Part shown: positions 1-64,000 of the stretch, piece after piece | How positions within the stretch are numbered: position 1 is the stretch's first letter | How the letters are laid out: each line of letters opens with the position of its first letter | From: a virus | Direction: 5' to 3' (one strand) | Length of the DNA stretch: 64,000 bases | IMG/VR virus record: IMGVR_UViG_3300005098_000013 | Coordinates: 1 to 64,000 of that record | Program-made: the position numbers and the translations under genes | The notes under the pieces: generated by a model | Seen by the model: only the letters and a program-made list of their open reading frames with translations | What the model was told of the DNA's origin: nothing | Databases searched by the model: none

Positions 1-352
1 CTTCTGCTTTCAGCCACTCTAAGCCACAGCCTAGGCCCCCTCTCACACCATTTTCCACTGCTCAAGCCATTGCTTCGGCCACTTCGACTTGGCCCCTAGG
101 CTTCTTTTTTGCTTGCCACCGCGCCTTAGGCCCCCTTCCTCAACCATAAAAGTCACCAAAGCTTGACCCTATGCCCCCTCTCATTTGCAAAAGGCCAGCT
201 TCTTCCAAAAAAATTGGACACTTGCCGCTTAAGAGAAGGCCAAAATTCAAAAAATTGGTTGCCTTTCCGCTAAGAGAAGCACCAGAACTGACTAAGTTGC
301 AAGGTTCACTTAGCCATTCGCCTAAGAGAAGCACCTAATTGGCCTTTCAGTT

Positions 353-685
353 TCAGAAAACCTTCCTATACCGAAGAGGAACAGTGTGACTCCTCTTCCT
401 TCTCTTCTGTTTAGGCAGATACAGGTAGTTTGACTTCTGTATTTCATATTCGGATGCTTTGTGCAGCCATTCAATAGCCAAAACCTTTCCCTCTAAGCCG
501 CCACCCATGTCCTGAACAAGCTTTTCCCAAGTTTCTTTCAGAAAAGGATGGTCTTCGAGGAATGCTTCATACACAAAGTCTGGATATACTCCCCAGTCTC
601 CCACCGAAAACGGCCCTGCTTCCTTCTCATACCTCGGATACCACTCTTCAAACTTCCTGACCAACGTGTCGAGTCTATATTTCAT
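353..685 (-). CDS. Hypothetical protein with Arg/Lys-rich C-terminus
   Basis: Protein-like ORF; start moved to MKYRL because the upstream part overlaps a repeat; C-term PKQKRRKRSH. Confidence 0.55.
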   Translation of the reverse strand: MKYRLDTLVRKFEEWYPRYEKEAGPFSVGDWGVYPDFVYEAFLEDHPFLKETWEKLVQDMGGGLEGKVLAIEWLHKASEYEIQKSNYLYLPKQKRRKRSHTVPLRYRKVF

Positions 686-719
686 TTCTAAATTTAAAAA
701 GGACGTGGTCGATGACATC

Positions 720-956
720 TGTCTCAAAACTACACAAAAATAACACACCTTCACTTTTCATATTATTAATACTTAATAATAATTTTTCAGTCATGTCTTT
801 GTCAGTATGTCTCAAAAATATGCAAAAACACTACACCCACGTATCTTCTATTATTATTGCTTAATAATAATTCTTTCTAATCGTGTTTTTAAAGTATTAT
901 TATTCAATAATAATGCAAAAAGGGCGGGTGTGTTGTTTTGCGCTACTTTTAAGACA
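720..956. repeat. Three ~30-bp imperfect repeats (720-749 and 808-838 direct, 927-956 inverted) separated by TATTATT/AATAATA-rich spacers; origin-like
   Basis: Consensus TGTCTYAAAANTANNCAAAANNACACC seen in sequence. Confidence 0.65.
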
Positions 957-1220
957 CAAGACATTCACTTCGAGGTCCCTCACACTGCTACCTGAGACAA
1001 AGGCAGAACTCAAATGTCATTAGCCTAGGCCCCCTCTCTCGAAGCTTCAAGGCTCAGTAATCGCTGACTTACAAATCCTTAGGCTCAAGGCTCAGTAATC
1101 AAAAATTCATAAGGCTAAGGTTCACGTGGCCATAGCCTAAGGTTCACGTAGCCTTCAGCTAAGAGAAGGCCTCGAGAAGCATCTAGCCTAAGGCCCCCTC
1201 TCTCAAACTTTCAAACTTCA

Positions 1221-1256
1221 GTGGTACAAGTGGTACAAGTGGTACAAGTGGTACTA
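1221..1256 (+). repeat. Tandem 9-mer (GTGGTACAA)x3 plus GTGGTACTA
   Basis: Seen directly. Confidence 0.9.
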
Positions 1257-1544
1257 GTCTTTCAATACTTTTTGTTGCTTCAGGACTCTTCGGTACTCTT
1301 TGTCTAAAAGCACTTCAGGGTCCTTCAAGTGCAGAACCTCCAACGCTGCCTTCCGGACATCCTGGTAGGTCCGGTGCAGATGGGCAGCACAGTAGTAAGG
1401 GCCCTCCTGGTACCAATGTTCCTCCAGGAAGGTCAGCTCCTTCTGGTCCCACAATACATTATGGAATGTGCGGGCACCATACACCTTCAGCTTGTCCTTC
1501 TCCTTCTGGAGGTTCTTGAAGTAATGGGATCTCAATACATTCAC
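1254..1544 (-). CDS. Hypothetical protein with Myb/SANT-like repeat (W..EL.FL..HW...A..L.RT...V)
   Basis: AGGAGGTGA SD upstream; Myb-like pattern. Confidence 0.6.
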   Translation of the reverse strand: MNVLRSHYFKNLQKEKDKLKVYGARTFHNVLWDQKELTFLEEHWYQEGPYYCAAHLHRTYQDVRKAALEVLHLKDPEVLLDKEYRRVLKQQKVLKD

Positions 1545-1740
1545 CTCCTTCTGTTGCTTCTATACATTACGGTCATCATATAGCTTCTGCTCCTACCAAA
1601 CCTCCTGTTTACAATACACATAAGAGACGCACCAGAAGTGCTTGTATGCGTGATGCTACCATACCTACCAGACTTAAGATAATCAGTAATCCGAATTTTA
1701 ACCGCCCCGTGATTGCTCACATTTCAGATATATCCAGTTT

Positions 1741-1792
1741 CGAATATATCCCTTTTAAGCTACTTCCCGAATATATCCCTTTTAAGCTACTT
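1741..1792 (+). repeat. Exact 25-bp direct repeat CGAATATATCCCTTTTAAGCTACTT x2 (1741-1765, 1768-1792); each contains a TATA-like TTTTAAG
   Basis: Seen directly. Confidence 0.9.
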
Positions 1793-2104
1793 TATGGATA
1801 CGTCACTCCCACAGCTCCATAGAAGCATGAAAAGAAAGCTCTAAGGAATTAAGAAGAAAGCAAGAATATAATTCACCATAGCTTCTAATCTTAGCCTTAC
1901 CTCAATCGAGTCCAATAAGCTATTGCAAACGTTCCTAAGTTCGTGGCTCTGAAGGTTTGAAGGCCAAGCGATACATTCGATTAGGCGAAGTTGCATTAGA
2001 TTTATATATAATTAAAGTGAAGTTCAGAAGGTTCGGCTTAATCGACTAGCCGGTGCCAATGAGAAAGAACGCTGGCCTTAGTCGCATTATTCCCCATCAT
2101 TAAG

Positions 2105-2135
2105 TATTTAAATATATAAAATATATATTTAAATA
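2105..2135. promoter_or_regulatory. Perfect AT-only inverted repeat TATTTAAATATATA-AAA-TATATATTTAAATA upstream of the early gene block; candidate promoter/operator
   Basis: Palindrome seen; contains TATA-box-like sequence; position before first + strand ORFs. Confidence 0.5.
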
Positions 2136-2263
2136 AAAAAAAAATAAAAATATAGGAGGAATGAAGGAATGAAAGAACAAATAAATTATATAATAAATAA
2201 TAAAAGGTTGCAACATGAAATTATAATGCTGTTCGAAATAATAAAGAACAGGAGGAATGAAAA

Positions 2264-2536
2264 ATGAAAGAAATGGAAGAATGGAGACAGACAGTTGCAT
2301 ACTATAATGAAATAAGGGTATGCAAGGTGCCTAAAACGCATGAGGAAGTAATAACAGAGGAGGAGTGGAATGACTACGTACCGAAGGAAGCGAAAAAAGT
2401 AGGACACAAGGTATTATGTGGGTTCATAGTAATACCGGATCCTGCAAAAAAGAAGAAAGTAGTAAAGGAGAGAGTGGAGAGAAGCCAGGTAAAAGCTGTA
2501 AGATTGAGTAGAGGAATGAAAATAGCAGGAATGTAG
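2264..2536 (+). CDS. Hypothetical protein
   Basis: AGGAGG SD, typical composition. Confidence 0.7.
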   Translation: MKEMEEWRQTVAYYNEIRVCKVPKTHEEVITEEEWNDYVPKEAKKVGHKVLCGFIVIPDPAKKKKVVKERVERSQVKAVRLSRGMKIAGM

Positions 2537-2549
2537 GAGAAGAAGAAAA

Positions 2550-2792
2550 ATGAGTATAGAAACAAAAAAGACTGAATCGATAGTAAAACTGGTACCTGAA
2601 AACGAACGAAATGAAGCAAGAAAGACTTTTGTATATGTTTTTAATGGAGGCGGAGCGATTCAAGTAGGAATCATTGAAGGGAACGAAGAATTTAGTACAG
2701 CTGTAAATAGGGATGGTAGTTTCTATTTCGTAGACAATTATGAAGACTATGAAACAGGAACAATTATGACAGAAGGAGAAGTATGGGCTTAA
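2550..2792 (+). CDS. Hypothetical protein
   Basis: SD, packed ORF. Confidence 0.7.
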   Translation: MSIETKKTESIVKLVPENERNEARKTFVYVFNGGGAIQVGIIEGNEEFSTAVNRDGSFYFVDNYEDYETGTIMTEGEVWA

Positions 2793-3042
2793 GTAAAAAA
2801 AAAGGAGAAAAAAAAATGGAAGAAAAGAAAGAAAAGCCGGTTGAAGTATGGTATAGTAAGAAAGACATTGAAATATATGTCGACGAGAGAGTGTACGAAC
2901 AAATGAAGGGCTTTGTAGAAGGACTAGAGGAGATAGAAGATGTAAAGGGAGGTTTAAGTAAACATCTTGTAGGAAGGCCAAAAGTAATTATATGGACAAA
3001 CGAATACATAGAAGAATAAGAAGAAGAGAGGAATAAGAGAAA

Positions 3043-3441
3043 ATGAATGAAACAGAGAAAGTAAAATTGATGTTAAGTATACCGATAGATTACGGAGGAA
3101 GAAAGTGGAAAGAAGTGTATAGAGAAGGAATGAAAGCAGGAGATTTGAAAGGAATGACAGCCAGCACAAAGCCAATAAAGAATGGAAGGAGAGAAAATGT
3201 AGAAGAGGTGTTGTTATGTCAAAAGACGCCGTTTGTGTTATTAGATGATGAAACTGATGAAGTTTTAGAACAGATGATAGTGGAGTTTGAGAAGGATGAA
3301 AAGGAAGTGTATGTAGATTGGGACAGTTCTGATTATGGAATGTATGTAAAGGAAATAAGAAAGAAGGAGATTGTAAAGATACATTATGTAAGAAACGAAG
3401 AAGATATAAGAAAGCTGATGGTTCAAACAAATGAAAAATGA
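3043..3441 (+). CDS. Paralog family A member 1 (possible degenerate ADP-ribosyltransferase/KptA-like fold)
   Basis: Shares REG.KAG, LLCQ.TPF, VEF.K..E.YVD.D, YVKEI.K.EIV with 3550-3972. Confidence 0.7.
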   Translation: MNETEKVKLMLSIPIDYGGRKWKEVYREGMKAGDLKGMTASTKPIKNGRRENVEEVLLCQKTPFVLLDDETDEVLEQMIVEFEKDEKEVYVDWDSSDYGMYVKEIRKKEIVKIHYVRNEEDIRKLMVQTNEK

Positions 3442-3447
3442 GGAAAG

Positions 3448-3536
3448 GAAGCCTGAACAAATTAGCTAAGAGAAGCGCTACAAAAGGAATTGGCATGAAG
3501 CTACTCGAAAATAATGAGTAGAAGGTTTAGGAGGTG
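3448..3536 (+). repeat. 89-bp exact direct repeat, copy 1 (leader cassette ending in SD)
   Basis: Identical to 4561-4649. Confidence 0.95.
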
Positions 3537-3549
3537 TGAAAAAGAAGGA

Positions 3550-3972
3550 ATGAAAAAACAAACAAATAAAGAAGGAACAAATGTAGTAAAAACGATGTAT
3601 ATAACTTTGAGGAACGATGAGTGGAATGAAGGAATGAGAGAAGGAATAAAAGCAGGGGAAATAGAAATGACGGCAAACGGAGAAAAAGCGCTGCTATGTC
3701 AAACGATGCCGTTTATAATAAATGACGAATTGTTGGATTGTGTAGTAATGGAGTTCAGAAAACGGAAAGACGAAATATATGTAGATTATGACGATTTCGG
3801 AACAATAGAACAAACGGAAACTGGAGTAAAGAAGGAAGAAGTCAAAACGTTTGCTGATCTGAATGTAGAGGAGTTTGAAGCGAAGTACGAATTGTTAGGG
3901 GCGTATGTGAAGGAAATAAAGAAAGGGGAGATAGTAAACGTACGATATATGAAGGAGGAAGATTGGGAATGA
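3550..3972 (+). CDS. Paralog family A member 2
   Basis: Start set at ATG after the GGAGGTG of the 89-bp repeat; clear similarity to 3043-3441. Confidence 0.7.
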   Translation: MKKQTNKEGTNVVKTMYITLRNDEWNEGMREGIKAGEIEMTANGEKALLCQTMPFIINDELLDCVVMEFRKRKDEIYVDYDDFGTIEQTETGVKKEEVKTFADLNVEEFEAKYELLGAYVKEIKKGEIVNVRYMKEEDWE

Positions 3973-4493
3973 ATGAAGACGAAAAGAAAGAAATAATAAG
4001 GAAGTATTTTAGGAAGAACAAAAGGAAGACAAAGCTAGACATAGGATCGGCCGAAGGAGCGTATGATCCGGAAGACGATAGCTGGCTGAAGATAGATATA
4101 AACAAAGCAGAAGAGAGTATGGGAGGCAAAGTAGATTTGATAGTAGACGCGCATAATCTGAGCTGTTTTGAAGACGAAAGTTTCGACGAGATCTGGTCTG
4201 GAGCATGTTTGGTTTGTTATACGAGAGACGAAGCTGTAAAAGAAGCGGCGAGGATATTGAAAGAAGATGGAAAAATGACAATAAGAATACAGATGCCATA
4301 CTTAGGAAGATTGATAAGATGTTTGTATGAGAATAGTATGTTTGTAGAAAGTATTGAGGAATTGAATTATGATCAGGCTAAGGGAAAAGGAGAAGTTTAT
4401 AAAGATGAGCTGAGCGAAGTAATTGTAGCTGCAAAGAAAGGAGAAAGTAGTTGGAAGGGTATGAGTGAAGAACCTCAGCTGTATGATGAGTAA
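3963..4493 (+). CDS. Class I SAM-dependent methyltransferase
   Basis: LDIGSAEG motif I, DAHNL..FEDESFDEI, EAARILKEDG. Confidence 0.8.
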   Translation: MGMNEDEKKEIIRKYFRKNKRKTKLDIGSAEGAYDPEDDSWLKIDINKAEESMGGKVDLIVDAHNLSCFEDESFDEIWSGACLVCYTRDEAVKEAARILKEDGKMTIRIQMPYLGRLIRCLYENSMFVESIEELNYDQAKGKGEVYKDELSEVIVAAKKGESSWKGMSEEPQLYDE

Positions 4494-4560
4494 AGCAAAA
4501 AAAAAAAAAGAAAGATTGAAATAAAGAATGTAGGAGTGAGAGATGAACGAAATAAAGAAA

Positions 4561-4649
4561 GAAGCCTGAACAAATTAGCTAAGAGAAGCGCTACAAAAGG
4601 AATTGGCATGAAGCTACTCGAAAATAATGAGTAGAAGGTTTAGGAGGTG
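4561..4649 (+). repeat. 89-bp exact direct repeat, copy 2
   Basis: Identical to 3448-3536; precedes ORF 4663-4845. Confidence 0.95.
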
Positions 4650-4982
4650 AAAAGAAAAAATAATGAATGAAAATAGAACCTTAGTTGAAGTGGAAAACGT
4701 AAGCTCCAGCAGATATAGCTGGAGCTTGACTAATGAAGAAATAGACAGGGAAGTAAAGAAGTGTGAAGGAGAAAGAAGACCTCTTGGTATATATAGAGGA
4801 AAGAAAGAAACCATTGTTGTATGGGAGGAGAGAAGCTTAGACTAAAGTAAGAAAGTTTAGGAGAAGATAGGAAAGAATGAATGAAAGGCAAGCAGCAATG
4901 ATGCGAAGAGCAGCAGAGTTGTTAGATAGGATGAGTAAAGTGCGAAGGTTGTTGAAGGCTATAAAGGAGGAGAGAAGAAGGA

Positions 4983-5438
4983 ATGAACAAAACAAATAGA
5001 GTGATTAGGGAAGGACAGAAAGGTAGAACAAAATGGAAGCAGTATGAGAACGGGTTTGTAGAGAGAGAGTATATAGAACCTAGTGAGTTCGGAGGAAGGA
5101 AACCAAGCGTGAGTGGCCATTATAGAGTAGGAGTAGAGGAGCTGACCAGACAGTATTTGGAGGAAAGGAAAAATGAGTACTTTAGCTTAGAACAACTATA
5201 CTATGCAATAGGAGCAGCGAAGAAGATGAGCTTCAGGGAGTATAAGAAGAGGATGGATTGGGTAATATGGAAACGTAGAGTATTGAAGGAAAGATATTGG
5301 GAAGAAGGAAGCGGCTTGAGTAGAACAAAGACTAAGACGATACGAGAGACGAGAGGAGTTTTTCAGGTGCTTCAAGATAGCGCAGGTCAAGTGTACTTAG
5401 CAGATAGAAGGTTTGAATTAGAGAAGTTAGAATGTTAG
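4983..5438 (+). CDS. Hypothetical protein, possible winged helix
   Basis: SD, packed ORF. Confidence 0.65.
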   Translation: MNKTNRVIREGQKGRTKWKQYENGFVEREYIEPSEFGGRKPSVSGHYRVGVEELTRQYLEERKNEYFSLEQLYYAIGAAKKMSFREYKKRMDWVIWKRRVLKERYWEEGSGLSRTKTKTIRETRGVFQVLQDSAGQVYLADRRFELEKLEC

Positions 5439-5454
5439 GGGGTGAAAAGGATAA

Positions 5455-5922
5455 ATGAAATATTTGTTAAGACTCGAATCTCAAGGCAGAAGAACTGAAA
5501 AATACAGAAGAGAATCATGTGCATTGCCTAACAGCTGGAGAATGATTGTGGATGCTGCAAATGAAAAAGAAGCGTTGCAAAAAGCATTTAGTAAAGGAGA
5601 ACCCAACCCGTTTGAGTTTAAGAATGATGAGAAGTTTAATATTGAAGTTGCAGAAATGTCAGGCTACGGACACCACGGAGATATAAGAATTTTCGATGTT
5701 TTAGTAGACATTCGGTGGGGTGATCGTTTCTGGATGCACGCGTTTACTGTTGAGATGACAAAAATGGAAAACATACCAGTTGTGGATAGGATAGAAGGAG
5801 GATGCAATGTTGCTGTGTTTAAGGAATATGATAGAGAAGCAGCAAAGAAAGCGGATGAAAGATCCGAAAAGATATTGAAAGAGGCAACAAAAGGAACAGA
5901 TGGTTGGATGATAGTAGAGTAG
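5455..5922 (+). CDS. Hypothetical protein
   Basis: GGGGTGA SD. Confidence 0.7.
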   Translation: MKYLLRLESQGRRTEKYRRESCALPNSWRMIVDAANEKEALQKAFSKGEPNPFEFKNDEKFNIEVAEMSGYGHHGDIRIFDVLVDIRWGDRFWMHAFTVEMTKMENIPVVDRIEGGCNVAVFKEYDREAAKKADERSEKILKEATKGTDGWMIVE

Positions 5923-6329
5923 ATATGTTCACCTTGCCGCTAGGAGAAGAAAAGGATGTATGAACCGAAGATAAGAAAGGGTGTGAGAGGTAGCGCATTA
6001 GACATGTGCTGCCTAAGTGAAAGTATGGTAGACAGGGCTGTCTTTAATGCATGTACAGAAGTAGTACTAGGAAGAGAAGTGAGAACAGACGAAGAGTTTA
6101 GTAAGGTAGCAGAGTGGAAAACAGAAAGAGAAGATAGGATAGTAGAGGCACTAGAGAAGTTTGGGTTGATTGATGTAAACAAGGAAAAGGAGTTAGTGAA
6201 GCTAGAACGTTTTGTAAAGGGAAAATTAAAGGAGGAGTAAAGAATGGGATTCGAAGTGACGTGGGGAGGAACTTTTGAAGAATTTGAAAAGAAGTTTGGA
6301 GAAGTTAGAAGGTTAGGAGGTAAAAAAGA

Positions 6330-6770
6330 ATGGAAGAAATGAAAGAAAGATTTGAGAAGGGAGTGTTGAACAGACTAGATGCAGGTCAAATAGAGCAGAT
6401 GTTCGAAGGAGCGGGGCTGAGAGAGAAGCAATGGGAAGATTGTGATGCAAGCGACGTGTACGCGATGCTAAAGTATTTGCGGGGTGTGAAGGAGTTACAA
6501 GGAGAGCCTATATGGGATGAGTTGAAAGCAGCAATAGATGAAGCGGAGAAAGCAGATGCATGCTGGAAAATAAGCGATGAAGAGATAGGGGACTATATGT
6601 GTTGCTTCCCATATGCAGGTTATCCGAAGAAGTTAAGTAAGTTTGTGAAGGAGCATGTGAAGGACGAGTTTGAACAAGACGAAGTGATAAATGAATTGAT
6701 TGCAGAAGTGCTGAGTTGGTGGCAGAAAGATTGGAACGCTGGATACATAAAGATGGGAAGCCTGTGCTAG
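6330..6770 (+). CDS. Hypothetical protein
   Basis: AGGAGGT SD. Confidence 0.7.
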   Translation: MEEMKERFEKGVLNRLDAGQIEQMFEGAGLREKQWEDCDASDVYAMLKYLRGVKELQGEPIWDELKAAIDEAEKADACWKISDEEIGDYMCCFPYAGYPKKLSKFVKEHVKDEFEQDEVINELIAEVLSWWQKDWNAGYIKMGSLC

Positions 6771-6785
6771 TTGTATAGATGAAGA

Positions 6786-6820
6786 ACATTAGAAGCACCT
6801 CAGAGTAGGACTTCTAATGT
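6786..6820 (+). promoter_or_regulatory. Conserved-loop hairpin copy 1: ACATTAGAAG-CACCTCAGAGTAGGA-CTTCTAATGT
   Basis: 10-bp perfect stem, intergenic. Confidence 0.85.
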
Positions 6821-7003
6821 ATCAGCCAAGAAAAAAGACTGTAGGAGAAGAGAATATGGAAGAAGGTAGTTTTGTATTTTATAAAGAAGTAATGGAAGTA
6901 GTTCGGAAACACAGAGAAGAGATTGGCAAGTCGATGGAAGAACCTTTGGATGATGAAGAGTTAGAGATGGTCTTAGATAAAGGAAAGGAGATAAGAAAGA
7001 GAA

Positions 7004-7702
7004 ATGGAAAAGAATAGGATAAGTATGCAAGTAAGCATACCGGAAGAGTTAATAGAGGAGTTCGGCGGCATATACGAAGTATTGAACAAAGGAGTAGACA
7101 AAAGATACAATGATTTGGATTGCGAGTTTGAAGAATGTGTGTTGTGCAGCTTGTCTCAGTTTGCAGACACAATATACGAAGAAGAAGGGCAAGAAGATAG
7201 ATTGAAGAAAATAGCAAAAGCGTACGGTTGTTCAGAAGACGTAATTCTGAAAGCAGGATATTTGACTGGCATAGGAAACAAGTGGTGGAATGTTGAGTTC
7301 GAATGTGATGTGAGAGATTTGCATATTGACCCGGATCAGTTTGATGATTCGGTAAGTTGCTGTGGTTTTTATGTAAAGAAGGTTAAACCGGAATGGATCA
7401 CAGCTGCTTTCTTAATTGAATGGAACGATGAGGAGAGGCTAGTTTTGCACAACGAAATAATAATTGGTGAAGAAGTAAGAATGAAACGGATGAAGAAAGG
7501 GGTGAAGTCAACAATGAACTGCAAAGGTGTTTGGGATGAAATACGGAGGATAAAAGCAAAAGGGGTTGATACTAGCAAATTGGAAGAAGAGTTCGATCGT
7601 TTTGAACAAGGATGGGTGGAACACGTTGTAGATTGGCACAGCGCAGATACTTTATGGAGAGACGAGGAAAAAGTAGCGGCTGCTACAATAGGAAACAAAT
7701 GA
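7004..7702 (+). CDS. Paralog family A distant member 3, possibly fused to a second small gene
   Basis: MQVSIP, CVLCS, VEFECD..LHIDPD, FYVKKVKPEWI align with family A. Confidence 0.6.
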   Translation: MEKNRISMQVSIPEELIEEFGGIYEVLNKGVDKRYNDLDCEFEECVLCSLSQFADTIYEEEGQEDRLKKIAKAYGCSEDVILKAGYLTGIGNKWWNVEFECDVRDLHIDPDQFDDSVSCCGFYVKKVKPEWITAAFLIEWNDEERLVLHNEIIIGEEVRMKRMKKGVKSTMNCKGVWDEIRRIKAKGVDTSKLEEEFDRFEQGWVEHVVDWHSADTLWRDEEKVAAATIGNK

Positions 7703-8145
7703 TGATGGACATGTGTGACGTTTGTGGAGAAGTGTTTGATGCGAATAAAGAAGGAGTGGTGCTTGAAAGAGAAGGAAAAAGAGTTGCCTATTGTGAAAAG
7801 CATATGGAAGAAGGCTTTGCAGAAGTGCTTAGAGAAATAGGTTTTGAAGTAAAGAAGCTTTAGGAGGTGAGAAGAAATGGAAAAGAAAAAAGCAAGTGAA
7901 TTGGAAGATCAAGAAGTCGGAGCAGGTTATGTATACTGGAGTAGTATGTACGAAGACCTACTGGAGATGGTTGTAGAGTACCTTGGTGAAGTTGAACACG
8001 CCGGAATAAAACCTAGCGCTGGTGAAGTATCATCAAGTGTAGTTGAAGACGTAGGAGAGTTTGTAGATACCAGAAAGAGGATGCTCAGAAAGGATTTTTT
8101 AGAGTATTGGAACGAAAACGTTTGAGGTCTCCGAAAAGCAAGGCG

Positions 8146-8178
8146 CTGCTAAAGCACCTCAGAGTAGGACTTTAGCAG
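8146..8178 (+). promoter_or_regulatory. Conserved-loop hairpin copy 2: CTGCTAAAG-CACCTCAGAGTAGGA-CTTTAGCAG
   Basis: 9-bp perfect stem, intergenic, just before SD. Confidence 0.85.
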
Positions 8179-9473
8179 AATGGAGGTGAGAAAAGAATGA
8201 AAGAAGATAAGGAGAGAATGGAAGAAGACAGAAATTTTTTTGAGAGGATAGAGGAATATAGAGAAGACGAAAAGCCAACTGAAGAGGAGATTAGAACAAC
8301 GGAAAAGGTTCTGAAGTATGCAGCGCAATGCAATTACATAGGTTTCAGTACAGAAGATGCGATAGATGTAATGCAAAGAAGCACAAATATTCTCAAGTGG
8401 AATTTTGGATACTGGGGGAAAAAGAAGAATGATAGGGGGAAACAGAGAAGTTGATGTATGACTTTCTGAAATGGTTAGCTGAGGAAAGTCACAAAGAACT
8501 TGAAAGAAGGAGCGAAGAATTAGGAGGTGTAATTGGAAGAAATGAAAAACGAAAGAACAATAGAGGTGCCGTATAGTGAAGCAGGCAGTTTGGAAGAGGC
8601 AGTGTGGAGATTAAGAGTACATGATGGAGAAGGTTGGTTCGATGCGGATAAGCAAGTGATGGTATTGGTAGAGTAGAGGTGAGAAAATATGAAAGAAGAA
8701 GAGTTAGAGATAGTGTATAAAGCAATAGAGGCACATGGAGACAGCTTTTGGAATGACCCTAGCGAAGGCAATGAGAAGGACGGAAACTGGAATGGATATT
8801 TGTTCGAAGAGATTCTGGATATGTTAGAGAAGGACGGCTATGAACTAAAGTTAGTAAAGAAGCACGAAAGAAAATAGAAAAAAAAAAGAAGATGAGGCAC
8901 GAAGAAATAGAATTGAAGGTGCTTGTTAAGGTGCACATAGATGATTCGAACGAAGGTGAATTCGAAGACATAACTGATGAGTTTACCTTTTTTGAAGGGA
9001 TAGCAATAGCTTATCTTGTGCGGCAAGCCTTAACGAGAGATAAAATGGAAAATGAAAGACTATGGGAAACATAAAAAAAAATTAGGAGGAGAACAGATTA
9101 TGATAGAAATAATAATAGCGGTTGGGATTCCGCTGTTTCTATTCGGAATGCTAATAGGACTGGCAATTGGACAACATAGTGTATGGAAAGGTTTGAGAAG
9201 GGATAGAGAGGTAGTAATAGACAATTGGAAATATACAGCTGATCTAATAGAGAAGGAGTGAAGACTATGGGAAAAATAAGAGGAAACGGATTGAGCGTTG
9301 CTTTGGAAGCGAAAAGGCTAGGTAAAGTGCTTGAACTGACAGAAGTTGAGACGTTAGGTGAAGGCGTAGTTGATGAGCTAAGAGAGCTGGAAAGCACAAT
9401 TGATGCAGTAGTGCAAAGCTGGTATAGGTTAAGAGAAGAGGAACTTTGCAGGGAAGCATAGTGGAGAAGGTAA

Positions 9474-9506
9474 CTGTCAGAACACCTCAGAGAAGGATTC
9501 TGACAG
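9474..9506 (+). promoter_or_regulatory. Conserved-loop hairpin copy 3: CTGTCAGAA-CACCTCAGAGAAGGA-TTCTGACAG
   Basis: 9-bp perfect stem, intergenic. Confidence 0.85.
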
Positions 9507-9921
9507 CATTGCTTCCACTTAAAGGAAGCATAAAGAAACTAGGAGGAAAGAAATGGAAAAACTAAAGTGTGATAGATGCGGAACAGAATATAGTGACAAG
9601 GAGAGTATAGCAAGTGCAAAGGCACACGAAGAAGAATGGAAAAAGTTGTGCAGAAAAGATGGAGTAGAGCCAAGAGGCTTAGCACCGTGCCCGAACATAA
9701 CGTGCAGAGGAGAATTGCAATTGATAGAAGAGGCTTAGGGAAAATGGCAAGAGTTAGAATAGAAAACAAAAAGGAAGCGTACCAGGAAAAAGCAGAAGAG
9801 ATTGCACAGAGAAGGTATAGAAAGCGATTTGGAGAGTTGAGTGGTATACAGAAGGATGTAGTATATATGATGGCAGTAAAGTTGGTAAGAGAAGCAGAAG
9901 CTTTAGGAGGAAAGAAAAAGA

Positions 9922-10386
9922 ATGAGTGAAGAGGAAGAAGTGAAGGTGCCAAGTCTTGATGAGTTGGATGCTTTGGCAACCGAACTACATGAGAAATATA
10001 AGGTGTATGTTCGTTTGGAAAAAGCATTTTATGCATATGATGAACCAAACATGAAATTAGTGGCAATGTTAGAAGGAGATAATAAATCAGGAAAGGAGAT
10101 CAAGGAAAAGGTAGAGAAGTTCTTTGGAGTAAAGCTAAAAGCGAAAAAGGAAGTGCTGGCAGAAGGAATGATAGAATTCAGCTACGAATCACCTAAGCTT
10201 TCGGTGAGACTAGATAAAGCAATGACATGTGAAAAGGTTGGCACAGAGACGAAGGAAGTTGAGTATAAGGTAGAGATAAGCCCCGGTAAGGAGCCAGTAA
10301 TGGAAACAAGAAAGAAAATGGTAGAGGTGCCGGTGTATAAGTGCACAGAAGCTGATATAGAGTTCAGAGGAGAGCCTGAGGAATGA
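9922..10386 (+). CDS. Hypothetical protein
   Basis: SD, overlaps neighbours by ATGA-type coupling. Confidence 0.7.
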   Translation: MSEEEEVKVPSLDELDALATELHEKYKVYVRLEKAFYAYDEPNMKLVAMLEGDNKSGKEIKEKVEKFFGVKLKAKKEVLAEGMIEFSYESPKLSVRLDKAMTCEKVGTETKEVEYKVEISPGKEPVMETRKKMVEVPVYKCTEADIEFRGEPEE

Positions 10387-10598
10387 GTACAGATTTGTAT
10401 GAAAGGAACGGTGTTTGCCTAACGAGATATTGGGGCGGAGAAGAGAAAGGAGTGTGCTACCAGTTGACTTTGGAAGGAAAGAATGAGATTTTGTTTGAAG
10501 GAGAACAGGTTGTATATAAGCAGTTTACAGCAAAGGAAATTAGGCAACTGGTCAATGGCTTGTCAAATATATTAAAAGAAACTGACAGCTGGGACTAG
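10383..10598 (+). CDS. Paralog family B member (single domain)
   Basis: Y.RNG..LTRY...GVCYQL...FT..E..QLV matches N-terminus of 12461-12910. Confidence 0.7.
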   Translation: MSTDLYERNGVCLTRYWGGEEKGVCYQLTLEGKNEILFEGEQVVYKQFTAKEIRQLVNGLSNILKETDSWD

Positions 10599-11004
10599 AG
10601 GTGATGAAGTATGTGTATAGATGTAGAGTTTGTAAAAGGTTTGTTGAAGCATATGATCGACAAGCTGGACGATGCAAAGTTGACGGTTGCTGAAGGAGAG
10701 TCATTGATGATCATAGAACAACAGCTAGGTGAAGCAGTGAAAACGTATGAGTTACTAAGAGAACATATGAAAGGTGCGTATACTAGCGAAGGAGAAGTTG
10801 ATTGGGATGCGTTAGTGCATAGTTTGCTTTAGGGGGTGAGGAAAGAAATGGGCTTAGGAGCAGAAAGGTATCTGAGATATGCAGACGCAATAGCAGAAAT
10901 GGTGATAGAGAACGGAGTGAACGAAGACAATGAAATAGTAGTAGAATTGATGAATGCAATAGACGTGCTAAGAAAAGAGACGAAGGTACCTGTATAGTAT
11001 AGAA

Positions 11005-11043
11005 GTGTGCAGAGAACACCTCGGAGAAGGATTCTCTGCATAT
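11005..11043 (+). promoter_or_regulatory. Conserved-loop hairpin copy 4: GTGTGCAGAGAA-CACCTCGGAGAAGGA-TTCTCTGCATAT
   Basis: 12-bp stem with two G-U pairs, intergenic. Confidence 0.85.
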
Positions 11044-11508
11044 GCCTCAAAAGCTGAGGTTTAGGAGGGAAAAATGGAAGAAGAAATGAATGAGTTGGAT
11101 GTGGAAGCAAAGGAACAGATCAGTAACCTCATGGAAGCTATTGAACATGTAGAAAGCAAAGAAGAGCAGACGCGGACTGCACTGACAGTTAGTACAGTGC
11201 TTGTAGCAAGATTTGCTGGCAGTTTGTATGCAGCTATAGGAGCATGCGAAGCTATAAAGAAAGCACTAATGGAACTTGGAAAAGAATTATATAAGTAAAG
11301 AAAAGGGAGCCAAGGAAAAATGACTAAGCTGAAAGTATGCTTTGAAATAGAAGGCGACGGAATAAGTGACGATGTACTATTGGACAGAGAATCGCTGGAA
11401 CAAACTATCATGTTTGAATTGGACAAAGAATCAGGAAACAACTACTATCATCGAGTGTATACGACTGTAACAAACTTGAAAGTAGAAGAGATAAACTAGG
11501 ATGGAAAA

Positions 11509-11706
11509 ATGAATAAAGAAGGGACTGAAGTTGAGATGGATGAATTGCCGCGCTGCAATTTTTGCAACAAAGCGGCAATGTATGATGGAAAGACGAAAAG
11601 TGGAAGCTGGGCATACATGTGCGAAGAACACTTTAAAATGAGAGGAGTTGGGCTTGGAATTGGCAGAGGCCAGAGACTGGTATTGAGGAGAGAGAAGACA
11701 CAATGA
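11509..11706 (+). CDS. Small Zn-binding phage protein
   Basis: CNFC...MCEEH, GVGLGIGRGQ. Confidence 0.7.
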   Translation: MNKEGTEVEMDELPRCNFCNKAAMYDGKTKSGSWAYMCEEHFKMRGVGLGIGRGQRLVLRREKTQ

Positions 11707-12460
11707 TAAAGAGGTGCATACATTGTGGTGCAGAGTTGAAGACTACAAAAGAAAAGCAAGACAATGTTTGTACAGCATGCGCAACTGCACTGCTAGACGA
11801 TGACTGCTTCGAACAGATAATGGATGAGGCGATGGTTGAATTAGGAAAGGAAGACCAAAATGAAGCATGAGAAGGTAAGGTATGACAAAATAGGAGAGCC
11901 TAGAGGTAATAAGAGAGTGAAGGCGCATGTAGGCGATGTGATAGAGATAGTCGGAACACATGTTATAGGACGAGTGATAAGAATAACGAATTCGAAGAAG
12001 ACAGAAAAGGATATGTGGAGTTCTTGGAGAAGAACGTATAGTGATTGGTTCTATAAGATACGATTTGAGAACGGTAAAGAACAGTGGTTAATGCCAACGC
12101 AAAAGTGGAGGGTTGTGATAGATGCCAATAAAAATATCAAGCAGCGGAAAGGTTGAGTCGAAAGGCATTAGGCTCAAGGAAAATCAACCTAAGCAAAGAA
12201 AGGCTAAGGCTAAGGCCAAGAAAAAAAGCAAAGCAAGTAGAGGCCCTAATGGTTGCCCTTATGCAACTGTTTTAGAAGAAGACAGCGATGGGAGGAAGTT
12301 GTATGAGTGCAACATGTGGCTGTATCACTCTGGCCCGAACTGTATAATAGATGGTGTAGCGGAAAAGGAGTGGTCGCCGATGAGACTAAGAGAAGGTGCT
12401 GAGTTGTGTGTAGGTTGTGATAGAAGGCCACATGTGATAGAAAAGTAGGAGAGAGAAAAA

Positions 12461-12910
12461 ATGGTCTTGAAAAAAGTGGTGTATGATAAGAATGGAATTA
12501 GAATAGATAGATATGATTGTGGAACAGCTGGTGTTTGCTACCAGCTAAACATGGAATCAGATGCGAGCATGCTAGGGGTAATAAACAAAACAATAATACA
12601 AAGAAGCTTTACAACCGAGGAAATGAAGGAGCTAGTAGCAGATCTGGTAGAGCTGAGAATTGGCAGGGAAAAGAGTGACGATAAGGTTAAGTTGATTCGA
12701 AGAAGGAAGAGTTACAAAATGTTTGCGAGCTATGCAGAAAAACTGAAAACTGAGGTTGGGTTAACGAGTGAACAGATTGAAAAATTGCTTGACATCTACT
12801 ATGCCAACATGAACGAAGCATATGCATATGGTTCAGAGAGAAACGCAAATTTAGCATATGAGAGTTTACAGCAATTGAAAGAAGACCTTAGAAGAGGTGA
12901 GAAGCAATGA
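12461..12910 (+). CDS. Paralog family B member with C-terminal helical extension
   Basis: See 10383-10598. Confidence 0.7.
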   Translation: MVLKKVVYDKNGIRIDRYDCGTAGVCYQLNMESDASMLGVINKTIIQRSFTTEEMKELVADLVELRIGREKSDDKVKLIRRRKSYKMFASYAEKLKTEVGLTSEQIEKLLDIYYANMNEAYAYGSERNANLAYESLQQLKEDLRRGEKQ

Positions 12911-13423
12911 ACTTGGAAAAGATAGTGGATGATGAGTTAGAGTATGCAATGAATGCGCTGATAGAAAAGTTTAGGTCAGAACCAGAAATGCATGTGAGAG
13001 AAGCGATTGCGTCACTTTTGATTTATAAAATTGTAACGGAAGCATTTCCGACAAAGGTAGAAAGCGCAGGTGTATTAGAAGCAGCGAAGCAACTTGTATG
13101 GAACGAAGGTGAGTTGAGAGAGAGGTAAAGATGAGAGTGACAATAAACGGGCTTAGGAAGCAGTACAAAGAAGCACTCCAGAATGAAGCATATGAATATA
13201 TTGATATGGAAATATCAGAAGCTTTCTGGAGTCTAAAGAAAGTAAGAGTTGCATTTGAGAGGTATATAGGAAAGAACGGTGAGAAGAGAATCAATCCTAA
13301 TCCATACGATACGTGCTGTTATAAGTGGATGAAGCCTTCAGAACAAAGCAATGTAGAAGGCATGTTTGTGGATGATGTTCTGAGTGGTAGAAAAGATGTG
13401 TAAAAACGGAGAAGGTAGAGCAA

Positions 13424-13831
13424 ATGAAAAAAGAAATGGGGCTAGGGGCGATTGAAAAGGCAAGTGAAGCAGAGAAGAGGTACCTAGAGGAATGGAAGAG
13501 GTTTCATTTGAAGAAGTTAGAGTTGGATTGGCAGAAGGCCATCCAAGCAGTAGTGATTGAAACCGCTATAGATAAGGAGACAGGAAAGAAGAAGTACCCG
13601 AATGCTGATGCTAGGAAAGCAGCGTTAGTATACCAATTCAAGGAAAAAGATGAAGAAATGCTAGAGGTGGAGTTCCAGATGAGGCTGAGGTTGGCTGAGT
13701 GGAACGCAGAAAAGAAGCGCTGCGATTTATGCATCGGTTTGTTAACACAAAGCAACAGTGAAGTTCAGATAAAAGAACTAAAGCAGCTATGGGAAAGGGG
13801 GTATGTGAGTAAAGAAGAGGTGAAGGAGTAG
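13424..13831 (+). CDS. Hypothetical coiled-coil protein
   Basis: Packed ORF, helical composition. Confidence 0.65.
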   Translation: MKKEMGLGAIEKASEAEKRYLEEWKRFHLKKLELDWQKAIQAVVIETAIDKETGKKKYPNADARKAALVYQFKEKDEEMLEVEFQMRLRLAEWNAEKKRCDLCIGLLTQSNSEVQIKELKQLWERGYVSKEEVKE

Positions 13832-14077
13832 AATGGATAAGGAAACGAAAAAGAAGTTGAGAGAAGCAGGATGGACTGAAGAAGAGATAGTAGAGTTGGA
13901 GGCGAAAGAAAAGAGGAAGAGAAGAGCAGAATATGATTACTATGTAGTAGATGAGAATGTGGTAAAACTTTTCAAAGAAGAAGATTCGGAACCGTTTCGG
14001 AGTGTTATAATAGATGCACTCTTGGCAGAGATAGGCTACTATTATAGTTGCAAAACAAAAAAAGGAGGAAGAAAGGA

Positions 14078-14398
14078 ATGCCGATAGAGGTTGGTAAAAT
14101 AAAGGCAATGCCTTATAAGAAGGAAGATAGGAGTAAGAACCAAGCAAAGGTTGTTGCTGTGTTGAAGAAAGATCCACTTCTAGCTTGGACAATAAAGGAA
14201 CTACAGGAAGAAGCAGGCATAAAATATCCTGCTGCCACATTGGTAGCTGTGAATGCGTTAGAAAAGAAAGGATTAGTGGAAAAGTTTCAGAACGAAGAAG
14301 ACAAGACAACTTATGTGCATTGGATTGGTGATAGTGATAGTCGAGTGTTAGTGACGTCTACTAAACAATATATAGCAGAAGAAGATGAACTTGAATAG
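14078..14398 (+). CDS. Winged HTH DNA-binding protein
   Basis: AWTIKELQEEAGI...AVNALEKKGLVEK pattern. Confidence 0.7.
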   Translation: MPIEVGKIKAMPYKKEDRSKNQAKVVAVLKKDPLLAWTIKELQEEAGIKYPAATLVAVNALEKKGLVEKFQNEEDKTTYVHWIGDSDSRVLVTSTKQYIAEEDELE

Positions 14399-14819
14399 CA
14401 AAGACACACAATGGAAAGGTACGCCTACAGAATGGCTCGAAAAGTGGGTTAGAGAGCGTGAAGAAGCTCGAACATCGCGGGCCACAGTGAAGTTTGTAAC
14501 AAAGCTTGAAAAGACCTACGTATATCTTGCCACTCACAAGAACTGGGCATATTCAGTAGATGAGTTGAGCGACATAATGGAGATGGATAGGAAAACTGTG
14601 AAGCACGTGCTTAAGCTATTGGAGAAGATAGATGCTGCTGAAATGAAGATGGCAGTTGGCGAAAAGTATTACATATTCAAGCAAGAGATGGACGTGCTTG
14701 AGGCCTACAAGAAGTTTCTAGTGAAGAAATACAGAAGCTGGAGAATGAGTTCAGAGGAGATTGCTGAAGACATAGTAAGAAAAGGACTGGAAAATGTTGG
14801 TGAAAATAGTGCTTCTTGA
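14385..14819 (+). CDS. Winged HTH DNA-binding protein
   Basis: YSVDELSDIMEMDRKTVKHVLKLLEK. Confidence 0.7.
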   Translation: MNLNSKDTQWKGTPTEWLEKWVREREEARTSRATVKFVTKLEKTYVYLATHKNWAYSVDELSDIMEMDRKTVKHVLKLLEKIDAAEMKMAVGEKYYIFKQEMDVLEAYKKFLVKKYRSWRMSSEEIAEDIVRKGLENVGENSAS

Positions 14820-15576
14820 TGAAAAAGGGAAGGTGGCTAAGATGGAGAGCAGCAAGCCAAGAGAAGAGTTTGAGGCAATAATGCTATTCGAAGATTTGCA
14901 ACACAAGATGTATGCTTCAGAGGTAGGAATGGATAAGAACGCAATGTGCAATCCCAATGCCTAAGCCCAAGCAAATCAGGGAGATGGAGAAGATGCCATT
15001 GAAACTGGTTAGAGTGGGCGATGCTATTGCAAGGATTGATGCGAATAAAAAGTTGAAAGAAACGAAGGATGTTCGGAAAGTATTCGTTTGGGGCGGCTGT
15101 CCTTATCTAAAGGATACTGGAAAGGAGTCAAGAAGCGGAAAGATCTGGTATTGTAGTTTTGAGGACAAGTTCTCAAACGATGCAGTGCCGTTTGTTTGTC
15201 AAACTTGTGACAAGTATAAGTTGCATAAAAGTTTGACAACACCACAATGGTAAGTTTAGGAGAAGATGTAAAATGGCAAAGGTGACAATGGAAGATGTGA
15301 AGGAAGTTCTTATTGCAGACCTTGAAAGAATAAGAGAAGAAGATATAGAAGTAACAGACGCTAATATAGATGAGGCACAAAAAAATGATAAAGGAAGCAA
15401 CAACGATTTATGATGTGGAACGCGCATGCATGTTGCATCGATTTGCTGAAAACGAAGAAGAAGTTGGTTCGTGGATACTCAGTTTATTGATGCAAGGAGG
15501 AGAACACAAAGCAATGGAATGATGCTCACCACAATTAATCATGAGGTGAGAAGGTATGTGTTAAAAGAAATAGGAG

Positions 15577-15855
15577 GTGAAAAAAAGAATGCCAATAGAA
15601 AGAGATGTGCTAGAAGGTTTGCCTGCTCCTAGTGGAAGAGGGCCAAGTGTATCGAACACAATACTCGAGTTCTTGGAAAGAAGCCCGGATCAAGGCTTCT
15701 CTTACAAAGAGCTGAGGGAAGCTCTGAAACTGAACTCGCAGAGTGTAAGTTCGGCTTGCAAAAGGCTTGCTGAAGCAGAGCCTCCAAAAATTATACGCGG
15801 GCAAGATGCAACTGGCACAGTCTACGTTGCAGTAGCAACTGCGGAAGAGGACTAG
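15577..15855 (+). CDS. Winged HTH DNA-binding protein
   Basis: FSYKELREALKLNSQSVSSACKRL. Confidence 0.7.
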   Translation: MKKRMPIERDVLEGLPAPSGRGPSVSNTILEFLERSPDQGFSYKELREALKLNSQSVSSACKRLAEAEPPKIIRGQDATGTVYVAVATAEED

Positions 15856-15876
15856 ATTAGATTTGAAAGCAGAATG

Positions 15877-15915
15877 TGGGCTTGCGTTTTTAAGCAAGCC
15901 CAATGTTTTTTTTTT
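15877..15915 (+). terminator. Hairpin (TGGGCTTGC/GCAAGCCCA) followed by T10
   Basis: Seen directly after stop of 15577-15855. Confidence 0.7.
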
Positions 15916-15932
15916 GGAAGGAGGTGTTTAAG

Positions 15933-16454
15933 GTGAAAAGGTTAGTTTTAAAGAAAAAAGAAGCGGAGAAGGTTGAGATTGAAGAGATACCAGAAGAGAG
16001 GCTAGTAAATGTTAGTGGATATTCAGCATTTGTAACTGGGGATGCTGGCAACAGTGTTGTCGTACGAACATTTGGTAGTTTCGAATACAGAGCGTTTAGT
16101 CTTGATGATGCATTTGACTGGGAAATCGGAATAGATGAGCATGGTGACAAGATTTTAGTGCCGCTAAAGAAGAGACAAGGTAGAATGGAATTAAAGAAAT
16201 TAGTCATAAAGAAAAAAGAAGAAGGAGAAGTTGAAGAGATACCGGAAGATAGGCTGTGCTGGGTTAAGCTGAAAGATCATTATAGAGTTCTTGAAATAAA
16301 CAATGAGGGAGTATATATGGCTGAAAGGGCGGACGGTGACTTCAAAGACAGGGCAATATATCTTCACTATAACTATGATTGGGTACTAGGAAAAGATAAT
16401 ATGGGAAATATATGTTTAGTACCATTGAAGAAAGGAGAAGAAGGAGATGTATGA
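15933..16454 (+). CDS. Hypothetical protein made of two tandem ~85-aa repeats
   Basis: K.LV.KKK...EEIPE.RL...RA..L...DW..G.D..G...LVPLKK occurs twice; GTG start after GGAGGTG. Confidence 0.75.
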   Translation: MKRLVLKKKEAEKVEIEEIPEERLVNVSGYSAFVTGDAGNSVVVRTFGSFEYRAFSLDDAFDWEIGIDEHGDKILVPLKKRQGRMELKKLVIKKKEEGEVEEIPEDRLCWVKLKDHYRVLEINNEGVYMAERADGDFKDRAIYLHYNYDWVLGKDNMGNICLVPLKKGEEGDV

Positions 16455-17105
16455 AGTATTTGCAACGTTGGCCTTTTGGATTTGCATACTGCTAACTGTG
16501 CTAGCGATTATAATTTCAGGCATATACATTGCAGCATGGTTAGTTGACAAGATATGCATTTCGATTGACAAAATGCTTAGCGAGGAGAAGAAGTGAATGA
16601 TGTGCTGCTGCTTTGCATAGGTATCTTTGGTTGCGGAGCCTTCCTTATAACTATAGGGCCTTGGCTAGTCTACACAATCTTAACTGCAATAGAGGCTCTG
16701 ATTGCTACGGAAGGCGATTTTAAAGTTAGTGAGCCTACGGATAATGTAGATGGGTTGGAAGAGGTTCTGGTTGGCTCAGGTGACAAGGAAGCAATGAGGC
16801 CTACTAGGAGAGCAATTAGGAGAGGCATTGTGAGTGGAGGTGAAAAGATGAGACCAATGAAGCGTGTAACAAATGTAAAAGAGAAGAGGAAGTAAATGAA
16901 AAAAAGAGAGTATGATGTTGTAGCAAAGGCAGTAGAGCCGCCGATTAGAGTGTATTGGAGAGCTAAAGAAGGAGATGAGCTTTCTTATGACGACGCTTAT
17001 ACTATGGAAGATGCAGAACGTATGAGAGATGAGCTTATTGGAGCAGACTTCATAGATGTAGAAATTGTTGTCAAAGGAAAAGATAAGGTGTAGGTGTTGT
17101 AAAAG

Positions 17106-17132
17106 TTGGCAAGCTTGTAATTAGCTTGCCAA
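17106..17132. other. Perfect hairpin TTGGCAAGCT/AGCTTGCCAA just upstream of a tRNA-like element
   Basis: Seen directly. Confidence 0.7.
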
Positions 17133-17140
17133 TTTAATTT

Positions 17141-17207
17141 GAGGCAATATGGTAACAAAATAGTAGCCTGTGCTGCTTGAGTGGGAGTTCGACTCTTCCT
17201 TGCCTCA
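17141..17207 (+). ncRNA. tRNA-like element (acceptor GAGGCAA/TTGCCTC, T arm GGGAG-TTCGACT-CTTCC, vestigial D arm, 4-nt anticodon loop)
   Basis: Pairings read from sequence. Confidence 0.7.
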
Positions 17208-18375
17208 ATGAGGTGAGAAAAAGAAATGGATGAAGAAGACGAAATAGCAAAGATAGAAGAGGTACACGAGAGAGCTACATGGAGGCAACAACTCTATGAC
17301 CTGGAAGGTGAGGAGAGATGTTGAAGGAAATACACATAGTGGTAAGGACAGATAATGTGAAGGAAATCAAGTATGTGTTTCAGAAAGTCGACGAGGCTGC
17401 TGAGCTTGTTGGAGTAGACAAGATGCAACTATCGATGGTAGACAAAGAAAAGAAGTTGTGGTGGAAAGGAGGTGTGAAAGAAATGAGCGAGAGAACAAGG
17501 AACTGGGTTGGCATAGCAATTGTTGCAAGCATTACGTTTGCAATTAGTTGCACCATAACGGTTCTGTCATTAACCTGAGAAAAGGTTAGGGTCTGCTTCA
17601 GGAGAAGAGAGTGTTAGGAGGTAAAGAAAAGAATGAAAGCAAAGTATGTGAAAGTCTTGAAAGAAGAGTTAGAGGAGCATATAGAGGAGGCAAGTAGGCG
17701 AATAGAGTATTGGAAAGGTAGGAAGGCAGCATTCGAGCAGCTTTTGAAACAAAAGGAGGGAGAGATGTGACGTATGAGTATGAGATCCTAGCTTGCGTAG
17801 TGCCAAATTATTTGGCGTCACTTAGCGCGGAGCTGAGTAAGATAGAAGTGGTGAAAGCGAATCCGCTAGGAACGTGGGTAAGGATTGGTTATGTTAGAAC
17901 CAGCAGAAAGTTGGACGATGAAAACATGGAGAAGATTAGGAAAACGTTTAGAGGAAAGTTGAAACATTTGCAACAGTGGGCACATGGATCGATTAGAAAG
18001 TTTGAAATAAGACAATTGGTACCTAAGGAAGGTTAGGCGAGGAAGATGAGTGAAGAGGGCTATAATAAGTTAGTAGACAATAGAGGAGGTGAAGAAGATG
18101 AATGGAAATAGTGGCCTTAGGAGATTTCAATTAAACCCAACAGGTGTACAAGCAACTGAGGTAGTGAAGAGAAAGAAGCCAGAGATGCAGAAAGTGAAGA
18201 TAAAGATTGTTGTGGAAAGTGAAAAAGAAATTAGAGATGGCGTAATAGAAGAAGAATGGTTAGCAAACATGACAATGACTGAAGTAATGGAACAGATTAT
18301 AGAGGCAATAAAGGAGATAGAATAAGAAGAGGAGGCTGCCATGAAGGAACTGCATCGCTAAGCCCAGCACTGGGC

Positions 18376-18777
18376 ATGGGAGAGAAGATGAAGGAAATAA
18401 AACGCATCTTGAGTGTAGAGGAGGCAGAAGAGTTAAGGCAATGTTTACGAAAGAAGAAGTTCGCATTTCGCAACCGTTTCAGTGGCTACGAGGAGGTAAT
18501 TCATTACACTACAAGTACACGGCTAAAGGTCCACTTTATCTTTTCTCCGTGTCTTGGTTCAGATGGTGAAGATATGATAAAGGTGAAGTTTCATATTGAT
18601 AATGTGTACGAGAAACATCACAGACTATCAACTAAGCTAAAGGATTATGAACGTATTCTTAAATGGTTGGCTTTGCCATCTGAATTAGCATTTGGTTTGA
18701 CAGGTGCATTTACAAAAAAGAAGTGGGTTGCAAAGAGGTTCAGGAGAAGAGCATTAGGGTCAAAAAACAAAAAATGA
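18376..18777 (+). CDS. Hypothetical protein
   Basis: Packed ORF. Confidence 0.6.
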   Translation: MGEKMKEIKRILSVEEAEELRQCLRKKKFAFRNRFSGYEEVIHYTTSTRLKVHFIFSPCLGSDGEDMIKVKFHIDNVYEKHHRLSTKLKDYERILKWLALPSELAFGLTGAFTKKKWVAKRFRRRALGSKNKK

Positions 18778-18786
18778 ATAAAAGCT

Positions 18787-19266
18787 ATGCTGGTAATTGG
18801 AGACCGCACTGTTCAAAGTGTGGTAGGTTCGTGGGCAAAGATGGACTCTTTGATGTATCCTATGATGATTACACGGGAGGTTATGAGTATGAAAGGTAAA
18901 GAAGAAGGAATGGCCAAAAATAAGAAAAGCAAAGTGGAAGAAAAGAATATAGAATTAATTAAGGAATGCATTTTTGATTGCATTCAAAAGTGGTTAGCAG
19001 ACAAGAGACGAGGCCCATTTTCATGGGTAGATGATGGGCTAGCATCCTATGATGGAATAGGACGAGATGCTGCATATAAGTTGCATTGGGGATGGGTTGG
19101 TGCATGGAATGAAAGTGGCAGAGAGAAAACAATGCATGTATTTTTGCGCGAATGGGCAACAGATAGCAATATACGTGCTGCTATAGAAAGGGAGGATTTT
19201 TCGTTGATGCCTGGCACTTATGTTCCAGATAAAGTTGGTACATTCAAAAGGTTAGAGGGTGAATAG
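18787..19266 (+). CDS. Hypothetical protein (true start probably internal)
   Basis: GGGAGGT SD before internal MSMK. Confidence 0.6.
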   Translation: MLVIGDRTVQSVVGSWAKMDSLMYPMMITREVMSMKGKEEGMAKNKKSKVEEKNIELIKECIFDCIQKWLADKRRGPFSWVDDGLASYDGIGRDAAYKLHWGWVGAWNESGREKTMHVFLREWATDSNIRAAIEREDFSLMPGTYVPDKVGTFKRLEGE

Positions 19267-19267
19267 T

Positions 19268-19429
19268 ATGATGAAAGAGCCAATGGTTCAAATAGCTTGC
19301 TTGATGGATGTTGATTTGGTCGCAAAACTAGAGGTAGTTAAGAAGGAGAAAGGGAAGAGAACAGGGTGGATAGTTAGGGAAGCTGTTAAGAGATATTTGG
19401 ATGATGAAATCAAAAGGACAGGGGGGTGA
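19268..19429 (+). CDS. Ribbon-helix-helix protein (53 aa, below track cutoff)
   Basis: MVQIACLMDVDLVAKLE...TGWIVREAVKRYL. Confidence 0.7.
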   Translation: MMKEPMVQIACLMDVDLVAKLEVVKKEKGKRTGWIVREAVKRYLDDEIKRTGG

Positions 19430-19439
19430 ATAAGAAAAG

Positions 19440-19688
19440 ATGGAAGAAGGAGAAGAAGGTGGTTTGATGGGGTGGTACAATGATGAGGATGTAAAGCCAA
19501 TAGTTGAAGTAGAGTTGGCAGGACCAAGCGGAAATGTGTTTGCAATAATGGGAAACGCAAGTGCTAAGTTAAGGAGAGCAAACCGCAGTGAAGAGGCAAA
19601 AGAAATGGTTAGCAGAGTAGTAAAGGCAAAGAGTTATGAAGAGGCACTGGAAATTATTGAAGAGTATGTAAGACTCATAAAGTGGTGA
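19440..19688 (+). CDS. Conserved small phage protein
   Basis: L.GPSGNVFAIMG...SYEEALEII pattern. Confidence 0.65.
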   Translation: MEEGEEGGLMGWYNDEDVKPIVEVELAGPSGNVFAIMGNASAKLRRANRSEEAKEMVSRVVKAKSYEEALEIIEEYVRLIKW

Positions 19689-19690
19689 AG

Positions 19691-20308
19691 ATGGAAAAGA
19701 TAGAACAAATCTTTAGGCATTCTGCCCATCTCAAAATACTGCTTCTGTACCATAAGAATAATGAACTTATAACAACAATTGGCAAACTCGCAGAAAAAAT
19801 TGGAATGAGTCAAGTGTCTGTAAGGAATGCAGTCAACGATCTTGCGGAGGCAAGAGTGCTAGATGCGTTATATACAGGAAGAAGGCGTGTTATAAGAATT
19901 GCCAATACAACGCAAGCACAGTTAGTTTTTAGTTTTATCGAGGAAATAAATAATGCCGAAGAAAAGCAGCGTTTTGTTTTGAGCTCGGACTGGTTGAACG
20001 AAGCTATAGGTAGGCCAAAGCCAAGAAAATTAAAAGATGTGCTTTCTTTGTGTCACAAGACGCCACACTATAAGTATATTTGCGATGCACTGCAAACTAG
20101 CAATGGTGAGGTAGAAGAGTTGTACCAGGAATATTGTGCGTTATGCAAGTCGAAAAATGTTAAGCCCCTAAAAGAGGTTACAATATCAGGGTATTTAAGG
20201 GGGCTTGTTAGAGAAGGCAAGGTAATACAAGATAAAAGAAAGCATGTAGATAAAGGAAGGTATAGAGTCAAAGAGAAGGTAGGAGTTGAAGATAGAAGCA
20301 GAAGGTGA
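19691..20308 (+). CDS. Double winged-helix protein; C-terminal domain resembles Cdc6/Orc1 C-terminal WH
   Basis: N-term TIGKLAEKIGMSQVSVRNAVNDL; C-term ELYQEYCALCKSKNVKPLKEVTISGYLRGLVREGKV. Confidence 0.7.
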   Translation: MEKIEQIFRHSAHLKILLLYHKNNELITTIGKLAEKIGMSQVSVRNAVNDLAEARVLDALYTGRRRVIRIANTTQAQLVFSFIEEINNAEEKQRFVLSSDWLNEAIGRPKPRKLKDVLSLCHKTPHYKYICDALQTSNGEVEELYQEYCALCKSKNVKPLKEVTISGYLRGLVREGKVIQDKRKHVDKGRYRVKEKVGVEDRSRR

Positions 20309-20339
20309 TGAGGTTTTACGAGAAACGGCAAATCAACGA

Positions 20340-20445
20340 TTTAAATGAATAATAATAAGTCTTTATTATTATCGAGAAATGAAGTATTAAAAAATTGAAG
20401 GCTTAAAAAGAAATAATAATATTGAATTATTATTACTACTAATGA
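20340..20445. promoter_or_regulatory. AT-rich convergent intergenic segment, inverted homologue of the 46961-47092 repeats; origin candidate
   Basis: Reverse complement of 20396-20435 resembles TAATAAATCAGTATTATTATTCCTAAAAAGCCTTCA. Confidence 0.55.
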
Positions 20446-20470
20446 ATCAAAAAAAAAGGAACGAGGCTTC

Positions 20471-21214
20471 TCATTCCTGTTTCTTATTAGCCTCGTACCA
20501 TTCTTTTGCTCTTTTCCATTCCTCTGCAGTCAAGGCTGGATCCGGGAAACCTGTTTCGCAGAAGCCTTTCACTCGATTCCAACAGCTATCGCACCTTAGA
20601 CATGGCCGTTCAGCACCCTCGTAGCAACTCCAGCTCAGCTCAAAAGGTGCATTGGCTTTCCAACCTAACAATATTATATCTGCCTTGCTTAAGTTTCCCA
20701 GATGATGTATTCTTAGGTCATGTTTGCCTCTTGCCCATCTTTCACCGCCCATTGTTATAGCTTGTTGCATCTTCACTAAATATTCCGGTCTGCAATCGCA
20801 ATAATTTGAGTAGTCCACCACGTTGGTCGCGATGAAGACGTTATCGGCTCCAATCGACTCGGCTAAGCCTGCAGCTATACTCAAGAACATAGTATTCCTC
20901 AGTGGCACATATGTAACTGCTGCTTCATCGTCTCCTAACTCCTTATGTTCCGGAATCTCATCGGTTAAGAGAGCACTCTTAAAGAGTTGCTTCACGAACT
21001 TTAGCTCTGCAAATCTCCACTTGATTCCTAACTTGAATGCTATCTTCCTTGCTGCCTCTACTTCCTTCACATGCTTTTGTCCGTACCCAAATGTCAAAGC
21101 TGTTACCTCATATCCTTTCTTTACTGCAGTTGCTGTAAGTGCACAAGAATCCAAGCCACCGCTTAACAAGCACACAGCTTTCTTATTTGGCATATGTCTT
21201 ACATTCTTTTTCAT
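20471..21214 (-). CDS. queC: 7-cyano-7-deazaguanine synthase
   Basis: LLSGGLDS PP-loop, YGQKH, TYVPLRN, Y.DCR, WSCY...C..CDSC. Confidence 0.95.
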   Translation of the reverse strand: MKKNVRHMPNKKAVCLLSGGLDSCALTATAVKKGYEVTALTFGYGQKHVKEVEAARKIAFKLGIKWRFAELKFVKQLFKSALLTDEIPEHKELGDDEAAVTYVPLRNTMFLSIAAGLAESIGADNVFIATNVVDYSNYCDCRPEYLVKMQQAITMGGERWARGKHDLRIHHLGNLSKADIILLGWKANAPFELSWSCYEGAERPCLRCDSCWNRVKGFCETGFPDPALTAEEWKRAKEWYEANKKQE

Positions 21215-21234
21215 TCTTTTCTCACCTCCTAAAC

Positions 21235-22026
21235 TTATAGTTTTCCTTCGAACATACTATAAGCATCAAATGGGTGTATGCTTTCTTGCGAATCACATTC
21301 CACCTTGCACCAATGAACGTCTAACTCCTTTAATTGTTCAACAGCATCTCTCACTACATCTTCTACAAACTTGGTGTTTTCATGCATATACTCCACCGCC
21401 CTCTTTTCGTCTGGCCTTTTCAATATGTTATAGACAGGCGAAGAGAATGACTTATGCGCAATTTCCACCAACTCTTCTGCGCTAACTTCTACCAACTCAG
21501 TTAGAACCTCTACTTCAATCCTTAATGTGCAGCGTTGATTATGAGCAACTCCATTTTTGCACATTTCCCTGGCACAAGGGCAGCAGGTTGCTCCAATCAC
21601 TTCTACACCTAAAGTTGGCTTCTCTCCTGACTTTGCATAACCTAGAAGCTTGTATACCTCACCTTTTGCCTCTCTTTCTGCCCACAATTCCACTTCAGCA
21701 AACTCACAATACTCACTTCTTCTCTTAATATCATCAGCAATGCTCCTTGCTAACCATTCAATGCCTCTCGTTTCCTTTGGAAACACCAAATTCTCTTCCA
21801 TTGCCTGTACCAAACGAGATAAGTGAGCGCCTCTTTGATCTTTCGGCAAACTCAGATACAAATTTGCATTGATTATCACTTCCCTGTCTGATTCTGGCCG
21901 ATGTATGATTATCGGCATCCTTACCCCTTTCAAACCCACTCTATTCAATGCTACACTCTCTACTACTTCATTCTGGACATCTCGTTTTCCTACCATACTG
22001 CTTTGGTCTTCACCTCTCTTATACAT
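21235..22026 (-). CDS. folE2: GTP cyclohydrolase FolE2/MptA family
   Basis: RDVQ, RVG, RGAHLSR, TCCPC, AHNQR, ILKRPDE, KFVEDVVR, ESIHPFDA. Confidence 0.9.
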   Translation of the reverse strand: MYKRGEDQSSMVGKRDVQNEVVESVALNRVGLKGVRMPIIIHRPESDREVIINANLYLSLPKDQRGAHLSRLVQAMEENLVFPKETRGIEWLARSIADDIKRRSEYCEFAEVELWAEREAKGEVYKLLGYAKSGEKPTLGVEVIGATCCPCAREMCKNGVAHNQRCTLRIEVEVLTELVEVSAEELVEIAHKSFSSPVYNILKRPDEKRAVEYMHENTKFVEDVVRDAVEQLKELDVHWCKVECDSQESIHPFDAYSMFEGKL

Positions 22027-22075
22027 TCTTATTTCTCCTCCTTCCATCTGCTTCTTTTTCATGCCAAACTTTTCC

Positions 22076-23623
22076 TTATCCTATTAAACAAACCTTACCT
22101 TCTTCCCTCTTGATTCTCTTCTGCTTCACTAGCCTCCCTATAAGCTCCTCAGACTTTCCATATTGCAAACCAAAGTCAAGCAGCTCATCTTTCAATTCAA
22201 TCTCTCCCATTTCACCTGCTTCCAAAATTCTGACCACCTGCTGCTCTTCTGCACCTCTCGAAATCTGAGTTCTCCATTCCTTTGCAACATTCATAAGCTT
22301 CTGGAGTTCAGGTGTAATGTCTACCTTCAAAACCGAACCAAAATTAGTTGTTGCAATGGTATAGCCAATCCCAAGCCTCTCAAACAACGGCTCAATATAA
22401 TGCGGCACTTTCAGCGTATCAATGCTTTTCATAAACTCATCAGTAAACTTTACACTTCTTAGTTCATCGATTCTTTTCATGACATCTGTTACATCCCAGC
22501 CTATCTTCTTTAGCATTCCTATATCCCCTCTTACTCCTTTGCTGTTCCTCCTACACCACTTTAACTTTTCCTTTTCTGCAACTGACGGAATAAAGTTCAC
22601 AAAGAAAAACCTACGTCCTAATCCAGAGGACAAGTCAAACCTTGTTGGTTGGCTTGCTGCAAACAATGTGATATCAGTGTCGTAGCGTATCTCTCCCGCA
22701 GCTAGCCTCTTTACCAAATGCCCCGAATCCAAAGCTGTAAGCAATGCATTGTCCAGATTGGAGGAATGTTCTTGCTTCATTGCCGTTGTCAACGCCGAAA
22801 ACTCCTCTATCCCCACGATGTAATCTGCATAATCATGCGCGGCTCCGTACGTAATTATTGGCTCGCCGCTATCATCTGTAGCCCTAATTGTCCCGGTAAA
22901 GCCTGCCTCAGTTAAGTTGCCGCTATAGGTTGTCTTTAACTCCGTGCCTCCTAGCGCGCTTGTTGGCCCACTTAGCAACACTTTCAAGATGAATGATTTG
23001 GAATTATGCACTACCAGATTGTTTGCAATGTAGTGTTCCTGAGAAGTTGTGAAGTCAACAGCAGGTCCTTGGCGATACATCTTTGTTCTTTTCGTAACAT
23101 GTGCTGTTGTATAGCCGAGATACATTGGTTTTTTCTTCCATGTCTGAGATTCATGAACCTTCAGTTCATTAGGTGTAAAGGCAGTCACTATCTGGTCCTT
23201 TAGCGTAAGATCTTTAGCATGTTTCCATCCATTTTTGGTTAAAACCCGATGTTGTCCCGAACATTTTAGGCCATGCGGCAGTTCATAATAGTCTACATTA
23301 CTGCGCGTCTTATTCAGAACTATATTTGGCTTGCCATTGATTGATGCTAACCTGTCTCCTACTCGAACGTCTACTGCAGCTTTGTGAATTCCACTTTCCA
23401 TAAGAACAGTTGTAGTTGGAGCAACGCAAAAACCTGGTGGCGCAATGAAGAACATATGTATTCTTAAGTCTGGCACAGCTCCTGCTTCCATGTAAAACTG
23501 ATTCTTCTTGTTTGCCAAATTTGCCAAGTGACAACACACAGCAGTAACATAGTACGGAACGAACGTTTTGACAAAACAAATTTTCCGTGACTCGAGAAAC
23601 TCAAGTACGCTCTGCATTAACAT
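22076..23623 (-). CDS. MCM-like AAA+ helicase domain protein with mini-intein
   Basis: Spliced Walker A APPGFSKS, TEAGFTG, Walker B VGIEEF, AASQP, GRRF Arg finger, C-terminal wHTH. Confidence 0.8.
   Translation of the reverse strand: MLMQSVLEFLESRKICFVKTFVPYYVTAVCCHLANLANKKNQFYMEAGAVPDLRIHMFFIAPPGFCVAPTTTVLMESGIHKAAVDVRVGDRLASINGKPNIVLNKTRSNVDYYELPHGLKCSGQHRVLTKNGWKHAKDLTLKDQIVTAFTPNELKVHESQTWKKKPMYLGYTTAHVTKRTKMYRQGPAVDFTTSQEHYIANNLVVHNSKSFILKVLLSGPTSALGGTELKTTYSGNLTEAGFTGTIRATDDSGEPIITYGAAHDYADYIVGIEEFSALTTAMKQEHSSNLDNALLTALDSGHLVKRLAAGEIRYDTDITLFAASQPTRFDLSSGLGRRFFFVNFIPSVAEKEKLKWCRRNSKGVRGDIGMLKKIGWDVTDVMKRIDELRSVKFTDEFMKSIDTLKVPHYIEPLFERLGIGYTIATTNFGSVLKVDITPELQKLMNVAKEWRTQISRGAEEQQVVRILEAGEMGEIELKDELLDFGLQYGKSEELIGRLVKQKRIKREEGKVCLIG
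23003..23428 (-). mobile_element. Mini-intein (142 aa) in Walker A of MCM-like gene
   Basis: Starts CVAPTT, block B CSGQHRV, ends VVHN followed by Ser. Confidence 0.9.
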
Positions 23624-23650
23624 ATTCCACCTTCTTGTTTACATAGGTGT

Positions 23651-24292
23651 CTAAGCTCTTCTAAAAAACTCATATACCTTCTTTGCAGCTTGCCTTGTTG
23701 CAACCTTCTTCAGATCTGTCTCATTGAGATTCGCTATGGTCAAAAGTGTCTCATACTTGCCCACTATTCTTGAGGCATTCTTCTCGCCTACTCCAATATC
23801 CATAAGCACTCGCATTGCATCGTAACCTTCTCGTTTCTTGCGCATCGGCAATCTCCATTTACCTTCATCCACTTTTCTAAGGAAGGTATATGCGAACTTG
23901 AGAAACCTTTCGTTTGTTGAAACCCAAAACATAAAGTCAAGTGTCCTGACACATTCGGAAGCTAAACTTCCATAGAAAAGATTCTCGTCCTCTTTCTTCA
24001 CAATGCCTACAATCCCCATAGCCTTTACCTTACACGGGAAAGCATGCATTGCGTTTAACTGCGAAGTAAACCTATGATAATCATCTTTAGTTTTTCGCTT
24101 TTGTTTCGATAATACTGCATTCAATAAATCTGCTACTGTCTTCCTTTCAATTACACATATCCATTCTGCACCGTTGCGGAGGCCATAGTCGCCTACTTTC
24201 ATTGCTTCTACAGTATGCGGAATTTTGAATTTCTTAGCTAAAGTCAACATTCCTTGTTCCCTGGAATCTATAATAATTGTGGTTTTGGACAT
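23651..24292 (-). CDS. ERCC4/XPF-family structure-specific nuclease with HhH
   Basis: IIDSRE, VGDY, IERKT..DL, IGVGEKNA. Confidence 0.9.
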   Translation of the reverse strand: MSKTTIIIDSREQGMLTLAKKFKIPHTVEAMKVGDYGLRNGAEWICVIERKTVADLLNAVLSKQKRKTKDDYHRFTSQLNAMHAFPCKVKAMGIVGIVKKEDENLFYGSLASECVRTLDFMFWVSTNERFLKFAYTFLRKVDEGKWRLPMRKKREGYDAMRVLMDIGVGEKNASRIVGKYETLLTIANLNETDLKKVATRQAAKKVYEFFRRA

Positions 24293-24366
24293 AATGGTCT
24301 CATGCTTTGGTTACCGTATGAAAGCATTTTATAAAGTATAGATTTTATAGATAATATAGAACGAAG
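24293..24366. promoter_or_regulatory. Divergent promoter region with TATA-like boxes (TTTATAAA, TTTTATAG)
   Basis: Lies between divergent operons. Confidence 0.5.
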
Positions 24367-24678
24367 ATGAAAGACAATAACAAATTCACAGGCATTTCAT
24401 GCAAACCTGAGACAAAGGAAAGGCTTGCATCTCTTAGATTAGGCATGGAAACCTGGGATGAATTGCTTGAATTTCTATATTTAAAAGCAACAAGCAATGT
24501 TCGAATAATAAGCGTAGAATTATACGATGATCAGATAGAATGGATAAGGAAGCATAATGTGAACTTATCGAAGTTTGTCCAGGATTCTTTAGATGACTGG
24601 ATGTATAAAGATGAAGAGGCAAGAACAAAGATAGATGAGAGAAGGTTACAAAGTATGAAAGCATTTAGTGAAGAGTGA
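24367..24678 (+). CDS. Tandem RHH-type regulator
   Basis: TGISCKPETKERL...ETWDELL; IISVELYDDQIEW...NLSKFVQ. Confidence 0.65.
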   Translation: MKDNNKFTGISCKPETKERLASLRLGMETWDELLEFLYLKATSNVRIISVELYDDQIEWIRKHNVNLSKFVQDSLDDWMYKDEEARTKIDERRLQSMKAFSEE

Positions 24679-24799
24679 ATTTAAAATGGAAAGAGATGAG
24701 GCAGATCAGCAATCGGCTGAGAGGGTCAAACCTAATCTGCCAGTCAGGAAAAATGAAGCAAAAATACCTGAATAAAAAAATAGGAGGTATGGTAGAAAG

Positions 24800-25825
24800 A
24801 TGGCAGAGCAAAGTAAAATGAAAATAGAATCGCTAAGGCGTAGTGTAGAGAAGAAGTTAGGCGTTACAAGAGAAGCGTTCGATAAGGTAGTAGAGGCAAA
24901 GAGGGGTCTAGTGAAGAAAAACAGCCCAGATCTGTCTGAGGCTGATGTAGAGAAGAGAGTGTTCTTGCTAGTAAAAAGCGAGTACAAGAAGCAACTGATG
25001 TCGCCAGCAATAAATTTTGAAGGTGTAGTGTTGAGCTGGGGAAGAACATTTGATTCAGTAGCACAGATGAGAGCAGATGCGATGGAAGCAATGAAAAGAG
25101 ATGAGGAGCAGGCAATAGCAGAAGGGTATGTAGATGTAGATGGATACCCGTTGGATACAAGAGAAGTGTACAAGTCAGGACAACCAAACAGGCAATATGG
25201 AAAGAGATTGCCAAAGCACAACTACATACGCAACCTGATAGGTGTGTGCATATATGAAGAGGTACCAAGGCTGTTCAGACTTGTGTTGAGCGATGTAGTG
25301 CCTGTAGACAAGCCAGTTGATCCGGCTACATTGAAAACAAACTTAGAGGTGCCAATGTTTGTGCCTGTAGAGTTCAGGGCTAACGTGGCAAAAACGCAAA
25401 GAGACGATAGGTTTTTGCAGCTGAATCAATCGAAAAGTACTGACTTCAGGTTAAGTGATGCAGAAATAGACATTGCAAACGTAATGAACTCGGAATTGCT
25501 GGATCCCTTCAGAGTAACGCCAGAAGAAGTTGGCGACTACTACGATGCACATGCAACACAACCTGAAAGACTAGTGATAATGGAAGGATCTGTGATGATG
25601 ATAGGTGAAGAGGGCAGCGCTTCAGGTGATGTGTTAGTGATGGTCGATAGTGAAGAGAGCGGCTTTGATTTCATGGGAGTCAGGTGTTGGGTGCCAAGCA
25701 ATCTGTTGGAGAAGGCTGATATAGAAGAAGGAGATGTGGTAACTATAATTGGGCAGGCAAACCGTGGAACCTTTGGAGATGAATCCGTGGATATGGTCAA
25801 TGTGACCGGTATCTATACGAAATGA
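24800..25825 (+). CDS. Putative OB-fold ssDNA-binding (RPA-like) protein
   Basis: C-terminal OB-like pattern EEGDVVTIIG; replication context. Confidence 0.5.
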   Translation: MAEQSKMKIESLRRSVEKKLGVTREAFDKVVEAKRGLVKKNSPDLSEADVEKRVFLLVKSEYKKQLMSPAINFEGVVLSWGRTFDSVAQMRADAMEAMKRDEEQAIAEGYVDVDGYPLDTREVYKSGQPNRQYGKRLPKHNYIRNLIGVCIYEEVPRLFRLVLSDVVPVDKPVDPATLKTNLEVPMFVPVEFRANVAKTQRDDRFLQLNQSKSTDFRLSDAEIDIANVMNSELLDPFRVTPEEVGDYYDAHATQPERLVIMEGSVMMIGEEGSASGDVLVMVDSEESGFDFMGVRCWVPSNLLEKADIEEGDVVTIIGQANRGTFGDESVDMVNVTGIYTK

Positions 25826-26112
25826 GAGCTTATGACGAGTCTGATGTGAAGCTAGGACGACAAGCAGCAGACATTTTGGAGCAACTTGAGAAGCTTGAAC
25901 CGTTTAGTGAAGAAGTAAAAGCAAAATTGAACCGTTTTAGTGAAGAGCTGTTCGGCTTCATTCATGGTAAGAAGGAAGCAGATCAAATGGCTGAAAGAAG
26001 CATTTGCGAAAAGATCTTATGCCGAATATCGAGCGTTAGCACTGCATTGGAAGATATGTCTGTCGAACTGGATTCGATGCTGAACGAGTTGCCACAGAAA
26101 ATGAAGCAGTAA
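25822..26112 (+). CDS. Hypothetical protein
   Basis: ATGA coupling to upstream gene. Confidence 0.65.
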   Translation: MRAYDESDVKLGRQAADILEQLEKLEPFSEEVKAKLNRFSEELFGFIHGKKEADQMAERSICEKILCRISSVSTALEDMSVELDSMLNELPQKMKQ

Positions 26113-26250
26113 GACAAAAGTGTTGGGGTGTGTTGGATGCATAAACCTAGGCAGATTGCCGCAATAGCAAGTAGGTGCATGAAAGCTTTTGGGCAAAAAG
26201 CTGTGATTAAGACTGCAGTGGTGCTGCCAGGATGCACAACCCAACACGTC
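26113..26250 (+). ncRNA. Putative multi-stem ncRNA
   Basis: Closing stem GTGTTGGGGTGTGT/GCACAACCCAACAC; inner ATGCA/TGCAT, ACCTA/TAGGT, GCTTTT/AAAAGC, GCAG/CTGC; followed by T9. Confidence 0.6.
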
Positions 26251-26262
26251 TCATTTTTTTTT

Positions 26263-26345
26263 GGCGCGGTGGTTCATAGAGGAAGTAACAGCCGCCTAGT
26301 TCGATACTAGGATGGAAAAATTAGGTTCGAATCCTAACTGCGCCG
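26263..26345 (+). tRNA. Aberrant tRNA-like RNA, extended anticodon arm, loop TTCGATA (nominal CGA/Ser)
   Basis: GGCGCGG/CTGCGCC acceptor, TTAGG-TTCGAAT-CCTAA T arm, CCTAG/CTAGG stem. Confidence 0.65.
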
Positions 26346-26376
26346 TTCTATGGATAAAGGTTGGAATAACAAAGGA

Positions 26377-26447
26377 GGGCGAAAAGCATACGGAGTTGCC
26401 TAGTTCCAACGTACGTGGAAATGCCGGTTCGACTCCGGCTTCGCCCA
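26377..26447 (+). tRNA. Aberrant tRNA-like RNA, loop ACGTACG (nominal GTA/Tyr, lacks U33 and purine 37)
   Basis: GGGCGAA/TTCGCCC acceptor, GCCGG-TTCGACT-CCGGC T arm, TTCCA/TGGAA stem. Confidence 0.65.
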
Positions 26448-26640
26448 GTTAAGGCAAGTTTAGGTAAGGTAAAGAGAATGAAATCAATTAGATGCATGTT
26501 AGGATTGCATAAGTGGTATTTTCCTATAATAGATGACCGAAGAGTAAGAAGGTGCAGAAGATGTGGGTTGAAACAGCGTGTATCTTATAGTGGATCATAT
26601 AATGATATTTGGAGAAATGAATGAAAGGAGTTGAAATACT

Positions 26641-28527
26641 ATGGGTTGGGATAAGATAAGCGGAAAAAAGGACCAGAAGAGCCCAGAAGAGAAGGATAAG
26701 GAAATAGGAAGTTGGATTACTGCACAACAGAAGATTGAGGTGTCGCCGATTAACTTGGTGGTGTACGGTTTAGATGGTACTTGTAAGAGCAGCGCTTGTA
26801 TAGATATCAGAGAAGCCAACGAGATGGATAAGAAGGTGTTTGTAATTGACATAGACGGATCTGCAGCTCCTATTAAGGAAGCATATTGGAATAATGATGG
26901 GAATATAATGATAGTGGATCCAGTGGAGATAACGGTAGAAGGTGACATTGATTGGATTGCTTCATATAATAGAATTTTAGATACTTGCAAGTGGCTACGC
27001 AAGCATGAGGTTGAGTTGAATCTAAAAGGTGTGGTATTAGATGGCCTAGACACTCTGCTTAAAATATGTGTGGCAGGAGACACTACTATTTATCCGATGG
27101 GTTTGCCGCCAATGAAAATTTCGGAATATGTTGAAACTGGAATGACTGTTCCAATTATGACAAGAAGCGGATATGAAACACCTTTGCGAACTTTTAAGTT
27201 GAAATCCCAATTAATAAAAATAGGCTATGCTTCAGGAGATGAGATTTGTGTAACACCGGACCATCCGTTGCTTGGTACTAGGGAATATTGGAGCAAACTT
27301 GAATTTATACCAGCTTCTGAATTGCAAATCGGTATGAGGTTAGCGGAAATCATGTATGGCCCACAATTTCCATGCTATGGTTATTCTGCAGCAAAGGCAA
27401 AATTTATAGGTATGATGGTTGCGGAAGGGTCAATGACACGCCACTATTCGCCCAAAATTTCAAATAATAAAATTGAACCTGTAGAATTAGCGCTTAAAGA
27501 AGCTTTCCCAGAATGTTATCTTAAACGAGATAGCAAAAATCAATATTCAATTAACTATAGAAAAAACAAAGATGACAAACATAGAAAAAACCCGATGAGA
27601 ACAGAATTGGAACAATTGAAACTTTGGAATTCATATAGCCATACTAAATTTATCCCTGATGTTATAAAATACGGTCCAATTGAGACAATATCTGCTTTTT
27701 TTGACGGATATATTTTTGGTGACGGGTGGCAAACCAAAACAAAAACCGGAAAAAGAATAGGTATGTATACAGTTTCAAAGCAGCTTGCAGAAGACTTAAG
27801 GTTTATTTTATGGAGGCTTGGCAAAAGAACAACTTTATATGTAAACAGATATCACAATGAAGTGGGAAGCAATAAGATGTTTAGCGATTATCAAGCGAGA
27901 ATTGGATACGGTATTAGTGTTGATGAACCGGAAATTGCAAATGTCAAAGGTGACGTACGTCTTAAACCCATAAAAACAATTGAAAGGCTGTCTGGTCTAC
28001 ATGATGTATATGACCTTCAAATGCCATCTGGTAATTTCATAGCAAACAGAATTGTAAATCACAATTGCGAGTACAAAATGAAGGTAGAAGATCTCAAGGT
28101 TAACCCTGCAGCAAGAGTGACCGATTTGTGGTCGTGGCAATTTCGCAACTCTGCTTTCCTTTTGGTAGTGAAGCTCATTAAAGGTCTTAAGTGTGATAGG
28201 CTTTATACGACGCACTTAAAGGAATTGAAAGGATGGGTACAAGAGTCAAAAGGCAAAACTCTAGCCACTACTGGATATGTGCCAGAATATGAAAAATCAA
28301 CGCCAAACTTAATGTTCCAAAAATTAAGTGCAACAAGAAATGATAAGGGAAAAGTTGTGGAGTGGAAGGTAAAGGTTGAAAAGAGCAAGACTAACAGTGC
28401 GCTTGAAGGCAAAGAGTATGAAGTGCTTAGGGTGGATCATGCTAAGGATGAGGTTAGTTGGCATGGCATTAAGGAATTTTTGAGGGAATGCAGACATAAA
28501 GAGGCAGGAAGAAATGAGAGGGTGTAA
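26641..28527 (+). CDS. RecA-like/AAA_24 (Sak4-type) ATPase with intein
   Basis: YGLDGTCKS Walker A, VIDIDG, VVLDGLD, YTTHLK. Confidence 0.75.
   Translation: MGWDKISGKKDQKSPEEKDKEIGSWITAQQKIEVSPINLVVYGLDGTCKSSACIDIREANEMDKKVFVIDIDGSAAPIKEAYWNNDGNIMIVDPVEITVEGDIDWIASYNRILDTCKWLRKHEVELNLKGVVLDGLDTLLKICVAGDTTIYPMGLPPMKISEYVETGMTVPIMTRSGYETPLRTFKLKSQLIKIGYASGDEICVTPDHPLLGTREYWSKLEFIPASELQIGMRLAEIMYGPQFPCYGYSAAKAKFIGMMVAEGSMTRHYSPKISNNKIEPVELALKEAFPECYLKRDSKNQYSINYRKNKDDKHRKNPMRTELEQLKLWNSYSHTKFIPDVIKYGPIETISAFFDGYIFGDGWQTKTKTGKRIGMYTVSKQLAEDLRFILWRLGKRTTLYVNRYHNEVGSNKMFSDYQARIGYGISVDEPEIANVKGDVRLKPIKTIERLSGLHDVYDLQMPSGNFIANRIVNHNCEYKMKVEDLKVNPAARVTDLWSWQFRNSAFLLVVKLIKGLKCDRLYTTHLKELKGWVQESKGKTLATTGYVPEYEKSTPNLMFQKLSATRNDKGKVVEWKVKVEKSKTNSALEGKEYEVLRVDHAKDEVSWHGIKEFLRECRHKEAGRNERV
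27067..28065 (+). mobile_element. Intein (333 aa) with LAGLIDADG homing endonuclease
   Basis: CVAGDT start, VTPDHP, IGMMVAEG and FDGYIFGDG, VYDLQ...VNHN followed by Cys. Confidence 0.92.
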
Positions 28528-28730
28528 GAGTGATAGAATAGAATTGAAGCTGTGTGCTGATTGCAAGTACAAATACAATTCGGAGGAATGTAAAAGGTCA
28601 AGAAAGATTTTGGGTTTGAAGGTTGTGAATGGTGTAGCAAATGAGAAGCAGGAAGATTAAGAAATGGAAAAAGAAAGAGTGTGCAGGGTTCAAGATAAAC
28701 ATATGAAAGTGTAAAGGGGGAGCAGAGTAG

Positions 28731-29222
28731 ATGGAGATAAAGTCTAGAATGTGGGATATTTTAAAGAAAGAGATGAGATATGAGCCTTTTTTGAAGACAG
28801 GAGATGCAAGTGGCGATTGGGTAGTCTTTTTGAATGATCAAGTTCAAACGGAAAGGCATGAAGATTGTCTAGTTTTCAAAGCGCCTTATCCAAGAGAAAG
28901 GTTTATTGAAACGAGATATACAAACATAAGAGATAAGAGTGGCAAAGAAGTGTATGAGGGAGACATAATGAAAATCAAACTTCCACAGATATATTCAATA
29001 CCTGGAGATCTTGAATTGGTGGGAAGACATGTGCTTAAACCGAAAACGGTTATTGGTGATGTTAGAATTAGACCAGTTAGCGGCACAGGAATTATAGTTA
29101 GAAAGATAGAAGGCAGTGATGACGGTATCAAAGTTGGTAAATTTTTGAAACTCAGACGTGGCAAAGATGAAGTTATCGGCAATGTCTTTGAAAATTTTGA
29201 AATCATTAGGAAGGTGAAGTAA
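28731..29222 (+). CDS. YopX-family protein
   Basis: IKSRMWD, YT..RDKSGKEVYEGDI, EVIGNVFEN. Confidence 0.85.
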   Translation: MEIKSRMWDILKKEMRYEPFLKTGDASGDWVVFLNDQVQTERHEDCLVFKAPYPRERFIETRYTNIRDKSGKEVYEGDIMKIKLPQIYSIPGDLELVGRHVLKPKTVIGDVRIRPVSGTGIIVRKIEGSDDGIKVGKFLKLRRGKDEVIGNVFENFEIIRKVK

Positions 29223-29223
29223 G

Positions 29224-29937
29224 ATGGAGCTTGCAGCAATAGTGCCATTGAGTTGCTTAGATATGGTGAAGGGGTTCAAGTACCATCTTGTAGAAGCGTA
29301 TTGGTTACAAGAATATCCGAAGTACTATGAATTCTTCGAGGAGATGAGCAAGATAGGTGATAAATACCTGATGCTGGACAATTCAGAAGGCATCAAACAT
29401 AGAGTTAGCGATGAAGTGCTTCTGGAATATGCAGATAAGTTAGCAGTGCAGGAAGTGATAATTCCAGATGTGAGTCCGATTAAGAGTAGAGACAGGAACG
29501 GTGCAGCAAAGACACTCGAATTAGCAAGATCTTTCAAAGAGAAGGCGAAAGGAAGTAAGTTTAAACTTATGGGGGTTGCGCACGGCTGCAACATAGAAGA
29601 GGTGGCTAGGTTGTTGAAGTTTTTTAAGGACGATACAGTGGGCTTTCCGAATAAGGCAGCTATTCCAAGAGAATTTTTGATGCGATACTGTAGTATACCA
29701 AAAGAGAGAAGGCATATGTTAGGTGCAAGTTCATATATGGAGATAGTAAGATGTAAGGAATTGGCAAGAAGCGTTGACACAAACTTAGCTGTGAGAGCAG
29801 CAGCCTCGAGTTCGTTTATCTTTACATTTAATGACAGGCACACAAGAATACCGTTCGATATGAATATGCAAATCGTGCCTATAGGTAGGGTAGAAGCGTA
29901 CATAAGGTATCTTCAAAAGGCAATAGCAGAAGATTAG
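29224..29937 (+). CDS. Divergent TGT-fold transglycosylase, putative DpdA-like DNA 7-deazaguanine insertion enzyme
   Basis: Ordered motifs LMLDNS, IIPDV, GVAHG, HMLG, SVDT match the TGT/DpdA barrel; que genes present. Confidence 0.65.
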   Translation: MELAAIVPLSCLDMVKGFKYHLVEAYWLQEYPKYYEFFEEMSKIGDKYLMLDNSEGIKHRVSDEVLLEYADKLAVQEVIIPDVSPIKSRDRNGAAKTLELARSFKEKAKGSKFKLMGVAHGCNIEEVARLLKFFKDDTVGFPNKAAIPREFLMRYCSIPKERRHMLGASSYMEIVRCKELARSVDTNLAVRAAASSSFIFTFNDRHTRIPFDMNMQIVPIGRVEAYIRYLQKAIAED

Positions 29938-29948
29938 AAGGCTGTAAA

Positions 29949-30275
29949 ATGGAAAAACTAAAAGACGTAACAGTTGCGTATTTAGGTATAAAGAACAGCA
30001 ATGGTTTTGAACTCCCGGAAGACACTCAAATCCTGAATGCTGGCGAAACAGTTCCGGTTACGATTGGATATACTAAAGATAAGATTGGAGTAGCAAATAA
30101 CTTTAGGAAAACAGGCAATAAGATCATTGCAAATGTTGAAGTTGACCACACTGAAAAGGATTCAGTTTTCAGGCCTTGCTTTGAGTATCATGACGATAAG
30201 CCTGAAGAAATCAGAATTCTTACAGTGGGGATGTTGCCTAAATCAAGAGACTCTTGGAAAGATCTTGCAGAATAG
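29949..30275 (+). CDS. Hypothetical protein
   Basis: Packed ORF. Confidence 0.65.
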   Translation: MEKLKDVTVAYLGIKNSNGFELPEDTQILNAGETVPVTIGYTKDKIGVANNFRKTGNKIIANVEVDHTEKDSVFRPCFEYHDDKPEEIRILTVGMLPKSRDSWKDLAE

Positions 30276-30406
30276 AGTATTAAGAGATGAAAAGCAAAGA
30301 ACTCAAAGATGTGAAAATGGTTGTATTGGCTGTGCAAACGGCTTGACAATGAATTTGGTACTTTCCGTGATTGGGAAGCATATAAGAGGGGAAAAGAGCC
30401 AGAAGA

Positions 30407-30607
30407 ATGATGAATGCAATCTATTACTGCCCGAAATGTGGTTCTGAAGATATAGAAGTAGTTTGTTTGAACCCGCCTAAACCAGATAGAATTTCAATAG
30501 ATGATTTAGCAAATGGTTTAACTACTTCAATACCAGCAGTTGCCAAACGTTATGTATATAGAGCAAGGTGTAAAAAATGCGGATATGAAAGGGAGTTTGT
30601 ACAATGA
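30407..30607 (+). CDS. Zinc-ribbon protein
   Basis: CPKC...CKKC. Confidence 0.7.
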   Translation: MMNAIYYCPKCGSEDIEVVCLNPPKPDRISIDDLANGLTTSIPAVAKRYVYRARCKKCGYEREFVQ

Positions 30608-32997
30608 GTGAAGTATATAATCTTTTTTCGAGTTACTATTATGTGGCTCATGGAAAGCCAGTTATAGTCTTGAAAGCGAGAGATAGGTTTGGTAGAAGGA
30701 AGGTATTCTACGTTCGTAACTTTGTTCCATATTTTTATGGAGTGACAGCTGATGGTAACTTCCGCATGTTCGATGGGGAATCCGCAAAGAAGATCGAGGT
30801 TAATTTACCAGGTGACGTGAAGTGGCAAAGAGGGTTGTTTGCAAAAACTGGCGAAGCAGATGTGCCATTTTCGCAACGTTACCTTATAGATGCTGGGATA
30901 ACGTGTGGCTTTAAGCAGGAAGGCGATAGATTTGTGCCTGCCGAAGAATTAGATGTTAAACCCAGGACTCTGTTTATTGATATAGAAGTGGAAGCGTTCG
31001 AAGGTGTACCGGATTCCAAGATTGCAGCAGAACCTGTGTATACAATAGGCTGCTGGGATTCTTATAAGGAAGATTTTGTCCAGTTTGTGGCAAAAGGTCT
31101 TGACGAAGCATCTCAAAGAGAGTTACTATTAGAATTTTTTGATTATTTTAAAGAAAGAGATTTCGACTTAATAAGTGGTTGGAACGTTTTCTTTGATGTA
31201 GATTATCTCATATCGAAGGCAGAGGCTGTACATGCAAGGTATGATAATAAACTTGGGAGAGTTAATAGAGGCGAAAGGTGGATTGATATAGCAGGTTGTG
31301 AAGTTTTCGACTTGCTACCTGCTTACAAAAAGTTTTTCCAGCAAACAAAATTCGATTCATATGCATTAGATTTCATCTATCATAAGGATTTCGATAAGGA
31401 ACTACTAAAATATGATTACAGCACAACTGGCTTCGATCAAATAGATTGGATCTGTGAATGCAACAAAACTCACGTAATGGCATGTGCAGAATTAGACAAG
31501 CGTTGGAACTTGATAGGTTTGTTCGACCAGATAAGGAGGTTGAATGGCTGCACATATAGGCAATCTCTCACAGCATCTTCTTATGTAGATGTATCGCTGC
31601 TCCGAAGAGCCCATGAAAAGGGTTTTGTGTTGCCAACTAATGTAGGCAGAGACGAAAAGAAACCTGATTTTGGCGGGGGCTTTGTATTAGAACCACCCAA
31701 AGGTGTACACAAGAACGTAGTGGTTTTAGATTTCAAGAAGATGTATCCTTCTATTATAATTGGACATAATATGAGCTGCGAAACTATCAGTAAGGTTCCG
31801 ATAGAGGATGCGTATGAGGTTGACGGCGTCTGGTTTAAGAAAGAACCGGTTGGTATAATGCCTGAGATGATGGTTGAATTCATTGAAAGAAGGAATGCCG
31901 TAAAGAAAGAAATGAAGAAGTATGAACACGGAACGCCGGAATTTGAGAGGCTTCACGCAGTTCAGTACGCTTTGAAGCAAAACGTCGATAGCGTCTTCGG
32001 GATTAATGCTTTGCCTGCTTTTAGAATGTATGAACCTCTTATATCAAAGTCTACAACGTTTGTAGGCAGAAAGTTCATTAAGAAGGCAATAGAAACTGTT
32101 GAAAGGAACGGATACCAAGCCATTTACACAGACACCGACAGTGTAATGTTCTCTGTAGGAAACACAGACAGTGACAAGGAAGCGAGGAAGCTGTTGATGA
32201 AAGTCGGAACGGAGATGGAAGGGGTTGTGAATAAAGGGCTTGAAGAAATGAGAGTAGAGCTCGGACTAGCATATCCGATTGAAGTAGATTTCGAGATGGG
32301 CTATGGTACAATTTTGTTTAAGCAAGCTTCAAGTAGCTTTAAGCAATCAAAAAAGTTTAGAACTGGCAGGAAGAAAAAGGAGAAGGTGGCTAAGAAGCGG
32401 TATGCTGGGAGAGTGTTAATAGAAGATAAAAAAGAGGTTGACTTTATTAAGATCAGAGGCATGGAGACTAGGAGGAGTGATTCGTCAATTGTGACGAGAG
32501 AGATACAGAAGGAGTTGTTCAGGCTTATTTTGTATGGGGCTAGTAGAGGTGAGATAAAGGAGTTTCTGAGGGGCCAGGCTAAGAGGTTCAAGGAGTTGCC
32601 TTTGGAAGAGTTTGGTATACCTAGAAGGCTGGGTATGCCTATTGAAGCGTATAGTAATCCTGCAACTGTAAGAAGCGTTACATATGCTAATAAGTATCTG
32701 GGAGAAGATATAAAAGAAGGCCAACGTTGTTATGATGTACTCGTAAAGCGAATTACTAAACCAGAGTGGCCACAAAAAATAGAGATTAGAACTAAGAGTA
32801 GTAAGATGAAGATGTATCCTGTAGATCGGGTTTCACTAACCAAAGCAGTGCCGGAAGGAATTGTGATAGATTGGGATAAGCAAATTAGGAAAATTTTCAG
32901 AGACAAAATGGAGCCTATACTCGATAGTGCAGGAATTAGTTGGACAGAAGTCTTTGAATATCACAAAGCAACAACATTAAAGGAATGGGGCGCCTAA
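30604..32997 (+). CDS. polB: Family B DNA polymerase
   Basis: DIE exo I, GWN..FD exo II, LDFKKMYPSII, KQNVDSVFG, YTDTDS, KKRYAG, RGMETRRSD. Confidence 0.95.
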   Translation: MSEVYNLFSSYYYVAHGKPVIVLKARDRFGRRKVFYVRNFVPYFYGVTADGNFRMFDGESAKKIEVNLPGDVKWQRGLFAKTGEADVPFSQRYLIDAGITCGFKQEGDRFVPAEELDVKPRTLFIDIEVEAFEGVPDSKIAAEPVYTIGCWDSYKEDFVQFVAKGLDEASQRELLLEFFDYFKERDFDLISGWNVFFDVDYLISKAEAVHARYDNKLGRVNRGERWIDIAGCEVFDLLPAYKKFFQQTKFDSYALDFIYHKDFDKELLKYDYSTTGFDQIDWICECNKTHVMACAELDKRWNLIGLFDQIRRLNGCTYRQSLTASSYVDVSLLRRAHEKGFVLPTNVGRDEKKPDFGGGFVLEPPKGVHKNVVVLDFKKMYPSIIIGHNMSCETISKVPIEDAYEVDGVWFKKEPVGIMPEMMVEFIERRNAVKKEMKKYEHGTPEFERLHAVQYALKQNVDSVFGINALPAFRMYEPLISKSTTFVGRKFIKKAIETVERNGYQAIYTDTDSVMFSVGNTDSDKEARKLLMKVGTEMEGVVNKGLEEMRVELGLAYPIEVDFEMGYGTILFKQASSSFKQSKKFRTGRKKKEKVAKKRYAGRVLIEDKKEVDFIKIRGMETRRSDSSIVTREIQKELFRLILYGASRGEIKEFLRGQAKRFKELPLEEFGIPRRLGMPIEAYSNPATVRSVTYANKYLGEDIKEGQRCYDVLVKRITKPEWPQKIEIRTKSSKMKMYPVDRVSLTKAVPEGIVIDWDKQIRKIFRDKMEPILDSAGISWTEVFEYHKATTLKEWGA

Positions 32998-32999
32998 AG

Positions 33000-33419
33000 A
33001 TGGATGAGAATGAATATCTAGAACAAGGATTGAACTTTCCTTTACACAGAATAGATAAGTATTCTTATGAGGGAAAGTTGGTGAAGGGAACACCAGGAGC
33101 TGCAGGTTACGACATTGTACTGCAAAAGACACAAAAAGTAGGACCGAAGATGTTCAGTAGGATAGATTTGGGTTTGAGGTTTGTAAAAGGCTTGCCAGCG
33201 CCTGCATTCCTAATATTAAGAAGTGCATATCATTATGCTGGGCTAATTCAAACATCACCTGGTCTTATTGACAAAGATTTCACAGGTAAACTTTTCCTAG
33301 TAGTGTATTCGGTAAAGCAAACTGACTTAATACTAGAAGCAGGTAATAGGTTAGCACAGCTGGTATTCTTTGATGAGCTGAAGCCGTACGAGGTTGAGAT
33401 ATTAAGGAGCGAAAGATGA
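33000..33419 (+). CDS. dut: Trimeric dUTPase-family protein (no motif V)
   Basis: AAGYDI, LRS, PGLIDKDFTG, GNRLAQLVF. Confidence 0.85.
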   Translation: MDENEYLEQGLNFPLHRIDKYSYEGKLVKGTPGAAGYDIVLQKTQKVGPKMFSRIDLGLRFVKGLPAPAFLILRSAYHYAGLIQTSPGLIDKDFTGKLFLVVYSVKQTDLILEAGNRLAQLVFFDELKPYEVEILRSER

Positions 33420-33609
33420 CGAAAGACAGATTTTTATTGCTTAATTTTAAACGCCGAACGAGAAGAAGTGTTTGGGAAGTCGATGAATCAGATTTACCAA
33501 TGATGGCTAAGTGGTTGATTGAAATAGAAGAAGAGTTAAAGGAGCTGAAAAGAGATGAGAAATTGTCAAAAAAGCATGATGTTAAGGTATTAAGAGAAGA
33601 GAGGTAAAG

Positions 33610-34323
33610 ATGGCTAAGAAGATAAGCAAGTCGATGCTGATGGCATATGATGAGCAAAGCCGCTTTGGTTGTGGATACAAATATTACCTAACTTATGTAA
33701 AAGGTATCAGGACGAAGCCATCTGGAGTAATGTATGACGGCATAAGGTTTCACAATGCGGCGGCTAAGTTCTATGATAAGCTAGACTTAAGTAAAATAGG
33801 AGAAGCAAGCTTCTGGAACGTTTACGAGTATTTCAGAACTCTTTATCCAAGAGGCAGACAGTATGATTATCTCGCAGAATTTGAAGCAGATAGGTATCTT
33901 ATATCAGCAGAACATTTCATACCAGTGCTGATAGAAGAAACGATCGAGGACGATGAGAGGAAGGGAATTGTAGACAGAGTAGAGGAACTAAGCGAAGGCG
34001 AGTTAATGGTTACGGAGTTGAAGCTTTCGTTTAAGAAAAAAGAAAGTTTAGATGATGTAAGGTTTGAGTTAGTATTCTATGCAGATCTTTTAAGAAAGCA
34101 CGGTTACAACGTAGCCTATACAAGTGTCTTCTTCGGAAGAGATGGGATGTACGAAATGTGGAAACTGAGAGATTATGATTTCGAACTAATGGAGGAAAGG
34201 GTAGAGAGAATTCTGGGGGGTATTGAAAGAGGAGAGTTTGAGAAGGTGCTCGATGAGCGATGCTTGAATTGTCCATTCCAGGCACATTGTCTTGAGGGGA
34301 AAAGGTTAGAGGAGGTTAGGTAG
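33610..34323 (+). CDS. Cas4-like PD-(D/E)XK exonuclease
   Basis: N-terminal Cys, G..FH, GIVDRVE, ELK, C..CPF...C. Confidence 0.85.
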   Translation: MAKKISKSMLMAYDEQSRFGCGYKYYLTYVKGIRTKPSGVMYDGIRFHNAAAKFYDKLDLSKIGEASFWNVYEYFRTLYPRGRQYDYLAEFEADRYLISAEHFIPVLIEETIEDDERKGIVDRVEELSEGELMVTELKLSFKKKESLDDVRFELVFYADLLRKHGYNVAYTSVFFGRDGMYEMWKLRDYDFELMEERVERILGGIERGEFEKVLDERCLNCPFQAHCLEGKRLEEVR

Positions 34324-34324
34324 A

Positions 34325-34705
34325 ATGGGAAAGGATAGGTTTTCTATAAGAAGGGAATTAGGGATTGCAATAGCACACAAATTACCTTGGCACTCAGGTA
34401 GATGTTCGAATATGCACGGTCACGGTCTAAAAATTGCAGTAACACTAAGCAGAAAAGATGGTGGCTTAGATGAGAATGATATTGTATATGATCTAGGCTA
34501 TCTAAAGGAAGCGTTAGATGAAATTGACGAAAGGTTAGATCACACATATCTGAACGATACTTTAGAGAATCCGACATCGGAGAATGTAGCAAAATATGTT
34601 AGAGATAAGGTAATGCAATATCTTGAAAAGAGAAAAGCCGGTGTAAAGGTGACAAAAGTAGAAGTGGAAGAGAGTCCAGGTTCAGGAGTGATACTAGAAT
34701 GCTAA
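34325..34705 (+). CDS. queD: 6-carboxytetrahydropterin synthase
   Basis: AHKL...C.NMHGH, LDHTYLN, NPTSEN, EES. Confidence 0.93.
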   Translation: MGKDRFSIRRELGIAIAHKLPWHSGRCSNMHGHGLKIAVTLSRKDGGLDENDIVYDLGYLKEALDEIDERLDHTYLNDTLENPTSENVAKYVRDKVMQYLEKRKAGVKVTKVEVEESPGSGVILEC

Positions 34706-34886
34706 GCAAAGAAGAATTAGATAAAATACAGAAAGTTATGGAAGAAGTTGAAAGCGATCCAGAAGTGGCAAGAAAAGCAGAAGAAGACCAAAGGAGATAT
34801 GGTACATTATCTGCGGAAGATTTAATGATAGTTTTAGCGTATAGATAAAATTAATGATAAAGCTTTAGTGTGGGTAGGTAAACAAA

Positions 34887-35525
34887 ATGTTGGAAATTAA
34901 TGAAATCTTCGAATCGATACAAGGAGAAGGTCTTTTAACAGGAAAGCCATTTACGTTTATAAGATTGCAAGGTTGCAACCTGAGATGTAGTCACTGTGAT
35001 ACGAAGAAGGCATGGAAGAAAGGAGAAGGTGTAATGATGAGTGAAGAAGAGATAGCGGCAAAAGTAGAGGAGTTTGGACATCAGTGGGTTGAAATTACTG
35101 GAGGCAATCCATTGCTGCAAAACTTACAACCATTACTAGTGAAGCTTCGCTATACTAAAGAAGGCAAATTGAACAACCGAAGAATAGAATTACAAGCAGA
35201 CTGTAGCCTGAATCCTATGCAATACGCCCTAATTTCAAGAGTTTCGCTGAGCCCTAAGTTAAGTTCAAGCGGCATGACTAAATACATGCACTATGAGTAC
35301 ATGTACTGGTTGAATCCTGGTGATGAGGTTAAGTTTGTCGTAAGCAATGCGGATGATTTTAACGAAGCAATTAGGTTGCTTCAGGAATACCCGACCAAGG
35401 CACAAGTGGTGATGCAGCCAGTTCATGGCAAAAACGGCAAGTGGATTGTAGAAAAGGTTTTAGATGAACATATAGAAAACGTTAGAGTATTGCCACAAGT
35501 TCATAAGGTGTTCGGACTAAGATGA
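34887..35525 (+). CDS. queE: 7-carboxy-7-deazaguanine synthase (radical SAM)
   Basis: EIFESIQGEG, FIRLQGCNLRCSHCDT, ITGGNP, SPKL, PQVHK. Confidence 0.93.
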   Translation: MLEINEIFESIQGEGLLTGKPFTFIRLQGCNLRCSHCDTKKAWKKGEGVMMSEEEIAAKVEEFGHQWVEITGGNPLLQNLQPLLVKLRYTKEGKLNNRRIELQADCSLNPMQYALISRVSLSPKLSSSGMTKYMHYEYMYWLNPGDEVKFVVSNADDFNEAIRLLQEYPTKAQVVMQPVHGKNGKWIVEKVLDEHIENVRVLPQVHKVFGLR

Positions 35526-35670
35526 TCAGAGACAAAGTGTTCTATGAGGAGTTGAGCCCAGAAGCTTATCAGAAGCTGATAAGAGTGGAGGGGGAGCTTA
35601 GGGAAGAAGGTGTAGAGACGTTTATTGAACAACTGGTAGCAGTGGCAGTAGATATGGTAGAGGAGGAAGA

Positions 35671-36813
35671 ATGGAAAAGGAAGATAATAGAAGCAGAGAA
35701 AGAATTCTAACTTTTAGTGATAGCGTGATGTCGAATACAGGCTTTGGAACTGTGATGAAAGAGCTATTGACAAGGTTAACAGCAGATTACGAAATCTATA
35801 GTGTTGGTATACAGCACTACACTTCGCCGCTTAAATTTAAAGGTGTTATGTGTTTGCCTACTGGAACTAATCCAAACATCGGCGGTGCAGATATCATACC
35901 GGAATATATGAGTTTGCTTAAGCCAAAGTATTTCATTACATGCACAGATCTGCATCAGTTGGGCTTCTTTAATGTTAAGGAAGGCTGGATTAAGTATATT
36001 ACAATAGATGCCGCGCCGATTCATAGAAGTTTCCATGAAGTCTTAAGAAGAGGTTATCTAAACATAGTGCCGAATAAGTTTGCTTATGATGCGTTGAGAA
36101 AGTTGGATGTAGCAGTAAAGTATATACCGTTTGGCGTAGATACAGGAGTGTATAGGCCAGGAAAAGAAAAGGAATTTGCAGGACTGAGAGGTAAGTTTAT
36201 CTTTGGAGCAGTTGCAAGGAATACGGAACGGAAAAGATGGGATAGGCTACTGAGAGCCTTTTCTTTAATCACAAGGGAATGCAAAGATGCTGTTTTGGTG
36301 TGTATAACTGATCCGAGAGAACAGCTTGACTTTGCATTCGATGCACAAGCATTGGCAAAAGATTTAGGGACCGGTTCGAAGGTGTTCTTCCCAACACATG
36401 CTTCAATGCAAAGAGGTTTGACTAATGAAAACATGGCAGGGATTTATAATGCATTTGATATACATATCAATGTAGCAGACAGAGAAGCGTTCGGCTTACC
36501 AATTTTAGAAAGCATGAGCTGTGGTGTACCAAACATTGTGAATGACTATTCAGCGCCACCAGAAATTGTAAGTGATGCTGGTATTGTAGTAGAACCAAGT
36601 GACTGGACTTATCATAGCCCGTTTAATTACCGCGGTGGCTTAGTTGATATAAAGAAGCTGGCCAAGGCTATGAGGCTGCTTTATGATGACGGAAAAATGA
36701 GGAAAGAGTTAGGGAAAAAGAGCAGAGAAAGGGCTTTGAAGTATGATTGGAACGCAGTAGTGGTGCCACAGTGGCTGAAGTTGTTAGAAGGAGAGTTTTT
36801 GCAAGAATTATGA
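35671..36813 (+). CDS. GT4 (GT-B) glycosyltransferase
   Basis: TGFG, RNTERK, EAFGLPILESMSCG. Confidence 0.9.
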   Translation: MEKEDNRSRERILTFSDSVMSNTGFGTVMKELLTRLTADYEIYSVGIQHYTSPLKFKGVMCLPTGTNPNIGGADIIPEYMSLLKPKYFITCTDLHQLGFFNVKEGWIKYITIDAAPIHRSFHEVLRRGYLNIVPNKFAYDALRKLDVAVKYIPFGVDTGVYRPGKEKEFAGLRGKFIFGAVARNTERKRWDRLLRAFSLITRECKDAVLVCITDPREQLDFAFDAQALAKDLGTGSKVFFPTHASMQRGLTNENMAGIYNAFDIHINVADREAFGLPILESMSCGVPNIVNDYSAPPEIVSDAGIVVEPSDWTYHSPFNYRGGLVDIKKLAKAMRLLYDDGKMRKELGKKSRERALKYDWNAVVVPQWLKLLEGEFLQEL

Positions 36814-36833
36814 CAGTCAGAAGAGTTGGAAAA

Positions 36834-37958
36834 ATGAAGGTGAATTGGTACAGCCCAATTTCGGACCCAAGCGGCTATAGCTACGTGGCTCGTTGGCTGT
36901 TGCGTGAGTTGTTGAAGGCAAATGTAGAAATTGCATTTAAAGAGATGTATCAGTGGAACCCAGGCTTATCGTCTGAAAAGTATGGAACTAATGATATTAT
37001 AAGAAAGCTAAAGAGGAAGGCATTTGAAAGCGCACCTAAGATTAGTTTAGTGTTACCAGACCAGTTTTCAAGAGAAGAAGGCATGTATAATATAGGTTAC
37101 AGCATGTTTGAGACAGACAGAATCTCAGATGTATGGGCTTTTATGTGCAATAGGATGGATGAGTGTTGGGTTCCTACAGTTTTCAACTATAATACATTCA
37201 GAAAGAGCGGAGTAGAGAAGAGTAAGCTGAGGGTAATGCCGTTTGGTGTAGATGTAGACTTGTTTAGTCCAAAAGTAGAGCCATTGAAGTTGTTGGAAAC
37301 GGAAGACAGGTTTGTGTTCTTCTCTGACTTCCAGTGGTCAATAAGGAAAGGTTGGGACGTGTTGCTGAAGGCATATTACGAGGAGTTCAGCAGAGATGAG
37401 GATGTATGTCTAGTGTTGAAAGTGTATGAGGCAATACCTGGAGACCCGAGAAGTGAAGCTGTGATACTTAGGGATGTGAAGAGCATTAAAAGAAGGTTTA
37501 ATAAAGCATTGCCAAAGGTATTGTGGTTTAGGCATATGCTTAGTGATGCTATGATGCCTAGTTTGTATAAGGCAGCAGATTGTTTTGTATCGACTACGCG
37601 TGGTGAAGGTTGGGGCCTTGGATTAATTCAAGCGATGAGTATGGAATTGCCGAGTATAGTGACAGGCTGGAGTGCACATACAGATTATGCAAATGAAAGC
37701 AATGCTTATATGATTGACTATGAGATGATTGAGACTCATGCATCAATGCTTTGGCACCCCAGTTACAAAAATGCTTTTTATGCTGACCCTTCAATCGAAC
37801 ATACAAGAAGTTTAATGAGGCAAGTATACGAGAATTACGAAGAGGCCAAAGCAAAAGGTATTCAAGCAAGGAAAGATATTAAGAAAAACTATACCTGGGA
37901 AATTGCGGCTGGTAGAATTATCAAAAGGTTGCAGGAAATAGAAGGAGAGGCAGAATGA
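36834..37958 (+). CDS. GT4 (GT-B) glycosyltransferase
   Basis: SGYS, FETD, RKGWD, TRGEGWGL. Confidence 0.9.
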   Translation: MKVNWYSPISDPSGYSYVARWLLRELLKANVEIAFKEMYQWNPGLSSEKYGTNDIIRKLKRKAFESAPKISLVLPDQFSREEGMYNIGYSMFETDRISDVWAFMCNRMDECWVPTVFNYNTFRKSGVEKSKLRVMPFGVDVDLFSPKVEPLKLLETEDRFVFFSDFQWSIRKGWDVLLKAYYEEFSRDEDVCLVLKVYEAIPGDPRSEAVILRDVKSIKRRFNKALPKVLWFRHMLSDAMMPSLYKAADCFVSTTRGEGWGLGLIQAMSMELPSIVTGWSAHTDYANESNAYMIDYEMIETHASMLWHPSYKNAFYADPSIEHTRSLMRQVYENYEEAKAKGIQARKDIKKNYTWEIAAGRIIKRLQEIEGEAE

Positions 37959-38974
37959 AAATAGCTCTGAATACGCCAATGTATAATAAAGAGATTGAAG
38001 AAGCTGCATTAGGAGCGTTGCGGAACGAGAGGTATGTGCTAGGCGAAAGCGTCTGGAAGTTTGAAGAGGCTTTTGCTAAGTACATTGGAGTGGACTATGC
38101 AATATCTTGTTCTAGTGGAACAATGGCCTTTTGGCTAATACTTAATAGTCTCAAGGCAAAGAAAGTATTAGTGCCAAGCTTAACGTTTCATACAGTAGCT
38201 TCTGTAGTAAAGCTTTTAAGGAGAGAGCTGGTCTTTGGCGATGTAAATTTAGGAGATGCTTGCTTGTATAAAAGCATTCCTGATGGTTTAAGTGTAGCTA
38301 CACATCTATATGGCAACTTTTGCAATGTTGCACATTTAAAAGAGGGTGTAGTAGAAGACTGTTCTCAAGCAGCAGGCCTAGAGTGGAGAGGTAAGAAAGC
38401 CGGAAGCTTTGGCAATGCTGGATTCTTCTCGTTGTATACTACGAAGAACTTATCATGTCTCGGAGACGGAGGGGTTATCACTACTGATGATGAAAAGCTA
38501 GCTAAAGAAGCGAGGATGATAGGTGATTGCGGAAGGAACAGTGAAGGTGAGCATGTTAGAGTGGGCATTACGTCGCGGCTGAATACGGTAAATGCAGCTA
38601 TTGCCTTGGTACAGTTGAAGCACTTAGATGAGTGGAACCAGAAAAGGATGGCTTTAAGAGACAGATATATGGAGAAGTTGCCTCCGGAAGTGAAAGTGTT
38701 GTCAAACGGAGTAGTGCATCAAATGGTTGCTAGAGTTAAAGGGAGAGATAAGTTGGCGAAGTATTTGAGACAGAATGGCATAGAAACAGGTATACACTAT
38801 AAGGTGCCATTGCATATGCAGAAGCCGCTTTATAGGAAAGGCTTAACGTTGCCTAACGCTGAAGTGCTTTGTGGTGAAGTGCTATCGTTGCCTATATCGC
38901 CAAGTTTGACGTTTAGAGAAGTAGATTATGTGTGTGAAAAGGTAAATGAATGGTATGGAAGTGAGAGGAGATGA
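37955..38974 (+). CDS. DegT/DnrJ/WbpE-type NDP-sugar aminotransferase
   Basis: SSGT, THLYG, EDCSQA, FSLYTTKNL..LGDGG (PLP lysine). Confidence 0.93.
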   Translation: MKIALNTPMYNKEIEEAALGALRNERYVLGESVWKFEEAFAKYIGVDYAISCSSGTMAFWLILNSLKAKKVLVPSLTFHTVASVVKLLRRELVFGDVNLGDACLYKSIPDGLSVATHLYGNFCNVAHLKEGVVEDCSQAAGLEWRGKKAGSFGNAGFFSLYTTKNLSCLGDGGVITTDDEKLAKEARMIGDCGRNSEGEHVRVGITSRLNTVNAAIALVQLKHLDEWNQKRMALRDRYMEKLPPEVKVLSNGVVHQMVARVKGRDKLAKYLRQNGIETGIHYKVPLHMQKPLYRKGLTLPNAEVLCGEVLSLPISPSLTFREVDYVCEKVNEWYGSERR

Positions 38975-39841
38975 ACAAGATAAGCATAGTAATGAGTTGT
39001 AAGGAACATTTGCCGTATACACTACTGGCAGTAAAGAGACTGGTGAAATGCACAGTGAATGAGTTCGAATTGATAATCGCAAATGATTCGAGGGTATCTG
39101 TAGAGGAGACAATCAGAAAAGCCGAGCCAGGTTTAGAATTAAAAGTGTTACATGGAGGTGGCAAGAGGAATGGAGTAGCAAGAGCAAGAAACGATTGCTT
39201 CAAACAAGCGAGTTGCAATGTTTGCATTAATGTAGATAATGATGTGATAGTCACCCCAGGCTGGGATGTGCCTTTGGTAAAAATTATAGAAGAAAATCGA
39301 AAAGTTGGCTTGTTGTTGCCAATGACGAATGATATGTATTTTTTTTGAGCAGCCAGAAGTTGGTTTATTGGAACGTTGCAATAAGTTTAAAAGGTTAAGA
39401 GCCAAGTACAAGGAAGAAGAAGGCCCAGAAAGGCTAATGGAAATAATAAACGAAACATTTGATGGGTCTCTTGATAAGTTTGCAGAAGCATATGTGAATA
39501 AAGTGAAAGGACGAGAGTTGAAGGATTATATGAATACTTGGGTGTCATATGCGGTCAGATTAGATGTGTTCAAGTATGTGGGAGGATATGATGAGAATTA
39601 CAAGAAGGCAGGATATGAAGATTGGGATTTGGCAAGAAGGTTGAATATGCTTGGTTTTAGAACTGCAGTAACGTATAGTTCGTTTGTGTGGCACTGTGTG
39701 GGTACGACACGGCCGCATATAGGAGGTGCAGTAGAAGCAGAAACATCAAATGGAATATACTATAGAAAGAAGTTTAGTAGGCCAAATGTTGAGTTGAGAG
39801 GGAGTTGGGGTGGTGTAAATGAAAGAACCAACTATGTTTAA
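38971..39841 (+). pseudogene. GT2 glycosyltransferase split at a T8 run (ORFs 38971-39348 and 39329-39841)
   Basis: N-half IIAND, ARARN, DNDV; C-half GGYDE, EDWD, VWH; deleting one T fuses them. Confidence 0.75.
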
Positions 39842-40301
39842 CGGAAAAGTAGTTGCGGGCGGAATAGAAGAGCCAAAGAGGAATTTGTTTTATTTATTGA
39901 GTATAGTGACGTATGAAATCAGTGACGTACAGAGAGATATTATTTTGGGAAGCAGTAATTTAAAACTGAGTTTGGCAGATGCTTTTACACAAGTATCGAC
40001 GTTGCACAAAGAATTAAATATCAAAGAAAAACCAGGAAAGAATTCAAAAGCTAAATCGCCTGCAAACTTATTAGTATTGCTCGGTAATCTTCATAGAAGC
40101 ATTGTCTACATGAAGCGCTTTCCGAGCAAAAAGGAATATCGGAAGGGTGTAAAAACACATCTTTCAAATCTTGCTGTAAGATTGAAGGAAATATGTAAAG
40201 AACAAGGTTTCGATGAAGAAGAGGTAAGAGAATTAGGCTGGGAACATTTGAGAGAAAGGTTTAAGGAATTTGAAGAAGACGGGTGGGTAGAAATAAAATG
40301 A
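39819..40301 (+). CDS. Hypothetical, possibly degenerate MazG-like all-alpha NTP pyrophosphohydrolase
   Basis: E..DV...LAD pattern only. Confidence 0.4.
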   Translation: MKEPTMFNGKVVAGGIEEPKRNLFYLLSIVTYEISDVQRDIILGSSNLKLSLADAFTQVSTLHKELNIKEKPGKNSKAKSPANLLVLLGNLHRSIVYMKRFPSKKEYRKGVKTHLSNLAVRLKEICKEQGFDEEEVRELGWEHLRERFKEFEEDGWVEIK

Positions 40302-41020
40302 GCTTATATGTAGATGTTGTGGAAGAAACAGATTTCCATAGGGCTTGGGTTTCTGCTGTGCAGATGGTATTGATGAGCGGTGCTGATTTAGTGATTGGCG
40401 GCGCAGAGGAGAGGAAGCCAATTAAGGATTCGTGTATGTTAATTACACTTGAAGGAAAGGCGATTAAGCAAGTTGAACGAAGAGAGTTGCACCCCCAATT
40501 TCCTACCAAGAAGAAGCATCTCGATAAATATTGTGAAGAGTATACAAGAAATTTTGTAGACGTCTATAGAAAAGATGAGAGCAAAGAAAAGTTTGCTTAT
40601 TTATATGGAGATAGGTTGATGTATTATAAGCATCCAGTTTATATCAGTATTGACCAATTAAAGATGATGATGAACGGTTTGTATAGTCAAATGAGAAGAA
40701 ACATAACTTCAAATAGGATGCAAGCAATAACGTGGTATGTACATGATGACAATGAAGGATCATCCCCTCCTTGCCTGCAACGGATACAGATGCGCTACAT
40801 TCCAGAAGGAAAAGTGGACGTGCATTTGACGTGGAGAAGCAGAGATTTGTATGCAGCTTGGCAAAGCAATGTTGTTTGCTTAATAGATATGCTGAATAGG
40901 GAAGTGATTAGGCCAAATGAATGCGAGATAATCAGAATAGTAGACTTTAGTGATTCGCTGCACATATACAGGACTGATATTGTTGAGGCAAAGAAAGTAA
41001 GGTTTATGGAGGCGTTGTAA
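40298..41020 (+). CDS. thyA: Archaeal-type thymidylate synthase (or dUMP-modifying homologue)
   Basis: YLYGDRL, PPCL, WRSRD...SN, SLHIY. Confidence 0.85.
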   Translation: MSLYVDVVEETDFHRAWVSAVQMVLMSGADLVIGGAEERKPIKDSCMLITLEGKAIKQVERRELHPQFPTKKKHLDKYCEEYTRNFVDVYRKDESKEKFAYLYGDRLMYYKHPVYISIDQLKMMMNGLYSQMRRNITSNRMQAITWYVHDDNEGSSPPCLQRIQMRYIPEGKVDVHLTWRSRDLYAAWQSNVVCLIDMLNREVIRPNECEIIRIVDFSDSLHIYRTDIVEAKKVRFMEAL

Positions 41021-41433
41021 TGACAACAGAAATAGGAGATGTAGATTATCAACTTGAGTTGCTTAGAAGAGACTTAGTGGAAGAATTTGGAGAGTTTGCA
41101 AAAGGAATTGGCATCGAATGGGAAAGAGACCCGACACTTGATGGGTTGGTCATAAATGCAACGTTTACAATTGGTGCAAGAAGAACGGTATCTAATGTGG
41201 TGCTTCATTTAGAACCAACTATTTTAAAACCAATAGTAACGGAATTGGTTCATAATATTGAAAGAGCATTGTATGATATGTTACCTGTATATGGAACTGA
41301 ACCACAAGTAGCAGGAGTAAGGATTAGAATTGATAGTCATTTACCAAAAGGGGTCATATGGATGCATCCGGAAGTGTATGCAAATATAATGCAGAATCCT
41401 GAACTAAGAAGGATGCTTGTGTATCAGCCATGA
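41020..41433 (+). CDS. Hypothetical protein
   Basis: TAATG coupling. Confidence 0.65.
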   Translation: MTTEIGDVDYQLELLRRDLVEEFGEFAKGIGIEWERDPTLDGLVINATFTIGARRTVSNVVLHLEPTILKPIVTELVHNIERALYDMLPVYGTEPQVAGVRIRIDSHLPKGVIWMHPEVYANIMQNPELRRMLVYQP

Positions 41434-41436
41434 GAA

Positions 41437-41730
41437 ATGCCACGCAAGATAAAAAGAATAGGAAAGAACCAAACGCTGCTGTTTGTAGAGGAATCGAGTA
41501 AACCGGTGGCTGACGATACAATATTACCAGAAGCTTGGCAAACACCAGTGCCAAAGAAAAAGTATAGAGAAGGTTCGTTGGCAGATAAGATGAGGAAGGG
41601 CCTTTGGTTTGCTTGCCCAAATTGTGGAACGGAAAATATTGAGTTTGTAAGTGATGCAGCGTGGGCTTGGTTATGTAATAAAAACCAGTTTAAATGCCCG
41701 CTTTGTAACAAAATGGTAGGCTTAGAATAA
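41437..41730 (+). CDS. Zinc-ribbon protein
   Basis: CPNC...CPLC. Confidence 0.7.
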   Translation: MPRKIKRIGKNQTLLFVEESSKPVADDTILPEAWQTPVPKKKYREGSLADKMRKGLWFACPNCGTENIEFVSDAAWAWLCNKNQFKCPLCNKMVGLE

Positions 41731-41731
41731 G

Positions 41732-42664
41732 ATGCCAATTAAAAAGGAAGAATTAGGAAAATTGAATGTAGAGTATGCAGGCTATGCAGGTTCAGTTGTA
41801 GCTCTGATTGTGCCGCTTATAAAGGAAATAGGCGGTAAATTTATTCCGTTTCCGGGAGAAGAGGCAGAAATTTTAAAAAAATGGGATTTAGGAAGCGAAG
41901 AGTCTGCCAAGGCTAATATAACTATACAATCAGGAATAATACCGCCTGCTCAAACGATTCTGCTGCCGTATCATGGCATTCAGAAAATCTTTCCTATAGA
42001 AAAGTTTAGTTTTGTAGTTAGTCGGTGGAGTAGCTTTCCTGAAGAAGTACCGCACGTTCAAGCAGGTGTGTTAGCTTTGGATCGGTTCTTCAATGGGAAT
42101 GTACCTAGCAAAAAGGAGTTGCTTGAACCTTTGGGGCTAGAGTCTTCTGAGTTTACAATAGTTTACGCACTGGCTTGGAAAGAACGAAAAGATGCAAGCT
42201 CGAGCGCAAGAAAGATGGAATCATGGATAAGCCACCTGCCTCCGGAAGTTAATTTAATCATCATAAACCACCCCCTTTACAAATATAACCCGGGGTTCAG
42301 AGAAGAGCTCATGTCAATTAAGCAAGGAAAAAACATGAGAGTGATATATGATCAAAAAGACACTTTTGAATGGTTAAACATTGCAGATTTAATTGTTTGT
42401 GATTCAGGTTCAGCCATTGTATTGAACACTCCTTGTTTCAAGGCACCAGTCTTACAGATTAGGTATCCGTATCATTATCACCTTGGTTATGACTATTCCT
42501 GGGCTGTTGAAGTAGGGCCGGAAGAGATTCCGGATCGCATCTTTACAGATTTTATGGGAAATAGGAAGGTTGCGATTGAAGAGTATTTGTATAAGTTTGA
42601 TGGAAAGGCAACTGAAAGGGCTGTAAAAGGGATAAGAGAGTTTTTGGAGGAGTTGGAAAAATGA
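41732..42664 (+). CDS. TagF/CDP-glycerol glycerophosphotransferase-like GT-B protein
   Basis: YHG, YALAW, HP, ADLIVCDSGS, DGKATERAV. Confidence 0.7.
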   Translation: MPIKKEELGKLNVEYAGYAGSVVALIVPLIKEIGGKFIPFPGEEAEILKKWDLGSEESAKANITIQSGIIPPAQTILLPYHGIQKIFPIEKFSFVVSRWSSFPEEVPHVQAGVLALDRFFNGNVPSKKELLEPLGLESSEFTIVYALAWKERKDASSSARKMESWISHLPPEVNLIIINHPLYKYNPGFREELMSIKQGKNMRVIYDQKDTFEWLNIADLIVCDSGSAIVLNTPCFKAPVLQIRYPYHYHLGYDYSWAVEVGPEEIPDRIFTDFMGNRKVAIEEYLYKFDGKATERAVKGIREFLEELEK

Positions 42665-43206
42665 TTTCGTGGTTGTTGTTAACTTGGAATTCTGCAAACT
42701 CTATAAGGACTGCATTAGAGTCAGCCAAGGATTTAGTAGATGAAATAGTTGTGGTAGATTCAAACTCAACTGACGAAACTTTAGATATCTTAGACGAGTA
42801 TGACGCGAAGGTGTATACAAAGGCATTAGAAAAGTCATGGAGCGAACTGAGAAACTTTGGAATTAGCAAAGCCAGTTATGAGTGGATACTTGTGTTGGAT
42901 TCAGATGAGTATTTGACGAAGGAGACATTATTGATGATTCCAAAATTAGTGGAAAGCGATGAGGTAGATGCTTTTATATTCAGGAGGCTAAATTATTTGG
43001 ACGGTGTGCTTCAAGAAGCAAAAGATTATCATTATAGGCTGTTTAAGAGACACTGTAGATATGCAGGGCGAATACATGAGCAGTTAGTTGGATTTAAGAA
43101 GTCTAAAGTAATAGAAGATGCAATCGTAATGCATAAGAAAACTTGGAAGAAACAGAAGGAGCAGGATGAGAGATATTTGGAGTTCACAAAAGAGAGAAAG
43201 AAATGA
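42661..43206 (+). CDS. GT2 glycosyltransferase (WaaE/KdtX-like)
   Basis: VVDSNSTDET, LRNFG, WILVLDSDE, GRIHE. Confidence 0.9.
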   Translation: MISWLLLTWNSANSIRTALESAKDLVDEIVVVDSNSTDETLDILDEYDAKVYTKALEKSWSELRNFGISKASYEWILVLDSDEYLTKETLLMIPKLVESDEVDAFIFRRLNYLDGVLQEAKDYHYRLFKRHCRYAGRIHEQLVGFKKSKVIEDAIVMHKKTWKKQKEQDERYLEFTKERKK

Positions 43207-44078
43207 AAATAGGAGTTGTGGGGGCGTTAGGATACCAAGGCAGAAAGCATGCAGTGGAATTGCTTGGCTTAGGTGTAAGAGTGGAAACGTGTGATGTGCG
43301 AGGCAATGTGAGATATAGAGACTATGTGGAGATAGGAAACTTAGATGGTGTAGTAATAGCAGTGCCTAATGGAAAGCACCTTGAAATCGGAGAATGGTTT
43401 ATAAGGAAAGGTGTACCAGTGTTAATGGAAAAGCCTTTGACAAAGAGATATGATTCGGCCGAAGCGTTGTTGAACTTAGCTAAACTGAATAGGTGTGTTC
43501 TGGCAACAGGCTCGGTGTTTTCTTTTAATAATAGCGTAAAGGTAGTTGGTGAGATAGTCAAGGGAGGGCTTTTGGGAAGGCTAGAGTTTGTAAAGTGTAA
43601 TTGGTGTAGTCAAATGGTGCCTTGGGCAGAAAAGAATATACTTTTGGATCTCGGCCCACACCCTTATGATATTCTTTGTGGCTGGAATTTGGAACCAGAA
43701 GAGTATGATTCTTATGCAATCAACAACAAGCATATGCTGATTTTCACAGGATCTAAAAGCGTGGAGATTGAAATAAAATTGTCTTGGGTAGAAGGACCTA
43801 AGGAGAGAAGTTTAAAGGTTGTTGGGGAGAAGTATGTGCTTGTATTAGATGCATTAAATCAGAATGTGTTTGTATATGAAGGGAATGAACTAGTTGCACA
43901 AAAAACACATGATGAAGGTTTGTATAAGAAAGGTTTCGAAGATTATCTTCAGTTTAACAGGAATAATACGTTGAAGGATGAGTTGAAAGATTTTCTAAGG
44001 CAAATAGAAGAAGGTGCTGACTATAGGTTGGCAGAGCAAGCAGTAAGGTTTTTAAAGTGGAAGGGAAGCGAAAGATGA
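43203..44078 (+). CDS. Gfo/Idh/MocA (WbpB/WlbA-like) NAD-dependent oxidoreductase
   Basis: VVGALGYQG, AVPN..H, MEKP, DLGPH. Confidence 0.88.
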   Translation: MKIGVVGALGYQGRKHAVELLGLGVRVETCDVRGNVRYRDYVEIGNLDGVVIAVPNGKHLEIGEWFIRKGVPVLMEKPLTKRYDSAEALLNLAKLNRCVLATGSVFSFNNSVKVVGEIVKGGLLGRLEFVKCNWCSQMVPWAEKNILLDLGPHPYDILCGWNLEPEEYDSYAINNKHMLIFTGSKSVEIEIKLSWVEGPKERSLKVVGEKYVLVLDALNQNVFVYEGNELVAQKTHDEGLYKKGFEDYLQFNRNNTLKDELKDFLRQIEEGADYRLAEQAVRFLKWKGSER

Positions 44079-44234
44079 AGAAAAGAAAGATAAGAAGCGT
44101 TATTGATGTAGAAAAGGCATTAGAAGAGAAGAGAGCAATGCAAAAGCAATATGTACGAGAGCACGGTTACCGCTCTTATATATTAGATTTGCTGATTGAA
44201 CATTTCGAAGAGATGCAAAAAAGGAGCAAAGAAA

Positions 44235-44585
44235 ATGAAAATAGAGGAGATTGAAAAGCAACTTGAGACAAAAGAAAGAATAGAGTATAAGGGCAAGTGT
44301 CATGAATGTGGCAAAGATGTTACAGTGTGTATTTTCAGGAATGAAGAAACTGGAACGATAACAATAGAAGGTGGAGCGGTGTATGATCCAATGGTTGGCT
44401 CGCCTCCTGAAAAGCAGATATTCCTTAAATGCGACGATTGTTTCGGAGATGATCCGGTGTTACGAAATTATCGGCCCTGCGAAGTTTATTCGCGTTCTGT
44501 TGGCTACCTTAGGCCAGTTCAACAGTGGAACGCAGGGAAGCAAGAAGAATTTAGGCAGCGAAAGGAGTTTGTAGTAAAGGAGTAG
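44235..44585 (+). CDS. Stand-alone NrdD C-terminal (Zn ribbon plus glycyl-radical loop) protein
   Basis: [34 protein letters not shown]. Confidence 0.8.
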
Positions 44586-44592
44586 AAGAAAA

Positions 44593-45588
44593 ATGGGAAG
44601 GAGAAGTTTGATAACTGGCATTTCGGGTCAGGACGGGAGCTACTTAGCAGAGTTTTTGTTGGAAAAAGGATATGAAGTATACGGCTTGGTAAGAAGATCG
44701 TCAAACAGACCTGCAAACTTGAGTAGAATAGAACATATTCTTGATAAGGTAACATTGCTGGAAGGTGACTTGTCTGATCAAGCTTCATTAAATGACGCTG
44801 TAAAAAAAGCAGAGCCAGATGAAGTGTATAACTTAGGCGCGCAAAGTTTTGTAGCACATTCATGGAAGGCACCTGTGTATACAGCAGATGTAACTGGGCT
44901 TGGCACAATAAGGATGTTGGAAGCTATACGCAATTGTGATGCCGGATCGATTAAATTCTACCAAGCGTCGAGTAGTGAGATGTACGGAAACAACAATGAA
45001 TTGCCATTAAATGAAGGATCTAGATTCTATCCAAGAAGTCCGTATGCATGTGCAAAGGTGTATGCTCATTATTCTACGATTAATTATAGAGAGTCATATA
45101 ACATGTTTGCATGTTGCGGGATTTGTTTTAATCATGAATCGGATCGAAGAGGTGAAGAGTTTGTAACGAGGAAGATAAGTCAAGGCGTTGCTAGGATAAG
45201 TTTAGGATTGGAAAAGTATATTGCGTTAGGGAATTTGAAGGCTAAGCGAGACTGGGGTTTTGCTGGAGATTATGTAGAGGCAATGTGGCTAATGTTACAA
45301 CAAAGCAAGCCTGAAGATTTTGTAATAGCGACAGGAAAAGGTTATGGTGTAGAAGATTTTGTAAAGGTTGCATTTAGAACAATAGGCATTGAAGATTGGA
45401 AAACTTATGTAAGACAGGATCCTAAATTCATGAGGCCAGCTGATGTGCCAAGTTTGATTGGAAATTATAGCAAGGCAAAGAAGAAGTTAGGGTGGAAGCC
45501 AAAAGTAAAATTCGAAGAGTTGGTAAGGATGATGGTAGAAAGTGATGTTGAAAAATTAAGACAAAATGAAGCGCCTGTTTTAAAATAA
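44593..45588 (+). CDS. gmd: GDP-mannose 4,6-dehydratase
   Basis: [45 protein letters not shown]. Confidence 0.95.
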
Positions 45589-45794
45589 ACGAAGAAAGGA
45601 CCAGCAAACTTGTCACTGGTCTTTGTTCTCCGTTTTGTCTTCGGGCAAGTAATATAAATGCTTACGACGAAGCCTAAGGCAGAAGGCAAATGTTTATGAC
45701 ACAGATGCACTGCTGGCCCGAAGACAAAACGGAGAACAAAGAACCAATGACAAATTTACCAGCGCCTTCTTCGTTTATTTAGAAGAACAGGTGC
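45571..45794. repeat. Long imperfect inverted repeat / fold-back (MITE-like), 27-bp perfect core 45620-45646 vs 45716-45742
   Basis: Arms pair almost end to end; GAA flanks both ends. Confidence 0.85.
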
Positions 45795-45806
45795 GAAACC
45801 AAGCGT

Positions 45807-46259
45807 ATGGAAGAATATTTCATGAGGTACAGGAAAATAATAGATTGTGAAGTAGGATGGAACACTAAGATAGGTGACTTTGTAGATCTCTATAGATGCA
45901 AAATAGGCAACTACTGCAAAATTCATAGCTTTGTGTTCATAGAAGAAGGCGTCGTAATAGGTGATAGGTGTATAGTGAAGCCACATGTGTTCATTCCTAC
46001 TGGCGTTGTCATTGAAGATGATGTGTTTATAGCACCCGGAGTAGTTTTTGTAAATGACAGACATCCGAAAGCGAATAATGATAAGTGGAGGCTTGAGAAG
46101 ACGGTAATAAAGAAAGGCGCTTCTATAGGAGCTAATGCAACGATTATGTGTGGCCTTAGTATCAATGAAGAGGCAATGATAGGTGCAGGTGCTGTTGTGA
46201 CTAAGGATGTTGAGGCTAAGGCTGTAGTAGTAGGCAACCCTGCAAAGAAAGTTAGGTAA
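45807..46259 (+). CDS. Hexapeptide-repeat sugar N-acetyltransferase (WbpD/WlbB/QdtC-like)
   Basis: FIAPGVVFVND, GASIGANATI, GAGAVVTKDV, GNPA. Confidence 0.92.
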   Translation: MEEYFMRYRKIIDCEVGWNTKIGDFVDLYRCKIGNYCKIHSFVFIEEGVVIGDRCIVKPHVFIPTGVVIEDDVFIAPGVVFVNDRHPKANNDKWRLEKTVIKKGASIGANATIMCGLSINEEAMIGAGAVVTKDVEAKAVVVGNPAKKVR

Positions 46260-46274
46260 AGGAGAAAAAAGAAA

Positions 46275-46727
46275 ATGGAAGAAGTTGAAGATTGGCATAA
46301 GAACGTGTATGGTAAGAAGGAAACCGCAAAATTTACTTCATTATATTACCGTAATAGAAGCAAAGTTATAAGAAGGGATAATCACGAGTGTCAGTCTTGT
46401 TTCAAAAAATTAGGGAAGTCAGAGAATAGCGTACACCATATTGAGCCGAGAGAAGATGGAACAGATGAAATGTCAAACTTAATACTTTTATGTAAAAAGT
46501 GCCATGACGAAATTGAAGGGTTATCAAGGTTGCAAATCATTGGATATTTTTATCAATCAACCGGTAATTATACTAAACCATGTTGGCCAGCAGATTGGCA
46601 TAAGTGGGTTTACGGTGCTGAAGAAAATCCGTACAATGACCCGCTTTTCATAAAGCTTCGAATGAACGGCGAACTGGTTAGAATAGGAGAGTTGTGGTGG
46701 CACAAAAAATTTAAATTTTGCCAATGA
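46275..46727 (+). CDS. HNH endonuclease
   Basis: RD.HECQSC, VHHI, NLILLCKKCH. Confidence 0.88.
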   Translation: MEEVEDWHKNVYGKKETAKFTSLYYRNRSKVIRRDNHECQSCFKKLGKSENSVHHIEPREDGTDEMSNLILLCKKCHDEIEGLSRLQIIGYFYQSTGNYTKPCWPADWHKWVYGAEENPYNDPLFIKLRMNGELVRIGELWWHKKFKFCQ

Positions 46728-46873
46728 AGCGATTAGTCAAAATTAGAGCCTTACCCTTTTGTTCACCCTGAAATGCCATATAGATTTTGCATATGAAGCT
46801 CTCTGTGCGTTTAATGTGCTTTAAAGAAGCAAGCTTTGCTTTTTATTGACTAAACCAAAGTGAACTGTCAAAA

Positions 46874-46954
46874 GCACCTGAAGTACCAGAAGCACTCGAA
46901 GCACCTAAAATACTTGAAGCACCAAAAGGTATTGAAATACCAAACAGTATTAAA
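46874..46954 (+). repeat. Nine degenerate tandem 9-mers (GCACCTGAA-like)
   Basis: gcacctgaa gtaccagaa gcactcgaa gcacctaaa atacttgaa gcaccaaaa ... Confidence 0.7.
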
Positions 46955-46960
46955 ATTGTT

Positions 46961-47092
46961 TTGATAAAATTATTAAATTTTTATTATTGATAATAAATCA
47001 GTATTATTATTCCTAAAAAGCCTTCACTCTTGATGAAATTATTAAAAATTTATTATTGATAATAAATCAGTATTATTATTCCTTAAAAAGCC
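46961..47092 (+). repeat. Two ~62-bp AT-rich direct repeats (46961-47022, 47030-47092) with internal palindrome TTTATTATTGATAATAAA
   Basis: Seen directly. Confidence 0.9.
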
Positions 47093-47180
47093 GGTTTTTG
47101 CATTAGTAAAAAGACAGTGTTATTAATAATAACGCTTTATTATCAATAATAAGAAAAGTAATTTTCTTTAGGAAAGACAA

Positions 47181-47759
47181 ATGACATTAGAAATAGGAAA
47201 TGTAGGAAAAGAAATAGAGGAAACAGGAATTACAACGATTACCATAAACCGAAAGAAGTTAGAAGCGGCAAGAAGGAGGATGGGAGCTACAACGGCTTCA
47301 GCAATGGTTAGAAGGTTGGTAGATGTATATCTCGGATCTGAAGGAGAAGAGATAGAAGATGAGAAGCTAAGAGAATTGATGAAGAAGAAAAGGGAAGCAG
47401 AGGAGAAGGTAGCAAAGATAAAGAAGGAGTTAGTAGAAGCAGAAGCAGAAGTGGAGAGGCTCCAATTGGAAATATTCGGGAAAATACCAAGGCAGACAGA
47501 GAAGGTAACAGAGTTGAAAGTAAGTGAAAGGCCAGAGGTACAAGAGAAGTATGTGAAGAAGGTAAATGAATTCCTGAAAACGGATCCGGAGTATAAGGAC
47601 GTATGGGAGTTTCAAGTGTTTGTGCCAGAAGAGATTATGGAGAAGTATGTAGGGTTGCATAAGGAGGAGATAGCAGAGCTTGGTCTAAAGAACGAGAAGG
47701 CTATGGTTAGCTGGCTGATAAAGATAACGGAAGGCAAGCTTGTTGTGAAAACCAAATAA
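47181..47759 (+). CDS. RHH-like N-terminus plus coiled-coil protein
   Basis: TTITINRKKL...TASAMVRRLV; heptad E/K stretch. Confidence 0.65.
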   Translation: MTLEIGNVGKEIEETGITTITINRKKLEAARRRMGATTASAMVRRLVDVYLGSEGEEIEDEKLRELMKKKREAEEKVAKIKKELVEAEAEVERLQLEIFGKIPRQTEKVTELKVSERPEVQEKYVKKVNEFLKTDPEYKDVWEFQVFVPEEIMEKYVGLHKEEIAELGLKNEKAMVSWLIKITEGKLVVKTK

Positions 47760-47804
47760 TCAGCTGCTAGGAAACTAGAATGATGGGGAAAAGGTTAGAT
47801 TAAC

Positions 47805-47871
47805 AATTCCTTCTCCACACCACTTCTTCTACTTCTTCGATTGCTTCTGTCTTCGATGCCACCTTGCCTCT
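47805..47871 (-). pseudogene. Relic of the 3' end of fibre gene 51373-52443
   Basis: Encodes RGKVASKTEAIEEVEEVV vs RSKVASKVEAIEEVEEEIEEVV; DNA matches 51383-51465. Confidence 0.8.
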
Positions 47872-47875
47872 TTTT

Positions 47876-48889
47876 TTACATGTCGGCAGTATATTCAAAA
47901 ACGAAGCCAATAAAGTAGACTGTGTCATTGACCGTATCATTTGCATGTCCGCCGTCTCGGTGAAAACGTAAGCCCATCAATAAATCAGAGGTACAATCAC
48001 TAATCGTGAGAGTATTCGGAAGTACAATTTCTTGACCAGCAGTGATTGCACTTTCCCCTAAAGTTGTATCTTGATATGCCCCGCCAAAATGAACCCCTAC
48101 TCGATATCGTATATCCCCACCTGCAAGCGATATAACTGCGCCTTTCAATATACCATCGGAAACATAGTCCTTTGGTACCCTAAAAGTTGAATAGCCATAA
48201 TTACTACTACCATCTGGTAATGCAGCAGAACCAAAATATCCGTGGTTACCCATTCCACCTGAACCGTAATTAGGTGGGATCCATACACTTCTTGTTCGAT
48301 TAGTATGTTTATCGTGGCTATGCGAACTTGGAGGATATGTACTCGGTTTTCCGCTGATACTGTCCCAAGCCCAGGTTCCTGAAGTACATTGACGTGAAGA
48401 TGGGTGCGAATAGTTATTATATAACGTATCAAAATACGTCTTCAGAGTAGCTTTTAGATTTGTCCACGTAAGCTTTTTAAGAGCGTTAGCTGCTGCGCTG
48501 TCTATCAATCCCATTTCGTCATCATTAACAGGAGTTGCCTTAGACGCGACGCTATGAATGCTGGAAGCCACGTTTACTGCATCGGTTACATCTGCTCCAT
48601 CTTCAACATTTATTAGCGTTCTCACCTGCGCTGCCGTAAGTCCCGTTATGCTTCCACCTGTAATCCTACCGAGTATTCGCTGTTCGTTAAGCGTCAAAGC
48701 TACAGGTGAATCATCCACATCAGCCTTCAATATAGTATTCGCATCAAAGAGTGCTTTCTTTACTGATAGACTATCTCGAGTGTCTAAATCATTGAGATCG
48801 TCCACTACATCACTAAACTCAGAATTCATTTCACTGGCATAGATATACGTATTTGCCTGAAAGTTTGGTTTAGTTGATTTTATTCCCAT
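47876..48889 (-). CDS. Tail fibre / receptor-binding protein
   Basis: Position after baseplate; ASEMNSEF anchor, GKPSTYPPSSHSH fibre motif, beta-rich C-terminal domain. Confidence 0.75.
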   Translation of the reverse strand: MGIKSTKPNFQANTYIYASEMNSEFSDVVDDLNDLDTRDSLSVKKALFDANTILKADVDDSPVALTLNEQRILGRITGGSITGLTAAQVRTLINVEDGADVTDAVNVASSIHSVASKATPVNDDEMGLIDSAAANALKKLTWTNLKATLKTYFDTLYNNYSHPSSRQCTSGTWAWDSISGKPSTYPPSSHSHDKHTNRTRSVWIPPNYGSGGMGNHGYFGSAALPDGSSNYGYSTFRVPKDYVSDGILKGAVISLAGGDIRYRVGVHFGGAYQDTTLGESAITAGQEIVLPNTLTISDCTSDLLMGLRFHRDGGHANDTVNDTVYFIGFVFEYTADM

Positions 48890-48918
48890 CTTTCATCATC
48901 CTCCTTTCTTCTCGAACC

Positions 48919-49200
48919 TTAGCCCTTTGTCTTTATTCCGTCGTATGCGGCGTGCATCGAAGAGCCCAGCTTATTCCGTACCTTCAGATATTGTGCTGGA
49001 GTTACATGGAAGAATTGTGCATTCCACCCACCAGCTTCCGTTACATCGTCAAACTCAAAACTCACACTACCATCCGTTCGTTCTAGTCCTGCCTTGTCAC
49101 TTACCAAAATATTATGAATTACCCACTCCTCTGTACTCGGCGGCTTTATTTCCAATACTTGCCCTGAGGCAAGCGTTGTTAAATCAGCTACTACATCCAT
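48919..49200 (-). CDS. Small virion/tail protein
   Basis: AGGAG SD, beta-rich, in structural operon. Confidence 0.6.
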   Translation of the reverse strand: MDVVADLTTLASGQVLEIKPPSTEEWVIHNILVSDKAGLERTDGSVSFEFDDVTEAGGWNAQFFHVTPAQYLKVRNKLGSSMHAAYDGIKTKG

Positions 49201-49236
49201 TTTCTTTTCCTCCTTTCATTTTTCCTTTACTTAACC

Positions 49237-49908
49237 TTAAACCCACACACATTCATCCCACTTGCCTGTATCCCATTCACCAGCTTCGCCAAATAAAATT
49301 GGCTCAAAAGAAATGCCAGCTGGCTTGTACTTTGAAATTACAGTAGTCAATTCCGGCTTTGCGTTCTCATATTTGCGAGGTATTTCAATTATAATCCTGC
49401 CTGCTTCCAGAGAACTATCTGTGATTTTGACATTGGCTTCAGGAATGCCAATTGTAAGAGAAAGCGCTTTCTTTAAGTTAGAAGAAGTGCCACCTCCAAT
49501 GAGTCCAGTAACTGCTGACTTTATAAACCCCCGAAACTCATCATCGTTCCAGTCGCCTCTTGATAAGTCAAAGATTTTAGCCAACCTATCCAAACTGATA
49601 CTCTTTGCCTCATCTATCTGATGTGCCTCCTTTACTTCCGAAATAATATTGTCTATGTTCTTTTCTTCCTGTACCAGAATAGCTCCTAGTTTGTAGTTGG
49701 TATAACCTGTGACAAGCAAATCAACTTCCAAATGCTGACCTCTAGTACTGATTTCAAGATCTGGATAAGTAAAGCAACCGCTTTCATCTATATTATCATA
49801 GAACAAGCGGCCTATTTCGGTGAAGCCTTCTAGATTATAGGTACCTTCCTGCTTATAAAATTCCGGTAACCTACCTAAGAACCTTTTCAATACACTTGGT
49901 GCTATCAT
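49237..49908 (-). CDS. Baseplate wedge (gpI-like)
   Basis: SLDRLA...R...NDDEFR, GGT, KPAG; follows baseplate J. Confidence 0.75.
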   Translation of the reverse strand: MIAPSVLKRFLGRLPEFYKQEGTYNLEGFTEIGRLFYDNIDESGCFTYPDLEISTRGQHLEVDLLVTGYTNYKLGAILVQEEKNIDNIISEVKEAHQIDEAKSISLDRLAKIFDLSRGDWNDDEFRGFIKSAVTGLIGGGTSSNLKKALSLTIGIPEANVKITDSSLEAGRIIIEIPRKYENAKPELTTVISKYKPAGISFEPILFGEAGEWDTGKWDECVWV

Positions 49909-49918
49909 CTTTGCGTTC

Positions 49919-50974
49919 CTAAGATATTGTTATATTAGCCGTACTAATAGTTGCAACTTCATTGTCTGCTATGGATATGTTCACCTTGCCACTTGGAGCT
50001 GGTGTTGTACCTATAGTCAGTTCCACATCTATCATACCTTCAAGTGTCATTATGGTAACTAAGAGATCTGCATACTTTACATCTTCACCTACACCCAAGT
50101 CATTGATGAATGAGGCAATAGTGTTGACAATAGTAACCTCAGCAATGCTTCCGTCTTGTGTCACATCTGCCGTTACATATATGTCAATTGAAGCAGGCCT
50201 ACTCCAAGAGACTGGAATTCCAGCAGGCTTTACTGCTGCTATTGTAGCATCAATATCTGCATCTTTGCCACCATACACTACTAACTCAGCAGAATGGGCT
50301 GTTAAATCTTCTGAACCAGTTACGCTTTCGACACCGTCTACTTCTTCCACGTTTGCAACTAAAGCTTCAAGAGTAGATACTGAAGCCCTTGTCAAGCTGC
50401 CTTTAATCCTTACCCTAAGAGAAGCATCAGTTTCAAGATCGGCACCACCTACAGTTGCGTTTGGGTTGGTTAAGCTAGTGACACCAGCAATTGCTTCTAC
50501 TAATTCTGTAATGGTGCCAGCTGCAACATTTCCTTCATCACCCGGTTCAGTTGCATAGGCTAAAATAGAAGCAACACTGTCAGAAATCCAGCCTGCAATG
50601 TTCGTTTTGAACCCTATTCCTGCAGCTGTACGTACTTCTGTAAACAATGGAATATAGGTGCCTGAAACACCTGAGAATTCAACTAAGCCAGATGCGTATG
50701 TCGCAGCATTGCGCGTAACTCCTACTAGCGCCGCTATCTGATCAAGTGAATCACCTGTTGCTGAATCCACAAAGCATGAATAGTATGCATCTTCGAGCTT
50801 TTCCCAAAGATTGGCCTCTTCTACTGCTACTGCTTCTAAAAATAATTCCAAAGGAGAAGATTCCGTAAGGTCCACATCAGCGCCGAATACTTCTTGTGCC
50901 TTCTCCTGTTTCTCTTTGATTATATCACTGAGAGTTTTTCTTACAAATCCGTCAGAAGTAACTCCAAAACTCAT
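49919..50974 (-). CDS. Baseplate J-like protein
   Basis: FGVTSDGF, ATGDSLD, PGDEGNVAAGTI, GGADLETDASLR. Confidence 0.92.
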   Translation of the reverse strand: MSFGVTSDGFVRKTLSDIIKEKQEKAQEVFGADVDLTESSPLELFLEAVAVEEANLWEKLEDAYYSCFVDSATGDSLDQIAALVGVTRNAATYASGLVEFSGVSGTYIPLFTEVRTAAGIGFKTNIAGWISDSVASILAYATEPGDEGNVAAGTITELVEAIAGVTSLTNPNATVGGADLETDASLRVRIKGSLTRASVSTLEALVANVEEVDGVESVTGSEDLTAHSAELVVYGGKDADIDATIAAVKPAGIPVSWSRPASIDIYVTADVTQDGSIAEVTIVNTIASFINDLGVGEDVKYADLLVTIMTLEGMIDVELTIGTTPAPSGKVNISIADNEVATISTANITIS

Positions 50975-50994
50975 TCTGCTTTACCTCCTAAAGG

Positions 50995-51318
50995 CTAACC
51001 TGTCTTCTTCAGCTGTGCTGAGATTGATGCCTCACGACCGTCTCTTGAAACTTCATATGAGAAAGTTTCAAAGCCGAGCTTGTCCTTTAAAGCCTTGATC
51101 TCGGCAACCATCAGTTCATGAGCAAAACCTGATCTCATTATACCCAAGATGTCAATGCCAAATGCTGGGTGATACGCCAATTCACCGATCTGTATTTTAA
51201 GGAAATGATCTATAGTTTGACCTATACTATCATCTCCTTCTACTGTATCTAGCTTATGTGTGCCTGTGTTGTATACTATATCTCCATTTACTAATTTAAA
51301 ACTCAAACCAAACCTCAT
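50995..51318 (-). CDS. gp25-like sheath initiator/wedge protein
   Basis: L....GE..YHPAFGID; position before J. Confidence 0.7.
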   Translation of the reverse strand: MRFGLSFKLVNGDIVYNTGTHKLDTVEGDDSIGQTIDHFLKIQIGELAYHPAFGIDILGIMRSGFAHELMVAEIKALKDKLGFETFSYEVSRDGREASISAQLKKTG

Positions 51319-51372
51319 TTCCTTTCTCCTGCTTCTACATTGCTCTTGACTTCTTCAAAAGAAAGCACAGCA

Positions 51373-52443
51373 TCATATCTCAAATTCCTTCTCCTCATAC
51401 ACCACTTCTTCTATTTCTTCTTCTACTTCTTCGATTGCTTCTACTTTTGATGCCACTTTGCTTCTTATCATTTTCTCTGCTTGCTTCTTCAGCTTCCAGA
51501 ATTTCTTGGTTTTTGCATCCAGCTCATATCCTGATTTAATCTTCTTCTTGATAACGGTTTTCTTAGCTGTTTTGTTTCTTGTTTTTTTCACAATGTCGCC
51601 TTTTTCTTCATCCCAAACATAATAGTCCTCTTTGACTACACATTTCCTTTTAATAATTTTAGAAGGCAACTTAGCACATTCCAAGTGTATGGGAACTGTC
51701 ATGATACCACCATCTTCTTCATCAAATCGAATTATTTTCAGGATTATGTTGTCACCAAGTTTAAATTTCTTATTACACTTTGGACATGTTGTTTCTGTGA
51801 AACCGAGGTCGCCCCAGTGTGTATTGACTGCATAGATGTCTGACCATCTCTTTGTAGAGACACCGTTTTTAAGTGTGTTATCTGCAGAAGGTATGAAGTT
51901 TATAACCGTTTCGACTGCACCTGTAGCTATACCAAATTTATAAGATCCACTAGTATAAATTTTTATGAAATCATCATCAGAAGAACTTATTTTTGAATCT
52001 CCATCTGCATCGAGAATAATACTCTTGCCATCCATATCCAAATCACCAGTCATCGCCACTGATCCGTCCTTCTTGAATATCTCTGACCCTTCTATACCAT
52101 CTACAGTATCTGCATCTTTGCCTGTCAATGTAGCTGGAATTTGTGCCAAAGGCAAAAGAGCGCTAGCATCTAATACTGGCACATTGTTTGCTGAATTAGC
52201 AAGAAACTTTCCACTATCCTTTATAAGCTTCCCCGACGTTCCATCAAAAATGGCAACCCTTTCATCTACAGCACTTGCAGGACCACTAACATCTCCATTT
52301 CCAATATGAATTCCTCCTGCAGTTGAACCATCTCCTATATACAATTCCTTCTCATCTGTTGTCCATAGTGGCTCACCCTCATCTGGTGTAACACCACTTC
52401 TATTCGCTTCCAACCCTCTCTTTATTCTTATTTTATTTACCAT
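51373..52443 (-). CDS. Fibre protein with Mtd/hyaluronidase-like N-terminus and C-terminal Zn-finger/charged tail
   Basis: IRIKRG...EGEPLWTTDEKELYIGDG; CPKC...H..C; K/E-rich end. Confidence 0.75.
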   Translation of the reverse strand: MVNKIRIKRGLEANRSGVTPDEGEPLWTTDEKELYIGDGSTAGGIHIGNGDVSGPASAVDERVAIFDGTSGKLIKDSGKFLANSANNVPVLDASALLPLAQIPATLTGKDADTVDGIEGSEIFKKDGSVAMTGDLDMDGKSIILDADGDSKISSSDDDFIKIYTSGSYKFGIATGAVETVINFIPSADNTLKNGVSTKRWSDIYAVNTHWGDLGFTETTCPKCNKKFKLGDNIILKIIRFDEEDGGIMTVPIHLECAKLPSKIIKRKCVVKEDYYVWDEEKGDIVKKTRNKTAKKTVIKKKIKSGYELDAKTKKFWKLKKQAEKMIRSKVASKVEAIEEVEEEIEEVVYEEKEFEI

Positions 52444-52474
52444 CTTTTCTTTCCTCCTCCTTTATTTACGGTCA

Positions 52475-52891
52475 TCAAAACGCGCCACCATCTACTTCTT
52501 CTGCTTTATCAACAATGCCATTATCATTTGGATCATAGGTTGCCTTAAACATATCGCCCCCGCCACCAGCAGAAGCCCAAATAGGATTAGCCCCGGGACC
52601 TTGAGTTTGCAAAAAATGACCGGTTGTTCCTGCTGCAAGCTTAACAATATGCCCGTTTGCATCTACGTAGAATATATCACCTTGTGCTGCATCATTAATC
52701 ATAAGATTCCCTGAGCAATCTATTTTAAAGAAAGATTTATCTTTCACACCTATAGTTATGCCATCATCTTCTTTAATCAGCCAAAACGGTTGGCCGCTAT
52801 CTATTTCATCATCCTCATTTAAATCTATGAACAACTTTACCCATGATGGATGCGAATCATATACCGATTTTCCTTTGACATATTGTGACAT
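52475..52891 (-). CDS. Small fibre-like virion protein
   Basis: GDIFY...LAAGTTG..L..G..ANP.W, GDMFKATYD...NGIVDKAE motifs. Confidence 0.6.
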   Translation of the reverse strand: MSQYVKGKSVYDSHPSWVKLFIDLNEDDEIDSGQPFWLIKEDDGITIGVKDKSFFKIDCSGNLMINDAAQGDIFYVDANGHIVKLAAGTTGHFLQTQGPGANPIWASAGGGGDMFKATYDPNDNGIVDKAEEVDGGAF

Positions 52892-52892
52892 T

Positions 52893-53492
52893 TCAACCTA
52901 TTTTTGTTTTCGAGCTTCCAGATACAATAGTGCCTGGAACTGGTATGCCAAGATTTCCAATGCCCAAAATAGCATCACCGTTTCGTGCAGCCCCTTTTGT
53001 GCCTTCTTGAATGTTTACTTCAGTAGCAGATTTTATGCTAATCTTGCCATTTGCCTCAAATTTCACGAAACAACCACTCTTGTGTTTTACAATACCTTCG
53101 CCTTCACCTACTTCAGGTAACTCATCAGAACTTAAGAAGAAGCCAGGTATACATATGCAATCGTTTAAACTAAACTGCCTTGAATCTTTTGCTAAGAGAA
53201 CGGTACTTGAATCTAAAAGCCCTTTTGAATTGTATTTTGTGAAGATGAGCAATACCACATCGTTTATTGAGAGTGGCGATACTACTGAAAGACTGCTTGT
53301 GCGTGGAAAGAGAACTGGCACGTCTCTGATAATAGGAAACGCCTCCTCCTTTCCATCTACAAGTATCTTATTCTTAACTCGCACATCAACTACTCTAGTG
53401 CCTGCTTTGGTTACAACCCCAATAGCTGCTGTCCACAAGCCATTAGTTTGTGCTTCTATAATTTCCTGAATCTTTCTTTTCAAGTCACGCAT
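52893..53492 (-). CDS. Baseplate central spike (Gp138/gpV-like)
   Basis: DVPVLFP, D.VLLIF, FSLND..IPG, AARNGD, IVSGSSK. Confidence 0.85.
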   Translation of the reverse strand: MRDLKRKIQEIIEAQTNGLWTAAIGVVTKAGTRVVDVRVKNKILVDGKEEAFPIIRDVPVLFPRTSSLSVVSPLSINDVVLLIFTKYNSKGLLDSSTVLLAKDSRQFSLNDCICIPGFFLSSDELPEVGEGEGIVKHKSGCFVKFEANGKISIKSATEVNIQEGTKGAARNGDAILGIGNLGIPVPGTIVSGSSKTKIG

Positions 53493-54345
53493 CCTTAGCC
53501 TTCTCCACTACAAACTGTACCTTGTGTGTTTCTTTATTTGAAGTATACTTATACTCCCTCACTACGAACACCCCGTCGACCTCTCTTGGAAACTTTGCCT
53601 CTAAATGTACTTCTAATTCGTTAAAAATGCCTGGAATCAGAAAACATTCTACATTCCAACCACTCAACCCATCTTCTTTATGTTCTACCAAATTTAGGAG
53701 GCCAGTGGTTGAATTAATATCGATGGCTGCTGTTTGCTTTAGCCCATAGCCTTTCGGTATAAAGTTAAGCATGCCAAACTTTTTGATATAGTGACATTCT
53801 TCATCTGTATCTTTGGTCATCCTTTCGACTTCGTGTATCCAGCTTGCAATTGTCCTGGTCCGATCTATTATGAAATCGTCCTTAAAAACAAAAGCAGACC
53901 TTATCTCTCCTAACGGATAGCCAGTCAAGGCTGAGATGTCGTTAAAGAATTCTTTTACAGGTGTGTTTTGCTTATAAACCTTAGCCATTGTTGTCTCATT
54001 CAAAATTTCATTGATGCTCTTTACCTGAATCACAGTCTTCACATCTCCAGTTTTTTCTAAATGATTTTCTACTTTTTTTACTTTGCCCCAGCCAATTTTA
54101 CCATAATTTGTTTCATATCCGCTTGATACACGTATAAGGTTATCTTCTGCTTCAGATAGCTTTGATCTATTAGCATCGTTTATATTATACAATGTGACCT
54201 CGTCGTATGATTCATCATCCCTGTTAGAACCTATTTCAAAGTATATGTCTAAATCATTTTGCACACCGTCAAACTTACCGCTTCTGAAAATACCTATGTC
54301 TTCAATCTCTACTTCTGTTTTCCTAATAAAGAAATCCAGTGTCAT
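53485..54345 (-). CDS. Baseplate hub protein
   Basis: VTLYN, SGYE, TGLL; gene order. Confidence 0.7.
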   Translation of the reverse strand: MTLDFFIRKTEVEIEDIGIFRSGKFDGVQNDLDIYFEIGSNRDDESYDEVTLYNINDANRSKLSEAEDNLIRVSSGYETNYGKIGWGKVKKVENHLEKTGDVKTVIQVKSINEILNETTMAKVYKQNTPVKEFFNDISALTGYPLGEIRSAFVFKDDFIIDRTRTIASWIHEVERMTKDTDEECHYIKKFGMLNFIPKGYGLKQTAAIDINSTTGLLNLVEHKEDGLSGWNVECFLIPGIFNELEVHLEAKFPREVDGVFVVREYKYTSNKETHKVQFVVEKAKDA

Positions 54346-54351
54346 TTTTCT

Positions 54352-54645
54352 TTATGCTACTGAACCCCAGTGCATCAGTCTTAAATCTAACGTATCCACT
54401 TCAATGCTAAACGGCAATACTAAGAACTCCGGTATATAAGTGTCTGGATCCTTCCCCATGATAGCCACATCTGTAAGCTTTTGATTCAAATATACCTTCT
54501 CACCAATTGCAACGTTCAGAGTAAAATAGCCTCGGGCATTCCAGCGAAGTGTAAAGTGAAAGCTTTTGCTGTTGAAGGTGGTATCTAGACTCTGGGAAGC
54601 CTTAGTTCCTTTTTCAAATGGCAACTTTGCTATTAGTTCAGTCAT
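54352..54645 (-). CDS. Small baseplate (plug-like) protein
   Basis: FTLRWNAR; gene order. Confidence 0.6.
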   Translation of the reverse strand: MTELIAKLPFEKGTKASQSLDTTFNSKSFHFTLRWNARGYFTLNVAIGEKVYLNQKLTDVAIMGKDPDTYIPEFLVLPFSIEVDTLDLRLMHWGSVA

Positions 54646-54680
54646 AATTATATTATACAGGGACAAGCCAAACTTGAAGG

Positions 54681-55382
54681 TTATACGCCAAACATCCTAA
54701 AAGGTAATTCTGCAGTGAAAAATAAAAAGCCATCGACTACAGTGCCCCAATAGCTTTCCTTTTCTTCAGGAACAACTGTTGACTTCAATGTAAGCGTAAC
54801 GCTGCCTAAATTTTTAGTATCATTACCATGCTCTTCACCATCATCAGTATAGGTAGTAATCTGAGGAGAGATGAGCTCAACTCTGCGCACTTCTTGAAAC
54901 GTGATGCTTACGTCAAATGCATTAGCAGAACCTGAATGCATTGCTGGTTTGATATCTGAGATGATGTAATTCTTATACACGTCCATATCACAAACCAGCG
55001 TTAAGAGAGTTTTGCTAGTTCTAAGTTCATTCAGTTTCTTAAGCCTTTCTACACGACCCTCGTAGAGCGTTGCCTCTATTTCAATTGCATTAAGCTTTGC
55101 ATAGACATGGTCTAAAAGGAAGCCTTCTTGTGTAGGGTGTTCAAGTACTTCATTTGAAAGGCTTGGTGATACTCTGCTGGTAAGTTGTGGTTTCAATGGT
55201 TTCAAATCAAAGTCAGCTATAGGATGAAATTCCAAATATTTTGCTCTGCCACCTTCGAGTACAGGAGCAAGATCTAAAGTTCCAGGTATTCGTACAAGAA
55301 TTCTAGACATGTCTTCCGCATCAAAAAGTGTGAAGAACTGAGATGCTGCATTTGGATCTGGCAACGGTACTTGATAAGTCAT
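54681..55382 (-). CDS. Tail tube initiator / Dit-like protein
   Basis: EHPTQEG..DH, YKNYII, ITFQEVR; follows TMP. Confidence 0.7.
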   Translation of the reverse strand: MTYQVPLPDPNAASQFFTLFDAEDMSRILVRIPGTLDLAPVLEGGRAKYLEFHPIADFDLKPLKPQLTSRVSPSLSNEVLEHPTQEGFLLDHVYAKLNAIEIEATLYEGRVERLKKLNELRTSKTLLTLVCDMDVYKNYIISDIKPAMHSGSANAFDVSITFQEVRRVELISPQITTYTDDGEEHGNDTKNLGSVTLTLKSTVVPEEKESYWGTVVDGFLFFTAELPFRMFGV

Positions 55383-55402
55383 TTTTTTATACCCCCTCTT
55401 AC

Positions 55403-58180
55403 TTAAAGCATCCTCTCTAGTTTGTGTAAGGTGGCGTCTACGGCCTCATCAATTATGGATCTGAATCCAGGCAGTGTTTCCTTGGTAAGACTAATACGCG
55501 CACCACTAAACATGCTTACTTGTACACCTCGGCTAACATTGCTTGAAACTTCAGCCATCCCAATTTTCATAGCCTTAAGCTTGTCTGCAACCGAAACTTC
55601 AACGCCTATACTTGGCGCTTCAACCATTAATTTTGGTATCTTTGGAGCTTCTATTCTCGGAACCTCAACTCTTTCTACAGTCTCTAGCATCACCGAAGGC
55701 TTTGCTACTTCTGGGAATTCTGCAATGCCAATAGTCTCAGGTGCTCTAATCTTATTTGCAACCTTTGACCATCGTTCAAAATTCTTAACATTCTCACCTG
55801 AATACTTCGCGCTTAATTGCAAAGCTTCCCAAAACGCAGGACTATGACGCTTGATGAATACAGCATTGAAAATTTTGCCTAACTTCCTCGTTATAGTTTC
55901 CCATTTCAAGAAAAGAGCTACTATAATTGTCACTGCTGCTGCGATTCCTAGAAGCACTGCCCAAACTGGAAAGGTAACACCCATAAATGTAAATGCTGCT
56001 GCTGTTAGTACGACATAAGCTTCAGTAGCAGCGAAAAGAGAAGCGACTAGAAGCCACATTGCTGCAGCTTGAAGCTTAGTTACAATCGTAGCGCCTATGG
56101 TTGCTATCTTATTCCAGACCTGTGCTGCCGTCAATTTTATTGTAGCAGCTGATAGCGCAGAAGCAGAAATTGCAGCCTCTCCTGTTGTTGATGCCAAAAA
56201 AAGGTTTGCTATTGCAACAAGTTTAGAGGCAACATAATTCCACACCATTACTGCTCTATTCTTTACTAATGATACAGTAAGCTTATCAAACGAAAAAGTA
56301 AGGAATTGAATTGCTGGTGTCACTAAAAACATCAGAGTAAGACCGTACTTGTTCATCCATTCGTTTCCTTTCTTTGTGCCTTCTGAAAGAATAAGCATGG
56401 AGAAAAGCATGGGGCCTGCCATGAGCGCCCATTGCCTAGCCATCGCAATTGAATGTTGCCTTGCTCTCAAAGTTGCTAATTGTATCTCGCCCCCGAGAAA
56501 CCTGAAACCGTTAGTAACAAGTTGTTGTGTGCCAAAAAGCCTATTATATACGTCTATAACCTCTTCCGTTGTATATTTCAGTTTTAGTTCATGATTTATT
56601 TCCCATTGCAAAGCCAAAACATCTGCTTCGCGTTGCTGAGCTAAAATTACCAAAGCCGCAACAAGCATGAATATACCACCAACGGACATTGCAATCACTC
56701 CGCCGAAGTGTGCTATTGTGCCGATAACCAACATAAAAATTGAAAAGACTCCAAGCAATGCAGGATGCACTTCAGCTAATGCATCTACTATTAATTTCAA
56801 TCCGCTATACCATGCCTTATACAGTCTAGCTGTAGGACCTGCCATCATTACTCTAAGCTTATCTAAAGATGACTCATATTGAATGATAACACCATGAAGA
56901 TCTTCAAGACGTTTCTTAGCTAGCGCATGTGCCATGGTAACGTCATTAATTGCTGCCTCCATCCTTTCCATTGTATCAATGCCCTTTATAGTATCCTTAA
57001 TCCATTCCTTCTGTGTATATGAAAAATTATCAAAGGTTTTGTCTAACTTTATTATTCCTTTGTTGCTTGCTGCATATTGTTCCATCAGACTCTTAAGTGC
57101 TTTTTTGCCATCTAAATGAGTAGCCTCTTCAATTGCCCATGCTGCTTGTGCTGCATTGAGCGTATCTATAGTTGGTTGAATTCCTTCCTCTCTTGCTTTT
57201 TTCATGATTTTAGCCCAGGAAGACCAATTTCTTGCACCAAAAAGGGCAGACAGATAAACTGCTCTAATACTAGGATCAAGACCACCGTAAGCCTCGTTCA
57301 GTATTTTTATCATGTTAGCAAGCCCATTGAACTTACCATTCAGGTCATAAATTCCCTTTTCAGCGTTCTCATTTGCTTTCCTTAACAGTTCAGAGGCCTC
57401 AGTATACTTAACTGTACCTTTGCCAGCAACACCTAATGCCTTTGAAACTCTCGTAATTCCTTCTCTCCAATATCTTCCTGCCCTTCCACCCCTGATACCT
57501 GCATCAGCAGAAATCATCATGTATGCAGTTGTATCTGCTAATGAGATTCCAAACTCTTCTGAAGCAGCTCCTGCATAAGACATACTGGTAGCTAATTCTT
57601 GTACCGTTAGGTTTGAATTAGTAATAGCCGTGGCTACAAGATTTACTACACCACCTAACTCATCTTGTGCGATCCCAAATTGATTAGTAACATCGATTGC
57701 GAACCTAGTAGCTTCAGTGTGACTAACCATACCAATAGTTGCCAACTCCAAGGTTGCGCCTACGGCTTTGATCACTTCATTTTCATCTTCAAACTTTTTC
57801 CCTGCTAAGGCAAAGATGCGGCCAACTTCTGCAGCTTGAACAGAGGTCCATTCTGTGGTCTTTCCGAGTTCTAAGAATCCTTTTCTAAGATCAGCAGTTT
57901 GATCCTCGGTTGCCTTCATTATGCTGCTTGTAATGGTAACTTGATGGTCAAACGTTCTGAACGCTTCTATGTTCGCAGTTGTTACAGAAAGCAGCGCATT
58001 GCCAAGGCGAGTGGCCATTGCGCCTGCTGCTAAGAGTCCAAAGCTCAAATACAGATAGGCAGTCCTAAGAGTTTGAGTAGCTGAAACTAAATCGAGCTGC
58101 TTCGCTCTAAGGTCTATTATCTTGTTCCTTAAACGCGTAGCTCCTGTCTCTCCGAAAAACGCGTGTAATTCAAATGGCAT
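55403..58180 (-). CDS. Tape measure protein
   Basis: 925 aa Ala-rich, TP901-like core (LGKTT...SMSYAG...GIRGGRAG...LFG), hydrophobic segments. Confidence 0.92.
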   Translation of the reverse strand: MPFELHAFFGETGATRLRNKIIDLRAKQLDLVSATQTLRTAYLYLSFGLLAAGAMATRLGNALLSVTTANIEAFRTFDHQVTITSSIMKATEDQTADLRKGFLELGKTTEWTSVQAAEVGRIFALAGKKFEDENEVIKAVGATLELATIGMVSHTEATRFAIDVTNQFGIAQDELGGVVNLVATAITNSNLTVQELATSMSYAGAASEEFGISLADTTAYMMISADAGIRGGRAGRYWREGITRVSKALGVAGKGTVKYTEASELLRKANENAEKGIYDLNGKFNGLANMIKILNEAYGGLDPSIRAVYLSALFGARNWSSWAKIMKKAREEGIQPTIDTLNAAQAAWAIEEATHLDGKKALKSLMEQYAASNKGIIKLDKTFDNFSYTQKEWIKDTIKGIDTMERMEAAINDVTMAHALAKKRLEDLHGVIIQYESSLDKLRVMMAGPTARLYKAWYSGLKLIVDALAEVHPALLGVFSIFMLVIGTIAHFGGVIAMSVGGIFMLVAALVILAQQREADVLALQWEINHELKLKYTTEEVIDVYNRLFGTQQLVTNGFRFLGGEIQLATLRARQHSIAMARQWALMAGPMLFSMLILSEGTKKGNEWMNKYGLTLMFLVTPAIQFLTFSFDKLTVSLVKNRAVMVWNYVASKLVAIANLFLASTTGEAAISASALSAATIKLTAAQVWNKIATIGATIVTKLQAAAMWLLVASLFAATEAYVVLTAAAFTFMGVTFPVWAVLLGIAAAVTIIVALFLKWETITRKLGKIFNAVFIKRHSPAFWEALQLSAKYSGENVKNFERWSKVANKIRAPETIGIAEFPEVAKPSVMLETVERVEVPRIEAPKIPKLMVEAPSIGVEVSVADKLKAMKIGMAEVSSNVSRGVQVSMFSGARISLTKETLPGFRSIIDEAVDATLHKLERML

Positions 58181-58198
58181 CCTTTATTCCTAAAGCAC

Positions 58199-58680
58199 TT
58201 ACCTAAACTGATACAGATGATCTTTGGACGTGTCTCTTGGCGTCATCAATTCGTAAAACTTACTGAGAAATGTTTTGAATGTTAAAAGCCTCTCTAGCGA
58301 CCACTGCCTAATCTCCTCTACACTATATTGCGGAAACTCTTTAGCGATGAGGAAAGCATCGAAATGCTTATCCACATCGCATTCTACTTTTTTATTAAAT
58401 TGCCTAGTTTCATTGCACCATGCAATTCTTCAAGCTTACCTAGAAGCAGAACTAAAGGCATAGCATCAAGCTTTGCAACATCGACTTTGGGTTCAATTAC
58501 ACACTTTTCAATGAGAAGTTTTGCATACTCGGTACGATTGGGCTTGCCTTGCTCATCTGTTGTATCACTTACCACATCTAAATACTCTAAACCTGGCAGT
58601 ATTCTAACTTTGAACTTAACGCCCATCACCTCTATTTCTGCTTCTTCTTTTTTCCTATATAAGCCTTCTACTTCTGCCAT
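58199..58680 (-). CDS. Tail assembly chaperone (58384-58680) and -1 frameshift extended form ending at 58199
   Basis: A AAA AAG at 58393-58387; -1 frame open for 62 codons up to the TMP. Confidence 0.8.
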
Positions 58681-58690
58681 TCCTTATCTC

Positions 58691-59104
58691 CTATTCTAAC
58701 GGATCGATGTCAAAACCATAGCCTGCGATGCTAAAAGTTACATCTGGTGCTTCTTTACCATTGGTCTTCCATTCTGGTGCCTTTGCAATTATAGCATGCT
58801 CCATCTTGACTTCCTTAAAGCCTACTGATGTCTCGCTGCCTTTTATAGCCTTGATGCTAAACTTGAAATCCTCTTTGTTCTTCCAGAGATCGTACAGGTC
58901 TTTAAATGAAGAAGAGATCGACTTTATCGAAATCGATCCTTCTGCCGCTGTGCTCGGGTCTATGTTAAATCCAAGCTCACCCATCAGCCCTTCTATGTTC
59001 GTATGTTCCGCTCCAGGCGTGATTCCAAAACCATCTGGTCCAAAGCCTGTAACTTTTGTGTTGCCAACAAAACATTCCACTTTGCTTATATCAAACTGCG
59101 TCAT
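58691..59104 (-). CDS. Tail tube protein
   Basis: Between sheath and chaperone; VTGFG.DG, G..GE. Confidence 0.75.
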   Translation of the reverse strand: MTQFDISKVECFVGNTKVTGFGPDGFGITPGAEHTNIEGLMGELGFNIDPSTAAEGSISIKSISSSFKDLYDLWKNKEDFKFSIKAIKGSETSVGFKEVKMEHAIIAKAPEWKTNGKEAPDVTFSIAGYGFDIDPLE

Positions 59105-59117
59105 TTTTCTCACCTCC

Positions 59118-60137
59118 TTATATTACCAGATTCAATGAAATGCTAATCGATTGCACATGACCGGCCAAGGTTACTGTTACCTTCACGTCATTCAAAACTC
59201 TGTTTGCCTTGTCTGCAGCTGAAATAGATGAAAGCAACGGCATATCTATTACATAATTTGTAATGCCACCATCCTCCAAGAGTGAGTTGCAAGCTTCTGC
59301 AATCTTCGATTCTATCTGCGATAAACCCGACTCATCAAAAGGCACCTCTGAAGCCATAAGCAACCCTTCTAATCTGTCCTCGATAAGTTCTTCTAACCAA
59401 TAACGCGTTCTGGTGATGTCTACATACTTATAGTCTCCGCCTTTTGTCGTAAGCCCATCGCTCACCACATCAGTCCCTCTTTTGGCAATTACTACATTAA
59501 TTGGCGGATCTCCTGCCTCTAACGAATCTACATCTGACGGGCTATAGTAGTCCGAAAGTGTAACGCCTGACACTTCCATCCACATCATCTTTTCCCACGG
59601 TTTCTTCAATGAATATTCAGCTGCTACTGCTGCTGCTATATCATCGTTTGTCTTTGCTGCAACACCTACCACATTCTGCGAGTCTGTGAGATTACCAAAG
59701 TCAGTTTGCATGGTTGCTACAGTTCCCGAAGCACCGATTACATGCAACCAATTGTTGGTGTCACATCTTCCAATGATCGCATCAAATTGTGATGTGGTAC
59801 TTGATTCCAAAAAAACGTTTGCATAGATTAGGAAATCTATGTCCTCGTCCTCCATCTCATCAATTGCCGCTTCCAAATCAACATCACTAGTGCTTGCTGC
59901 CCTTGTACATCTTATCTGCCTCACTCCTCTTCCAAAAATTATTGCCGCTGCTTCTGCTATGTCCGAACCCGCACCGAAGTACGTTTCCACCTCATCTATA
60001 TCTACACACAATCTGTTAGTTGCATCAGGCTGAGATCCACCACCTCCGGTACCAATAAGTGCTATTTCACCATATGTTGGCGGCCTGCCTGCTGCACTAA
60101 CCGTTGTTGTAGTTATGCTTATTGCATCTCTTACCAT
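59118..60137 (-). CDS. Tail sheath protein (compact)
   Basis: YVDITR..WL, VPFDESG, ADKANRVL, LAGHVQ. Confidence 0.85.
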   Translation of the reverse strand: MVRDAISITTTTVSAAGRPPTYGEIALIGTGGGGSQPDATNRLCVDIDEVETYFGAGSDIAEAAAIIFGRGVRQIRCTRAASTSDVDLEAAIDEMEDEDIDFLIYANVFLESSTTSQFDAIIGRCDTNNWLHVIGASGTVATMQTDFGNLTDSQNVVGVAAKTNDDIAAAVAAEYSLKKPWEKMMWMEVSGVTLSDYYSPSDVDSLEAGDPPINVVIAKRGTDVVSDGLTTKGGDYKYVDITRTRYWLEELIEDRLEGLLMASEVPFDESGLSQIESKIAEACNSLLEDGGITNYVIDMPLLSSISAADKANRVLNDVKVTVTLAGHVQSISISLNLVI

Positions 60138-60165
60138 TTTCCTTCCTCCTTTTTTTTTTGCCTTC

Positions 60166-60915
60166 TTAAGGCTCTACCAGTTCTACGTTTGCATGATGAA
60201 CTGGTGCTATTTCTTCGACGTAAGCCTCTTCATGCCTTAGGCCAACATCGAATTGTCTTCTATATCTGAAATCCGATTCTACAAATGCATCAAGATTTCG
60301 AATGTCACTTATAACCCAGCTTAGAATTCCGCTAACGCTAAATTGGTAATCGAAGAATTCCTTCAGGCCTTGTGCGATAGCCTCTGCTATCTTAGCACCC
60401 GCAATCTGTGAAGTCCCACTTCTATGATTTTGTGCATATATATTAACTGATAAAATGTCTGAGTAAATGCCCCCGCGTGTCTTCTTAACCATGCTGTGCT
60501 TGAACTCAACTGTGAAATCAGTACCAGAATCTGGTCGCTCCGTAGCATCGAACGTAATAGTTTGAGCATCGTTGCCTATGGTAATTTTACTAATATCAAA
60601 ATCAAATGGGCTATCGTCCTTGGTGCCTAAAACCTTAGTCAAAGAAGTGACGTAGCCAACGCTAAGAGAATAAGTCAAACTTGAAGTTGCAGCTATTGTG
60701 TCTGACTTATCTTTGCTTAAAACAGACCAGCCCCGTAGCTGGTTAAATGGCACATCAATTGGCTTAGTCCATAAATAGTTGAGCACAATAGCTGGAAAAA
60801 CATCTTCCAGGTACTGATTGCTATAAACCACAGTAGGAGTGAATTCAGTACCTTCTACAGTAAAAGATTTAGGTATACTTTTGTATACCTCTGCTTTCTG
60901 TGCTATGTTCAGCAT
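60166..60915 (-). CDS. Tail terminator / neck protein
   Basis: Position; FP.IVL, RRQFDV. Confidence 0.55.
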   Translation of the reverse strand: MLNIAQKAEVYKSIPKSFTVEGTEFTPTVVYSNQYLEDVFPAIVLNYLWTKPIDVPFNQLRGWSVLSKDKSDTIAATSSLTYSLSVGYVTSLTKVLGTKDDSPFDFDISKITIGNDAQTITFDATERPDSGTDFTVEFKHSMVKKTRGGIYSDILSVNIYAQNHRSGTSQIAGAKIAEAIAQGLKEFFDYQFSVSGILSWVISDIRNLDAFVESDFRYRRQFDVGLRHEEAYVEEIAPVHHANVELVEP

Positions 60916-60961
60916 TGGAGTTCTTCCTTATGCCTAAACGTTTTAAGTTGAGTTCTTCAAC

Positions 60962-61276
60962 TTATACTTCCTTCTTCAGTGAATAAATATTAATTCCTAT
61001 TAGATCAACCACCTCTACTTCTTCAGTTACCTTCCATATATCATCCAACACATCATTGACGCTGAGGGTTTCCTTAGTTATAAAGATACTGTCTGCTTTA
61101 CTGAACCATCCTACCTCTGATACATCAAATGCATCTGTGGTATAAGGTGTTATGAAACCTTGAACTGTGCCGCTTGTATAGACAGTTTCTATGTAGCCGT
61201 CTACTACCGCACCTGACGGTCTTAAGTAAGAATGCACTGACGACCATTTTAGCAACCCCAAGAAATTGATTTTCAT
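60962..61276 (-). CDS. Head closure / stopper protein
   Basis: Size and position. Confidence 0.5.
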   Translation of the reverse strand: MKINFLGLLKWSSVHSYLRPSGAVVDGYIETVYTSGTVQGFITPYTTDAFDVSEVGWFSKADSIFITKETLSVNDVLDDIWKVTEEVEVVDLIGINIYSLKKEV

Positions 61277-61290
61277 TTGCTTTCATCTTA

Positions 61291-61773
61291 CTACAATAAC
61301 CCTTCGGCCTTCACAAACTGACGATAACGGTATTCTATTAAATCGAACGCTGGCCTAAAAAAAGGACGTTCCGGAACCTTAATCATGTTCGTACCTTTTA
61401 GCTTCTCTGCACTAAACATGTCCTTTGGGATAATGTAGCCGAAGAGCTTGCGTCTTTGAGCAGGCGTCATTCTCATAATGACACCATATTCCATCCATGC
61501 TGCTGCCTTGTGTGTAGAGAGAACTTCATACTCACTTGGGCCAATCGGAATCTTTACAAACGAATCCCTAAGGCTACCCGTATCGACCAACGGCATGCCT
61601 TTTCTTAAGGCTGGCAGAGGCCAAACTTTGCCTGCTGCTTGCCCCGTATCGAAAAAGTTATGGATTGTCTCGATGAAATCGTCGGCAGCACGTTCTGCAA
61701 AGCTTTTAGCCTTATCAAGTTTGTCCAAAATCTCGGGGCTTTTGTCCTTAAAGCTAAAACCGAAAGGCTCCAT
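61291..61773 (-). CDS. Virion morphogenesis / tail completion protein
   Basis: PLVDTGSLRDS, AAWMEYG, PERPFFRPA. Confidence 0.8.
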   Translation of the reverse strand: MEPFGFSFKDKSPEILDKLDKAKSFAERAADDFIETIHNFFDTGQAAGKVWPLPALRKGMPLVDTGSLRDSFVKIPIGPSEYEVLSTHKAAAWMEYGVIMRMTPAQRRKLFGYIIPKDMFSAEKLKGTNMIKVPERPFFRPAFDLIEYRYRQFVKAEGLL

Positions 61774-61824
61774 TTTCCATCATCTCGGCAACGGCGTCAG
61801 TTCTCCAATATCTATCTGACATAT

Positions 61825-62205
61825 TTACAACACTGCTTTCGTTGGAATCTCTAAACTTCTGTCTGCAAACATATATCCTATTTTCAACTTCATACTAGAC
61901 GGCGATGCATCCTCTGCCGCTTCTTCAGCTTGCGCCTTGAGCGAACCTGCAATAGCTTGGACGTCTCGTTTTATACTAAGCGGCCCAAACTTTGCATCTC
62001 GAAACACATTAGATACTATAAACGCCTTATATGCCGCTAGATACTTCACTGCAATATCAAAAAGCCCTGTGCTTACCGGAGATGTAATCTTTGCAGCCAG
62101 TATAACTTCTGCATCTTCTATGGCTTGCTGTATAGTAAGGTCAGCAAGCTCGTCTTTAGTGATATCATTGAGTGCAGTTCGCACATCAGATATTGTAACG
62201 GCCAT
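61825..62205 (-). CDS. Head-tail adaptor
   Basis: TISDVR, I..AIEDA, AVKYLAAY; follows capsid gene. Confidence 0.65.
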   Translation of the reverse strand: MAVTISDVRTALNDITKDELADLTIQQAIEDAEVILAAKITSPVSTGLFDIAVKYLAAYKAFIVSNVFRDAKFGPLSIKRDVQAIAGSLKAQAEEAAEDASPSSMKLKIGYMFADRSLEIPTKAVL

Positions 62206-62250
62206 TTTTAAGCTTTATGAGAATAAAAAAAAAGCCAGGGTACATGCAAC

Positions 62251-63087
62251 TTAAGCATGTACACCTGTGATTTCGATTCCTGCGTCTGCCTGCACTACTT
62301 TAGGCTCTGCAAACTTTGCGATTGCGTAGCCAGTGTAGAACGCAGCATTGCCTGAATACTTCTGAACCATGCTTGGACCGTCTCCGAGAACAAGAGCTGG
62401 CGCCTCTGTGGCAAGTACAAAGCAGCTGGTATTTGGTGTAATGGCTACATCCGTAAGCACCTTAAGTCCGCAATAAGTAGGAACCTCGCCCTTGACCATC
62501 ATATTGCGTTCCATTTGCTTTCTTACATAGTCGTTACTCACCAAATCTGCCCACACTAATGGATTCATTGCCAGGTAAGTAGGCTCGTAACCCTTATCCA
62601 GGTTGATCATAGTAGCAATCGCTTCCATTACATCGTCTGAAGGGTCGTTATCTCCGCCCCAATCAGAACCTGTTTGGTTTGCAAAGCCAGTTGGAAGCAC
62701 ACTTGCAATGTCTTCGTTTTCCATCTGCGCGATTGCACCGGCCGCGTCCTTGACGTTCGAGGCTAAGATGTCACCTACGAGATTCTTTTTCTTTCCTGCC
62801 TCATAGCTGATTGCTATGTGTACAACGTTCTTGCCGTACGCTTCAAGATCGAAATGAACCCATGTATATGCCTCCTTGCTCAGCTCTGCTTCTTTGAGTG
62901 GCGGTACATGCTTGATACCAGCCAATCTAGTCGCAACTGGCATGTCACCTAAAAGGTCTGGCATTTTTATGACTCTGCAAAGCTCGCGTAGTTTATACTT
63001 GTTTCTCGCTAGCCCAAGAACTTCAGACACCACTACTTTGGCCTCTATGTCTTCTATATCCGCTACATCTATAAATCCTGTTGGCAT
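62251..63087 (-). CDS. Major capsid protein (HK97 fold)
   Basis: LAMNP..W..L, YCGLKV, position before adaptor. Confidence 0.8.
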   Translation of the reverse strand: MPTGFIDVADIEDIEAKVVVSEVLGLARNKYKLRELCRVIKMPDLLGDMPVATRLAGIKHVPPLKEAELSKEAYTWVHFDLEAYGKNVVHIAISYEAGKKKNLVGDILASNVKDAAGAIAQMENEDIASVLPTGFANQTGSDWGGDNDPSDDVMEAIATMINLDKGYEPTYLAMNPLVWADLVSNDYVRKQMERNMMVKGEVPTYCGLKVLTDVAITPNTSCFVLATEAPALVLGDGPSMVQKYSGNAAFYTGYAIAKFAEPKVVQADAGIEITGVHA

Positions 63088-63100
63088 TTCTTTTTTCCTC

Positions 63101-63499
63101 CTACTTTAACAACAGTGGCACAGTTCCACTTGCAACCAATGAAGTTGTGTTCATTGCATAACCCACGACAGATCTTGTTAGCGCTACTGAATTGATAGTG
63201 ACTTTCTTGACCTTTCCAGCTGCTGCACAAACTAGTTCGTCCATAAAGTTGACCGGAAAACCTGACTCAACCGTTACTTCAGCGACTCCTTTGATAAGCC
63301 CGCGCATATCCCGATTTGTTGCAGCTGCAGTAACTGTGTCCATTGCAATGGCAAACTTGCCCTCATCAGCATCATCGACTGGTTCAAAGCCGTTACCTTC
63401 TTCCTTTATGACTTGACCTTTAGTCACTAGCGTTGCGATTTTTGCATCTTCGTTCTTTACTAATATATCATATTCCTGATACGGATCTCCTACTGCCAT
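63101..63499 (-). CDS. Capsid decoration/cement protein
   Basis: Size, IA...G...V...L...AAGKV...VGYA pattern, upstream of MCP. Confidence 0.65.
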   Translation of the reverse strand: MAVGDPYQEYDILVKNEDAKIATLVTKGQVIKEEGNGFEPVDDADEGKFAIAMDTVTAAATNRDMRGLIKGVAEVTVESGFPVNFMDELVCAAAGKVKKVTINSVALTRSVVGYAMNTTSLVASGTVPLLLK

Positions 63500-63501
63500 T
63501 T

Positions 63502-64000
63502 TTACTCATCTCCTAGAGGATCTTTATGCCCAAACCACTCTTGCCTCAACTTCTGCTCTTCCGTGAGTTCGCTGCTTCCAGAAGCTGACAACTTAACCTT
63601 TGCTTCTGCTTTCACTTCTGCATCTACTTTCTCGAGACGTTCAGCATCAGAAAGCAAGATCTTCAACTGTGTCTCGTCAAGTTTCTTAAAGTCTTCGACT
63701 GCTATGCTTTTGTCCTTTTCTTCTATGAGACCTTTCTTTGCTCTTAGCTCAACTATCTGTGTTGCTAAGTCCTCTCGTCTGCTTAACATCATTTGGTTTA
63801 CTTTTTCCCGCAATGACCGATTCTCAGCAGAAAGCGTTTCCATCTTCTTATTTACATCTTCTTTCGGCTTATCCATATCCTCCTCCTTCTTTTCGCCCTT
63901 GTTTTCGGTGTCGCCCTTGTTTTCAGCACTTGCCGGTGCACCTTCCTTATAACCTTTTGGCGCCAACACAATATACTCAATCTCAGAACCATCGATTTTG
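63502..64000 (-). CDS. C-terminal part of scaffold (or protease-scaffold) protein, 5' end outside window
   Basis: Charged coiled-coil; frame open to window edge. Confidence 0.6.
   Translation of the reverse strand, partial: KIDGSEIEYIVLAPKGYKEGAPASAENKGDTENKGEKKEEDMDKPKEDVNKKMETLSAENRSLREKVNQMMLSRREDLATQIVELRAKKGLIEEKDKSIAVEDFKKLDETQLKILLSDAERLEKVDAEVKAEAKVKLSASGSSELTEEQKLRQEWFGHKDPLGDE

Follow-up and report, generated by a model that had tools for sequence, protein, structure and literature searches.

Four hairpins between the genes of a viral array

The window analysed here, the first 64,000 nucleotides of the viral record IMGVR_UViG_3300005098_000013, contains four plus-strand hairpins, termed H1, in which the apex CACCUCRGAGWAGGA is carried on unrelated outer stems of 9-12 bp (Table 1). 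A pattern scan of the window with CACCTCRGAGWAGGA at up to 2 mismatches finds exactly four sites, all on the plus strand, at 6796, 8155, 9483 and 11017; shuffled controls give a mean of 0.28 matches, and four are reached in 0 of 100. A covariance model run with its filters off returns the same four sites only, at 43-51 bits, with the next match at 11 bits, and no further copy was found in the whole 78,081-bp record. The outer stems of copies 1-4 (ACAUUAGAAG, CUGCUAAAG, CUGUCAGAA and GUGUGCAGAGAA) are unlike in sequence, and each pairs with its partner. Each copy lies in a non-coding gap of 71-91 nt, starting 8-21 nt past the upstream stop codon, with the next Shine-Dalgarno (SD) sequence about 6-35 nt beyond the last base of the helix; the copies are spaced 1359, 1328 and 1534 nt apart. 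The initial annotation of this DNA, which had described four plus-strand copies of a 15-nt core on stems that differ yet stay paired, 1.3-1.5 kb apart and upstream of the next gene, is borne out on all of these points.

Table 1. H1 hairpins and related features of the window
Feature	Coordinates	Strand	Structure	Folding and covariance-model score	Flanks
H1 copy 1	6786..6820	+	10-bp outer stem (6786-6795 with 6811-6820); apex CACCUCAGAGUAGGA, 6796-6810	-13.9 kcal/mol; z -3.45; 50.8 bits	stop codon at 6770 upstream; SD/ATG at 6856 downstream
H1 copy 2	8146..8178	+	9-bp stem; apex CACCUCAGAGUAGGA, 8155-8169	45.0 bits	SD GGAGGUG starts 4 nt past the helix
H1 copy 3	9474..9506	+	9-bp stem; apex CACCUCAGAGAAGGA, 9483-9497	z -3.36; 46.2 bits	CAUUG, then second small hairpin, 9512-9528
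H1 copy 4	11005..11043	+	12-bp stem with two G-U pairs; apex CACCUCGGAGAAGGA, 11017-11031	z -3.84; 43.4 bits	second small hairpin, 11045-11061, then SD
Terminator-like site	15877..15915	+	hairpin followed by U10		sole plus-strand terminator-like site in 2.0-20.4 kb
tRNA-like element	17141..17207	+	7-bp acceptor stem; T-arm GGGAG/UUCGACU/CUUCC		same gene array as H1; adjoins SD (AAUGAGGUGAGAAAAAGAAAUG)

The apex had also been given an inner fold, of which one part stands: the CC/GG pairs are constant. The complete CCU/AGG stem with its hexaloop is a folding prediction, invariant among the window copies, and its third pair is U-C in most cyanophage copies of the hairpin (GUCGGA variants).

The copies punctuate one long plus-strand gene array, probably a single operon, as the initial annotation had proposed for an early operon. 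A plus-strand scan of the window over 2.0-20.4 kb makes no terminator-like call at or between the copies, and the one site that it does return is likely the end of the transcription unit that holds all four. An intrinsic terminator was rejected as an identity for H1, as no copy gives a hairpin plus U-tract call, and neither a U-tract nor a promoter-like site was found at the window copies. The region codes for many small unknown proteins, with a zinc-ribbon-like protein of 61 aa right past copy 3. The start-codon-like triplets AUG, UUG and AUU occur directly past the H1 helix, in inconsistent frame and spacing.

The tRNA-like element further along the array was found by a scan for T-arm and acceptor stem; its D and anticodon arms are aberrant. 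The Rfam tRNA model gives it 25.0 bits, below the cut-off of 29, with E 0.0037 when 301 nt are searched. ARAGORN makes no tRNA call there, and the element adjoins its SD in the same manner as H1 copy 2.

A hairpin family in unrelated viruses

H1 is present in T7-like marine cyanophages, including the cultured S-RIP2, 9515-10a and S-CBP1, in two actinophage-like contigs (GC 0.69-0.70), and in two other unrelated viral contigs (GC 0.51 and 0.44); the GC content of the window is 0.40. It is not peculiar to archaeal viruses: most carriers are bacteriophages, and the host of the window virus is itself only probably archaeal. Relatives of the window virus polymerase occur at 62-83% identity on ENA/Logan contigs, and these are archaeal. 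One contig, G001, carries four tandem H1 modules, the cyanophages carry a single copy ahead of the late capsid gene, and in every case the hairpin has one orientation only relative to the genes. Because the search pattern for the carriers other than cyanophages prescribed the apex, its invariance among them is in part built in.

By blastp (E 1e-3) the carriers have no protein in common beyond tail-fibre-like and transposase matches, and no common recombinase was found. Since the unrelated carriers share no detectable protein and the apex is nevertheless near-invariant, whatever reads the apex should be something universal. The same result weighs against the possibility that H1 docks a dedicated regulatory protein, either a nut/boxB-like antitermination factor or a translational operator's ligand acting on the next gene. 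Hairpins bound by proteins classically combine a fixed loop with a variable stem, the window copies each open a gene group of an early operon, and candidate partners are encoded nearby in the many small unknown proteins, the zinc-ribbon-like one included. However, a viral partner that had diverged past detection should have pulled the loop along with it, yet the apex is near-identical among carriers with no detectable common protein; the cyanophage hairpin is single and precedes a late capsid gene, not an early operon; and there is no boxA-like word near the window copies, no terminator between them and no resemblance of the loop geometry to that of boxB. We therefore consider a dedicated docking site quite unlikely.

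The exact 17-mer of the commonest apex form has 4 matches in 185,579 cellular genomes, just one of them within a hairpin, on a cyanophage contig that had been misbinned. A MITE- or REP-type repeat was rejected because the stems are unrelated between copies and the exact 17-mer has no true cellular-genome hairpin. A metagenome scan with AACACCTCRGAGAAGGATT returned 22 loci, none of which sits in a hairpin; they belong to coding repeats of 24 nt and to a dispersed repeat that is unrelated. In a blastn search of 50,697 phage records the hairpin region gave no match, and a 41-nt H1 sequence gave only chance matches inside genes. A 232-aa early protein of the window has no IMG/VR match and, taken from its second ATG (225 aa), no homologue among 5.8 billion proteins.

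Rfam 15 at gathering score assigns no family to the window or to H1 in the cyanophage loci. More permissive searches gave nothing on copies 1-3 (E ≤ 10, over 6700-11100), a generic miRNA-precursor hairpin match alone on copy 4 (E 8.5), and no match on H1 in the cyanophage loci (E ≤ 1). A literature search found no description of the motif, its words occurring in full text only as primer coincidences. H1 is an uncatalogued RNA hairpin family, known so far from viruses only.

Covariation of the stem on the sense strand

In 47 H1 sequences 94.8% of the cells are paired, versus 72.6% in shuffles; every one of the 10 outer-stem pairs has changed on either side, and pairing falls to 45-60% when the register is slid. 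G-U or U-G pairs make up 105 of the 753 stem pairs (14%) on the sense strand and would read A-C on the opposite strand. Compensatory change had been taken as a sign of selection from the four window copies, and the larger set supports H1 as a selected RNA structure of the sense strand. Among 147 distinct hairpins, whose counts are not independent events because most come from one phage lineage, pairing reaches 98-100% in layers 1-5 and 82-92% in layers 8-10 and drops to 15% in layer 11. The family consists of about 10 layers of free-sequence helix capped by the near-fixed apex CACCUC-RRWGWM-GGA.

The strand bias bears on whether H1 acts at the DNA level, marking the borders of gene cassettes or serving their recombination in the manner of PeSL or attC. 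Contigs G003 and G004 do differ by one gene flanked with H1 copies, leaders of about 50 nt are repeated inside each of them, and G001 has its four tandem modules. Against this, the wobble pairs are confined to the sense strand, the G003/G004 junction lies outside the apex, and the carriers have neither a recombinase in common nor more than a single orientation of the hairpin relative to the genes, which makes a DNA site highly improbable.

Several likenesses of the apex were rejected as misfits at the positions that vary among the 147 hairpins, namely the 16S 3' end (CACCUC), 5S loop E (AGAGUAGG), the sarcin-ricin loop, K-turns and the hammerhead, pistol and hairpin ribozymes. A catalytic or ligand-sensing RNA, such as a minimal aptamer or a very small self-cleaving RNA in the slot that other phages give to tRNAs or known ribozymes, would account for an apex that is invariant whatever the host, as is typical of ribozyme cores and aptamers, and phages often put self-cleaving RNAs between genes, beside tRNAs. 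However, H1 is just one hairpin of about 41 nt whose sole internal loop is small, which leaves little from which to build a pocket or an active site; neither a second conserved strand beside window copies 1 and 2 nor an upstream word common to the four was found; and there is no likeness to the ribozyme or riboswitch families of Rfam 15. Such an activity seems to us very unlikely.

A slot shared with tRNAs and tRNA-like elements

An anchor scan of 98 newly fetched cyanophage capsid leaders found H1 in 54, a T-arm element in 44 and both in 0; 22 further rows, fetched earlier through the apex pattern and counted outside the 98, also carry H1. Of the 44 T-arm leaders, 4 hold true tRNAs (Leu-AAG, Gly-UCC) and 40 hold tRNA-like elements, and P-SSP7 and S-TIP37 have the tRNA-like form in this slot. 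The leader word UUGGC begins 8-9 nt past the T stem, which is the length of an acceptor strand plus discriminator, and one nt past the H1 helix in most copies read, that nucleotide being A in 59%. In the actinophage-like contig G003 the same leader of about 50 nt occurs once after a tRNA-like 3' end and once after H1, and in G004 a tRNA-like element precedes H1 by 525 nt. These observations show that H1 is positionally interchangeable with tRNAs and tRNA-like elements.

H1 is not itself a tRNA, as it carries no T-loop at its apex and goes unmatched by the tRNA model of Rfam; a likeness of the apex to the tRNA D-arm (17 tRNAs) was equalled by 21 of 200 shuffled queries and is not significant. 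A phage promoter of Syn5 type (ATTGGGCACCCGTAA, with two occurrences in Syn5) was considered for the word after cyanophage H1 and set aside: GGCN/NGCC covaries across the stretch, a sign of RNA pairing.

Slot sharing could also come from a less specific requirement, for a stable structure of whatever kind, with the fixed apex then unexplained. H1 would in that case be passive, as a block to 3' exonucleases, a 5' stabiliser, a folding insulator between translation units, or a site for a nuclease guided by a double strand or a stem, such as RNase III or RNase E. It is indeed a stable hairpin that follows a stop codon and precedes the next SD, tRNAs and tRNA-like elements would be just as suitable as stable structures in this slot, and the T7 early region uses RNase III hairpins likewise. 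But such a role does not call for a 15-nt apex kept constant in cyanophages, actinophages and the window virus, or for a helix that ends exactly at layer 10; 10+3 bp is short for RNase III; and most archaea have neither RNase III nor RNase E, the relatives of the window polymerase being archaeal. We judge a passive role unlikely.

A putative processing signal in place of a tRNA

The reading that we tentatively favour, while granting it somewhat less than an even chance, is that H1 is a cis-acting processing or 'punctuation' signal substituting for a tRNA; we infer the cutting and the enzyme by analogy with tRNAs. Of the alternatives suggested in the initial annotation, a processing system is the one that the present evidence favours, through likeness to tRNA punctuation and not to RNase III sites. 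An end-processing nuclease whose normal target is the acceptor/T-arm helix of pre-tRNA would cut at the base of the H1 helix, the candidates being RNase P for the 5' cut and, for a 3' cut one nt past the helix, RNase Z or an enzyme of equivalent function. The early message (about 2.3-15.9 kb) would then be split at H1 into units of 1.3-1.5 kb, each downstream unit beginning just ahead of its ribosome-binding site and each upstream unit ending with a protective hairpin.

Some features of H1 sit poorly with a tRNA substitute. It has no T-loop and no CCA after the helix, its 10 layers (plus 2-3 in the apex) compare with 12 in the acceptor/T-arm stack, and the window copies do not have the U-rich 3' flank of cyanophage H1.

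A bolder and rather improbable possibility is a minimal new class of RNA, whose apex makes direct contact with a universal cellular machine or is catalytic. H1 could in the first case be the smallest natural tRNA surrogate for RNase P/Z in bacteria and archaea, and in the second a tiny self-cleaving motif that cuts the messages of phages with unrelated hosts.

If the tRNA-maturation machinery does read H1, about 40 nt would suffice to program precise RNA cutting, in a range spanning cyanobacteria, actinobacteria and probably archaea. It would provide a portable natural signal far smaller than a tRNA, useful in multiplexed RNA expression, and would explain how long early transcripts are organised in phages without RNase III sites. 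It would also give a function to many degenerate phage tRNA-like elements, including those ahead of the capsid gene in model cyanophages, P-SSP7 among them. Because H1 is present in cultured phage-host pairs, the question is directly testable.

Comparison with known systems

N4 promoters are hairpins of the DNA template strand, with stems of 5-7 bp and loops of 3 nt, and are read by a giant T7-like polymerase. They resemble H1 as small hairpins upstream of early genes with conserved loop-proximal bases, and the initial annotation had named them as an analogue; the wobble pairs of H1 lie, however, on the coding strand, and the analogy is not supported. A T7-type RNA polymerase was rejected as the common partner, PF00940 (T7/N4-type RNA polymerase) being found in 0 of five carriers (G000-G004), although this absence is weak evidence because the records are incomplete and the control genomes gave no match either.

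The PeSL (promoter-early stem-loop) cassettes of T4-type phages, reportedly described by Arbiol et al. in 2010, are likewise repeated stem-loop modules that bound small early gene cassettes, and the G003/G004 cassette indel looks similar. PeSL keeps a whole DNA segment, promoter included, within a phage group, whereas H1 keeps the apex only, covaries as RNA and spans unrelated virus groups.

Lambda nut shares with H1 an early-transcript RNA hairpin with a fixed loop and a variable stem. Its boxB, a 5-bp stem closed by a GNRA-like pentaloop, comes together with boxA, lies ahead of terminators and depends on the N protein. The 9-12 bp stem and 15-nt apex of H1 do not fit boxB. Words resembling boxA (CGCUCUUUA-like, one mismatch) number 12 in 64 kb, where 18 are expected by chance, with none in 6-12 kb and plus-strand matches only beyond 52 kb. 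No N-like protein common to the carriers was found by blastp at E 1e-3, a search that short arginine-rich proteins can escape. The nut/boxB analogy of the initial annotation is accordingly not supported.

The T7 early RNase III sites (R0.3, R0.5, R1, R1.1, R1.3) are also hairpins between genes of a long early transcript and, like H1, lie upstream of the next ribosome-binding site. They are helices of about 20 bp with an internal loop, read as double-stranded RNA, and we know of no loop sequence that they share among distant phages. H1, in contrast, has about half their length and an apex conserved over hosts that include lineages without RNase III; a site of this type was rejected since the helix stops at layer 10 (147 hairpins) and the apex sequence is conserved.

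The readers of tRNA punctuation, RNase P and RNase Z, are universal. Forner et al. (2007, PMC1920247) describe t-elements as tRNA-like stems that define mRNA ends in mitochondria. Unlike these, H1 has no T-loop or cloverleaf remnant; it has its own fixed 15-nt apex and a 10-layer helix, and is so far confined to viruses. Like both, it is a compact helix between the coding units of a polycistronic RNA, and as in tRNA punctuation it swaps position with true tRNAs, the next unit following right after a discriminator-like nucleotide.

H1 hairpins in the window

The initial annotation had described four + strand hairpins that share a 15-nt core and carry outer stems differing in sequence but still paired, and word scanning, shuffling and folding bear this out for the family, here called H1. 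The word CACCTCRGAGWAGGA (15 nt, up to 2 mismatches) has exactly four matches in the window, all on the + strand; dinucleotide-preserving shuffles give a mean of 0.28 matches, 0 of 100 reach four, and the whole 78,081-bp record holds no further copy of the core. Inverted repeats flank the cores directly and differ in sequence (ACAUUAGAAG, CUGCUAAAG, CUGUCAGAA and, with two G-U pairs in the stem of copy 4, GUGUGCAGAGAA). All four copies are predicted to fold as originally drawn, three of them clearly more stably than shuffled sequences, and they lie in gaps of 71-91 nt within an array of small + strand genes that is tightly packed elsewhere, the helix starting 8-21 nt past a stop codon and ending ~6-35 nt ahead of the next Shine-Dalgarno sequence. 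It is the excess over shuffles, the pairing of differing stems and the intergenic placing that confirm the observation. The outer stems of the drawn fold stand; its inner CCU/AGG stem is invariant in the window and is a prediction only.

Positions of the H1 hairpins and of features discussed with them (G001 to G004, incomplete viral records carrying H1; L-numbers, fetched loci)
Record	Positions	Strand	Feature	Details
Window	6786-6820	+	H1 copy 1	core match at 6796
Window	8146-8178	+	H1 copy 2	core match at 8155
Window	9474-9506	+	H1 copy 3	core match at 9483
Window	11005-11043	+	H1 copy 4	core match at 11017
Window	15877-15915	+	terminator-like hairpin + U10	single such site on + strand, 2.0-20.4 kb
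Window	17103-17135		strong 13-bp hairpin, AAGUUGGCAAGCU...AGCUUGCCAAUUU	immediately upstream of 17141-17207
Window	17141-17207		tRNA-like element	Rfam tRNA 25 bits, E 0.0037; 7-bp acceptor stem, T-arm with UUCGACU
Window	22076-23623	-	intein-like domain	weak intein splicing-domain match alone
Window	26263-26345		tRNA-Leu	ARAGORN
Window	26377-26447		second acceptor/T-arm element after tRNA-Leu	GGGCGAA...UUCGCCC, T-loop UUCGACU; no ARAGORN call
Window	26641-28527	+	intein-like domain	clear intein + LAGLIDADG endonuclease
G001	3000-3400 (= L014:1250-1660)		four tandem hairpin + small-hairpin modules	GC 0.51; covariance model; spacing 110-121 nt
G002			one H1 copy	GC 0.44; covariance model
G003			two H1 copies, one with variant apex	GC 0.70; covariance model
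G003	35300-36179	-	region compared with G004
G004			one H1 copy	GC 0.69; covariance model
G004	7900-8600		region compared with G003
P-SSP7 (L389)	520-600		riboswitch and mini-ORF
P-SSP7 (L389)	600-760		capsid leader
P-SSP7 (L389)	620-685		tRNA-like element
S-TIP37 (L390)	660-705		tRNA-like element
L392	425-515		riboswitch and mini-ORF
L316	243-301		riboswitch and mini-ORF
Syn5 (L245)	19800-19890		T-arm-like GGGUUCGAUUCCC	~130 nt upstream of capsid gene; no H1, no ARAGORN call

The record is that of a tailed virus with a family B DNA polymerase, inteins, a tape-measure protein and an Mtd-like tail protein, which also encodes a preQ0 pathway (QueC, FolE2 and a radical-SAM QueE-like protein) and an ERCC4-type nuclease. 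Its host is likely archaeal, because the cellular relatives of the polymerase (~25% identity) are archaeal (DPANN lineages, Methanobacterium); nearer relatives (62-88% identity) are metagenome contigs, and inteins also occur in several relatives of this polymerase. Since sigma-70-like sites do not exceed chance level on the + strand from 2.0 to 20.4 kb, and only one terminator-like site is present there, the four copies probably lie inside one long transcription unit. No homologue of an early protein neighbouring H1 was found (IMG/VR; 5.8 billion proteins).

H1 is a widespread viral RNA hairpin

Besides chance matches, core-word scans of IMG/VR returned more than 100 contigs that carry the same 15 nt atop 10-bp stems of very different sequence. 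The majority of carriers are marine T7-like cyanophages with one copy ~140-150 nt ahead of the major capsid gene, and cultured carriers include S-RIP2, 9515-10a and S-CBP1; the portal proteins of two other carriers, G003 and G004, are closest to those of Mycobacterium, Gordonia and Streptomyces phages. The exact 17-mer GCACCTCAGAGTAGGAC has 4 matches in 185,579 representative prokaryote genomes, and the single hairpin among them comes from a cyanophage contig that was misbinned. H1 matches no Rfam 15 family, in the window or elsewhere, the outcome of a check proposed in the initial annotation, and full-text literature searches found no description of it; H1 is a widespread, uncatalogued viral hairpin family.

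A metagenome scan with a window-type word returned unrelated repeats only. The 15-nt word also occurs, outside any hairpin context, in a dispersed repeat, CCTCAAAAAAACACCTCAGAGAAGGATTCCCCTT, of ENA and other metagenome contigs (L393, L401, L403, L405), and within 24-nt tandem coding-like repeats (L395, L400, L411), both unrelated to H1. Each of the four G001 modules consists of an H1 hairpin, AUU, a small GAAA- or GAAAU-loop hairpin and AAACAC; there are compensatory differences among the modules, which lie upstream of a 205-aa gene (phrog_4652, function not known).

Among 47 diverse H1 examples, 94.8% of cells are paired versus 72.6% in shuffles, changes on both sides are found in all ten outer pairs, and sliding the partner by 1-3 columns lowers pairing to 45-60%. 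On the sense strand of the gene, G-U or U-G pairs make up ~14% of the stem pairs; these become A-C on the opposite strand; wobble pairs are found on the sense strand only, and therefore the folded molecule is the sense RNA. With outer stems that covary and wobble pairs specific to that strand across the carrier set, the earlier proposal of a selected RNA structure holds: H1 is real and under selection as RNA.

The related actinophage-like contigs G003 and G004 differ by one 70-aa gene bounded by H1 hairpins, and each repeats its own ~50-nt ribosome-binding leader before two genes, a pattern suggestive of modular exchange of cassettes in their early region. This one-gene difference, flanked by hairpins and repeated leaders, would also fit H1 as a cassette boundary acting at the DNA level; the wobble pairs, being strand-specific, argue against that reading, and we give it the slimmest chance of those weighed here.

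Counted outward from the apex in 147 distinct hairpins, pairing is 98-100% in layers 1-5, 82-92% in layers 8-10 and 15% in layer 11; the length of the helix is fixed at ten layers. Because holding the core fixed, as in the first scans, biases conservation claims on the apex, cyanophage capsid leaders were fetched by a conserved word lying 60-95 nt downstream, GCCGTCTAGACGGTGGGA. H1 is present in 54 of the 98 leaders newly fetched with this anchor (22 more rows of the scan, already fetched by apex pattern and outside the 98, also hold H1), with the apex CACCUCAGAGUCGGA in 33, CACCUCAGUGUCGGA in 16 and a few others. The 147 hairpins show essentially no change in the leading CACCUC, in G23 or in GGA, and positions 20-22, 24 and 25 vary as R, R, W, W and M; what was drawn as a third inner pair reads U-C in 51 of the 147, as it does in 53 of the 54 leaders of the unbiased set.

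H1 shares its place with tRNAs and tRNA-like elements

A T-loop-type stem-loop (UUCGAUU, UGCAAGU or similar) stands exactly in the place of H1 in 44 of the 98 newly fetched leaders, and none of the 98 has both. Canonical tRNAs account for four of the 44 (two Leu-AAG, two Gly-UCC), and their 3' ends lie right at the leader start; the other 40 are non-canonical tRNA-like elements, and the few parsed by eye combine a 4-6 bp acceptor stem with a single small arm and a T-arm whose loop is often UGCAAKU. The tRNA-like form is also the one found in the model phages P-SSP7 and S-TIP37. ARAGORN calls none of the tRNA-like elements of capsid leaders, and four tried against the Rfam tRNA model gave no match at E<=1. 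The leader word UUGGC begins 8-9 nt past the T stem, the span of an acceptor 3' strand plus discriminator, and one nt past the ten-layer H1 helix in most copies read; the nucleotide directly after that helix is A in 59%.

The equivalence of H1 and tRNA-type elements is seen twice more, independently, in G003/G004 and in the window. The actinophage contig G003 has the same ~50-nt leader, ribosome-binding site included, once after a tRNA-like 3' end and once after H1, and in G004 a tRNA-like element precedes H1 by 525 nt; in the window, the tRNA-like element at 17141-17207 adjoins a ribosome-binding site, as does H1 copy 2.

The leader itself is a conserved, structured stretch of ~100 nt that precedes the capsid gene of T7-like cyanophages (P-SSP7, L390, L391, L392 and ~150 IMG/VR loci). 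UUGGCN...NGCC encloses a small hairpin with a UACG-type loop and is followed by GCCGUCUAGACGGUG and then a GUG/CAC hairpin; several of its stems covary (GGCA/UGCC, GGCU/AGCC, GACU/AGUC), and it has no Rfam match. In many of these cyanophages, among them P-SSP7, the element in this slot is closely preceded by a Glutamine-II riboswitch and a short 'downstream peptide' ORF, giving the order riboswitch, mini-ORF, slot element, leader, capsid gene.

A proposed role in message punctuation

Because the apex barely changes among cyanobacterial phages, actinobacterial phages and a probably archaeal virus, and blastp finds no protein common to them, the apex is most likely read by some universal cellular machine and not by a factor that the virus encodes. 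Blastp found no proteins common to G001-G004, the window virus and S-RIP2 except G003-G004 synteny, tail-fibre-like matches and a transposase, and no T7-type RNA polymerase domain was found in five carrier records (G000-G004), all incomplete. A passive role in stabilising the message, or cutting by an RNase III/E-type enzyme, could account for the position of H1, a reading that leaves the fixed apex and fixed length unexplained and that we regard as unlikely. Less likely again is the leading idea of the initial annotation, a hairpin of nut/boxB or operator type to which a viral protein binds: it matches the loop-versus-stem pattern, but blastp found no protein common to the carriers, boxA-like words are absent near the copies, no terminators lie between the copies, and H1 in cyanophages is a single copy at a late gene. 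A tiny self-cleaving or ligand-binding RNA would explain an invariant apex regardless of host; a single hairpin of 41 nt makes a poor scaffold for one, and we think this very improbable.

H1 and tRNAs or tRNA-like elements replace each other at the junction of an upstream gene and the next leader, and because of this exchange the tRNA end-processing machinery is the simplest candidate reader. We tentatively infer, at somewhat less than an even chance, that H1 is a putative punctuation mark cut by this machinery. A cut at the helix base would release the downstream unit shortly before its ribosome-binding site, and the upstream unit would keep a hairpin as its cap; in the window, a 13.6-kb early message would be divided into units of 1.3-1.5 kb. 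H1 has no T-loop, and the likeness of its apex to a tRNA D-arm was not better than in shuffled controls. H1 is best filed as putative cis-acting message punctuation, with a mechanism that can be tested in cultured phage-host systems, and the most informative property that this analysis brought out is its interchangeability with tRNAs and tRNA-like elements.

What the first reader, a model, noticed from the sequence alone, without database searches (positions are those of the whole stretch)
26113..26447. Structured ncRNA followed by two non-canonical tRNA mimics
Seen: a ~135-nt multi-stem RNA, a T9 run, then two cloverleaves with well-formed acceptor stems and T arms (the elbow read by RNase P, tRNase Z and CCA enzyme) but distorted anticodon arms. 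One has an elongated stem and U37. The other lacks U33 and purine 37 and has extra nucleotides before the stem. Retaining the top half while losing decoding features suggests processing signals (like t-elements or mascRNA) that mature the ncRNA or mRNA, or decoys for anticodon nucleases or TGT-like enzymes, rather than translation.
Basis: partly seen in the sequence, partly recalled or inferred. Interest (0 to 1): 0.75.

Follow-up and report, generated by a model that had tools for sequence, protein, structure and literature searches.

The report
Non-decoding tRNA look-alikes in a virus
A 78-kb tailed virus, probably of an archaeon, carries three tRNA-derived elements that keep a perfect acceptor/T-arm half but have middle parts that cannot decode, so they are more likely RNA-processing signals or relics than working tRNAs; no function could be tested.

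Summary
At 26263-26345 and 26377-26447 lie two tRNA-derived elements. Each has a flawless 7-bp acceptor stem, a 5-bp T stem, a consensus T loop and a D-loop GG, but an anticodon domain that does not fit a decoding tRNA. I found a third, similar element at 17141-17207. Such top halves occur 3 times in the genome against 0.11 expected. Rfam's tRNA model scores them only 29.0, 29.1 and 25 bits.

The "135-nt ncRNA" is one long imperfect inverted repeat (26120-26247) followed by T9. Its statistical support is weak and it has no homologues.

The virus uses the standard genetic code, so no suppressor role is needed. In four syntenic relatives (polB 32-49% identical) the flanking genes abut. The whole 25822-26640 segment is therefore a lineage-specific insert, not a conserved feature. 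Closer relatives exist but could not be fetched, and no expression data were available.

Best reading (about 0.4): translation-incompetent tRNA-like elements embedded between cistrons and cut by RNase P and tRNase Z, like archaeal t-elements. Rivals are decaying pseudo-tRNAs, decoys, and odd but working tRNAs. The scan had noted this same stretch once before, in another window of this genome. This is a new variant of a known kind and of moderate interest.

The parts
25822..26112 (+). 96-aa ORF of unknown function; first gene of the lineage-specific insert. Its stop codon lies 8 nt before the long hairpin.
   Evidence: ORF list. No Pfam or PHROG hit. No counterpart in L002, L004, L005 or L015.
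26120..26247 (+).
   Evidence: Inverted repeat I2, 13 nt, 92% complementary. MFE -44.4 kcal/mol, z -1.9, 6 of 200 shuffles fold as well. The minus strand folds too, z -2.8. No Rfam match.
26254..26262 (+). T9 run directly abutting the 5' end of tRNA-like element 1. It could be a terminator tract or a single-stranded RNase P leader with U at -1.
26263..26345 (+). tRNA-like element 1: acceptor 26263-26269 / 26338-26344, D arm 26272-26289, 8-bp central arm 26292-26315 (loop 26300-26306, UUCGAUA), variable loop 26316-20, T arm 26321-26337, discriminator G at 26345. No encoded CCA.
   Evidence: Rfam tRNA 29.0 bits against a threshold of 29. ARAGORN's 'Leu-tag' call needs a 3/5 stem and C33. Constrained fold.
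26346..26376 (+). 31-nt purine-rich spacer between the two elements.
   Evidence: Same length as the 31-nt stretch between element 2 and the next ATG.
26377..26447 (+). tRNA-like element 2: acceptor 26377-26383 / 26440-26446, 3-bp D arm 26386-26399, 4-nt linker 26400-26403, central arm 26404-26420 (loop ACGUACG), 2-nt variable region, T arm 26423-26439, discriminator A at 26447.
   Evidence: Rfam tRNA 29.1 bits with the anticodon arm skipped by a local end. Constrained fold -26.9 kcal/mol. Shares GCCUAGUUC and a following UGGAAA with element 1.
26478..26624 (+). 48-aa Cys-rich small ORF; last gene of the insert. It starts 31 nt after element 2.
   Evidence: Weak hit to PHROG 2670, E 0.0027.
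17103..17140 (+). 10-bp hairpin plus the U-rich tract UUUAAUUU, abutting element 3.
   Evidence: perfect stem shown in the alignment block.
17141..17207 (+). tRNA-like element 3, not in the original finding: acceptor 7/7, T arm 17183-17199 (UUCGACU), no D stem, central 6-bp hairpin 17162-17177 with a CUGU tetraloop (or 3 bp with loop CUGUGCU, which has C37), 5-nt variable loop, discriminator A.
   Evidence: Rfam tRNA 25 bits, below threshold, with both the D and anticodon arms skipped. Folds. The next ORF starts 20 nt downstream, behind GAGGUGA.

Best explanation
The three elements are tRNA-derived RNAs that have kept only the half of a tRNA read by the processing machinery. That half is the 12-bp acceptor/T-arm helix, the T loop and the D-loop GG that forms the elbow. 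Their anticodon domains have been remodelled into shapes that cannot decode. Shown: the anatomy, its non-random nature, the intercistronic position on the coding strand, the standard genetic code, and the absence of these elements from relatives. Inferred: they are co-transcribed with the flanking genes. RNase P cuts at their 5' end, leaving the upstream message ending in hairpin plus U-run. tRNase Z cuts after the discriminator, releasing the downstream message with a 20-31-nt leader that carries its ribosome-binding site. This would punctuate the polycistronic transcript as t-elements do in Haloferax and tRNAs do in mitochondria. Small tRNA-like RNAs, possibly CCA-tailed, would be by-products. 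The long hairpin plus T9 is most simply the 3' structure or terminator of the 96-aa gene rather than a separate RNA gene.
For: Top halves are perfect in 3 of 3 elements, against 0.11 such hits expected by chance. Only real tRNAs pass the same test in 408 kb of other loci. The bottom halves fail: Infernal skips or pads the D and anticodon arms and scores 25-29 bits, against 52-72 bits for canonical tRNAs in related viruses. Constrained folds give an 8-bp stem, a shifted stem and a tetraloop hairpin respectively. The context repeats at both loci: stop codon, hairpin, U-rich run abutting the tRNA-like 5' end, then an SD-led ORF 20-31 nt after the discriminator. No sigma-70-like promoter lies in front of elements 1 and 2; the only one near element 3, a 9-of-12 match at 17126-17153, overlaps the element itself, and by eye I saw no TATA-like box in front of any of them, so expression would have to come by read-through from the upstream genes. 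All three stop codons are in normal use, so no suppressor is needed. Precedent: t-elements are substrates of RNase P and tRNase Z in an archaeon (PMC4326828).
Against: There is no expression or cleavage evidence. The elements are not conserved: four syntenic relatives have the flanking genes abutting (0-130 nt) with nothing tRNA-like there. A T9 run and a hairpin directly upstream could terminate most transcription before the elements are reached. Detection is biased towards intact top halves, because both my pattern and the tRNA model weight them most. A real tRNA would serve equally well as a processing signal, so the remodelled anticodon arms are not explained by this function alone. In Haloferax most computationally found tRNA-like elements were not cleaved in vitro (from memory of Holzle et al. 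2012, which is cited but which I did not read).
Confidence: 0.4

Rival explanations
1. Decaying pseudo-tRNAs: tRNA genes brought in with an accessory cassette that are no longer used and are eroding. The intact top halves would reflect recent acquisition plus detection bias.
For: Lineage-specific insert absent from all four available relatives. Borderline or sub-threshold tRNA scores. In the register shared with element 1, element 2 has a normal-looking UUCCAAC loop (U33, A37), but its stem is broken at 2 of 5 pairs, which looks like decay. Other relatives carry normal tRNAs elsewhere.
Against: My tally from the sequence finds no disruption in 36 top-half base pairs or in three T loops, against about 15-17 departures in the bottom halves. 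That imbalance would be unlikely under even decay. The new central helices are perfect (5/5, 8 bp, 6 bp) rather than eroded. Length changes are compensated: element 2 keeps 23 nt between the D stem and the T stem.
Confidence: 0.25
2. Decoys or dedicated substrates: stable tRNA mimics that soak up a host tRNA-targeting defence nuclease, or that are acted on by the virus's own enzymes (the protein with a TGT-like domain and the ligase/phosphoesterase polyprotein noted in the head module).
For: The L-shape elements are retained while decoding is lost. Phage tRNAs are known to counter tRNA-cleaving defences (PMC10264068; PMC11464382). The virus carries preQ0 genes and a protein with a weak TGT hit. 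The loops of elements 2 and 3 show G-U-N triplets (GUA, GUG), the queuosine-family anticodons.
Against: A decoy for an anticodon nuclease should copy the target's anticodon loop, yet these loops lack U33 and R37 or are replaced by a tetraloop. The TGT motif UGU is present in one of three elements only, and none has G15 for an archaeosine-type enzyme. The viral TGT-like and preQ0 genes are fully explained by 7-deazaguanine DNA modification. There is no conservation in relatives.
Confidence: 0.15
3. Working tRNAs with unusual anticodon arms (Ser-CGA, Tyr-GUA or Trp-CCA, His-GUG) that supplement translation or escape host anticodon nucleases.
For: ARAGORN calls element 1, and at a relaxed threshold element 2. 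Two elements reach Rfam's tRNA threshold. Phage tRNAs do carry anticodon-loop changes. Element 1 has a good D arm, U33 and discriminator G73.
Against: An 8-bp anticodon stem, a stem displaced by 3 nt, or a missing D stem with a tetraloop would misplace or abolish the anticodon. A pyrimidine at position 37 and C33 are almost never seen in decoding tRNAs (textbook knowledge). ARAGORN's anticodon assignments need 3/5 stems. Element 1 has no long variable arm for Ser and element 3 has no G-1 for His. The codons concerned are not unusually used in the virus.
Confidence: 0.1
4. Recombination relics: tRNA-gene fragments marking an integration (attP) site or the joints of a mobile cassette.
For: They sit in an 820-nt insert relative to kin. 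A long inverted repeat lies next to them.
Against: attP sites need only the 3' part of a tRNA, whereas here both acceptor strands pair perfectly in all three. No integrase turned up among the roughly 45 proteins scanned, though the record is 86% complete and the scan was not exhaustive. A 22-mer of element 2 has no match in 185,579 species' genomes.
Confidence: 0.04

Closest known systems
t-elements of Haloferax volcanii (the tRNA-like structure upstream of 5S rRNA; used as flanking processing signals for icrRNA)
   Same: A tRNA-like fold without a decoding role that abuts another RNA. It is a substrate of RNase P and tRNase Z in an archaeon (PMC4326828).
   Different: Those are chromosomal and experimentally cleaved. 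The elements here are viral, untested, unrelated in sequence and placed between protein-coding cistrons.
mascRNA / menRNA tRNA-like 3'-end signals of MALAT1 and MEN-beta (RF01684)
   Same: The top half is kept and the anticodon arm is aberrant. RNase P cleavage defines the 3' end of the upstream RNA, which ends in a protective structure.
   Different: The Rfam model scores only 19.9 bits against a threshold of 42.5. Those are vertebrate nuclear RNAs. Here the upstream structure is a hairpin plus U-run, not a triple helix.
Viral tRNA-like RNAs (vtRNAs/TMERs) of murine gammaherpesvirus 68
   Same: Virus-encoded tRNA-like molecules that are not aminoacylated and are co-transcribed with other RNAs (PMC4337559).
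   Different: Those rely on Pol III promoters inside the vtRNA and are linked to miRNA hairpins in an animal virus. Here the host is a prokaryote and the elements lie in mRNA operons.
Phage-encoded tRNAs with anticodon-loop substitutions (nuclease evasion)
   Same: tRNA genes of tailed viruses whose anticodon loops depart from the norm (PMC10264068).
   Different: Those remain canonical cloverleaves with point changes. Here the stem length, stem register or D arm is altered, and U33 and R37 are lost.
Mitochondrial tRNA punctuation
   Same: tRNA-shaped elements between cistrons whose excision matures the flanking messages (textbook knowledge).
   Different: Mitochondrial tRNAs also decode. These probably do not.

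Membership tests
Canonical tRNA (RF00005) | 7-bp acceptor stem and 5-bp T stem with a UUCRANY loop and a G53-C61 pair | tested here: met
   All three elements: 7/7 and 5/5 pairs, with loops UUCGAAU, UUCGACU and UUCGACU.
Canonical tRNA (RF00005) | D arm with a 3-4 bp stem, U8, A14 and G18G19 | tested here: inconclusive
   Element 1: met, with one extra U in the 3' strand. Element 2: 3 bp, A8 instead of U8, A14 and GG present. Element 3: no stem, GG only.
Canonical tRNA (RF00005) | 5-bp anticodon stem and 7-nt loop with U33 and purine 37, one nucleotide after the D stem, followed by a 4-5-nt or long stem-loop variable region | tested here: not met
   Element 1: 8-bp stem with a bulge, U37. Element 2: 4-nt linker, C33, C37, 2-nt variable region. 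Element 3: 6-bp stem with a tetraloop, or 3 bp with C37.
Canonical tRNA (RF00005) | Score at or above Rfam's gathering threshold (29 bits) | tested here: inconclusive
   29.0, 29.1 and 25.0 bits. None was reported in the whole-window gathering run.
tRNA-like processing signals (t-elements, mascRNA type) | Acceptor/T-arm minihelix and elbow retained, anticodon domain dispensable or aberrant | tested here: met
tRNA-like processing signals (t-elements, mascRNA type) | Directly adjoins the RNA whose end it defines, on the same strand | tested here: met
   A hairpin plus U-run abuts the 5' end of elements 1 and 3, and SD-led ORFs start 20-31 nt after elements 2 and 3.
tRNA-like processing signals (t-elements, mascRNA type) | Cleaved by RNase P and tRNase Z in vivo or in vitro | not testable with these tools
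   No sequencing run was listed. Needs bench work or RNA-seq.
mascRNA-menRNA (RF01684) | Rfam gathering score of 42.5 bits | tested here: not met
   19.9 bits.
tmRNA tRNA-like domain | G3:U70 pair, tag reading frame, detection by ARAGORN | tested here: not met
   No tmRNA called. Position 3:70 is C-G, G-C and G-C in the three elements.
Suppressor tRNA of a stop-codon-recoded phage | Anticodon CUA, UCA or UUA in a proper loop, and in-frame stops in viral genes | tested here: not met
   Stop codon counts are TAA 50, TGA 45 and TAG 30 with 90% coding density under table 11. Reading the shared CUA as an anticodon needs non-pairing stems.
Intron-containing archaeal pre-tRNA | Bulge-helix-bulge motif: two 3-nt bulges separated by 4 bp | tested here: not met
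   The long arm of element 1 has a single 1-nt bulge. Element 2 has canonical length with no room for an intron.

The most novel reading that the evidence does not exclude
A prokaryotic (probably archaeal) virus deliberately encodes translation-dead tRNA mimics. Their conserved elbow and acceptor end either titrate a host tRNA-directed immune nuclease or quality-control factor, or serve as dedicated substrates for the virus's own enzymes (the protein with a TGT-like domain; ligase and nucleotidyltransferase functions are earlier unchecked notes). This would be an RNA-decoy arm of virus-host conflict not yet described for archaeal viruses.
Probability: 0.12. Interest if true: 0.8.

Novelty: new variant of a known kind. 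Interest (0 to 1): 0.45.

Why it matters
If these elements are cut by RNase P and tRNase Z, they would show a prokaryotic virus using tRNA-shaped punctuation to mature operon transcripts. That mechanism is known from organelles, a haloarchaeal rRNA operon and vertebrate lncRNAs, but is not established for archaeal or bacterial viruses. If they are decoys, they would add an RNA-mimic strategy to the tRNA-centred arms race between viruses and hosts. If they are plain relics, they warn that ARAGORN's 'tRNA-Leu(tag)' call on this virus should not be read as a functional or suppressor tRNA.

Tried and rejected
- **Stop-codon recoding or a suppressor tRNA.** Rejected: all three stop codons end genes and coding density is 90% under table 11.
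- **Class II (long variable arm) reading of element 1, i.e. ARAGORN's Leu-tag.** Rejected: it needs a 3/5 stem, C33 and U37, and has no variable stem.
- **Archaeal BHB intron.** Rejected.
- **tmRNA, Y RNA, riboswitch or any other Rfam family.** No match at gathering thresholds, and only weak chance-level matches at E up to 10.
- **Homologues of the elements.**
  - blastn against 50,697 phage records: none.
  - Three DNA patterns in IMG/VR: none. A fourth gave three chance hits inside coding sequence.
  - A 22-mer of element 2 in 185,579 species' genomes: none.
- **Close relatives by protein.** Single-protein scans of IMG/VR found nothing. Alignment-based scans found only polB relatives of 32-49% identity and a 26% Micrarchaeia polB.
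- **Closer relatives.** polB relatives at 83-88% and 62% identity (P0003, P0004, P0006) exist in ENA/Logan.
- **Sequencing runs.** None was listed and no RNA holder was listed.
- **Earlier-scan look-ups by place and by sequence.** They returned only notes on this same genome.

Full report
**Setting.** The window is bases 1-64000 of a 78,081-bp IMG/VR virus record, estimated 86% complete.
- It is a tailed virus with family-B DNA polymerase, tape measure, portal, large terminase and baseplate J.
- It carries preQ0-pathway genes: QueC, FolE2 and a radical-SAM protein.
- Two proteins contain inteins.
- Its polB is closest to haloarchaeal tailed viruses (about 24%) and to archaeal polymerases.
- Its terminase falls with MJ0330_N-type clusters.
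- Arg AGA/AGG and Ile ATA are the preferred codons.
- I infer an archaeal host, but this is not proven.

Element 1 (26263-26345):
- The acceptor stem is GGCGCGG/CUGCGCC with one G-U pair.
- U8, A14, GG and A21 are present in the D region.
- The T arm is UUAGG-UUCGAAU-CCUAA.
- With the acceptor and T arms enforced, the middle folds into CCUAG/CUAGG extended by CCG/UGG across a bulged A. That gives 8 bp, a loop UUCGAUA and a 5-nt variable loop.
- Infernal aligns the same arm, pads the variable region with 6 inserted nucleotides and skips the D region. The score is 29.0 bits.

Element 2 (26377-26447):
- It has perfect acceptor and T arms and a 3-bp D stem.
- Four nucleotides (CUAG) stand where one belongs. 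The stem is UUCCA/UGGAA, the loop is ACGUACG and only 2 variable nucleotides follow.
- Infernal skips its anticodon arm altogether. The score is 29.1 bits.

Other calls on these two elements:
- ARAGORN calls element 1 'Leu(tag)' and, at a relaxed setting, element 2 'Val(aac)'. Both calls rest on 3/5 stems without U33.
- Neither element appeared in the whole-window Rfam run at gathering thresholds.

Element 3 (17141-17207) is a third element of the same kind:
- It has perfect acceptor and T arms and no D stem.
- Its central 6-bp hairpin carries a tetraloop.
- It scores 25 bits.

**Is this more than chance?**
- A strict pattern (5/5 T stem, TTCRANN loop, 7/7 acceptor at the right distance) hits three times in the genome.
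- The mean in 100 dinucleotide-preserving shuffles is 0.11, with a maximum of 1.
- In 408 kb of other fetched loci the same pattern picks only canonical tRNAs.
- The elements are therefore tRNA-derived.
- Elements 1 and 2 also share GCCUAGUUC, a 9-mer that occurs nowhere else in the genome, and a UGGAAA 18-19 nt further on. Their central domains are probably related by duplication.

**The 'ncRNA'.**
- The stretch 26120-26247 is one long imperfect hairpin, with 13-nt arms that are 92% complementary.
- Its stability is only modestly above shuffles: z -1.9 on the + strand and -2.8 on the - strand.
- It has no Rfam match.
- A 17-mer from it matched three viral contigs, but only in unrelated coding sequence.
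- It starts 8 nt after the stop codon of a 96-aa ORF and is followed by GUCUCA and T9.
- I read it as the 3' structure or terminator of that gene. A separate small RNA is not excluded.

**Context.** Both loci have the same layout on the coding strand:
1. a stop codon;
2. a hairpin;
3. a U-rich run that directly abuts the tRNA-like 5' end (T9 at 26254-26262; UUUAAUUU at 17133-17140);
4. the element or elements;
5. an ORF with a Shine-Dalgarno-like motif, starting 31 nt after element 2 and 20 nt after element 3.

No sigma-70-like promoter precedes elements 1 and 2. The only one near element 3 is a 9-of-12 match at 17126-17153 that overlaps the element itself. By eye I saw no TATA-like box in front of any of them. 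Expression would therefore depend on read-through from the upstream genes.

**Genetic code.** Under table 11 the genome is 90% coding and all three stop codons end genes (TAA 50, TGA 45, TAG 30). The CUA triplet shared by elements 1 and 2 is therefore not a suppressor anticodon.

**Relatives.**
- Alignment-based searches recovered four syntenic relatives: L015 (polB 49% identical), L004, L002 and L005 (32-33%).
- The gene order p515 - ERCC4 - p341 - p628 - p237 - polB is kept in L002, L004 and L005. L015, an 8-kb contig, shows the p341 - p628 - p237 - polB part.
- In all four, the p341 and p628 orthologues overlap or lie within 130 nt, with no tRNA-like sequence between them. In all four the p628 orthologue aligns as two adjoining blocks, without the intein.
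- The 820-nt segment 25822-26640 (96-aa ORF, hairpin, both elements, 48-aa ORF) is therefore a lineage-specific insert.
- Those relatives have either no tRNA or canonical tRNAs elsewhere, scoring 52-72 bits.
- Closer relatives exist in other archives (polB 62-88% identical).
- No sequencing run was listed.

**Interpretation.**
- It is secure that these are tRNA-derived elements whose processing half is intact and whose decoding half is not.
- By my own tally from the sequence, none of the 36 top-half base pairs or the three T loops is disrupted, while about 15-17 canonical bottom-half features are.
- One caveat applies: detection favours intact top halves.
- The remodelled central arms are themselves well paired rather than eroded, which speaks somewhat against simple decay.
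- The best-supported mechanism, at about 0.4, is intercistronic punctuation by RNase P and tRNase Z. This would work like Haloferax t-elements (PMC4326828), with non-aminoacylated viral tRNA-like RNAs as a loose analogue (PMC4337559).
- The rivals are plain pseudo-tRNAs (0.25), decoys or substrates (0.15), unusual working tRNAs of the nuclease-evading kind (PMC10264068; 0.10) and recombination relics (0.04).
- The TGT-decoy idea gains nothing from the data. UGU occurs in one loop of three and no element has G15. The viral preQ0 genes and the protein with a TGT-like domain (weak PHROG hit) are explained by DNA modification.

**Verdict.** The proposed functions remain untested. The lack of conservation in available relatives tempers the interest. 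I class this as a new variant of a known kind (viral or archaeal tRNA-like elements) with interest 0.45.

Noticed in passing
   Followed up: yes
window 26641-28527 and 22076-23623(-): Both proteins carry inteins. The 628-aa ATPase-like protein has an Intein_splicing domain plus a LAGLIDADG domain. Its orthologues in the relatives lack the intein (L015: 294 aa). The polB relatives P0003, P0005 and P0009 carry inteins that this virus's polB lacks.
   Followed up: partly
window 25822-26640: An 820-nt accessory insert between two genes that abut in four syntenic relatives. Besides the RNA elements it holds a 96-aa helical ORF with an internal 19-nt direct repeat (25895 and 25927) and a 48-aa Cys-rich ORF.
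   Followed up: partly
window 6786, 8146, 9474, 11005: Four intergenic hairpins share the apical core CACCUCAGAG(U/A)AGGA, with different but paired outer stems. The core contains CACCUC, the complement of the GGAGGUG ribosome-binding motif used by most genes here.
   Followed up: partly
window 20471-22062(-), 34887-35525; L035:5280-6833(-): preQ0 pathway genes (QueC, FolE2-type cyclohydrolase, radical-SAM QueE-like), plus a 517-aa protein next to the portal gene with a weak queuine tRNA-ribosyltransferase PHROG hit (E 3e-7). This fits 7-deazaguanine DNA modification.
   Followed up: partly
L035:10629-12110(-): The large terminase clusters with MJ0330_N-type terminases, named after a Methanocaldococcus protein. 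Together with the polB kinship and codon usage this points to an archaeal host.
   Followed up: partly
window 26404-26420: The loop of element 2 contains the self-complementary hexamer CGUACG, and the loop of element 1 contains UCGA. Loop-loop dimerisation is conceivable but was not tested.
   Followed up: no
window 2135-2144, 4497-4509: Very AT-rich intergenic tracts (A10, A13, and a TATA-rich stretch near 2110-2160) in the early region. They could be promoters or an origin of replication.
   Followed up: no
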